Source: Oculatellaceae cyanobacterium bins.114 (GTDB lineage: Bacteria; Cyanobacteriota; Cyanobacteriia; Elainellales; Elainellaceae). Taken from it: a stretch of DNA of 16,151 bases. The DNA lies in NCBI GenBank assembly GCA_033764315.1, contig JANRJA010000223.1, positions 1 through 16,151 of the forward strand, in the 5' to 3' direction. The translations under genes and the position numbers were made by a program. The notes under the pieces were generated by a model. That model saw only the letters and a program-made list of their open reading frames with translations, was not told the origin of the DNA and made no database searches. Positions within the stretch are counted from its first letter, which is position 1. Every line of letters begins with the position of its first letter. Of this stretch, positions 1-16,151 are shown one piece after another.

Positions 1-9
1 CTACCGAAA

Positions 10-1722
10 TTAGCTGATCGAAATATTAAACGTGCCATTGGCAAAGCCATCAAACCCATCTGTCACACTAAAGCTAAATCGATCGGTTGGGGCAAATGTC
101 AACAAAAACACTTCACTATCAGTACCATCCGATCGATTCCATACGAAGTTTGTTCCAGAGATGCCAACGGCTCCATCCTGCACGTTGTCGTTTGTAATTT
201 GGCTTGTTACTCCCGTCGCACCATTGTAGAAGAATACATCCCCAAACTGTTGAGTGCTGTCATTGAGGCTGTTCATAATGACATTTGACCCCGAAATGCC
301 AAAGGCGATCGCATTGACATTGTCTGACGAAATTCTGCGGCTACTGGTGCCGTTGAAGAGAAATACTTCAGAGCGGCTGTTATTCACCAAGCTATTCCAT
401 ACGACATTAGAGCCTGAAATGCCACCGATCGGAGCCACATCGTCGATCGCATTGTTAGTCAGTTGGGTGGTTACTCCTGTTGAGCCGTTGTAAAAGAAAA
501 TTTCGTAATCATTGCCATCAAAGCTATTCCAGACCACATTTGAATCAGATATGCCAACCGCCGAATCTTTGCGATTGTTATTAGTCAGTGGAAATAACCG
601 ATTTGTTGCTCCTTCATAAAGAAATACCTCAGAGGCGGTAGTCGTTAACCCCTGGTTATCTAAATTGCTTGTAAACACCACGTTCGAGCCTGAGATGCCA
701 GTGGCAGCATCGTTACCTGTGTTATTGGTCAACCGTGTGCGGGTGTTGGTAGTGCCATTAAAAAACATTACCTCCAGATCTGAGCCATCAGAACTGTTCC
801 AGACAATGTTAGAACCTGAAATGCCTACTGGAAAGCTCAACTCAAAGTCTGGAAAAATGGTCATATTACTGAGGATAGTTCTTGTTATGCCTGTAATACC
901 GTTGTAAAAGAAGTTGCGAAAGTTGTTGGCAAACAAGACATTGCCACCTGAAACACCGGAGGCGATGTCGTCGGTTGTGTTGTTGGTGAGTAGAGTTATT
1001 TGACCTGTGGCGATGGTGTAGAGATAGACTTCAGAGTCGCCATCGGAGCCATTCCATACAACATGAGAGCTTGAGATGCCAGCAGCAAAGTCATCGGTTG
1101 TGTTGTTGGTGAGTTGTCGAGTCGTGCCTAAGTTGACATAACGGAGGCGATCGCTCTCGATGTCCGCTTGAGTAAACCGACTGCCCAGTGCCAGAGGCAC
1201 ACCATTTAGCTGTAACTGACCACTCTGGGGCAACCCCGTTAGCGTGTAAACCAGTTGCGTAGCCGGTTGTTGCGAGTCCGTTGCTCTGAGTAGAGTATTG
1301 CGAATGGGGGCAGTCCCCCTGGCAGATACCGTTAGCCCAGTGTTTGTGATCAACGTTGGAGCCGTGTTACCGGGTGGAATCAATCGCGCCGACAACACTA
1401 ACCTGAATCGAGTGCTGCCTCGCCCCTGCAAGTTGACCCGAACATAGTACGTTCCAGCCGCCAGAACTGAGGTAATAGACTCATTCTGGGTTCCAGTTAA
1501 GCGAGACTTGTTGATTACTCGTCCTCGCTGATTCAGCAGGTCTACATTGGCATTGGCTCGTAAGCCTGTCAACGATAAATCGAAACGACTGCGACGACTG
1601 AGACTCAGCCGGTAAAACTCAACCTTGTCCTGAGTCGTAACCACTCCTCTAAAAGCACGGGGTCGTTCAGTAATCGCCACTCTTCGTGCTGTTCTCAGGG
1701 TGTTTCCAAGATTAGCTGCCAT
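10..1722 (-). CDS. Probable extracellular repeat protein: N-terminal PPC (pre-peptidase C-terminal) domain, cadherin-like (Cadherin_3/CSPG-type) domain, and eight ~40-aa beta-propeller-like repeats
   Basis: 570-aa ORF. PPC-like motif 'LSLTGLRANANVDLL...ESITSVLAAGTYYVRV'. Cadherin-like 'NTAPTLITNTGLTV...LVYTLTGLPQSGQL...FTQADIESDRLRY' plus C-terminal 'DRFSFSVTDG'. Eight repeats of 'LTNN..DD...GISGSNVVW...E(V/I)F(L/F)YNG'. Confidence 0.75.
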   Translation of the reverse strand: MAANLGNTLRTARRVAITERPRAFRGVVTTQDKVEFYRLSLSRRSRFDLSLTGLRANANVDLLNQRGRVINKSRLTGTQNESITSVLAAGTYYVRVNLQGRGSTRFRLVLSARLIPPGNTAPTLITNTGLTVSARGTAPIRNTLLRATDSQQPATQLVYTLTGLPQSGQLQLNGVPLALGSRFTQADIESDRLRYVNLGTTRQLTNNTTDDFAAGISSSHVVWNGSDGDSEVYLYTIATGQITLLTNNTTDDIASGVSGGNVLFANNFRNFFYNGITGITRTILSNMTIFPDFELSFPVGISGSNIVWNSSDGSDLEVMFFNGTTNTRTRLTNNTGNDAATGISGSNVVFTSNLDNQGLTTTASEVFLYEGATNRLFPLTNNNRKDSAVGISDSNVVWNSFDGNDYEIFFYNGSTGVTTQLTNNAIDDVAPIGGISGSNVVWNSLVNNSRSEVFLFNGTSSRRISSDNVNAIAFGISGSNVIMNSLNDSTQQFGDVFFYNGATGVTSQITNDNVQDGAVGISGTNFVWNRSDGTDSEVFLLTFAPTDRFSFSVTDGFDGFANGTFNISIS

Positions 1723-1791
1723 AGATCAAACACCCGGTTGCAGTACAAAATTTCTGATATCAACCTTAACTAAGTTTTTTCTCTTCAGATA

Positions 1792-2490
1792 TTAAATATT
1801 TCCATACACGGGTACAGCGGCTCCTCGAATATCATGTGCTGCCTCTGATGCTAGGAAACAAATCACTCCCGCTAACGATTCAGCTTTGACCCACTGTGCC
1901 GCGTTTTCAGCCCCCATCGCAGCACGGTTTGCTGGGGTGTCAATAATACTGGGCAGCACCACATTGGCGGTGATATTGGTGCCTTTTGTCTCATCGGCGA
2001 TCGCCTTGGTCAACGCTACTACCCCTGCCTTTGACGCGCAGTAGGCTGCTAACTGTCCGCCTGGTTCCACAGCACCCCGTGACCCCACGGTGACAATGCG
2101 TCCATAGTTTTGCTCTAACATGCGGCGCAGGCTGTGTTTACAGACCAAAAAGGTGGTTTCTAGATTCAGCTGAAAGTCCTTTTGCCATTGTTCATAACTA
2201 TATTCATGGGTTTTGCCCATTGAGAATCCGCCTACCAGATGGATCAAGGCATCTACTCGCTCCATGCTGTCTATTAGCTGTTGCACCGAGGCTTCATCCG
2301 TCAGGTCGGTTGCCACAAATTTGAGGCGCACCCGATCTGCTGGAGAGATTCTGCCCTTGAGTCGTTCCACCTCTTGAGGGTTATGGTATGGAATGGTAAT
2401 AGACTCGACTTCTTGTGCCAGGACTATGGGAGTAACGCCTAAGCCTAACCCTCCTGTTCCACCTGTCAACAAAACCTGCTGCCCTTTCAT
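1792..2490 (-). CDS. Short-chain dehydrogenase/reductase (FabG-like SDR)
   Basis: Rossmann motif TGGTGGLG, catalytic YCASK (YxxxK), 'ANVVLPSIIDTPANR'. Start is likely MKGQQ at 2490; the ORF track extends to 2502. Confidence 0.9.
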   Translation of the reverse strand: MKGQQVLLTGGTGGLGLGVTPIVLAQEVESITIPYHNPQEVERLKGRISPADRVRLKFVATDLTDEASVQQLIDSMERVDALIHLVGGFSMGKTHEYSYEQWQKDFQLNLETTFLVCKHSLRRMLEQNYGRIVTVGSRGAVEPGGQLAAYCASKAGVVALTKAIADETKGTNITANVVLPSIIDTPANRAAMGAENAAQWVKAESLAGVICFLASEAAHDIRGAAVPVYGNI

Positions 2491-2583
2491 GCACATGTCC
2501 ATGTTTAGGAATACCAGTACGATTATTTCAGGTTATTGGGTAGAGAGGGAGCGTGCGATCTCGTTATCCCAGGCTTATATTAT

Positions 2584-2618
2584 TGACGATTGACCATTAA
2601 CACTTAACCATTGACATT
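2584..2618. repeat. STRR-type heptamer tandem repeat (5 units)
   Basis: tgacgat-tgaccat-taacact-taaccat-tgacatt, directly upstream of the VOC gene. Confidence 0.7.
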
Positions 2619-2622
2619 TTTT

Positions 2623-2988
2623 ATGAAACTCCTGCAATACCTCCATACGGCTGTTTTAGTGTCTGATTTAGAGAAAGCAGAGCACTTCTATGGCATGGTG
2701 CTGGGTTTACCCAAGGTCGATCGCGTGCTTAAGTTTCCGGGGGTGTGGTATCAGTTGGGAGATCTTCAAATTCACTTGATTGTGCAGGAGGGATTTGCCA
2801 ATCACCCGCCGCAACCTGATAAGTTGGGTCGCGATCGCCACCTAGCGTTTGCCGTCGAAAATCTCACAGCCGCAAAAGAAAGGCTTTTGGGTGAGGGATG
2901 TAAGGTGCAAATGAGTGCATCTGGTCGGGCTGCTCTGTTTACTCAAGACCCTGACGGCAATGTGATCGAGTTGAATGAAGTTATTTAA
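2623..2988 (+). CDS. VOC/glyoxalase family protein
   Basis: 'YLHTAVLVSDLEKAEHFY', 'QIHL', 'HLAFAVENL', 'QDPDGNVIEL' are typical VOC motifs. ATG at 2623 is preferred over TTG at 2611. Confidence 0.9.
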   Translation: MKLLQYLHTAVLVSDLEKAEHFYGMVLGLPKVDRVLKFPGVWYQLGDLQIHLIVQEGFANHPPQPDKLGRDRHLAFAVENLTAAKERLLGEGCKVQMSASGRAALFTQDPDGNVIELNEVI

Positions 2989-3116
2989 GGGTTACTTTAA
3001 TTCAGCCATTTGACGGATTTTTAAGATTTAACTTATTTTTTGTAATCATTACTATATCGATATAGATAGTTTGACTGTTAGAATCTTGGGGATCACTCTT
3101 CTCTAGGTTAGATTGC

Positions 3117-3470
3117 ATGGAATCAGCAGAGTCTGTACCACTCGAAGTCGTGCAGCAAGTCGCTGAATACTTCGGTGTATTAAGTGAACCGATGCGCTTG
3201 CGAATTTTGAACGTTCTCAGAGATGGTGAGAAGTGCGTTCAAGATTTGGTAGAAGAAACCGCTACCAGTCAAGCCAACGTGTCTAAGCACTTAAAGGTGA
3301 TGTTGCAGGCGGGCATTTTAACTCGCCGCTCCGTGGGTACGTCGGCTTACTACAGCGTAGAAGATGATCTCATTTTTGAGCTGTGTAAGTTGGTGTGCGA
3401 TCGCCTTGCTACCCGAATTGAGCAGCAAGCCCGTAGTTTTCGCTCCTTTAGCCTCGCCAGCAAGCCTTAG
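3117..3470 (+). CDS. ArsR/SmtB family transcriptional regulator
   Basis: 'FGVLSEPMRLRIL...EKCVQDL...SQANVSKHLKVM..AGI..RR..G....Y' is an ArsR winged helix. Confidence 0.92.
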   Translation: MESAESVPLEVVQQVAEYFGVLSEPMRLRILNVLRDGEKCVQDLVEETATSQANVSKHLKVMLQAGILTRRSVGTSAYYSVEDDLIFELCKLVCDRLATRIEQQARSFRSFSLASKP

Positions 3471-3501
3471 AACCAGTATTCTCTAGGGCAACCCACCAGC
3501 A

Positions 3502-4323
3502 TTATTCTCGCAATAGTGGCGAGTTTGGATCAATGCGGACAAATGCAGCGATGTGGAGCACTCCCCCTTCTGGGGTAATCGCCAGTTCATCTGGCTCCAT
3601 CTCAAACTGCAACACTCGCACGAAAACACCGTCGGCTTCTAACCGTTGTAGATCAAGGCGACGGTTTAAACCCGCCGCGAGTCGTTGAGTTAGCTGGCTG
3701 GGGTTGGCTTCATCGTTCACCTGAATGACCAGATTGGTCAGTTGCAGTCGTCGCCCCCCAACAACCTCTAGCCCTGACTCAACTAAGAGCCGCAGTTCTT
3801 GATGGGTCTGCTGTTGTCGCAACGTGGCTTGAAACCGCACCCGTTCTCCCTGCAAGAAATCAATTTGTGGGTTCACAATGTCGTAACGTCTCAACTCTGC
3901 CTCAGAGCCACCCACTGCATCCAGGCTCAAGTTTCGTAGTTGTTCCACTATTCTTGGCGATCGCAATGCCTGGTTTAGATCATCGCGGTTGAGTACCAAT
4001 CGCACTCCTGCTTGCAAGGGCTTTTCTAGGGCAGGTTCTCCTCCACGCAACTGACCTGGATCAATAGAAATGGGGTCAGTCTCCACTTCAAATGTATCAA
4101 TCCGCATTCCCTCGACCGGAAATACTCCCCGCAAAGCAATGCGAACCTGATCGACCTGACCCTGGGCGATTTGATAACTGGGGGTGTTGTCGATGCGAAC
4201 CTGTACCTCTTCGGCGTCATAGAGGCGATCGCGAATGGCATCTTCGGCGACGCGATCGAGGACAAAGCCTGCTGGAGTAATAATCCCAATCAAGCTCGAT
4301 AACAAAATGGTGATAAATTCCAT
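3502..4323 (-). CDS. DUF2993 / LmeA-like lipid-binding family protein
   Basis: Hydrophobic N-terminus, 'VQVRIDNTPSYQIAQGQVDQVRIA.RG', 'AGVRLVL..DDLNQALRSP'. Recalled as the cyanobacterial DUF2993 family. Confidence 0.75.
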   Translation of the reverse strand: MEFITILLSSLIGIITPAGFVLDRVAEDAIRDRLYDAEEVQVRIDNTPSYQIAQGQVDQVRIALRGVFPVEGMRIDTFEVETDPISIDPGQLRGGEPALEKPLQAGVRLVLNRDDLNQALRSPRIVEQLRNLSLDAVGGSEAELRRYDIVNPQIDFLQGERVRFQATLRQQQTHQELRLLVESGLEVVGGRRLQLTNLVIQVNDEANPSQLTQRLAAGLNRRLDLQRLEADGVFVRVLQFEMEPDELAITPEGGVLHIAAFVRIDPNSPLLRE

Positions 4324-4377
4324 AGGCTAGTTAGGTAAACCCCTTTAACACTGATGAAGATGGCGATCGCCTTACAT

Positions 4378-4648
4378 TAACCTGAGTTCGGGATCAGGAT
4401 TTTGGCGGTTGAAACCGCTGCTATACGAGCAAAACTAACCTGACACCGATTTGAAAAGTGTTGTAGACACATTTAGCGTTAGGCAGTAGTTTGGCACTGC
4501 CAAACCCAAACAAGCATTTGCCCCATTTTTAATTCAAATTGGTGTGAGTCGGTTCAGTAAACCTTTGATTTTGGTAGTCCGCGGAGGCGGACTTCGCTCT
4601 GGTAGCCGCGAATTTATTCGCTGGGCTGCTTAAACCGAACTGACGTTA
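4378..4648. repeat. Nested small dispersed repeat / MITE-like composite element
   Basis: Outer inverted repeat taacctgagttcgg (4378-4391) / ccgaactgacgtta (4635-4648), 12/14 match. Inner inverted repeat ctgacaccgatttgaa (4440-4455) / ttcaaattggtgtgag (4533-4548), 14/16 match. Central palindrome gtttggca-c-tgccaaac (4489-4505). Further hairpins gcggttgaaaccgc and gtccgcggaggcggac. Confidence 0.75.
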
Positions 4649-4885
4649 CTGGCTCATAGCTAGGACTTCGCGCAAGATGGCAAGATCTAAACCCGCTAAA
4701 ATCTGCGATTGAGTAATGCGCTGACTGCCATTACGAGTGATTTGAAAAGCAATAAGCGGTAATCCAGAGATTAGTTTGAGGTGGGGCTTGCAGTTGCATA
4801 ACTTTAGTAGAACTAGAAGGTCATGAGTCAGGATGACGCATTCAGATTAGAGACTTTAGAAAAGTTTCACCCGAATGCATCACTC

Positions 4886-6697
4886 CTACACATTGTTCAA
4901 GGCATCCGTTACCCACTGTTTCAGTGTAGATACTACCTCTTCCAGAGCAATCTCTTGCGACTCGTGGTTGGCGCGTTTCACCACTTCAACTTTGCCCTGC
5001 TGGAGCGATCGCCCCGTCACCACGCGATAGGGAATGCCCACCAGATCGGCATCTTTGAATTTCACCCCAGCCCGTTCGTCGCGATCGTCTAACAGAGTTT
5101 CAATGCCAGCTTGATTTAACTCAGTGTAGAGTTTTTCAGCCGCCGCGACTTGTGCTGCATCGCTGACATTAGGAATCACCACAATCGCATGATAGGGGGC
5201 GATCGCCGGATGCCAGACAATACCGTCTTTATCATAGGATTGCTCTACGGCGGATTGGGCTAACCGGGAAACACCCACGCCATAACAGCCCATCACTAGG
5301 GGTTTCTCTTCGCCTTGTTCGTTGGTGAAGGTAGCTCCTAATGCAGCGGAATATTTAGTACCCAATTGGAAGATGTGACCGACTTCAATGCCTCGTGCGC
5401 TTTGTAGTACCTGGTTAGGGTCGTGGATGGCGCGATCGCCCGGTCTGGCTTTACGGACATCTACCACATCAGCGGGCAGAGGATATTGCGTGCCCCAGTT
5501 GGCTCCAACGACGTGATAGCCCGATTCATTCGACCCGGTGACGAAGTTTTTTAAGTCAACGGCGGTTTTATCGACTAGCCGTAAGAACTTGGGATGCAAT
5601 TTGTCTTGCTTGCTAATATAGTCATCCTCTAAACCAGGAGAGATATAGCCCAACGGCAAAGGTTTGGTTGCCCATTTTGCTTGCGCTTCGGCATCGGGTA
5701 CGGTCAGAGCTAACAAAGTTTTGCCACCAAAACGATTGCCTGCCTTGACGAGTTCGTTCGTGAGTTTGACCTCGTTGACATCTTGATCGCCGCGAATGTT
5801 GACCAACACCAACACATTCACGCCATTGTCATAAGTGGCTTGATACAACACGTTCTTGACAATTTGGGTGGGCAAACACTTGAGAAACTTCGCCAGCGTA
5901 TCAATCGTGGGTGTATTGGGAGTATCGAGCTTCTCAAACGTTGTAAAGGAGGAGGGTTCTGCATCGAGTGGCAGGGACACCGCTTTTTCAGTATTGGCAG
6001 AATAGTTGCCATCTTTGGTGTAGAGCACTTCGTCTTCACCAGCGTCTGCTAACACCATAAACTCCTGAGAGCCAGAGCCACCGATCGCCCCAGAGTCAGC
6101 TTCAACAGGCAAAAACCGCAAACCACAACGGGTAAACATGCGGCGATAGGCTCGATCCATATAGGCATAGGTTTCTTTTAAGCTAGCTTCGTTGACATGA
6201 AACGAATAGCCATCTTTCATGATGAACTCGCGCCCCCGCATTAACCCAAACCGCGATCGAATCTCATCGCGAAACTTCGTTTGGATTTGGTAGAGGTGCA
6301 ATGGCAATTGACGATAGGAACGAACCATGTCACGGGCGATCGCCGTGATTACTTCTTCGTGGGTTGGCCCCAAGCTCATCTCACGCTGTTGGCGATCGAC
6401 CAGCGCAAACATAATGCCTTCGGCTTTTGTGTAGGTGTCCCATCGGCCTGACTCTTTCCACAGTTCCGAGGGTTGCAGAGCAGGCAACAAGACTTCTTGA
6501 GCACCCGTGGCGTTCATCTCCTCGCGTACAATCTGCGAGACTTTTTGCAACACGCGCCACATCAGCGGCAGGTAGGCATACACTCCACTGGCAATACGCC
6601 GAATATAGCCCGCTCGCAACAACAGCTTGTGGCTGGGAATCTCAGCCTCCACTGGGTCTTCTCGCAGTGTCACAAACAGCATTTGGGACAATCGCAT
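4886..6697 (-). CDS. proS: Proline--tRNA ligase (bacterial type with INS editing domain)
   Basis: 'MRLSQM...[16 protein letters not shown]', '[10 protein letters not shown]', '[26 protein letters not shown]', '[15 protein letters not shown]', 'MGCYG.GVSR', anticodon-binding '[21 protein letters not shown]'. Confidence 0.99.
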
Positions 6698-6842
6698 TGC
6701 TCAGTCTTCCTTTCCGTCTGGGTGTTTGTTATCTAAGTCTAGAGCAATTCAACTTCCATAGCGTTTTTTAGAGAGTAGGGAGTAAGAGTGGGACGTAGAG
6801 AGCAGGCAATCATGCTTCCCCGTTTCCCCTCCCTAATTTTCT

Positions 6843-6887
6843 TTGCAAGGTATAGATTTCTTGCAATGCATAGATTTATGTGCATTG
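6843..6887. promoter_or_regulatory. Two overlapping 7-10-7 inverted repeats in the divergent proS/ndhD2 promoter region (candidate operator)
   Basis: ttgcaag-N10-cttgcaa (6843-6866) and caatgca-N10-tgcattg (6864-6887). Direct repeat ATAGATTT at 6852 and 6870. Confidence 0.4.
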
Positions 6888-7000
6888 ATACTCAAGCAAA
6901 AGAAATATAACAATTCCTTCACAATCTCCAGTAAAATAAACTCATTGGCATAGGTATTTATTCTTATCGCTCTTTTCGCTCCCTACAGATTCTTACCGCT

Positions 7001-8704
7001 ATGATGACAGACCAATTTCCTTGGCTGACTACGATTGTTCTACTGCCGCTTCTTGCTTCCCTGTTTATTCCGTTGCTGCCCAATAAGACTGGCAAAGTTG
7101 TGCGGTGGTATGCCCTTGCCGTAGGCATCGCAGACTTCGTTTTAATGTGCTACACATTTTGGATGCATTACGACATGAGTAGTGCAACGTTCCAGTTGGT
7201 AGAACAGGTGGCTTGGATGCCGCAGATAGGCATGAGTTGGACAGTCTCGGTGGATGGTATTTCGGCTCCATTAGTATTATTGGCTGGGCTGGTCACAACG
7301 CTTTCCATGTTGGCTGCGTGGCGGGTCGATCGCAGACCTCGCTTGTTCTTTGCCTTAATGCTGGTGCTCTATGCTGCCCAGATCGGAGTCTTCGTGGCTC
7401 AAGACTTGCTGTTGTTCTTCATCATGTGGGAGATCGAGCTAGTTCCGGTTTATCTGCTCGTGTCTATTTGGGGTGGACAAAATCGTCGCTATGCGGCTAC
7501 TAAATTCTTGATGTATACTGCCGCTGCTTCTATCTTCATTTTGATCGCGGCACTGGCAATGGCTTTCTATGGAGATGTAACGACCTTTGATATTGCAGCA
7601 CTCCAGTTGAAGAACTTTCCTCTCGTCCTTGAACTGCTTCTCTATGCTGGTTTACTGGTTGCATTTGGGGTCAAGCTAGCGATCTTCCCCTTCCACACCT
7701 GGTTGCCAGATGCCCACGGTGAAGCATCCTCTCCTGTGTCGATGATATTGGCAGGGGTGTTATTGAAAATGGGCGGTTATGGGCTGATTCGTCTCAACAT
7801 GGAATTGTTGCCCCATGCTCATGTTTACTTTGCTCCAATCTTGGCAATTTTGGGTGTGGTGAACATCGTCTACGGTGCACTCAATTCTTTTGCCCAGACT
7901 AATATGAAGCGTCGCCTCGCGTATTCGTCGATCTCACACATGGGCTTTGTCCTGTTAGGGCTTGCCTCCTACAGTGATATCGGGGTTAGCGGTGCGATGT
8001 TGCAAATGCTGTCGCACGGTCTGATTGCATCCGTTCTGTTCTTCTTGGCTGGTGTAACCTACGATCGCACCCATACAATGATGATGAATCAAATGGGTGG
8101 AATCGGTCAGGCATTGCCCAAAGTGTTTGCACTGTTTACGATCGCCGCGATGGCATCTCTGGCATTGCCGGGTATGAGTGGGTTTGCCAGTGAAATCTCG
8201 GTCTTTGTGGGTCTAACGACCACCGATGTCTACAGTTCCACCTTCCGCACGGTCACCATCTTCTTGTCAGCAGTAGGGCTAATTATCACACCGATCTATC
8301 TGCTTTCGATGCTGAGAGAAGTGTTTTATGGATCGGGTGCAGAGTTGGTCTGTGATGTTATGCCGTCTTGTGACCTAAACGATGCGGATTTGAAAAATCA
8401 AGGGAATGAGGAAGCCGCTTGCTTTGGCACGAATTGTGAACTGCCTGTGAATGCCAAATTTGAAGATGCAACTCCGCGTGAAGTGTTTATCGCCGCTTGT
8501 TTTCTGGGGTTAATCATCGCGATCGGGTTTTATCCTAAGCTGGCAACGCAGATGTATGATTCCACTACTGTTGCGCTCAATAGCCAAGTGCGGTCATCTT
8601 ACTTTCAAGTGGCAGAGAGCAATCCTCAAATCTATGCCTGGAGCTTTGGCAAATCAACTCTCGCGGAGTCAAAGCCTTCTCCAGTTTTAGGGATTGTTGA
8701 ATAG
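7001..8704 (+). CDS. ndhD2: NAD(P)H-quinone oxidoreductase (NDH-1) subunit 4, NdhD2-type
   Basis: '[10 protein letters not shown]', '[15 protein letters not shown]', '[19 protein letters not shown]', '[11 protein letters not shown]', '[15 protein letters not shown]'. The Cys-containing insert '[12 protein letters not shown]' and tail 'VRSSY.Q.AE.NP..YA' match my recollection of the NdhD2 paralogue. Confidence 0.93.
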
Positions 8705-8744
8705 TCAGGTGACACTACCGAACCATTCATTAGCTTAGGTTCTT

Positions 8745-8774
8745 AATCCCTGGTTTTTTAAAAAACCAGGGATT
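8745..8774. terminator. Perfect 30-bp palindrome downstream of ndhD2 (terminator or REP-like hairpin)
   Basis: aatccctggtttttt|aaaaaaccagggatt, 40 nt after the ndhD2 stop. Confidence 0.65.
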
Positions 8775-8907
8775 TGATGTTTACTCCCCCTGGTAGTGGT
8801 GATATTCCAAGTGACAGGGGTATGGGTTCTAAAGCAATACTGCTCGATTTAAGCCGATTTTCAGAGCAGTCAAAGCCATTCAGCTATCCATTAAGGCACT
8901 ACAAGTT

Positions 8908-9123
8908 ATGGCAATTTCTAAAACAGAGGCAAAGCAGTTGTTAGAGCGGCTTATTTTTGATGAGTCGAGTGCAGCGGAGTGGGCGCAAGATGTGTGGGAA
9001 TTAAACCCAGCCTTGGGGGATAATGCCGCAAAACTCATTGATGTTTTTGATGCACTCGTTGAAAGCTGTGCTGAAGAGAAGTTGGAGAATTTGTTGCAGG
9101 GGTTTTATCAGCAGTTTATGTAG
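8908..9123 (+). CDS. Small acidic helical hypothetical protein (71 aa)
   Basis: Clean ORF filling the intergenic gap, with protein-like amphipathic helices ('EAKQLLERLIF...WAQDVW.L.P.LG..AAKL..VF..L'). Confidence 0.75.
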   Translation: MAISKTEAKQLLERLIFDESSAAEWAQDVWELNPALGDNAAKLIDVFDALVESCAEEKLENLLQGFYQQFM

Positions 9124-9199
9124 ATAATTTTCCTTGTCTCCAATCCCTTTCTTTAAAGCAAAATTCGATCCAACTGCACTTAATAGTTGAGGGTAGCGT

Positions 9200-9775
9200 T
9201 TATAGAAATATCTGAGCTATTGAGACGCTGAATCCTGGAAGCAAAGGGGATGTGAGACTATCCTCACTGAAGAGAGTTGCAGCCAGTTGCAATTGAGCAT
9301 CAGCACGACGATAAACCTCTAGCGATCGCAGTTGCCAGTTGACAATCCAGTATTCTTGAACTCCATGCAGGGAATACAGTTTGAGTTTGACTTCCTTATC
9401 TCGCTGTTCGTTTAGTTCTCCAGGTGAGAGCACTTCAACCATCAACTCAGGAGCAACGATCAGGTGTCCTAATTCGTCAATGCCGTTGGTCAACCTTTCT
9501 CGGCTAACCCAAACGACATCTGGGATCACTGCATCGGTAGGGGTAAAAATTACGCCCGGAGATTGGAAAGCACTTCCTGCACCACTCATTTCTGACCAAA
9601 TTTCTAGACGAACGTGCAGTTTACCTGCTGCGCCTTGATGGCGAATGTGGGGAGCACGAGTCACAAACAACTCTCCATCAATAATTTCATAGCGTTTCCA
9701 ACCGCCATCGTCAGGCATCGCATCGAGATCACGAGTTGTCCATCGAATCGATTTGGAAACCATAGGATTGATCAT
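9200..9775 (-). CDS. Uma2 family (DUF820) PD-(D/E)xK endonuclease-like protein
   Basis: 'RYEIIDGEL', 'PHIRHQ', 'VIPDVVW', 'APELMVEVLSP', 'KLKLY..HGVQEYWIV', 'SPLLPGF'. Start is uncertain (9763, 9775 or 9805). Confidence 0.93.
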   Translation of the reverse strand: MINPMVSKSIRWTTRDLDAMPDDGGWKRYEIIDGELFVTRAPHIRHQGAAGKLHVRLEIWSEMSGAGSAFQSPGVIFTPTDAVIPDVVWVSRERLTNGIDELGHLIVAPELMVEVLSPGELNEQRDKEVKLKLYSLHGVQEYWIVNWQLRSLEVYRRADAQLQLAATLFSEDSLTSPLLPGFSVSIAQIFL

Positions 9776-10136
9776 TGAACCTGTTTTTAGTGTAAGCGAT
9801 CGCATTGGATCACGATGGCCCTGGTTAGTTCTACAATTGGCTGAGACGGAGCCGAGTTTAGAAGTAGAACGATGTGATGTTTAGCGGTAAGTCTCCTGAA
9901 GAATGAAGAACAATGCGCCTCACGGGAGAGCTATCACATCAAAGGTTCTGATCAGAAGATAGTGTTTGGAAACCAAAGTATTCAATTCTTTGTAAAAATC
10001 AGTTTTAGTTACATAATTCATTCTGTCATTAATAAATGAAACACAAAGTTTTACTCTTTAAACCAAATGATCGCTTCAAACTTCTGCAATTTCAGTCTAA
10101 TCTGTATTAAAACGATATTTGTCTTAGTACAGATGA

Positions 10137-10604
10137 ATGATTATGAGAGATAGGAATATTATTGACCTCAATCGAGAGTATTTAATCAAGCAGAGCGAAA
10201 TGTTGCAAGCCATTATTAGCCGTATGGCGAGCAACTCATTAAGCATTAAACAATTAGCAATAACAATTTGGACAACACTAATAAGTTTTGGTTTTACTAA
10301 TAAAGCAAAATTTCTATTTCTATTGGCAATTCTTTCATTGATACTCTTAATTTTTTTGGATGGATATTATTTATACCTAGAGAAACGTTTCCGAAGTAGT
10401 TTCAACCAGCTTAGTAATATACTTTGTAACTTTAGTGAAAGGGCTTTAGAGGAGTTTGAATCTGTTGAAGGAAATTTTATTTCATTGAATCGAATTAGCA
10501 GAAAACAAATTTTGCAATTGTATACAAAATCTCTAGCTTCCCTCGCAAATATCCCTTACTTAGCAGCCTTAATAATTACGTTATCAATTCTATTAGCAAC
10601 ATAA
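10137..10604 (+). CDS. Small membrane protein (~3 TM segments), candidate effector of the neighbouring TIR locus
   Basis: 'EMLQAIISRMASNSLSIKQLAITIW' helix-TM, 'FLFLLAILSLILLIFLDGYYLYLEKRFR', and a C-terminal hydrophobic helix 'IPYLAALIITLSILLAT'. The effector role is inference. Confidence 0.8.
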   Translation: MIMRDRNIIDLNREYLIKQSEMLQAIISRMASNSLSIKQLAITIWTTLISFGFTNKAKFLFLLAILSLILLIFLDGYYLYLEKRFRSSFNQLSNILCNFSERALEEFESVEGNFISLNRISRKQILQLYTKSLASLANIPYLAALIITLSILLAT

Positions 10605-10607
10605 TTT

Positions 10608-12773
10608 TTATGCAGAGTACCTTTTGATAGTCTCCGACAAAGCTTTTAGAGGATCTGGATTACGGTTATTCAAATCAACCCACCCATATCCTTGTAAATT
10701 CGGTGGAACTAACGGACGCTCTCCTCTGGAACGAAGAATTACAGGAATGATAGGATAATTTTTGTTCAGTCTGCTTTGTGTAGAAATATCTTTCCTTATA
10801 AATGCGTCTATTTCTCTTCTTTGCCAAGGACCAATATTGTTCTTACTAATAAAAACAACTGCTGTTCTAAAAATATCACTCTCAATGAATTCTTCCAATC
10901 TTTGCTGCCAAACTTCTCCAGGTTGCAGTTCATTAACATCCATCCAAACTGCAACACCTTGTTGATATAGCTGTTCTGCGATCTTTTCTACTCTTTTTTT
11001 ATCTTTTCTGTTATATGAAAGAAAAGCCCCAAACTTAAAACAGATGAGTCTCTGATTATACTTTTCCTGAATTTTACTTCGGCGACTTTGACCAAGATTA
11101 CTCACTTTCTCGAATAGTTCATCCAGGTCTTTATATGGCACTTTACTAAGAATGTCATTTATGATTCCAGGACCAATATAAGTATCACTAAAGATACGAA
11201 CTAGTTCCTCATATTTTGCTGTATTGATATCGAGGGAAGATTGCTCTAAGACTTTAGTACTTTCGGCTTCAGTTTCGTGATTTTCTTCTGGGACAATCTT
11301 AAATTCCAAGGGATTAACCCATTGAATTTGGTTGAGTTTTAACTTCTCCTGAAGTAATGGGGAACAATCAGGAGCAATGATAAAAGCTATGTTATTTGCT
11401 TGACCTGACGAATTCATTCCTTGTGGTTCAACTAACTCTAGCCGTTTGGTGAACTCGTCTGCGTATCTGCTTAAAATCTCATAGTTTCTAGCTCCTCCAT
11501 ATGCACTTGCAACACAGTGACCATTTTTAAAGAGTTTTGCATAGCAATTAAAAGTGTGATCTTTTGCTCTTAAAGATTCAAACTTTATCTCATAATTATT
11601 ACTATCCCGTATATATACACGCCACACCTGCTCGCATATTTCTTTAATTAATGTTGAAAGCTCATTAGGGGTTCCTTCAAAAAAACGTTCTGATTTATCC
11701 TCAAAATATCTACCATATATCTCACGTACTATACCAGCATAATCTCTACAAAAATCACTAAGGAACTTTTTGCTATCAGGGTTGTCAAGCCTTATACTCT
11801 CAATTTCTCTATATGCTTCTTCAAACCGATCATATGTTCCATAAGCTCCCCTGATACGCTGATTAATTTTATTTTTAATTCCTTCAAATTCATTTTTATG
11901 ACCTGCCACTAAATTGACTACTGATTGAGAAACGCGTCTCTCTAGAGCTCTGTCTGATCCAATAAATTTTTTTACAATTTCTGATGTTCCAGCTAAATAC
12001 ATCATTAATCGAATTTCATCTTTATACTCTCGATATATATCATTCAATAAGCTTTTAAATATAGATTTAAGCTGTCCATGTTCATCCCCCTTTAGAGCAT
12101 CATCTAATTCATCAACTAAATAAACAAAAGTGTATTCAGATCTCATCTCTGATATCAAGCTGATGATATGAAAAAGAACTTCCTGAGGTTGATAATTAGA
12201 ACTAATATCTGCGAAAGATCTATTAAATCTTGGTTGAAAAACCATCTCGAATCTCTCTGCATCTATTAGGATTTGAGCCCCATCATTTCCAAATAATTCC
12301 TTCAAAACAGAAGTGGCTACACCTCGAATATCAGAAATACACAACATTTTCCAAAGAGTTTCAGCTAAAATCTTGGAATAGAATTTAATTCCAAAGCTTT
12401 GGCTGTTACTTACAGAAAGTAGTTTTGAAAGATCAAAATAAACAACAATAGCTTTTTTAGAATATCTTGGACTTACTCTGATTAGTTCTTGTAAATAATG
12501 TAAAAGAGAAGTTTTACCACTACCTGCAACGGCAGCAATAAATCTAAACGTAAAAATACCTTTATTAAAACAGTAGTTTAAGTCATCAACTAATAAACCT
12601 TCTAAAGTAGAAATACTTTGTCTAGATAGGCTATTGGCAGTTGTAAACTCAGAACCCGTTCCTTGTGATTGTACAGTTCGATCGACCCAAATATCTGGAA
12701 TAAAATCTTTACCTCCACTAACATCTCTAAGAAAACCTTCTATGAATTGGCTGTTTTCTGGTATCTCATTCAT
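10608..12773 (-). CDS. P-loop (AAA+-like) ATPase - REase-fold-like segment - ComEA-type helix-hairpin-helix - TIR domain fusion protein
   Basis: Walker A AVAGSGKTS (~12510-12536), Walker B FVYLVDELD (12102-12128), 'MYLAGT' and 'ALERRV'. HhH 'LDINTAKYEEL...IGPG...PYKDLDEL..KV.NLG' (~11060-11234). TIR 'FLSYNRKDK...GVAVWMD..ELQPG..W...WQRRE...IIPVIL...P.L....WVDL' (~10611-11033). ATG at 12773 lies 2 nt after the upstream stop; the ORF track extends to 12788. Confidence 0.88.
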   Translation of the reverse strand: MNEIPENSQFIEGFLRDVSGGKDFIPDIWVDRTVQSQGTGSEFTTANSLSRQSISTLEGLLVDDLNYCFNKGIFTFRFIAAVAGSGKTSLLHYLQELIRVSPRYSKKAIVVYFDLSKLLSVSNSQSFGIKFYSKILAETLWKMLCISDIRGVATSVLKELFGNDGAQILIDAERFEMVFQPRFNRSFADISSNYQPQEVLFHIISLISEMRSEYTFVYLVDELDDALKGDEHGQLKSIFKSLLNDIYREYKDEIRLMMYLAGTSEIVKKFIGSDRALERRVSQSVVNLVAGHKNEFEGIKNKINQRIRGAYGTYDRFEEAYREIESIRLDNPDSKKFLSDFCRDYAGIVREIYGRYFEDKSERFFEGTPNELSTLIKEICEQVWRVYIRDSNNYEIKFESLRAKDHTFNCYAKLFKNGHCVASAYGGARNYEILSRYADEFTKRLELVEPQGMNSSGQANNIAFIIAPDCSPLLQEKLKLNQIQWVNPLEFKIVPEENHETEAESTKVLEQSSLDINTAKYEELVRIFSDTYIGPGIINDILSKVPYKDLDELFEKVSNLGQSRRSKIQEKYNQRLICFKFGAFLSYNRKDKKRVEKIAEQLYQQGVAVWMDVNELQPGEVWQQRLEEFIESDIFRTAVVFISKNNIGPWQRREIDAFIRKDISTQSRLNKNYPIIPVILRSRGERPLVPPNLQGYGWVDLNNRNPDPLKALSETIKRYSA

Positions 12774-12775
12774 GC

Positions 12776-13384
12776 TTAATCCACCCAATGAATTAAATCG
12801 TCTTCTTCTCCTTTTGATATAGATATTTTCTCAAGAGATTTCAATTTATTAAAATACTCTTCCCATGTTTCACGGTTTACATTTAGTCCTTTATCTTGTT
12901 GAAATAAGCGGTAAATATCCTGTTTAGAGATTGCGACAACGCCTTTGATTTCCTGACGTTTTTTCTCTTCAAAATATAATTCCTTGAAATTCTTGGAAAA
13001 CTCTTCAAAGTCTATTTCGTAAAAACGAAATTCTGATTGACCTGCCTTGTTAAAACAATTCAAGACGCCGTTTAAAACTTTAAATACCTTCTTTTTGTCT
13101 GACTCAAATCTATAGTTTGTAGCTGACAAGCCTGATATTAGAGAATCAATACCATTACTTGTAATCAAAATCTGGCTGTTTCTACCAGCTTCAATTAATT
13201 CCTTCTTCAGCAGAGATGTGTATGCAGATTCAATCTTTTTCTCAGGCAAACCTTTGTTATCGCGCAATAGTGCCTTCTTTACAGTGCCTTTAGTAGCTGT
13301 CCCTTTTGTTGATTTTCCTTCTTCTCTTAGATGAGAAAAAGTATAAAGCAGGTAGAGTAATTCTTCATTTGAAAGATCAAACAT
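12776..13384 (-). CDS. Hypothetical 202-aa Lys-rich protein, probable tandem winged-helix domains
   Basis: AGGAG Shine-Dalgarno 5 nt before the ATG (13390-13394). N-terminal 'IESAYTSLLKKELIE....ILITSNGIDSL' is a wHTH wing/ITxxG pattern. C-terminal 'ISKQDIYRLF...VNRETWEEYFNKL....KISISKG' is a second wHTH-like pattern. Confidence 0.75.
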   Translation of the reverse strand: MFDLSNEELLYLLYTFSHLREEGKSTKGTATKGTVKKALLRDNKGLPEKKIESAYTSLLKKELIEAGRNSQILITSNGIDSLISGLSATNYRFESDKKKVFKVLNGVLNCFNKAGQSEFRFYEIDFEEFSKNFKELYFEEKKRQEIKGVVAISKQDIYRLFQQDKGLNVNRETWEEYFNKLKSLEKISISKGEEDDLIHWVD

Positions 13385-13600
13385 AAAATCTCCTGATATA
13401 GCCTCTATGGAAGATTATTACAATTGAAAAATATCAACTGTACTTTCTAAAATGCAAGAAGATAACACTTGCAATATAATTTGTCTTGAGTAGAATAAAT
13501 TGAATTTAAGTTTATCAAAGACAACATTTTTGCAGAAGCGATATCTAGACTTCTAAAAATTCTACATTAGTCTTATCTGATTAGGATAAGATATTTTTTC

Positions 13601-13632
13601 TGTCAGTGTGTGATCATAATCACACACTGACA
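13601..13632. promoter_or_regulatory. Perfect 14-bp inverted repeat containing a consensus CRP-type box TGTGA-N6-TCACA
   Basis: tgtcagtgtgtgat-cata-atcacacactgaca, with TGTGA(tcataa)TCACA at 13609-13624. It lies upstream of the wHTH-ATPase-TIR operon. Confidence 0.6.
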
Positions 13633-13861
13633 AGCCTAAATTAACTCATTAACGTTACATAAACATAATTACTATAGATGCTTCAAGCTAACTTGCTTTT
13701 ATTTTGAGGCTTACCTTATCATCCACCTTCCTATTCTAATCAACAGATTTCTCCATCAAAAAAAAAGAAGCTTTAGAGCTAACTCCAAACTGTTCTCTAT
13801 GGCATTGTTTCCTATTCCTTCTGTTTGCTATCCATTGCTTCTACATTACAGTGCAAAAATT

Positions 13862-13896
13862 GTAAGGTGTGTTGCAGCTTTGCTGAACACAGCACC
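13862..13896. repeat. Degenerate REP-like hairpin
   Basis: gtaaggtgtgttgcagc-ttt-gctgaacacagcacc is an imperfect stem-loop with a GTA(A)G leader. Confidence 0.4.
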
Positions 13897-14103
13897 AATC
13901 CTACGATTAGTTTGAATTATTGACGTAAGCGATCGCGATGCCAGTTTGATGGGTTGCACTGAATGTAATTACGAATAGTCAATAATCGTGGGTTTAGTTG
14001 CTATTACTGCTGGTATTGGGTGTTGAGACGTTTATTTATGCTGACCTGGCAAAGGGGCGATAACATAAACATAAGTTCACTTCTGTCACTAGACTGAGAA
14101 GTT

Positions 14104-14475
14104 ATGTTACCCATCTCAAGCGAACAAATGGCAGCCTATCGTGCCTCGGCACTCAAGCGATATCAAGACCAACAAGAGCACCTGCGCGATCGCCATCAGC
14201 TTGGTTTAGCTGTGGCGAGACAAGCGGCTGATCTATTGAAGCAAAACTTTAAGGCTAGAAAAGTCGTTTTGTTTGGCTCGATGCTGTCATTTGACTTAAT
14301 TCATGAACGCTCTGATGTAGATCTAGCCGTTTGGGGTCTAGCTCCGCAAGATTACTATCGAGCGGTAGGGTGTCTTCTGGCTTTACAACCTGGAATCTTG
14401 ATCGATTTAGTGGAAGTAGAATCGGCTCCTACTCGTTTGTTGACGGAAATTGAAGCATCAGGACTAGTGCTGTGA
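14104..14475 (+). CDS. Minimal nucleotidyltransferase (MNT/MntA-like antitoxin)
   Basis: 'VVLFGS-x10-DVDLAV' (GSx10DxD) and 'IDLV'. Stop overlaps the next start (GTGA). Confidence 0.92.
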   Translation: MLPISSEQMAAYRASALKRYQDQQEHLRDRHQLGLAVARQAADLLKQNFKARKVVLFGSMLSFDLIHERSDVDLAVWGLAPQDYYRAVGCLLALQPGILIDLVEVESAPTRLLTEIEASGLVL

Positions 14476-14957
14476 AACCCAATGTGCTGGTTTTGGCAGT
14501 TCGGATTCGAGCAGAGTTAAGCGAGATTCATCAAGTAGTGGAACGTGCTCAACGCTTATTAGCTAAAGCGATCGCATCAAATGATGCAGATTATTATGAT
14601 GGAATTGCCCTAAATCTGCACAGTTTTTACACCGCCATTGAGCGAATTTTAGAAGATATTGCCAGAGAAATTGATGGTGCTATTCCCACAGGACAAAATT
14701 CGCATCGCGACTTGCTAATTCAAATGTCTGCTGAAATTCCGAATAGTCGTCCCCCTGTCATTCAACGCCAATCCCGTTACTGCTTAGATGAGTATCGAGG
14801 TTTACGGCATGTCATCCGAAATGTTTACACCTTCAATCTAAAGCCAGAAAGATTGCAAGAACTGGTCACTGCCCTACCAGATTGTTATCAATTTCTAGTC
14901 CACGATCTAACCGACTTTTGCCAATTTTTAGAAGCACTAACAGAATCTGACTGTTAA
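14472..14957 (+). CDS. HEPN domain (HepT-like) ribonuclease toxin
   Basis: 'ALNLHSFYTAIERILE.IA..ID...P.G..SHRDLL.QM', 'LDEYRGLRHVIRNVY'. Translationally coupled to the MNT gene. Confidence 0.88.
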   Translation: MKPNVLVLAVRIRAELSEIHQVVERAQRLLAKAIASNDADYYDGIALNLHSFYTAIERILEDIAREIDGAIPTGQNSHRDLLIQMSAEIPNSRPPVIQRQSRYCLDEYRGLRHVIRNVYTFNLKPERLQELVTALPDCYQFLVHDLTDFCQFLEALTESDC

Positions 14958-14996
14958 CGATAAACCATTGACCCCTAACGATTAACCGTTGACCAT
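14948..14996. repeat. STRR-type heptamer tandem repeat (7 units)
   Basis: tgactgt-taacgat-aaaccat-tgacccc-taacgat-taaccgt-tgaccat, same family as 2584-2618. Confidence 0.7.
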
Positions 14997-15007
14997 CTAC
15001 ACGCACT

Positions 15008-15925
15008 ATGTCTGAACAACCCACTCATCCAACCTATCAACTCCCGGTTGCCAAACTGTTGACCGCAGGTGAATGCAAACTCACCAAAGTCAAACATTGG
15101 AAGAATTATCGCCAAAAATATGGGTTAACTGAGGCAGATATTCCTGAGTTGATTCGTATGATGACCGATGCAGACCTCTGGGCGAGCGAAGAGCTGTTAA
15201 AGGGTTACAGTGTGGTTCATGCGTGGCGGGCATTAGGACAACTCAAGGCAGTGGAGGCGATCGCCCCCCTTTTGTCGCTTTGGGATGATTATGAAGATGA
15301 CGATTGGCTGAGCAACGAGGCTCCATCTGTGTTTGCGCTAATTGGGGTTGATGCTCTGCCCATCTTGAGCAATGCGTTAGCAGACCTATCTTTGAGTGAA
15401 TGGGCACGCTCTGCTGTGATAGATGGCATTGAGAAGATTAGTAACACTGAACCGGAGTATCGCAATACCTGTGTTGAAATCTTGAGACGGCAACTTGAAG
15501 CCTTCAATGACAATGGTTTGATCGTCAATGGAATGATAGTGTCAACATTGGTTGAGTTAAAGGCTGTGGAAACAATTGATTTAATTGAGCAGGTGTATGC
15601 TGCCCAAAAAATTGATGACATGATACCTGGCACTTGGCCACATATCCAGGTTGAATTCGGACTAAAACAAGTGTCTGATTTTACGCCTGCTGAATTGCAA
15701 CCCCAGTTCTTCCGAAACATGCAAGCGGCTCGACTGATTCGCAATCCTAAGTTTGAGGATGATCTGGATGAGTTGCCTGCTAGAGATTGGCATGAGACTT
15801 CCGTGACCCCGTCTGGCTTTGGGGAAGGGTTTTTAGAGGTTCCCAAACAATCGCCGATCAAACCAGTGCAAGGGTTTGGTCAAGGAGCGTCTACGAAAGG
15901 CAATAAGAAAAAGAAGAAGTTGTAA
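15008..15925 (+). CDS. DUF1186-like HEAT/alpha-helical repeat protein with basic C-terminal tail
   Basis: 'YQLPVAKLLT.G', 'HAWRALGQLKA.EAI.PLL', 'L.ELKA.E.I..IE..YA', ending 'GFGQG...KKKKKL'. Family assignment is from recollection. Confidence 0.7.
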   Translation: MSEQPTHPTYQLPVAKLLTAGECKLTKVKHWKNYRQKYGLTEADIPELIRMMTDADLWASEELLKGYSVVHAWRALGQLKAVEAIAPLLSLWDDYEDDDWLSNEAPSVFALIGVDALPILSNALADLSLSEWARSAVIDGIEKISNTEPEYRNTCVEILRRQLEAFNDNGLIVNGMIVSTLVELKAVETIDLIEQVYAAQKIDDMIPGTWPHIQVEFGLKQVSDFTPAELQPQFFRNMQAARLIRNPKFEDDLDELPARDWHETSVTPSGFGEGFLEVPKQSPIKPVQGFGQGASTKGNKKKKKL

Positions 15926-16016
15926 TCTGTTCACCATTTACGAAGTCTACCTCCTTATACCAATCAGATGTGAGGATGCGCCAAATCAATCACCCCCTGT
16001 AGTCCCCCTTGGCAAG

Positions 16017-16151
16017 CAGGGTGGTTTCATTTAGGTGGAGGAAAGCCTTGGGTAAGGATCGCGTAAACCTGTTTGAGTTGGTTGGTGAGGGCACGCACTC
16101 CTTGAGGAATGGTGCGGAAGGCAAGCTGGCGGACAATGGAGATGAGAAAAC
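16017..16151 (-). mobile_element. Probable right end of an ISAs1-family insertion sequence: terminal CAGGG IR plus 3' end of transposase (16027 to window edge)
   Basis: The minus-strand frame is open from the window edge: FLISIVRQLAFRTIPQGVRALTNQLKQVYAILTQGFPPPK*. Its TGA (16027-16029) sits inside the terminus CAGGGTGGTTTCA (16017-16029). CAGGG ends and a stop within the IR fit ISAs1 as I recall it. Confidence 0.6.

What the first reader, a model, noticed from the sequence alone, without database searches (positions are those of the whole stretch)
10137..13384. Candidate undescribed three-gene defence system: wHTH protein + ATPase-HhH-TIR fusion + convergent 3-TM effector
Seen: three tightly packed genes of shared low GC. 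The wHTH stop is 2 nt from the ATPase ATG, and the ATPase-TIR stop (10608-10610) is 3 nt from the stop of the convergent membrane gene (10602-10604). Established: bacterial TIR domains act as NADases or signal synthases in Thoeris, CBASS, Pycsar, SPARTA and Avs/NLR-like systems once oligomerised, and small TM proteins are common effectors. Inference: the wHTH and HhH domains sense DNA, the ATPase oligomerises, and the TIR either depletes NAD+ or makes an ADPR-derived signal for the TM protein. I do not recognise this gene set as a named system.
Basis: partly seen in the sequence, partly recalled or inferred. Interest (0 to 1): 0.9.

Follow-up and report, generated by a model that had tools for sequence, protein, structure and literature searches.

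The report
wHTH, Orc-like ATPase-TIR, membrane gene island
A horizontally acquired cyanobacterial gene island pairs a DNA-binding protein with an Orc/Cdc6-like ATPase that seems to have swapped a nuclease for a TIR immune domain and sits next to a membrane protein normally partnered with TIR proteins, so it is probably an untested anti-phage system.

Summary
Three tightly packed genes lie at the stated coordinates in a 4-kb low-GC island. A same-genus genome lacks the island.

The gene calls are right and can be sharpened:
- Gene A (12776-13384, minus) is a tandem winged-helix protein.
- Gene B (10608-12773, minus) has an Orc/Cdc6-like AAA+ ATPase, a restriction-endonuclease-like domain, an HhH domain and a C-terminal TIR.
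- Gene C (10137-10604, plus) is a small membrane protein that matches PADLOC candidate PDC-M50A.

A and B form a rare, strictly linked pair found only in cyanobacteria in these searches. A lies directly upstream of B in 25 of 28 other loci. Most B proteins have no TIR. All 18 TIR-less rows keep a D...ExK motif and all 10 TIR rows have lost it. The two groups are separated by one branch with 100/100 support, which fits an effector swap from nuclease to TIR.

Gene C is not part of the core pair. It adjoins ATPase-TIR genes in three genera and is missing from three other TIR loci. Elsewhere its family sits beside ThsB-like TIR genes.

My reading is a DNA-sensing ATPase defence module with a Thoeris-like TIR-to-membrane output. 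It is a new variant of a class described only by comparative genomics, and no function has been tested.

The parts
12776..13384 (-). Gene A: 202-aa tandem winged-helix protein (P0002). Its stop lies 2 nt before the start of gene B.
10608..12773 (-). Gene B: 721-aa Orc/Cdc6-like ATPase, degenerate REase-like domain, HhH and TIR (P0001).
   Evidence: AF2 model with pLDDT 82.5. Family alignment A3.
11694..12773 (-). B residues 1-360: N-terminal segment plus AAA+ ATPase. Walker A is AGSGKT at 83-88 and Walker B is VDELDD at 220-225.
11304..11594 (-). B residues 394-490: beta-beta-beta-alpha-beta-alpha-beta domain, read as an inactivated PD-(D/E)xK (REase-like) domain. It carries N409, G427 and R429 where TIR-less relatives have D, E and K.
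   Evidence: Secondary structure of the model. Residue table. Atlas feature leads for the TIR-less homologue point to Mrr_cat, Mrr_cat_2, PDDEXK_3 and DUF234 clusters at scores 0.79-0.81, which are leads only. No significant sequence match in the PDB. hhalign against Mrr_cat gives 0.3% probability. The fold was not searched on its own.
11040..11237 (-). B residues 513-578: helix-hairpin-helix region, ComEA-like, beginning DINTA.
   Evidence: Pfam HHH_3 hits 13 of 28 family members (best E 5.1e-5) and HHH_6 hits 3 of 28. P0001 itself has no hit at E<=0.1. Helices at 521-573 in the model.
10611..11039 (-). B residues 579-721: TIR domain with a WQRRE motif; the putative catalytic Glu is E654.
10137..10604 (+). 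Gene C: 155-aa small membrane protein (P0003) of the PDC-M50A family, convergent with gene B. The two stop codons are 3 nt apart.
   Evidence: PADLOC PDC-M50A E 6e-19. 52 homologue clusters. Family alignment A6 shows that the N-terminal 21 residues are conserved, which supports the long start. Homologues adjoin the ATPase-TIR genes of Crinalium and Phormidesmis. Elsewhere homologues adjoin ThsB-like TIR genes.
9806..14103 (.). Low-GC island that holds the three genes and about 720 nt of non-coding DNA upstream of gene A.
   Evidence: GC is 0.30-0.37 in the island and 0.42-0.53 in all other windows. In same-genus genome G401 the left flank matches at 81% identity up to window position 9804, and the island has no match there. 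Neither the B family nor the C family was found in G401 or in four same-family genomes.

Best explanation
The island carries a cyanobacterial two-gene conflict (probably anti-phage or anti-plasmid) module in a rare variant whose effector has been swapped.

Core module:
- Gene A is a tandem winged-helix DNA-binding protein.
- Gene B is an Orc/Cdc6-type AAA+ ATPase followed by a restriction-endonuclease-like domain and a non-specific DNA-binding HhH domain.
- In most family members the complex would load or oligomerise on target DNA in an ATP-dependent way and cut it with the D...ExK domain.

This window's clade:
- The nuclease triad is lost and a TIR domain is fused to the C-terminus.
- DNA-triggered assembly of the ATPase would instead bring TIR domains together.
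- The TIRs would then turn over NAD+.

Role of gene C:
- It belongs to a membrane-protein family that is otherwise paired with ThsB-like TIR proteins (PADLOC candidate PDC-M50).
- The TIR product is therefore most likely an ADPR-derived signal that activates this membrane protein, as in Thoeris systems with membrane effectors, and stops the infected cell.

Shown here: domain identities, A-B linkage, the TIR versus D/E/K anticorrelation, the TIR association of the C family, and recent acquisition of the island.

Inferred: any defence role, DNA sensing, nuclease activity of the TIR-less forms, signal production, and activation of gene C.
For: 1. A-B linkage. A P0002 homologue ends 2-4 nt before the B start in 25 of 28 other B loci. 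The three exceptions have a frameshifted B (L017) or no upstream sequence (L018, L032). All-against-all clustering of 466 ORFs found no third conserved gene.

3. Effector swap. 18 of 18 TIR-less B proteins have D, E and K at the positions of P0001 residues 409, 427 and 429. 10 of 10 TIR-bearing proteins have none of the three (N/K/R/G/M, G and R). The residues fall in strands 409-416 and 419-428 of a predicted beta-beta-beta-alpha-beta-alpha-beta domain. The TIR rows are one side of a branch with 100/100 support.

4. Cassette exchange. Metagenome loci L023 (TIR form) and L029 (TIR-less form) are 99.8% identical over 5846 nt. Identity drops to about 50% from a point inside gene A, about 150 nt before its stop. 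The 3' end of A and all of B were therefore swapped as a unit at one chromosomal site.

5. TIR. TIR_2 at E 3.6e-21, with WQxxE in 10 of 10 TIR-bearing members.

6. Gene C matches PDC-M50A at E 6e-19.
- Of its 8 closer homologue loci from 401 genomes, 6 have an intact TIR or ThsB-like TIR gene next door (L036-L039, L041, L042).
- One more (L035/L070) has a remnant of such a gene.
- Four of those neighbours (L036, L037, L038, L041) match PDC-M50B at 1.1e-62 to 5.1e-51, and L042 matches at 7.4e-10.
- In L036 the arrangement is tail-to-tail with a 12-nt gap, as in the window.

7. C homologues carry protein accession numbers consecutive with those of the ATPase-TIR homologues in Crinalium PCC 9333 and Phormidesmis 146-35. 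In Crinalium the locus tags are also consecutive (3422, 3423).

8. Mobility. The island is low in GC. It is absent from a same-genus genome whose left flank is conserved. The B family occurs in only 8 of 401 sampled Cyanobacteriota genomes. The window flanks are an Uma2 gene and an MNT/HepT toxin-antitoxin pair.

9. Published context.
- Membrane effectors activated by TIR-made cADPR isomers are shown for Thoeris types V and VII (bioRxiv 10.64898/2025.12.03.692087; sections 5 and 6 and search passages read).
- Orc/Cdc6 ATPases with REase or iREase domains, multi-wHTH partners and TIR fusions are proposed as conflict systems in PMC10853773 (section 22 read).
Against: - No experiment bears on any member of the family.
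- The nuclease assignment rests on a motif, predicted secondary structure and weak language-model leads. A profile search of PDB sequences found only noise (best E 0.37). hhalign against an Mrr_cat alignment gave 0.3% probability. The domain's fold was never searched alone.
- Gene C is absent from three other TIR-bearing loci with enough sequence: L006, L023/L024 and L025. The TIR form can therefore exist without it.
- P0001's TIR is of the TIR_2 type. It does not match the ThsB-like PDC-M50B model at E<=1.
- Neighbourhoods of the module are mostly housekeeping genes. Of 92 neighbour ORFs, only a few hit restriction-modification, PD-T4-6 or CAST transposition models. Enrichment in defence islands is therefore not shown.
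- Yirmiya et al. removed TIRs fused into Avs proteins from their Thoeris set because they judged them likely NAD+ depleters rather than signal makers (section 5 of that preprint). This counts against assuming a signalling role for a fused TIR.
- The orientation of the C gene in Crinalium and Phormidesmis was not seen. Only the consecutive accession numbers were.
Confidence: 0.55

Rival explanations
1. The ATPase-TIR protein with gene A is a self-contained abortive-infection system in which the TIR is the terminal NAD+-depleting effector, as in TIR-bearing Avs, SPARTA or CBASS effectors. Gene C would be an unrelated neighbour, or the orphaned half of a separate PDC-M50/Thoeris-like pair that landed in the same island.
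For: TIR-bearing loci L006, L023/L024 and L025 have no C homologue and no multi-TM ORF within 2 kb. P0001 does not match PDC-M50B. The C family occurs in four genomes that lack the B family (G059, G089, G376, G244). Orphaning of such pairs does happen: G059 keeps the TM gene beside only a 40-residue remnant of the ThsB-like gene. Yirmiya et al. treat TIRs fused into Avs proteins as likely NAD+ depleters (section 5 read).
Against: The same adjacency recurs in three genera, judged from consecutive accession numbers. The proteins there are only 42-45% (B) and 61-64% (C) identical to the window's, which is unlikely for a chance neighbour. The stops are 3 nt apart and the tail-to-tail layout copies that of TM/ThsB-like pairs. 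P0001 lies outside the crown group of TIR forms (its position relative to L006 is unresolved), while P0005 and P0008 lie inside it. Linkage in the ancestor of the TIR forms, followed by losses, therefore fits.
Confidence: 0.25
2. The A-B pair is not an immune system. It would be a DNA-transaction module of a mobile element or of the chromosome, for example a TnsC/TnsA-like transposition regulator plus nuclease, or a replication or partition factor. The TIR variant would be a side branch.
Against: No transposase, integrase or replication gene is conserved next to the pair. The distribution is patchy: 8 of 401 genomes, and none of five close relatives. One clade acquired a TIR domain and a TIR-associated membrane gene. 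Alleles are swapped at one site between near-identical strains, which fits diversifying immune loci better than core DNA metabolism.
Confidence: 0.1
3. The locus is a decaying remnant. The nuclease-dead B protein with its added TIR would no longer be functional, and the arrangement would have no current role.
For: The nuclease motif is lost. Some family members are clearly broken: L017 and L030 are frameshifted, and L029 is interrupted by four copies of a 121-nt repeat. P0001 has the longest terminal branch, 0.95.
Against: All three window ORFs are intact. Walker A and B, the TIR WQxxE motif and 49 invariant columns are kept across 28 sequences. The TIR clade has 9 distinct intact members.
Confidence: 0.05

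Closest known systems
Orc/CDC6-family ATPase conflict systems with REase/iREase domains and multi-wHTH (DndG/SspB-like) partners, some fused to TIR (comparative genomics only; PMC10853773, section 22 read)
   Same: An Orc/Cdc6-type AAA+ ATPase is followed by a restriction-endonuclease-like domain, which is active-looking in some members and degenerate in others. A separate protein made of several winged helices is encoded alongside. Some members carry a TIR fusion. The neighbourhoods are mobile and variable.
   Different: No HerA/FtsK, KAP NTPase or second Orc/Cdc6 gene is linked here. The B protein ends in HhH (or WD40 in P0074) rather than the C-terminal wHTH typical of Orc/Cdc6. Gene A has no detectable sequence match to SspB, DndG or DptG models (no PADLOC hit at E<=1). 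I could not see that paper's supplementary data, so I cannot say whether this family is listed there.
PADLOC candidate PDC-M50 (TM protein A plus ThsB-like TIR protein B)
   Same: Gene C matches PDC-M50A at E 6e-19 and lies tail-to-tail with a TIR-encoding gene, as in L036.
   Different: The TIR partner here is the C-terminal domain of a 721-aa ATPase. It does not match PDC-M50B. A third gene (A) is present. PDC-M50 is a prediction. I found no paper naming it.
Thoeris systems with membrane effectors: type V (ThsB plus ThsF, DUF2270) and type VII (ThsB plus ThsH, SLATT) (bioRxiv 10.64898/2025.12.03.692087; sections 5 and 6 and passages read)
   Same: A TIR protein is encoded beside a small multi-TM protein. 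In those systems, phage-triggered TIRs make 3'cADPR or cADPR, and the molecule is toxic to cells that carry the system. The authors infer that it activates the membrane effector.
   Different: Gene C hits no DUF2270 or SLATT Pfam model at E<=1. DUF2270 was found in 0 of 201 Cyanobacteriota genomes. hhalign against cyanobacterial SLATT_1/3 proteins gives 0.2% probability. Only a language-model neighbour cluster, automatically named as a SLATT protein and scoring 0.95, points that way. The TIR here is fused to a large ATPase rather than being a stand-alone ThsB. The paper's tables were not available, so I cannot tell whether PDC-M50 corresponds to one of its 29 putative types.
TIR-bearing Avs/STAND (NLR-like) defence proteins
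   Same: A P-loop ATPase and a TIR lie in one polypeptide. The expected logic is the same: oligomerisation activates the TIR.
BREX BrxC and Ssp SspB-SspC
   Different: No other BREX or Ssp genes are linked, and no methyltransferase or sulphur-modification genes are conserved nearby.

Membership tests
Thoeris (TIR signal generator plus signal-activated effector) | TIR-domain protein with the catalytic glutamate | tested here: met
   TIR_2 E 3.6e-21. WQxxE is conserved in 10 of 10 TIR-bearing members. The identification of E654 as the catalytic Glu is recalled from other TIRs, not tested.
Thoeris (TIR signal generator plus signal-activated effector) | Adjacent effector gene of a family linked to TIR genes | tested here: met
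   Gene C matches PDC-M50A. Of its 8 closer homologue loci, 6 have intact TIR or ThsB-like neighbours and 1 has a remnant. C adjoins ATPase-TIR genes in 3 genera but is absent from 3 other TIR loci.
Thoeris (TIR signal generator plus signal-activated effector) | Stand-alone ThsB-type TIR protein | tested here: not met
   The TIR is the C-terminal 143 residues of a 721-aa ATPase. The best PADLOC ThsB hit is E 0.0054, and the only NCBIfam Thoeris hit is 14.7 bits against a cut-off of 220.
Thoeris (TIR signal generator plus signal-activated effector) | Infection-dependent production of an ADPR-derived signal that activates the effector | not testable with these tools
   Needs LC-MS of infected cells that express the TIR protein, and toxicity assays.
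PADLOC PDC-M50 | Component A (TM protein) | tested here: met
   PDLC04685 E 6e-19, and three further PDC-M50A models.
PADLOC PDC-M50 | Component B (ThsB-like TIR, PDLC04688) | tested here: not met
   P0001 gives no hit to PDC-M50B at E<=1. True partners of C homologues hit it at 1.1e-62 to 5.1e-51 (L036, L037, L038, L041) and at 7.4e-10 (L042).
Orc/CDC6-REase conflict systems (PMC10853773) | Orc/Cdc6-clade AAA+ ATPase | tested here: met
Orc/CDC6-REase conflict systems (PMC10853773) | REase or inactive REase domain after the AAA+ module | tested here: inconclusive
   D...ExK is present in 18 of 18 TIR-less members and lost in 10 of 10 TIR forms. The predicted strand and helix order fits. The Atlas leads all point to PD-(D/E)xK-clan families at 0.79-0.81. 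However, there is no significant PDB sequence hit, hhalign against Mrr_cat gives 0.3%, and the domain's fold was not searched alone.
Orc/CDC6-REase conflict systems (PMC10853773) | Multi-wHTH partner protein | tested here: met
   Two winged-helix domains in the gene A model. Kinship with DndG or SspB was not detected (no PADLOC hit).
Orc/CDC6-REase conflict systems (PMC10853773) | Linked HerA/FtsK, ASCH-REase, or second Orc/Cdc6 plus KAP NTPase gene | tested here: not met
   Only two gene clusters are conserved across 29 loci.
SLATT membrane effectors | Match to a SLATT profile | tested here: inconclusive
   No Pfam or NCBIfam hit at E<=1. hhalign of A6 against cyanobacterial SLATT_1/3 proteins gives 0.2%. 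The nearest Atlas cluster, at 0.95, is automatically named as a SLATT protein.
Avs / STAND NLR-like TIR proteins | STAND (NACHT/NB-ARC) NTPase with a repeat sensor domain | tested here: not met
Tn7-like transposition module (TnsC ATPase plus TnsA nuclease) | Conserved linkage to a transposase and transposon ends | tested here: not met
   No transposase cluster is conserved beside the pair. The TnsC likeness is in fold only.

The most novel reading that the evidence does not exclude
A Thoeris-like signalling system in which the TIR signal generator is the output domain of a DNA-loaded Orc/Cdc6-type AAA+ machine with a winged-helix partner, rather than a free ThsB. It would have arisen by replacing that machine's nuclease with a TIR and recruiting a PDC-M50A membrane effector. 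Foreign-DNA recognition by an ATPase ring would then be converted directly into an ADPR-derived second messenger that opens a membrane effector. The TIR-less sister clade would offer a natural control in which the same sensor drives DNA cleavage.
Probability: 0.3. Interest if true: 0.75.

Novelty: new variant of a known kind. Interest (0 to 1): 0.6.

Why it matters
What triggers bacterial TIR proteins is largely unknown. Here the TIR is fused to a recognisable DNA-handling sensor made of an Orc/Cdc6 ATPase, an HhH domain and a tandem wHTH partner. Close relatives carry what looks like a nuclease instead of the TIR. This is a natural experiment: one sensor with two outputs. It could show how an ATPase assembled on DNA switches on a TIR, and whether a fused TIR can still signal to a separate membrane effector. 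The family also shows how immune modules may evolve by exchanging effector cassettes at a fixed chromosomal site, as seen in L023 versus L029. It would add a lineage-specific candidate system for cyanobacteria, where experimentally tested defence systems are few (the last point is my own recollection, not from a call). If the system proves inactive, or the TIR is a plain NADase, the find is an ordinary addition to the list of ATPase-TIR fusions.

Tried and rejected
- Complex prediction of B residues 1-500 with A gave no verdict (score 0.31 against a mark of 0.32; controls not run). It counts neither way.
- Sequencing-run search for 10137-13384: none was listed and no RNA holder was listed.
- tRNA scan and Rfam at gathering threshold over the window: nothing.
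- DUF2270 (ThsF) kinship of gene C: no Pfam hit, and the family was found in 0 of 201 Cyanobacteriota genomes. I had no sequences for a profile comparison, so this stays open.
- SLATT kinship: SLATT_2 in 0 of 121 genomes. SLATT_1 and SLATT_3 proteins were found, but hhalign against the C family gave 0.2%.
- PD-(D/E)xK kinship by sequence: a profile search of PDB sequences gave only transferrin noise at E 0.37. hhalign against 18 Mrr_cat domains gave 0.3%. That alignment did place the family's D and ExK on Mrr's D and QxK, but it is not significant.
- Whole-protein fold searches did not test residues 361-578 (one search states this).
- Foldseek with the gene A model gave no match at E<=0.001 (best was SarS 1p4x at 1.9e-3). 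VIA-align was needed to show the two winged helices.
- A conserved operator upstream of gene A: 23 loci were scanned. Only the window has a long perfect palindrome, and none is shared.
- Earlier findings of this scan: four look-ups, nothing.
- Literature: no paper holds 'PDC-M50' or the Crinalium locus tags and accessions. Two further searches found no description of this gene set.
- Defence-island enrichment: PADLOC and Pfam scans of 92 neighbour ORFs showed mostly housekeeping genes. A follow-up on 10 large neighbours found one RM methyltransferase and weak mad2, mad8 and PD-T4-6 hits. I do not claim enrichment.
- A precise empty site could not be defined. In G401 the right-flank gene lies on another contig.

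Full report
**1. Observation**

- TM gene: 10137-10604 (+).
- ATPase-TIR gene: 10608-12773 (-). The ATG at 12771-12773 is supported by alignment with homologues from residue 1.
- wHTH gene: 12776-13384 (-).

The wHTH stop and the ATPase ATG are 2 nt apart. The two convergent stop codons are 3 nt apart. Every 500-nt window from 10001 to 14000 has GC 0.30-0.37, against 0.42-0.53 in all other windows. The window comes from a cyanobacterial assembly (G000, contig C124). The island lies between an Uma2-family gene (9200-9805) and an MNT/HepT toxin-antitoxin pair (14104-14957).

**2. The three proteins**

*Gene B (P0001, 721 aa).*
- It has a clear C-terminal TIR (TIR_2, residues 584-708, E 3.6e-21).
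- Walker A (83-88) and Walker B (220-225) are invariant in all 28 aligned family members.
- An HhH region (513-578, starting DINTA) gets no Pfam hit in this protein. HHH_3 hits 13 of 28 relatives, best E 5.1e-5.

*Gene C (P0003, 155 aa).* It has no Pfam or NCBIfam hit but matches four PADLOC models of the candidate component PDC-M50A, best E 6e-19.

**3. The conserved unit is two genes, not three**

- The word-based search found only seven relatives of B, all cyanobacterial where named.
- An exhaustive profile search of 1.84 billion representative proteins found 104 hits at E<=0.001 and 41 at E<=1e-30. The hits at E<=1e-30 are full-length members or pieces of this family; the weaker rows mostly match only the HhH end of the profile.
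- Pattern scans fetched 18 genome loci and 10 metagenome loci with a B gene, plus one unrelated TIR hit, L033.
- tblastn finds an A homologue ending a few bases before B in 25 of these 28 loci. The exceptions are L017 (B frameshifted, upstream ORF unrelated) and L018 and L032 (contig ends).
- Gene C was found in none of them.
- Clustering all 466 ORFs of 70 aa or more from these loci gave only two clusters shared across the family.
- In a sample of 401 Cyanobacteriota genomes the B family occurs in 8, G000 included. G000 is the only TIR form among them.

**4. TIR versus nuclease motif**

Eighteen of the 28 aligned B proteins end right after the HhH (558-613 aa). Ten carry the TIR; these are 9 distinct sequences, because L005 and L023 are identical in the core.

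At the positions of P0001 residues 409, 427 and 429:
- All 18 TIR-less proteins read D, E and K (HAFDCY...FGEAKNYE).
- All 10 TIR forms read N/K/R/G/M, G and R.

In the model these residues sit in the strands at 409-416 and 419-428. From general knowledge, that is where PD-(D/E)xK nucleases place D and ExK. A maximum-likelihood tree of the core puts the ten TIR rows on one side of a branch with 100/100 support. One event therefore separates 'motif intact, no TIR' from 'motif lost, TIR present'.

I read this as replacement of a nuclease effector by a TIR. The nuclease assignment is not secured:
- A profile of the domain finds only noise among PDB sequences.
- hhalign against 18 Mrr_cat domains gives 0.3% probability. 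Its single alignment does put D on D and ExK on QxK.
- The Atlas neighbours of the TIR-less domain all point to PD-(D/E)xK-clan families (Mrr_cat, Mrr_cat_2, PDDEXK_3, DUF234), but at 0.79-0.81, which the tool rates as leads only.
- The whole-protein fold searches did not test this part.

One representative, P0074, replaces the HhH with WD40 repeats.

**5. Cassette exchange at one site**

Metagenome loci L023 (TIR form) and L029 (TIR-less form) are 99.8% identical over 5846 nt. Identity falls to about 50% from a point inside gene A, about 150 nt before its stop. The last 50 or so residues of A and the whole of B were therefore exchanged together between near-identical backgrounds.

This fits diversifying immune loci. 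It also suggests that the C-terminal winged helix of A is matched to its B partner. In the alignment, the A proteins that accompany TIR forms share a distinct C-terminal signature, although common descent could explain that as well. In L029 the B gene is interrupted by four copies of a 121-nt repeat.

**6. Gene C and TIR genes**

- C has 52 homologue clusters.
- In Crinalium PCC 9333 the C homologue is Cri9333_3423 (AFZ14251.1), next to the ATPase-TIR homologue Cri9333_3422 (AFZ14250.1).
- In Phormidesmis 146-35 the two proteins are KAM3089713.1 and KAM3089714.1. I saw consecutive accession numbers (and, for Crinalium, consecutive locus tags), not the DNA, so orientation there is unknown.
- Three other TIR-form loci lack C and lack any multi-TM ORF within 2 kb: L006 (Nostoc NIES-4103), L023/L024 and L025. 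L005 ends too soon to judge.
- C occurs in 15 of 401 sampled genomes.
- Of its 8 closer homologue loci (L035-L042), five have a ThsB_TIR (PF08937) gene next door: L036, L037, L038, L041 and L042. L038 and L039 have TIR_2 genes, and L041 has a below-threshold TIR_2 hit. L035 keeps a 40-residue remnant of a ThsB-like gene.
- Four of the ThsB-like neighbours (L036, L037, L038, L041) match PADLOC PDC-M50B at 1.1e-62 to 5.1e-51. L042 matches at 7.4e-10. PDC-M50 is therefore a TM protein plus a ThsB-like TIR.
- In L036 the two genes are tail-to-tail with a 12-nt gap, the same layout as in the window.
- The six weaker hits (L043-L048) have no TIR neighbour. One that I tested (L045) has no PDC-M50A match. 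I do not count them as family members.
- C homologues also occur in four genomes without the B family.
- A NUDIX gene accompanies C in L035 and L036.

**7. What kind of membrane protein is C?**

No DUF2270 or SLATT profile matches it. DUF2270 was found in 0 of 201 sampled Cyanobacteriota genomes. hhalign against cyanobacterial SLATT_1/3 proteins gives 0.2%. The nearest Atlas cluster, at 0.95, is automatically named as a SLATT protein. Membership of either family stays open.

**8. Mobility**

- In the same-genus genome G401 (100% complete) the left flank is conserved at 81% identity up to window position 9804.
- Nothing from 9805 to 14946 matches there.
- The next right-flank gene matches on another contig.
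- Profiles of the B and C families find nothing in G401 or in four same-family genomes, although the same kinds of query do find G000.
- Neighbourhoods of the A-B pair differ from locus to locus and are mostly housekeeping genes.
- Of 92 neighbour ORFs, type V-K TnsB, TnsC and TniQ models each hit 2. Type II methyltransferase models hit 2, and a restriction enzyme model and PD-T4-6 hit 1 each.
- From ORF sizes and duplication I infer that the transposition genes are those of L023 and L029. The call does not say which members hit.
- I do not claim enrichment in defence islands.

**9. Mechanism**

My best reading has confidence 0.55. A-B is a DNA-sensing Orc/Cdc6-type ATPase module. Its ancestral output is DNA cleavage, and in this clade the output is TIR chemistry. 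Gene C is a Thoeris-like membrane effector that responds to the TIR product.

Published work supports the parts:
- TIR-made 3'cADPR and cADPR are toxic to cells carrying type V or type VII Thoeris, whose effectors are membrane proteins (preprint 10.64898/2025.12.03.692087; sections 5 and 6 and passages read).
- Orc/Cdc6 ATPases with REase or iREase domains, multi-wHTH partners and occasional TIR fusions have been proposed as conflict systems (PMC10853773, section 22 read).

The main rival (0.25) is that the TIR is a terminal NADase and C is dispensable or unrelated. The three TIR loci without C support this rival, as does P0001's failure to match PDC-M50B. A mobile-element or DNA-metabolism role (0.1) and simple decay (0.05) are less likely. 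The prediction of A-B binding gave no verdict, and no sequencing run could be listed.

**10. Novelty**

- No PADLOC v2 model covers the A-B pair. Across 28 B proteins only TIR models and isolated weak hits appear.
- No paper in the searched library names PDC-M50 or the Crinalium genes.
- Two topical searches found no description of this gene set.
- The architecture falls within a class outlined by comparative genomics, and the C family is already a PADLOC candidate. I therefore rate this a new variant of a known kind.
- The new points are the tight cyanobacterial A-B family with HhH, the clean anticorrelation between nuclease motif and TIR, the allele swap at one site, and the recruitment of a PDC-M50A membrane gene.

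Noticed in passing
window 13601-13632: A perfect inverted repeat with 14-nt arms and a 4-nt loop (TGTCAGTGTGTGAT / ATCACACACTGACA) lies 216 nt upstream of the gene A start, in the 720-nt non-coding part of the island. No comparable palindrome is shared by the upstream regions of 23 homologous loci, so it is not a family-wide operator.
   Followed up: partly
window 14947-15000 and 15948-16030: Short dispersed repeats. The roughly 50-nt stretch between hepT and the next ORF matches about 45 places in the same-genus genome G401 at 79-87% identity. A second stretch near the window end matches several more places.
   Followed up: no
window 14104-14957: An MNT (Polbeta/NTP_transf_2) and HepT-like toxin-antitoxin pair with a 4-nt overlap lies directly right of the island. 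It has no match in same-genus genome G401.
   Followed up: no
L029 6385-6505, 6896-7016, 7833-7955, 8212-8332; L023 8340-8462: A 121-nt repeat occurs four times (in both orientations) within and after the TIR-less B gene of L029, which is split into 138-aa and 433-aa ORFs. It occurs once, downstream of B, in L023. It looks like a MITE-type element that has inactivated the gene.
   Followed up: partly
L023 / L029 1141-4802: Three ORFs of 175, 301 and 682 aa on the minus strand lie directly upstream of gene A. They are probably the ORFs that hit the TniQ, TnsC and TnsB models of type V-K CRISPR-associated transposons (2 of 92 neighbour ORFs each). The attribution to these ORFs is my inference from size and duplication.
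   Followed up: partly
L035/L070 (G059) and L036/L071 (G089): A NUDIX hydrolase gene is conserved next to the PDC-M50A-type TM gene in two genomes. In G059 the ThsB-like partner is reduced to a 40-residue remnant, while G089 keeps it intact. A NUDIX enzyme beside a TIR/TM pair could act on ADPR-type signals.
   Followed up: partly
P0074 (representative protein, 816 aa): A B-family member whose first 505 residues match the family profile but whose C-terminus is a WD40 propeller instead of HhH.
   Followed up: partly
G284:C63:8992-9582, G328:C12:3950-4582, and representatives P0096-P0100 and P0105: Open frames of 185-237 aa that cover only the C-terminal third of B (the nuclease-like domain plus HhH). 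They may be fragments, pseudogenes or stand-alone proteins.
   Followed up: no
G000 contigs C127 (39974-40294, 43051-43374), C81 (29418-29681) and C246 (5987-7980): The same genome has three other TIR-containing open frames (463, 972 and 1082 aa). It also has a locus with two SLATT-type open frames of 622 and 254 aa.
   Followed up: no

Follow-up and report, generated by a model that had tools for sequence, protein, structure and literature searches.

What could trigger a bacterial TIR protein in which every module upstream of the TIR domain belongs to a type that handles DNA? NTPase-TIR immune proteins are known, and what triggers them is in most cases a phage protein recognized by repeat domains; the immune repertoire of cyanobacteria has been little tested. 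In the window (i.e., the whole 16,151-nt stretch of cyanobacterial DNA analyzed here), one gene, hereafter gene B, combines a TIR domain with an initiator-type AAA+ module, a dead nuclease-like domain, and a ComEA-like helix-hairpin-helix (HhH), and the gene next to it (gene A) encodes a probable winged-helix partner. A TIR domain with only DNA-handling modules upstream would be a candidate for a bacterial TIR that DNA activates directly. Our analyses indicate that genes A and B are a candidate immune gene pair, probably rare and undescribed, that probably exchanged its effector.

Gene B encodes a five-part protein

The features of the locus are as follows:

10608 to 12773, minus strand: gene B, 721 aa plus stop codon (open reading frame and translation)
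12606 to 12773, minus strand: gene B N-terminal extension, residues 1 to 56, conserved family-wide
11700 to 12605, minus strand: gene B ORC/Cdc6-type AAA+ ATPase with lid, residues 57 to 358
11304 to 11681, minus strand: gene B middle alpha/beta domain, residues 365 to 490 (AlphaFold2 [AF2] model, residue counts)
11049 to 11234, minus strand: gene B ComEA-like double HhH, residues 514 to 575 (relatives, family profile, model)
10611 to 11039, minus strand: gene B TIR domain, residues 579 to 721 (TIR_2 match)
12776 to 13384, minus strand: gene A, 202 aa, probable winged-helix protein, directly upstream of gene B
13601 to 13632, no strand assigned: perfect 14-nt inverted repeat with a 4-nt loop, approximately 220 nt upstream of gene A

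The first-pass annotation of this DNA read gene B as an ATPase followed by a ComEA-type HhH fused directly to a C-terminal TIR domain. The open reading frame is real, and every motif quoted in that annotation is found in the translation where it had been placed; the ATG start gives the 721-aa product, while an alternative TTG start would prolong the frame to 12788. The identities of the P-loop ATPase, the ComEA-like HhH, and the C-terminal TIR domain with its glutamate all stand. The order of the domains holds only in part. The HhH is indeed joined directly to the TIR domain (TIR-less relatives stop at "...ICF," directly before the first TIR strand), but the ATPase does not adjoin the HhH: the AF2 model places an alpha/beta domain of approximately 125 aa (residues 365 to 490) and a disordered linker (residues 491 to 512) between them. 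The three-part reading missed the middle domain and, with it, the family context. These two carry the main result of this study, which is the gain of a TIR domain together with the loss of an E-x-K motif.

The model on which this layout rests has a mean pLDDT of 89.8 and a pTM of 0.74; an earlier model, built from seven sequences, had a pLDDT of 58, and a Foldseek search with it returned the TIR domain only. Full-length relatives of gene B share 42 to 44% identity with it. The N-terminal extension (consensus MPEDAGKK..FL..G..DIWIER) has the same mean pairwise identity (i.e., 0.55) in the TIR-bearing and TIR-less groups and could be placed in no family.

The architecture had been described as unusual. 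It is rare (five clusters at 50% identity and one fragment among 1.84 billion representatives), but a TIR domain located C terminal to an NTPase is not unusual per se, given that the nearest TIR relatives include an NB-ARC-then-TIR protein (P0045) and that C-terminal TIR domains are frequent among the matches. Two other proteins (P0140 and P0152) equal gene B in length and TIR position, yet they are unrelated to it across the N-terminal 580 residues and were rejected as relatives. TPR and WD40 repeats are absent from the gene B protein, as the first-pass annotation had noted. One family relative (P0021) carries fused WD40 repeats.

An ATPase of the ORC/Cdc6 clade

The Walker A motif (AVAGSGKT, residues 81 to 88, 12510 to 12533) and the Walker B motif (residues 217 to 224, 12102 to 12125, with VDELD at 220 to 224) are well preserved in the family. 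The lysine of the A-x-x-G-x-G-K-T pattern (K87) is found in all 45 rows covering the position, and the acidic pair of Walker B is present in 46 of 46 rows (D221) and 44 of 46 rows (E222). The AAA+ base and lid have a fold nearest to that of initiator-clade members, and the gene B ATPase is an ORC/Cdc6-clade AAA+ module of the DNA-loading ORC/Cdc6/TnsC type rather than a member of the McrB clade. A C-terminal winged helix following the lid is absent; the alignments to ORC/Cdc6 chains end at approximately residues 358 to 362, where the alpha/beta domain comes next. Pfam models of related ATPases stay below their cutoffs for the window protein. The ORC-CDC6-like model matches 2 of 28 members below its cutoff (best E value, 0.041), BrxC_BrxD gives 11.9 bits for the gene B protein (cutoff, 22.2 bits) and reaches 23.1 bits only over a partial stretch of one relative (P0030), and NACHT matches gene B at an E value of 0.19 and 10 of 28 members at E values of ≤1 (best, 0.0013), all under the cutoff.

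The putative arginine finger of the first-pass annotation, ALERR, occupies residues 276 to 280, and R280 is located where a box VII arginine finger is expected. This residue is held as arginine in 11 of 12 TIR-bearing forms but in only 9 of 34 TIR-less forms. Since leucine replaces it in 21 of the 34 TIR-less forms, the ATPase cycle may be atypical.

A diverged HhH precedes a TIR domain with a catalytic-type glutamate

The ComEA/HHH_3 assignment had been made for positions 11060 to 11234, where the pattern LDINTAKYEEL..IGPG..PYKDLDEL spans residues 514 to 556. The window sequence itself does not carry the assignment: neither the 721-aa protein nor its first 582 residues gave a match to an HHH family at an E value of ≤1. 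The HhH is assigned to gene B because of three other observations. Its relatives match HHH_3 (15 of 28 members at E values of ≤1), with relative P0023 reaching 42.7 bits in the homologous columns (cutoff, 27 bits); the top PDB match of the family profile is ComEA (8dss; E value, 0.024); and four helices are modeled at residues 521 to 527, 535 to 543, 550 to 556, and 562 to 573 with a pLDDT of approximately 95. The fold-search lists contained no match centered on this part among the matches listed.

The C-terminal domain has a flavodoxin-like TIR fold and matches Pfam TIR_2 at residues 584 to 708 (76.3 bits; cutoff, 28 bits; E value, 3.6e-21). Its candidate catalytic glutamate, E654, lies in WQRRE (codon at 10812 to 10814), as the first-pass annotation had proposed. 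W650-x-x-x-E654 aligns with the W-x-x-x-E of AbTir (7uwg/8g83) and Cat1 (9mud), the glutamate of which we take to be the catalytic residue in these proteins, and E654 is kept in 13 of 13 TIR-bearing forms.

TIR gain coincides with loss of a nuclease-like signature

In most family members, the protein stops just past the HhH, and there is no TIR domain. In these TIR-less relatives, the middle domain carries the signature E366, D409, and E427-x-K429. Of the TIR-less rows covering these positions, 38 of 39 have E427 and K429 and 37 of 38 have D409; in the 13 TIR rows, E427 and K429 never occur, and D409 occurs once. All 13 TIR-bearing members are without E-x-K, and the two characters are anticorrelated across the family. 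In gene B, the domain is degenerate (N409, K413, G427, and R429), and the catalytic residues of D...(D/E)-x-K are not found in it. Nevertheless, the TIR clade keeps this domain under constraint: its mean pairwise identity there is 0.50, whereas the AAA+ part has 0.52 and the linker 0.18.

The TIR-bearing forms cluster in the family tree, and one or two gains are needed to explain their distribution. A branch with an SH-aLRT value of 96 separates them from the remaining members. When the middle-domain columns were left out, 11 of 12 TIR forms fell into a clade with support of 100/100, while the 12th row separated from them; a single TIR clade was not rejected (AU test, P = 0.41).

The AF2 model of the middle domain consists of a helix, three strands, a helix, a strand, a helix, and a strand (pLDDT, approximately 77 to 96). 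The order of its elements (helix 369 to 390, strands 394 to 398, 409 to 416, and 419 to 428, helix 435 to 448, and strand 462 to 466) fits an alpha-beta-beta-beta-alpha-beta core. We infer that the middle domain of the TIR-less forms is a PD-(D/E)xK-like nuclease effector under the control of ATP, both its fold and its activity being putative.

It is unlikely, in our estimation, that the middle domain was never a nuclease and that its E/D/E-x-K residues bind a ligand, a metal, or a partner, such that the TIR-less cassette acts by another route (e.g., via gene A or some host component), the TIR domain is the first genuine effector, and coadaptation explains the changed motif. In favor of this alternative, none of the comparisons linked the domain significantly to a PD-(D/E)xK family, in sequence or in structure. 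Searches by hmmsearch in both directions gave nothing (E values, >0.6). An hhalign comparison with 16 cyanobacterial Mrr_cat domains aligned D with D and EAK with QAK but did not reach significance (P = 0.18). Pfam PDDEXK_5 matched 2 of 14 members when E values of up to 10 were accepted (best, 0.053). The middle-domain profile retrieved its own family only, plus one match at an E value of 0.044, from 61 related genomes, and the family profile found no PDB match for this part. In a VIA-wide fold search with the good and the poor full-length models, the lists were filled by matches to AAA+ and TIR, or to TIR alone, and none of the matches listed fell on the middle domain; Foldseek against viral models returned generic AAA+ and TIR matches only. 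Against the alternative, the spacing of the E/D/E-x-K residues and their placement on strands are those of PD-(D/E)xK enzymes, and the near-perfect partition of E-x-K between TIR-less and TIR-bearing rows and the lack of any other effector in TIR-less forms if the nuclease is denied point the same way. In the space of ESM features, moreover, the ten listed Pfam-bearing clusters nearest to the middle domain are all PD-(D/E)xK, with scores of 0.75 to 0.79 that fall under the 0.9 bar and are a lead only; the order of elements in the model and the PDDEXK_5 matches are further leads toward a nuclease-like domain.

Genes A and B form a rare cassette

Only 2 nt separate the stop codon of gene A from the gene B start codon (ATG). 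This spacing is 2 to 3 nt across loci, and gene B is translationally coupled to gene A. The order is kept in 17 of 19 genome loci, whereas the flanking genes differ. Gene A is probably a winged-helix protein: its structural look-alikes are winged helix-turn-helix families (TM scores below 0.5), and Pfam Mrr_N matches it weakly (10 of 16 members; best E value, 5e-4). The inverted repeat upstream of gene A may act as an operator or as a terminator; a promoter and terminator scan of the window yielded nothing above shuffled sequences.

This two-gene cassette is rare and has so far been seen almost exclusively in cyanobacteria. It was found at 19 genome loci; of 301 genomes sampled from the phylum, 6 carry the family, and decaying copies exist (one split, L010, and one truncated, L019). 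A tblastn search of plasmids with gene B gave TIR-only matches in three records, and phages gave no match. In the window, the G+C content is 32 to 38% at approximately 9.5 to 14 kb and 44 to 51% elsewhere. Other genes in this low-G+C island encode Uma2, a PDC-M50A-like membrane protein, and an MNT/HepT pair; tRNA genes are absent from the window. Elsewhere, the neighbors of the cassette are mostly housekeeping genes, and by our reading approximately 6 of 16 flank-scanned loci have a toxin-antitoxin, restriction-modification, or other conflict-type neighbor, so the defense-island argument is modest. A domain of Pfam NA-iREase1 (NACHT-associated inactive restriction endonuclease 1) was seen on a neighbor gene of locus L011. 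The distribution and setting are compatible with a defense system.

Neither PADLOC nor NCBIfam has a defense model for gene A or for the core of gene B. With PADLOC-DB v2, gene A had no match, and all gene B matches at E values of <1e-3 lay in the TIR region; a ThsB match (E value, 0.0054) covered the TIR part only, and NCBIfam ThcB4 gave 14.7 bits (cutoff, 220 bits). Because the core has no Pfam, NCBIfam, or PADLOC model, the pair is a candidate new cyanobacterial defense system. No description of the architecture or of the pair was found in the literature consulted, including PMC8195603, bioRxiv 10.64898/2026.10.19.760177, and PMC13581612, whose supplementary tables may list the family under another name; PMC7159879 contains no occurrence of HhH, iREase, ORC, or Cdc6.

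A DNA-sensing module that may have exchanged its effector

We see an even chance that genes A and B constitute a DNA-sensing ATPase module with a role in defense, the effector of which was switched from a nuclease to a TIR NADase. In such a module, the winged helix of gene A, the HhH, and the inactive nuclease-like domain would bind foreign or aberrant DNA, with the gene A protein presumably contacting that of gene B. ATP-bound AAA+ modules would form oligomers on the bound DNA, as ORC/Cdc6/TnsC-type ATPases do, and oligomerization would bring the TIR domains together into an active NADase assembly. The resulting NAD+ depletion would lead to arrest or death of the infected cell (i.e., abortive infection). 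In the TIR-less form, the middle domain would itself be the effector, as an ATP-controlled nuclease; in the clade of the window protein, E-x-K is lost and a TIR domain with a catalytic-type glutamate is joined to the former C terminus. The first-pass annotation had proposed a DNA-activated TIR nucleated by the HhH. Such activation is supported indirectly by the DNA-loading-type ATPase, the winged-helix-like partner, and the nuclease-like signature of the presumed TIR-less ancestors.

The most detailed form of this proposal is somewhat less probable than the general one, and we hold it tentatively. It describes an undescribed, cyanobacterium-centered immune system in which the ORC/Cdc6-like ATPase would load on invader DNA, the disabled nuclease would be retained as a DNA sensor beside the HhH, and the TIR NADase would have been added at the old C terminus. 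If true, a DNA-cutting, restriction-like system was turned into DNA-triggered, NAD-depleting abortive infection, and the exchange of effectors has been caught in midevolution. The family offers a natural paired comparison, with one sensor chassis occurring in two versions, one with the nuclease-like motif intact and one with a TIR domain, and the idea of modular effector swapping is directly testable with a few point mutants.

Two other readings of the TIR domain fare worse than the doubts about the nuclease. It is quite improbable that the domain acts as a signal generator in the manner of Thoeris ThsB, producing on DNA sensing an ADPR-derived nucleotide that activates a separate effector, possibly the convergent 2-TM protein encoded at 10137 to 10604. 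That protein has no relative beside gene B in any of 19 other loci, a TIR-bearing locus (L001) has housekeeping neighbors, and the scanned window open reading frames include no SIR2, Macro, or SLOG-type ThsA-like gene; the low ThcB4 score given above also counts against it. Least probable of all is a nonimmune DNA metabolism or regulatory module (e.g., an initiator-like loader, a factor for DNA uptake or repair, or an addiction module) in which the TIR domain would serve as a protein-protein adaptor, a reading that agrees with the housekeeping roles of ORC/Cdc6-type ATPases and ComEA HhH domains and with the predominance of housekeeping flanking genes elsewhere but is at odds with the sparse distribution among different neighbors at each locus, the decaying copies, the location of the window copy in a low-G+C patch beside other conflict-type genes, and the strict conservation of the TIR glutamate.

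Comparison with known systems

No known family or defense system matches the A-B pair. Among ORC/Cdc6-clade ATPases (i.e., archaeal Cdc6/Orc1, ORC4, TnsC, BrxC, and RdrA), gene B is set apart by the missing winged helix after the lid and by its subcutoff Pfam scores. It falls under the BrxC_BrxD cutoff of BREX BrxC/BrxD, and the scanned window open reading frames contain no PglZ/PglX partners or other BREX genes, nor any RADAR or transposon partner genes. Compared with Thoeris, gene B scores below the ThsB-type model, and no ThsA-type partner was found among the same open reading frames.

ATP- or GTP-dependent restriction modules (e.g., McrBC and the Mrr-type enzymes that have an Mrr_N winged helix) are built from an NTPase and a PD-(D/E)xK nuclease. 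The TIR-less members resemble them in that an AAA+ NTPase is found together with an E...D...E-x-K signature and with modules for DNA binding, and gene A has its weak similarity to Mrr_N. The family differs from them in having no significant Mrr_cat or nuclease similarity and an ATPase of the ORC/Cdc6 rather than the McrB clade, and the window protein is without the nuclease signature. With ComEA/HHH_3, the family shares the INTA...G-h-G...L pattern, and the model has four helices there; in contrast to ComEA, the HhH of gene B is too diverged for a Pfam match and is placed inside a cytoplasmic ATPase rather than in a membrane-anchored DNA uptake protein. The NA-iREase1 model matched the gene B protein in none of our scans, and the likeness is by analogy only, the shared concept being an inactivated REase domain retained in an NTPase-based conflict protein. 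Finally, gene B differs from STAND/NLR-type TIR proteins (i.e., bacterial Avs, NACHT-type proteins, and plant TNLs) in that it does not reach the NACHT/NB-ARC models and has no repeat sensor, but has instead a nuclease-like domain and an HhH, a small partner gene, and a C-terminal TIR domain; what it shares with them is the logic of an NTPase switch coupled to a TIR death or signaling domain.

Domain architecture of the ATPase-TIR protein

Gene B lies in an open reading frame spanning positions 10608 to 12788 of the window (minus strand), in which an ATG at 12773 gives a protein of 721 residues. The motifs quoted in the first-pass annotation were all found in its translation.

Residues 81 to 88: AVAGSGKT
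Residues 220 to 224: VDELD
Residues 276 to 280: ALERR
Residues 514 to 556: LDINTAKYEEL...IGPG...PYKDLDEL
Glu654 (codon at window 10812 to 10814): WQRRE

TIR_2 (residues 584 to 708; E = 3.6e-21; 76.3 bits versus a cut-off of 28) was the sole Pfam family to pass its cut-off; P-loop families were weak (AAA_22, E = 0.009; NACHT, E = 0.19), and no HhH family was found in Pfam at E ≤ 1. PADLOC matches at E < 1e-3 were all confined to the TIR region, and NCBIfam returned only Thoeris ThcB4, below threshold (14.7 bits versus 220).

With only 7 input sequences, AlphaFold modelled protein B poorly (pLDDT 58); the model from the 77-row family alignment (A3) reached a mean pLDDT of 89.8 (pTM 0.74), with the following parts.

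Residues 1 to 56: N-terminal extension
Residues 57 to 358: AAA+ base and lid
Residues 365 to 490: alpha/beta domain (middle domain)
Residues 491 to 512: low-confidence linker
Residues 521 to 573: four helices, after the linker
Residues 579 to 721: TIR

The modelled elements of the middle domain are H369-390, E394-398, E409-416, E419-428, H435-448, E462-466, H472-480, and E484-486. Thus, the motifs and TIR domain of the first-pass annotation stand, but the ATPase that it had followed with the HhH is separated from it by an alpha/beta domain in the model.

Comparison of the model with 48,161 PDB representatives (VIA-align) gave matches in two sets, and Foldseek agreed while adding matches to 2qen and RdrA 8hr8. 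These matches place the ATPase in the ORC/Cdc6 (initiator/STAND-related) clade; it lacks the winged-helix domain usual after the lid. Neither the middle domain nor the HhH was covered by any row in the structure-match lists. The candidate arginine finger R280 (window 11934 to 11936) is Arg in 11 of 12 TIR forms in A3, whereas of the 34 TIR-less forms (most of which end after the HhH) 21 carry Leu and only 9 Arg, suggesting that the ATPase cycle may differ between the two forms.

The ComEA-type HhH read from the sequence in the first pass is upheld by relatives, the family profile, and the modelled helices, and not by a direct Pfam match of B, whose own copy is too diverged for one. HHH_3 scored 42.7 bits (cut-off, 27) in the relative P0023, in columns aligned to the HhH of B, and was found at E ≤ 1 in 15 of 28 family members. 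In PDB, the family profile matched ComEA best (8dss; E = 0.024), with the alignment running across the INTA...G-x-G...L region. We accept a ComEA-like (HhH)2 in B by homology and modelling.

A motif swap in the middle domain

No part of the TIR-less members is better conserved than the middle domain (mean pairwise identity, 0.57 versus 0.43 for the AAA+ region). Its first helix bears F-E-G-x-A-R, its second strand H-x-F-D-C-Y-x-E-L, and its third strand F-G-E-A-K-N-Y, giving the E...D...E-x-K arrangement of PD-(D/E)xK nucleases. These residues are distributed as follows.

Middle-domain residues in the 59 family rows of A3, each column using only the rows that cover it
E427 and K429: TIR-less, 38/39; TIR-bearing, 0/13 (G or S, and R or Q)
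D409: TIR-less, 37/38; TIR-bearing, 1/13 (P0012)
E413: TIR-less, 35/38; TIR-bearing, 0/13

The lone TIR-less exception at E427/K429 is P0037, a 257-aa fragment with a middle domain like that of the TIR clade; since its sequence stops about ten residues past the HhH, its TIR-less label is not assured. D, E, and K are also retained in L039 (620 aa), a TIR-less member that came to light later. No form has lost Walker A K87 or Walker B D221, and all 13 TIR forms retain the TIR glutamate. Within the TIR clade, mean pairwise identity is 0.50 for the middle domain, 0.52 for the ATPase, and 0.18 for the linker; because the middle domain is as conserved as the ATPase, it is retained under constraint despite loss of the signature. 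The window copy is a TIR-armed, nuclease-motif-dead variant of its family.

The nuclease assignment is weak by itself. Against it, searches by hmmsearch between the middle domain and nuclease families found no match in either direction, the middle-domain profile, run over 61 related genomes, picked up only family members, and the listed structure matches left this domain uncovered. In its favor are the residue pattern, the order of secondary-structure elements, and PDDEXK_5 matches in 2 of 14 members (E at least 0.053). An hhalign alignment to 16 cyanobacterial Mrr_cat domains speaks for it by setting D opposite D and EAK opposite QAK and against it by its P of 0.18. Also in its favor, the ESM-feature neighbors of residues 365 to 492 of the relative P0018 scored 0.75 to 0.79, below the 0.9 bar; among the matches listed, all named clusters with a family were PD-(D/E)xK (i.e., Mrr_cat, Mrr_cat_2, PDDEXK_3, NERD, MunI, and DUF234).

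The trees covered 39 of the 59 rows, with rows of fewer than 480 (quick tree) or 400 (careful tree) core residues dropped. A quick IQ-TREE analysis (LG+C20; residues 1 to 578) placed the 12 TIR forms on one side of a branch (SH-aLRT, 96), nested among TIR-less forms under midpoint rooting. In a careful LG+G4 tree without columns 361 to 439, 11 of the 12 formed a 100/100 clade with the 12th apart, so that TIR needs two changes (only one in 18% of bootstrap trees); an AU test did not reject a single TIR clade (p = 0.41). Together, these trees, which have no established root, suggest that TIR was gained once or possibly twice.

Distribution of the family and its partner gene

A word-index search with B found five full-length relatives (42 to 44% identity), all TIR-bearing, and one 573-aa relative ending past the HhH. 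An exhaustive profile search gave 12,150 matches at E ≤ 1e-3, nearly all by TIR alone; core-family matches were few, with the TIR-bearing ones comprising 5 clusters at 50% identity and the fragment P0032, and the TIR-less ones a dozen or so clusters (about 557 to 658 aa). In P0021 (816 aa), WD40 repeats are fused in place of the HhH, and D/E/K are kept. Separate WD40-repeat genes also occur next to B: one begins 15 nt past it (L011:5445-6383), and another adjoins it convergently (L039:2569-3270).

When each of 185,579 species was represented by a single genome, scanning yielded 19 loci, cyanobacterial except for one MAG titled only "bacterium." Of 301 genomes sampled from the phylum, 6 matched the family profile, among them the window's own genome, which holds one copy of B. 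The core of B had no match in plasmid or phage collections.

A homologue (about 190 aa) of gene A, which occupies window 12776 to 13384, lies directly upstream of B in 17 of the 19 loci, with 2 to 3 nt between the A stop and B start. The loci named as exceptions are L010 (6001-8125; a decaying B split into two overlapping ORFs) and L019 (6004-7128; a decaying B truncated at its 5' end), both with no upstream A, and L016, where the contig opens within a truncated B or immediately ahead of it and thus does not reach the upstream region. Flanking genes vary by locus and are mostly housekeeping; among 16 loci with scanned flanks, we count about 6 with conflict-type neighbors (toxin-antitoxin, methylase, or other). 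No family passed threshold for protein A, a probable winged helix: 10 of the 16 members searched gave weak matches to Mrr_N (winged helix; best E = 5e-4), and the Atlas structure look-alikes of A are winged-helix regulators (TM below 0.5). One of the three feature clusters nearest to A (score, 0.90; 78 members) is reported as mostly Planctomycetota, and the A family may thus extend outside cyanobacteria. A-B is a rare, apparently undescribed two-gene family; no description was found in the comparative-genomics literature searched.

Genomic setting

The G+C content of the window is 0.32 to 0.38 across about 9.5 to 14 kb and 0.44 to 0.51 elsewhere. The left flank, covering the first two genes listed here, is housekeeping.

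4886 to 6697: prolyl-tRNA synthetase
7001 to 8704: NDH/Mrp subunit
9200 to 9805, minus strand: Uma2 nuclease-fold gene (E = 2.5e-34; PADLOC PDC-S03), in the low-G+C stretch
10137 to 10604, plus strand: 155-aa protein with two predicted membrane helices (PADLOC candidate PDC-M50A, E = 6e-19), in the low-G+C stretch
14104 to 14957, plus strand: overlapping MNT/HepT-type nucleotidyltransferase-HEPN pair (Polbeta, E = 7.7e-9; HepT-like_2, E = 2.1e-31), after the low-G+C stretch

The low-G+C stretch also contains genes B and A, and the Uma2 gene and MNT/HepT pair bracket this cassette at the edges of the stretch; the stretch and the pair form a small island of conflict-type genes. The 155-aa protein is convergent with gene B (stops 3 nt apart) and has no Pfam or NCBIfam family; none of the other 19 loci has a relative of it next to B, and the proteins scanned did not include a PDC-M50B partner. 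A perfect 14-nt inverted repeat with a 4-nt spacer (TGTCAGTGTGTGAT / ATCACACACTGACA; window 13601 to 13632), about 220 nt upstream of A, is a candidate terminator or, for the winged-helix partner, a candidate operator.

Proposed mechanism and comparison with known systems

The best-supported reading of A-B is an ATPase module that senses DNA and whose effectors can be exchanged. Elsewhere, ATPases of the ORC/Cdc6/TnsC type form assemblies on DNA, DNA binding by ComEA HhH domains shows no sequence preference, and TIR NADases are activated by induced proximity. By analogy with this behavior, B, driven by ATP and guided by A, would oligomerize on DNA and cluster its TIR domains, which would then consume NAD+. 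We give this mechanism about an even chance of being correct, and the interpretation offered in the first pass is partly supported.

A-B is not Thoeris, as no ThsA was found among the window ORFs scanned. B is not a NACHT or NB-ARC member by any model. Its motor resembles those of BrxC, TnsC, and ORC, but it lacks their winged-helix domain, and their partners were not found among the window ORFs scanned. In the reading of A-B as a DNA-sensing module, B would share its working principle with NLR-type TIR proteins.
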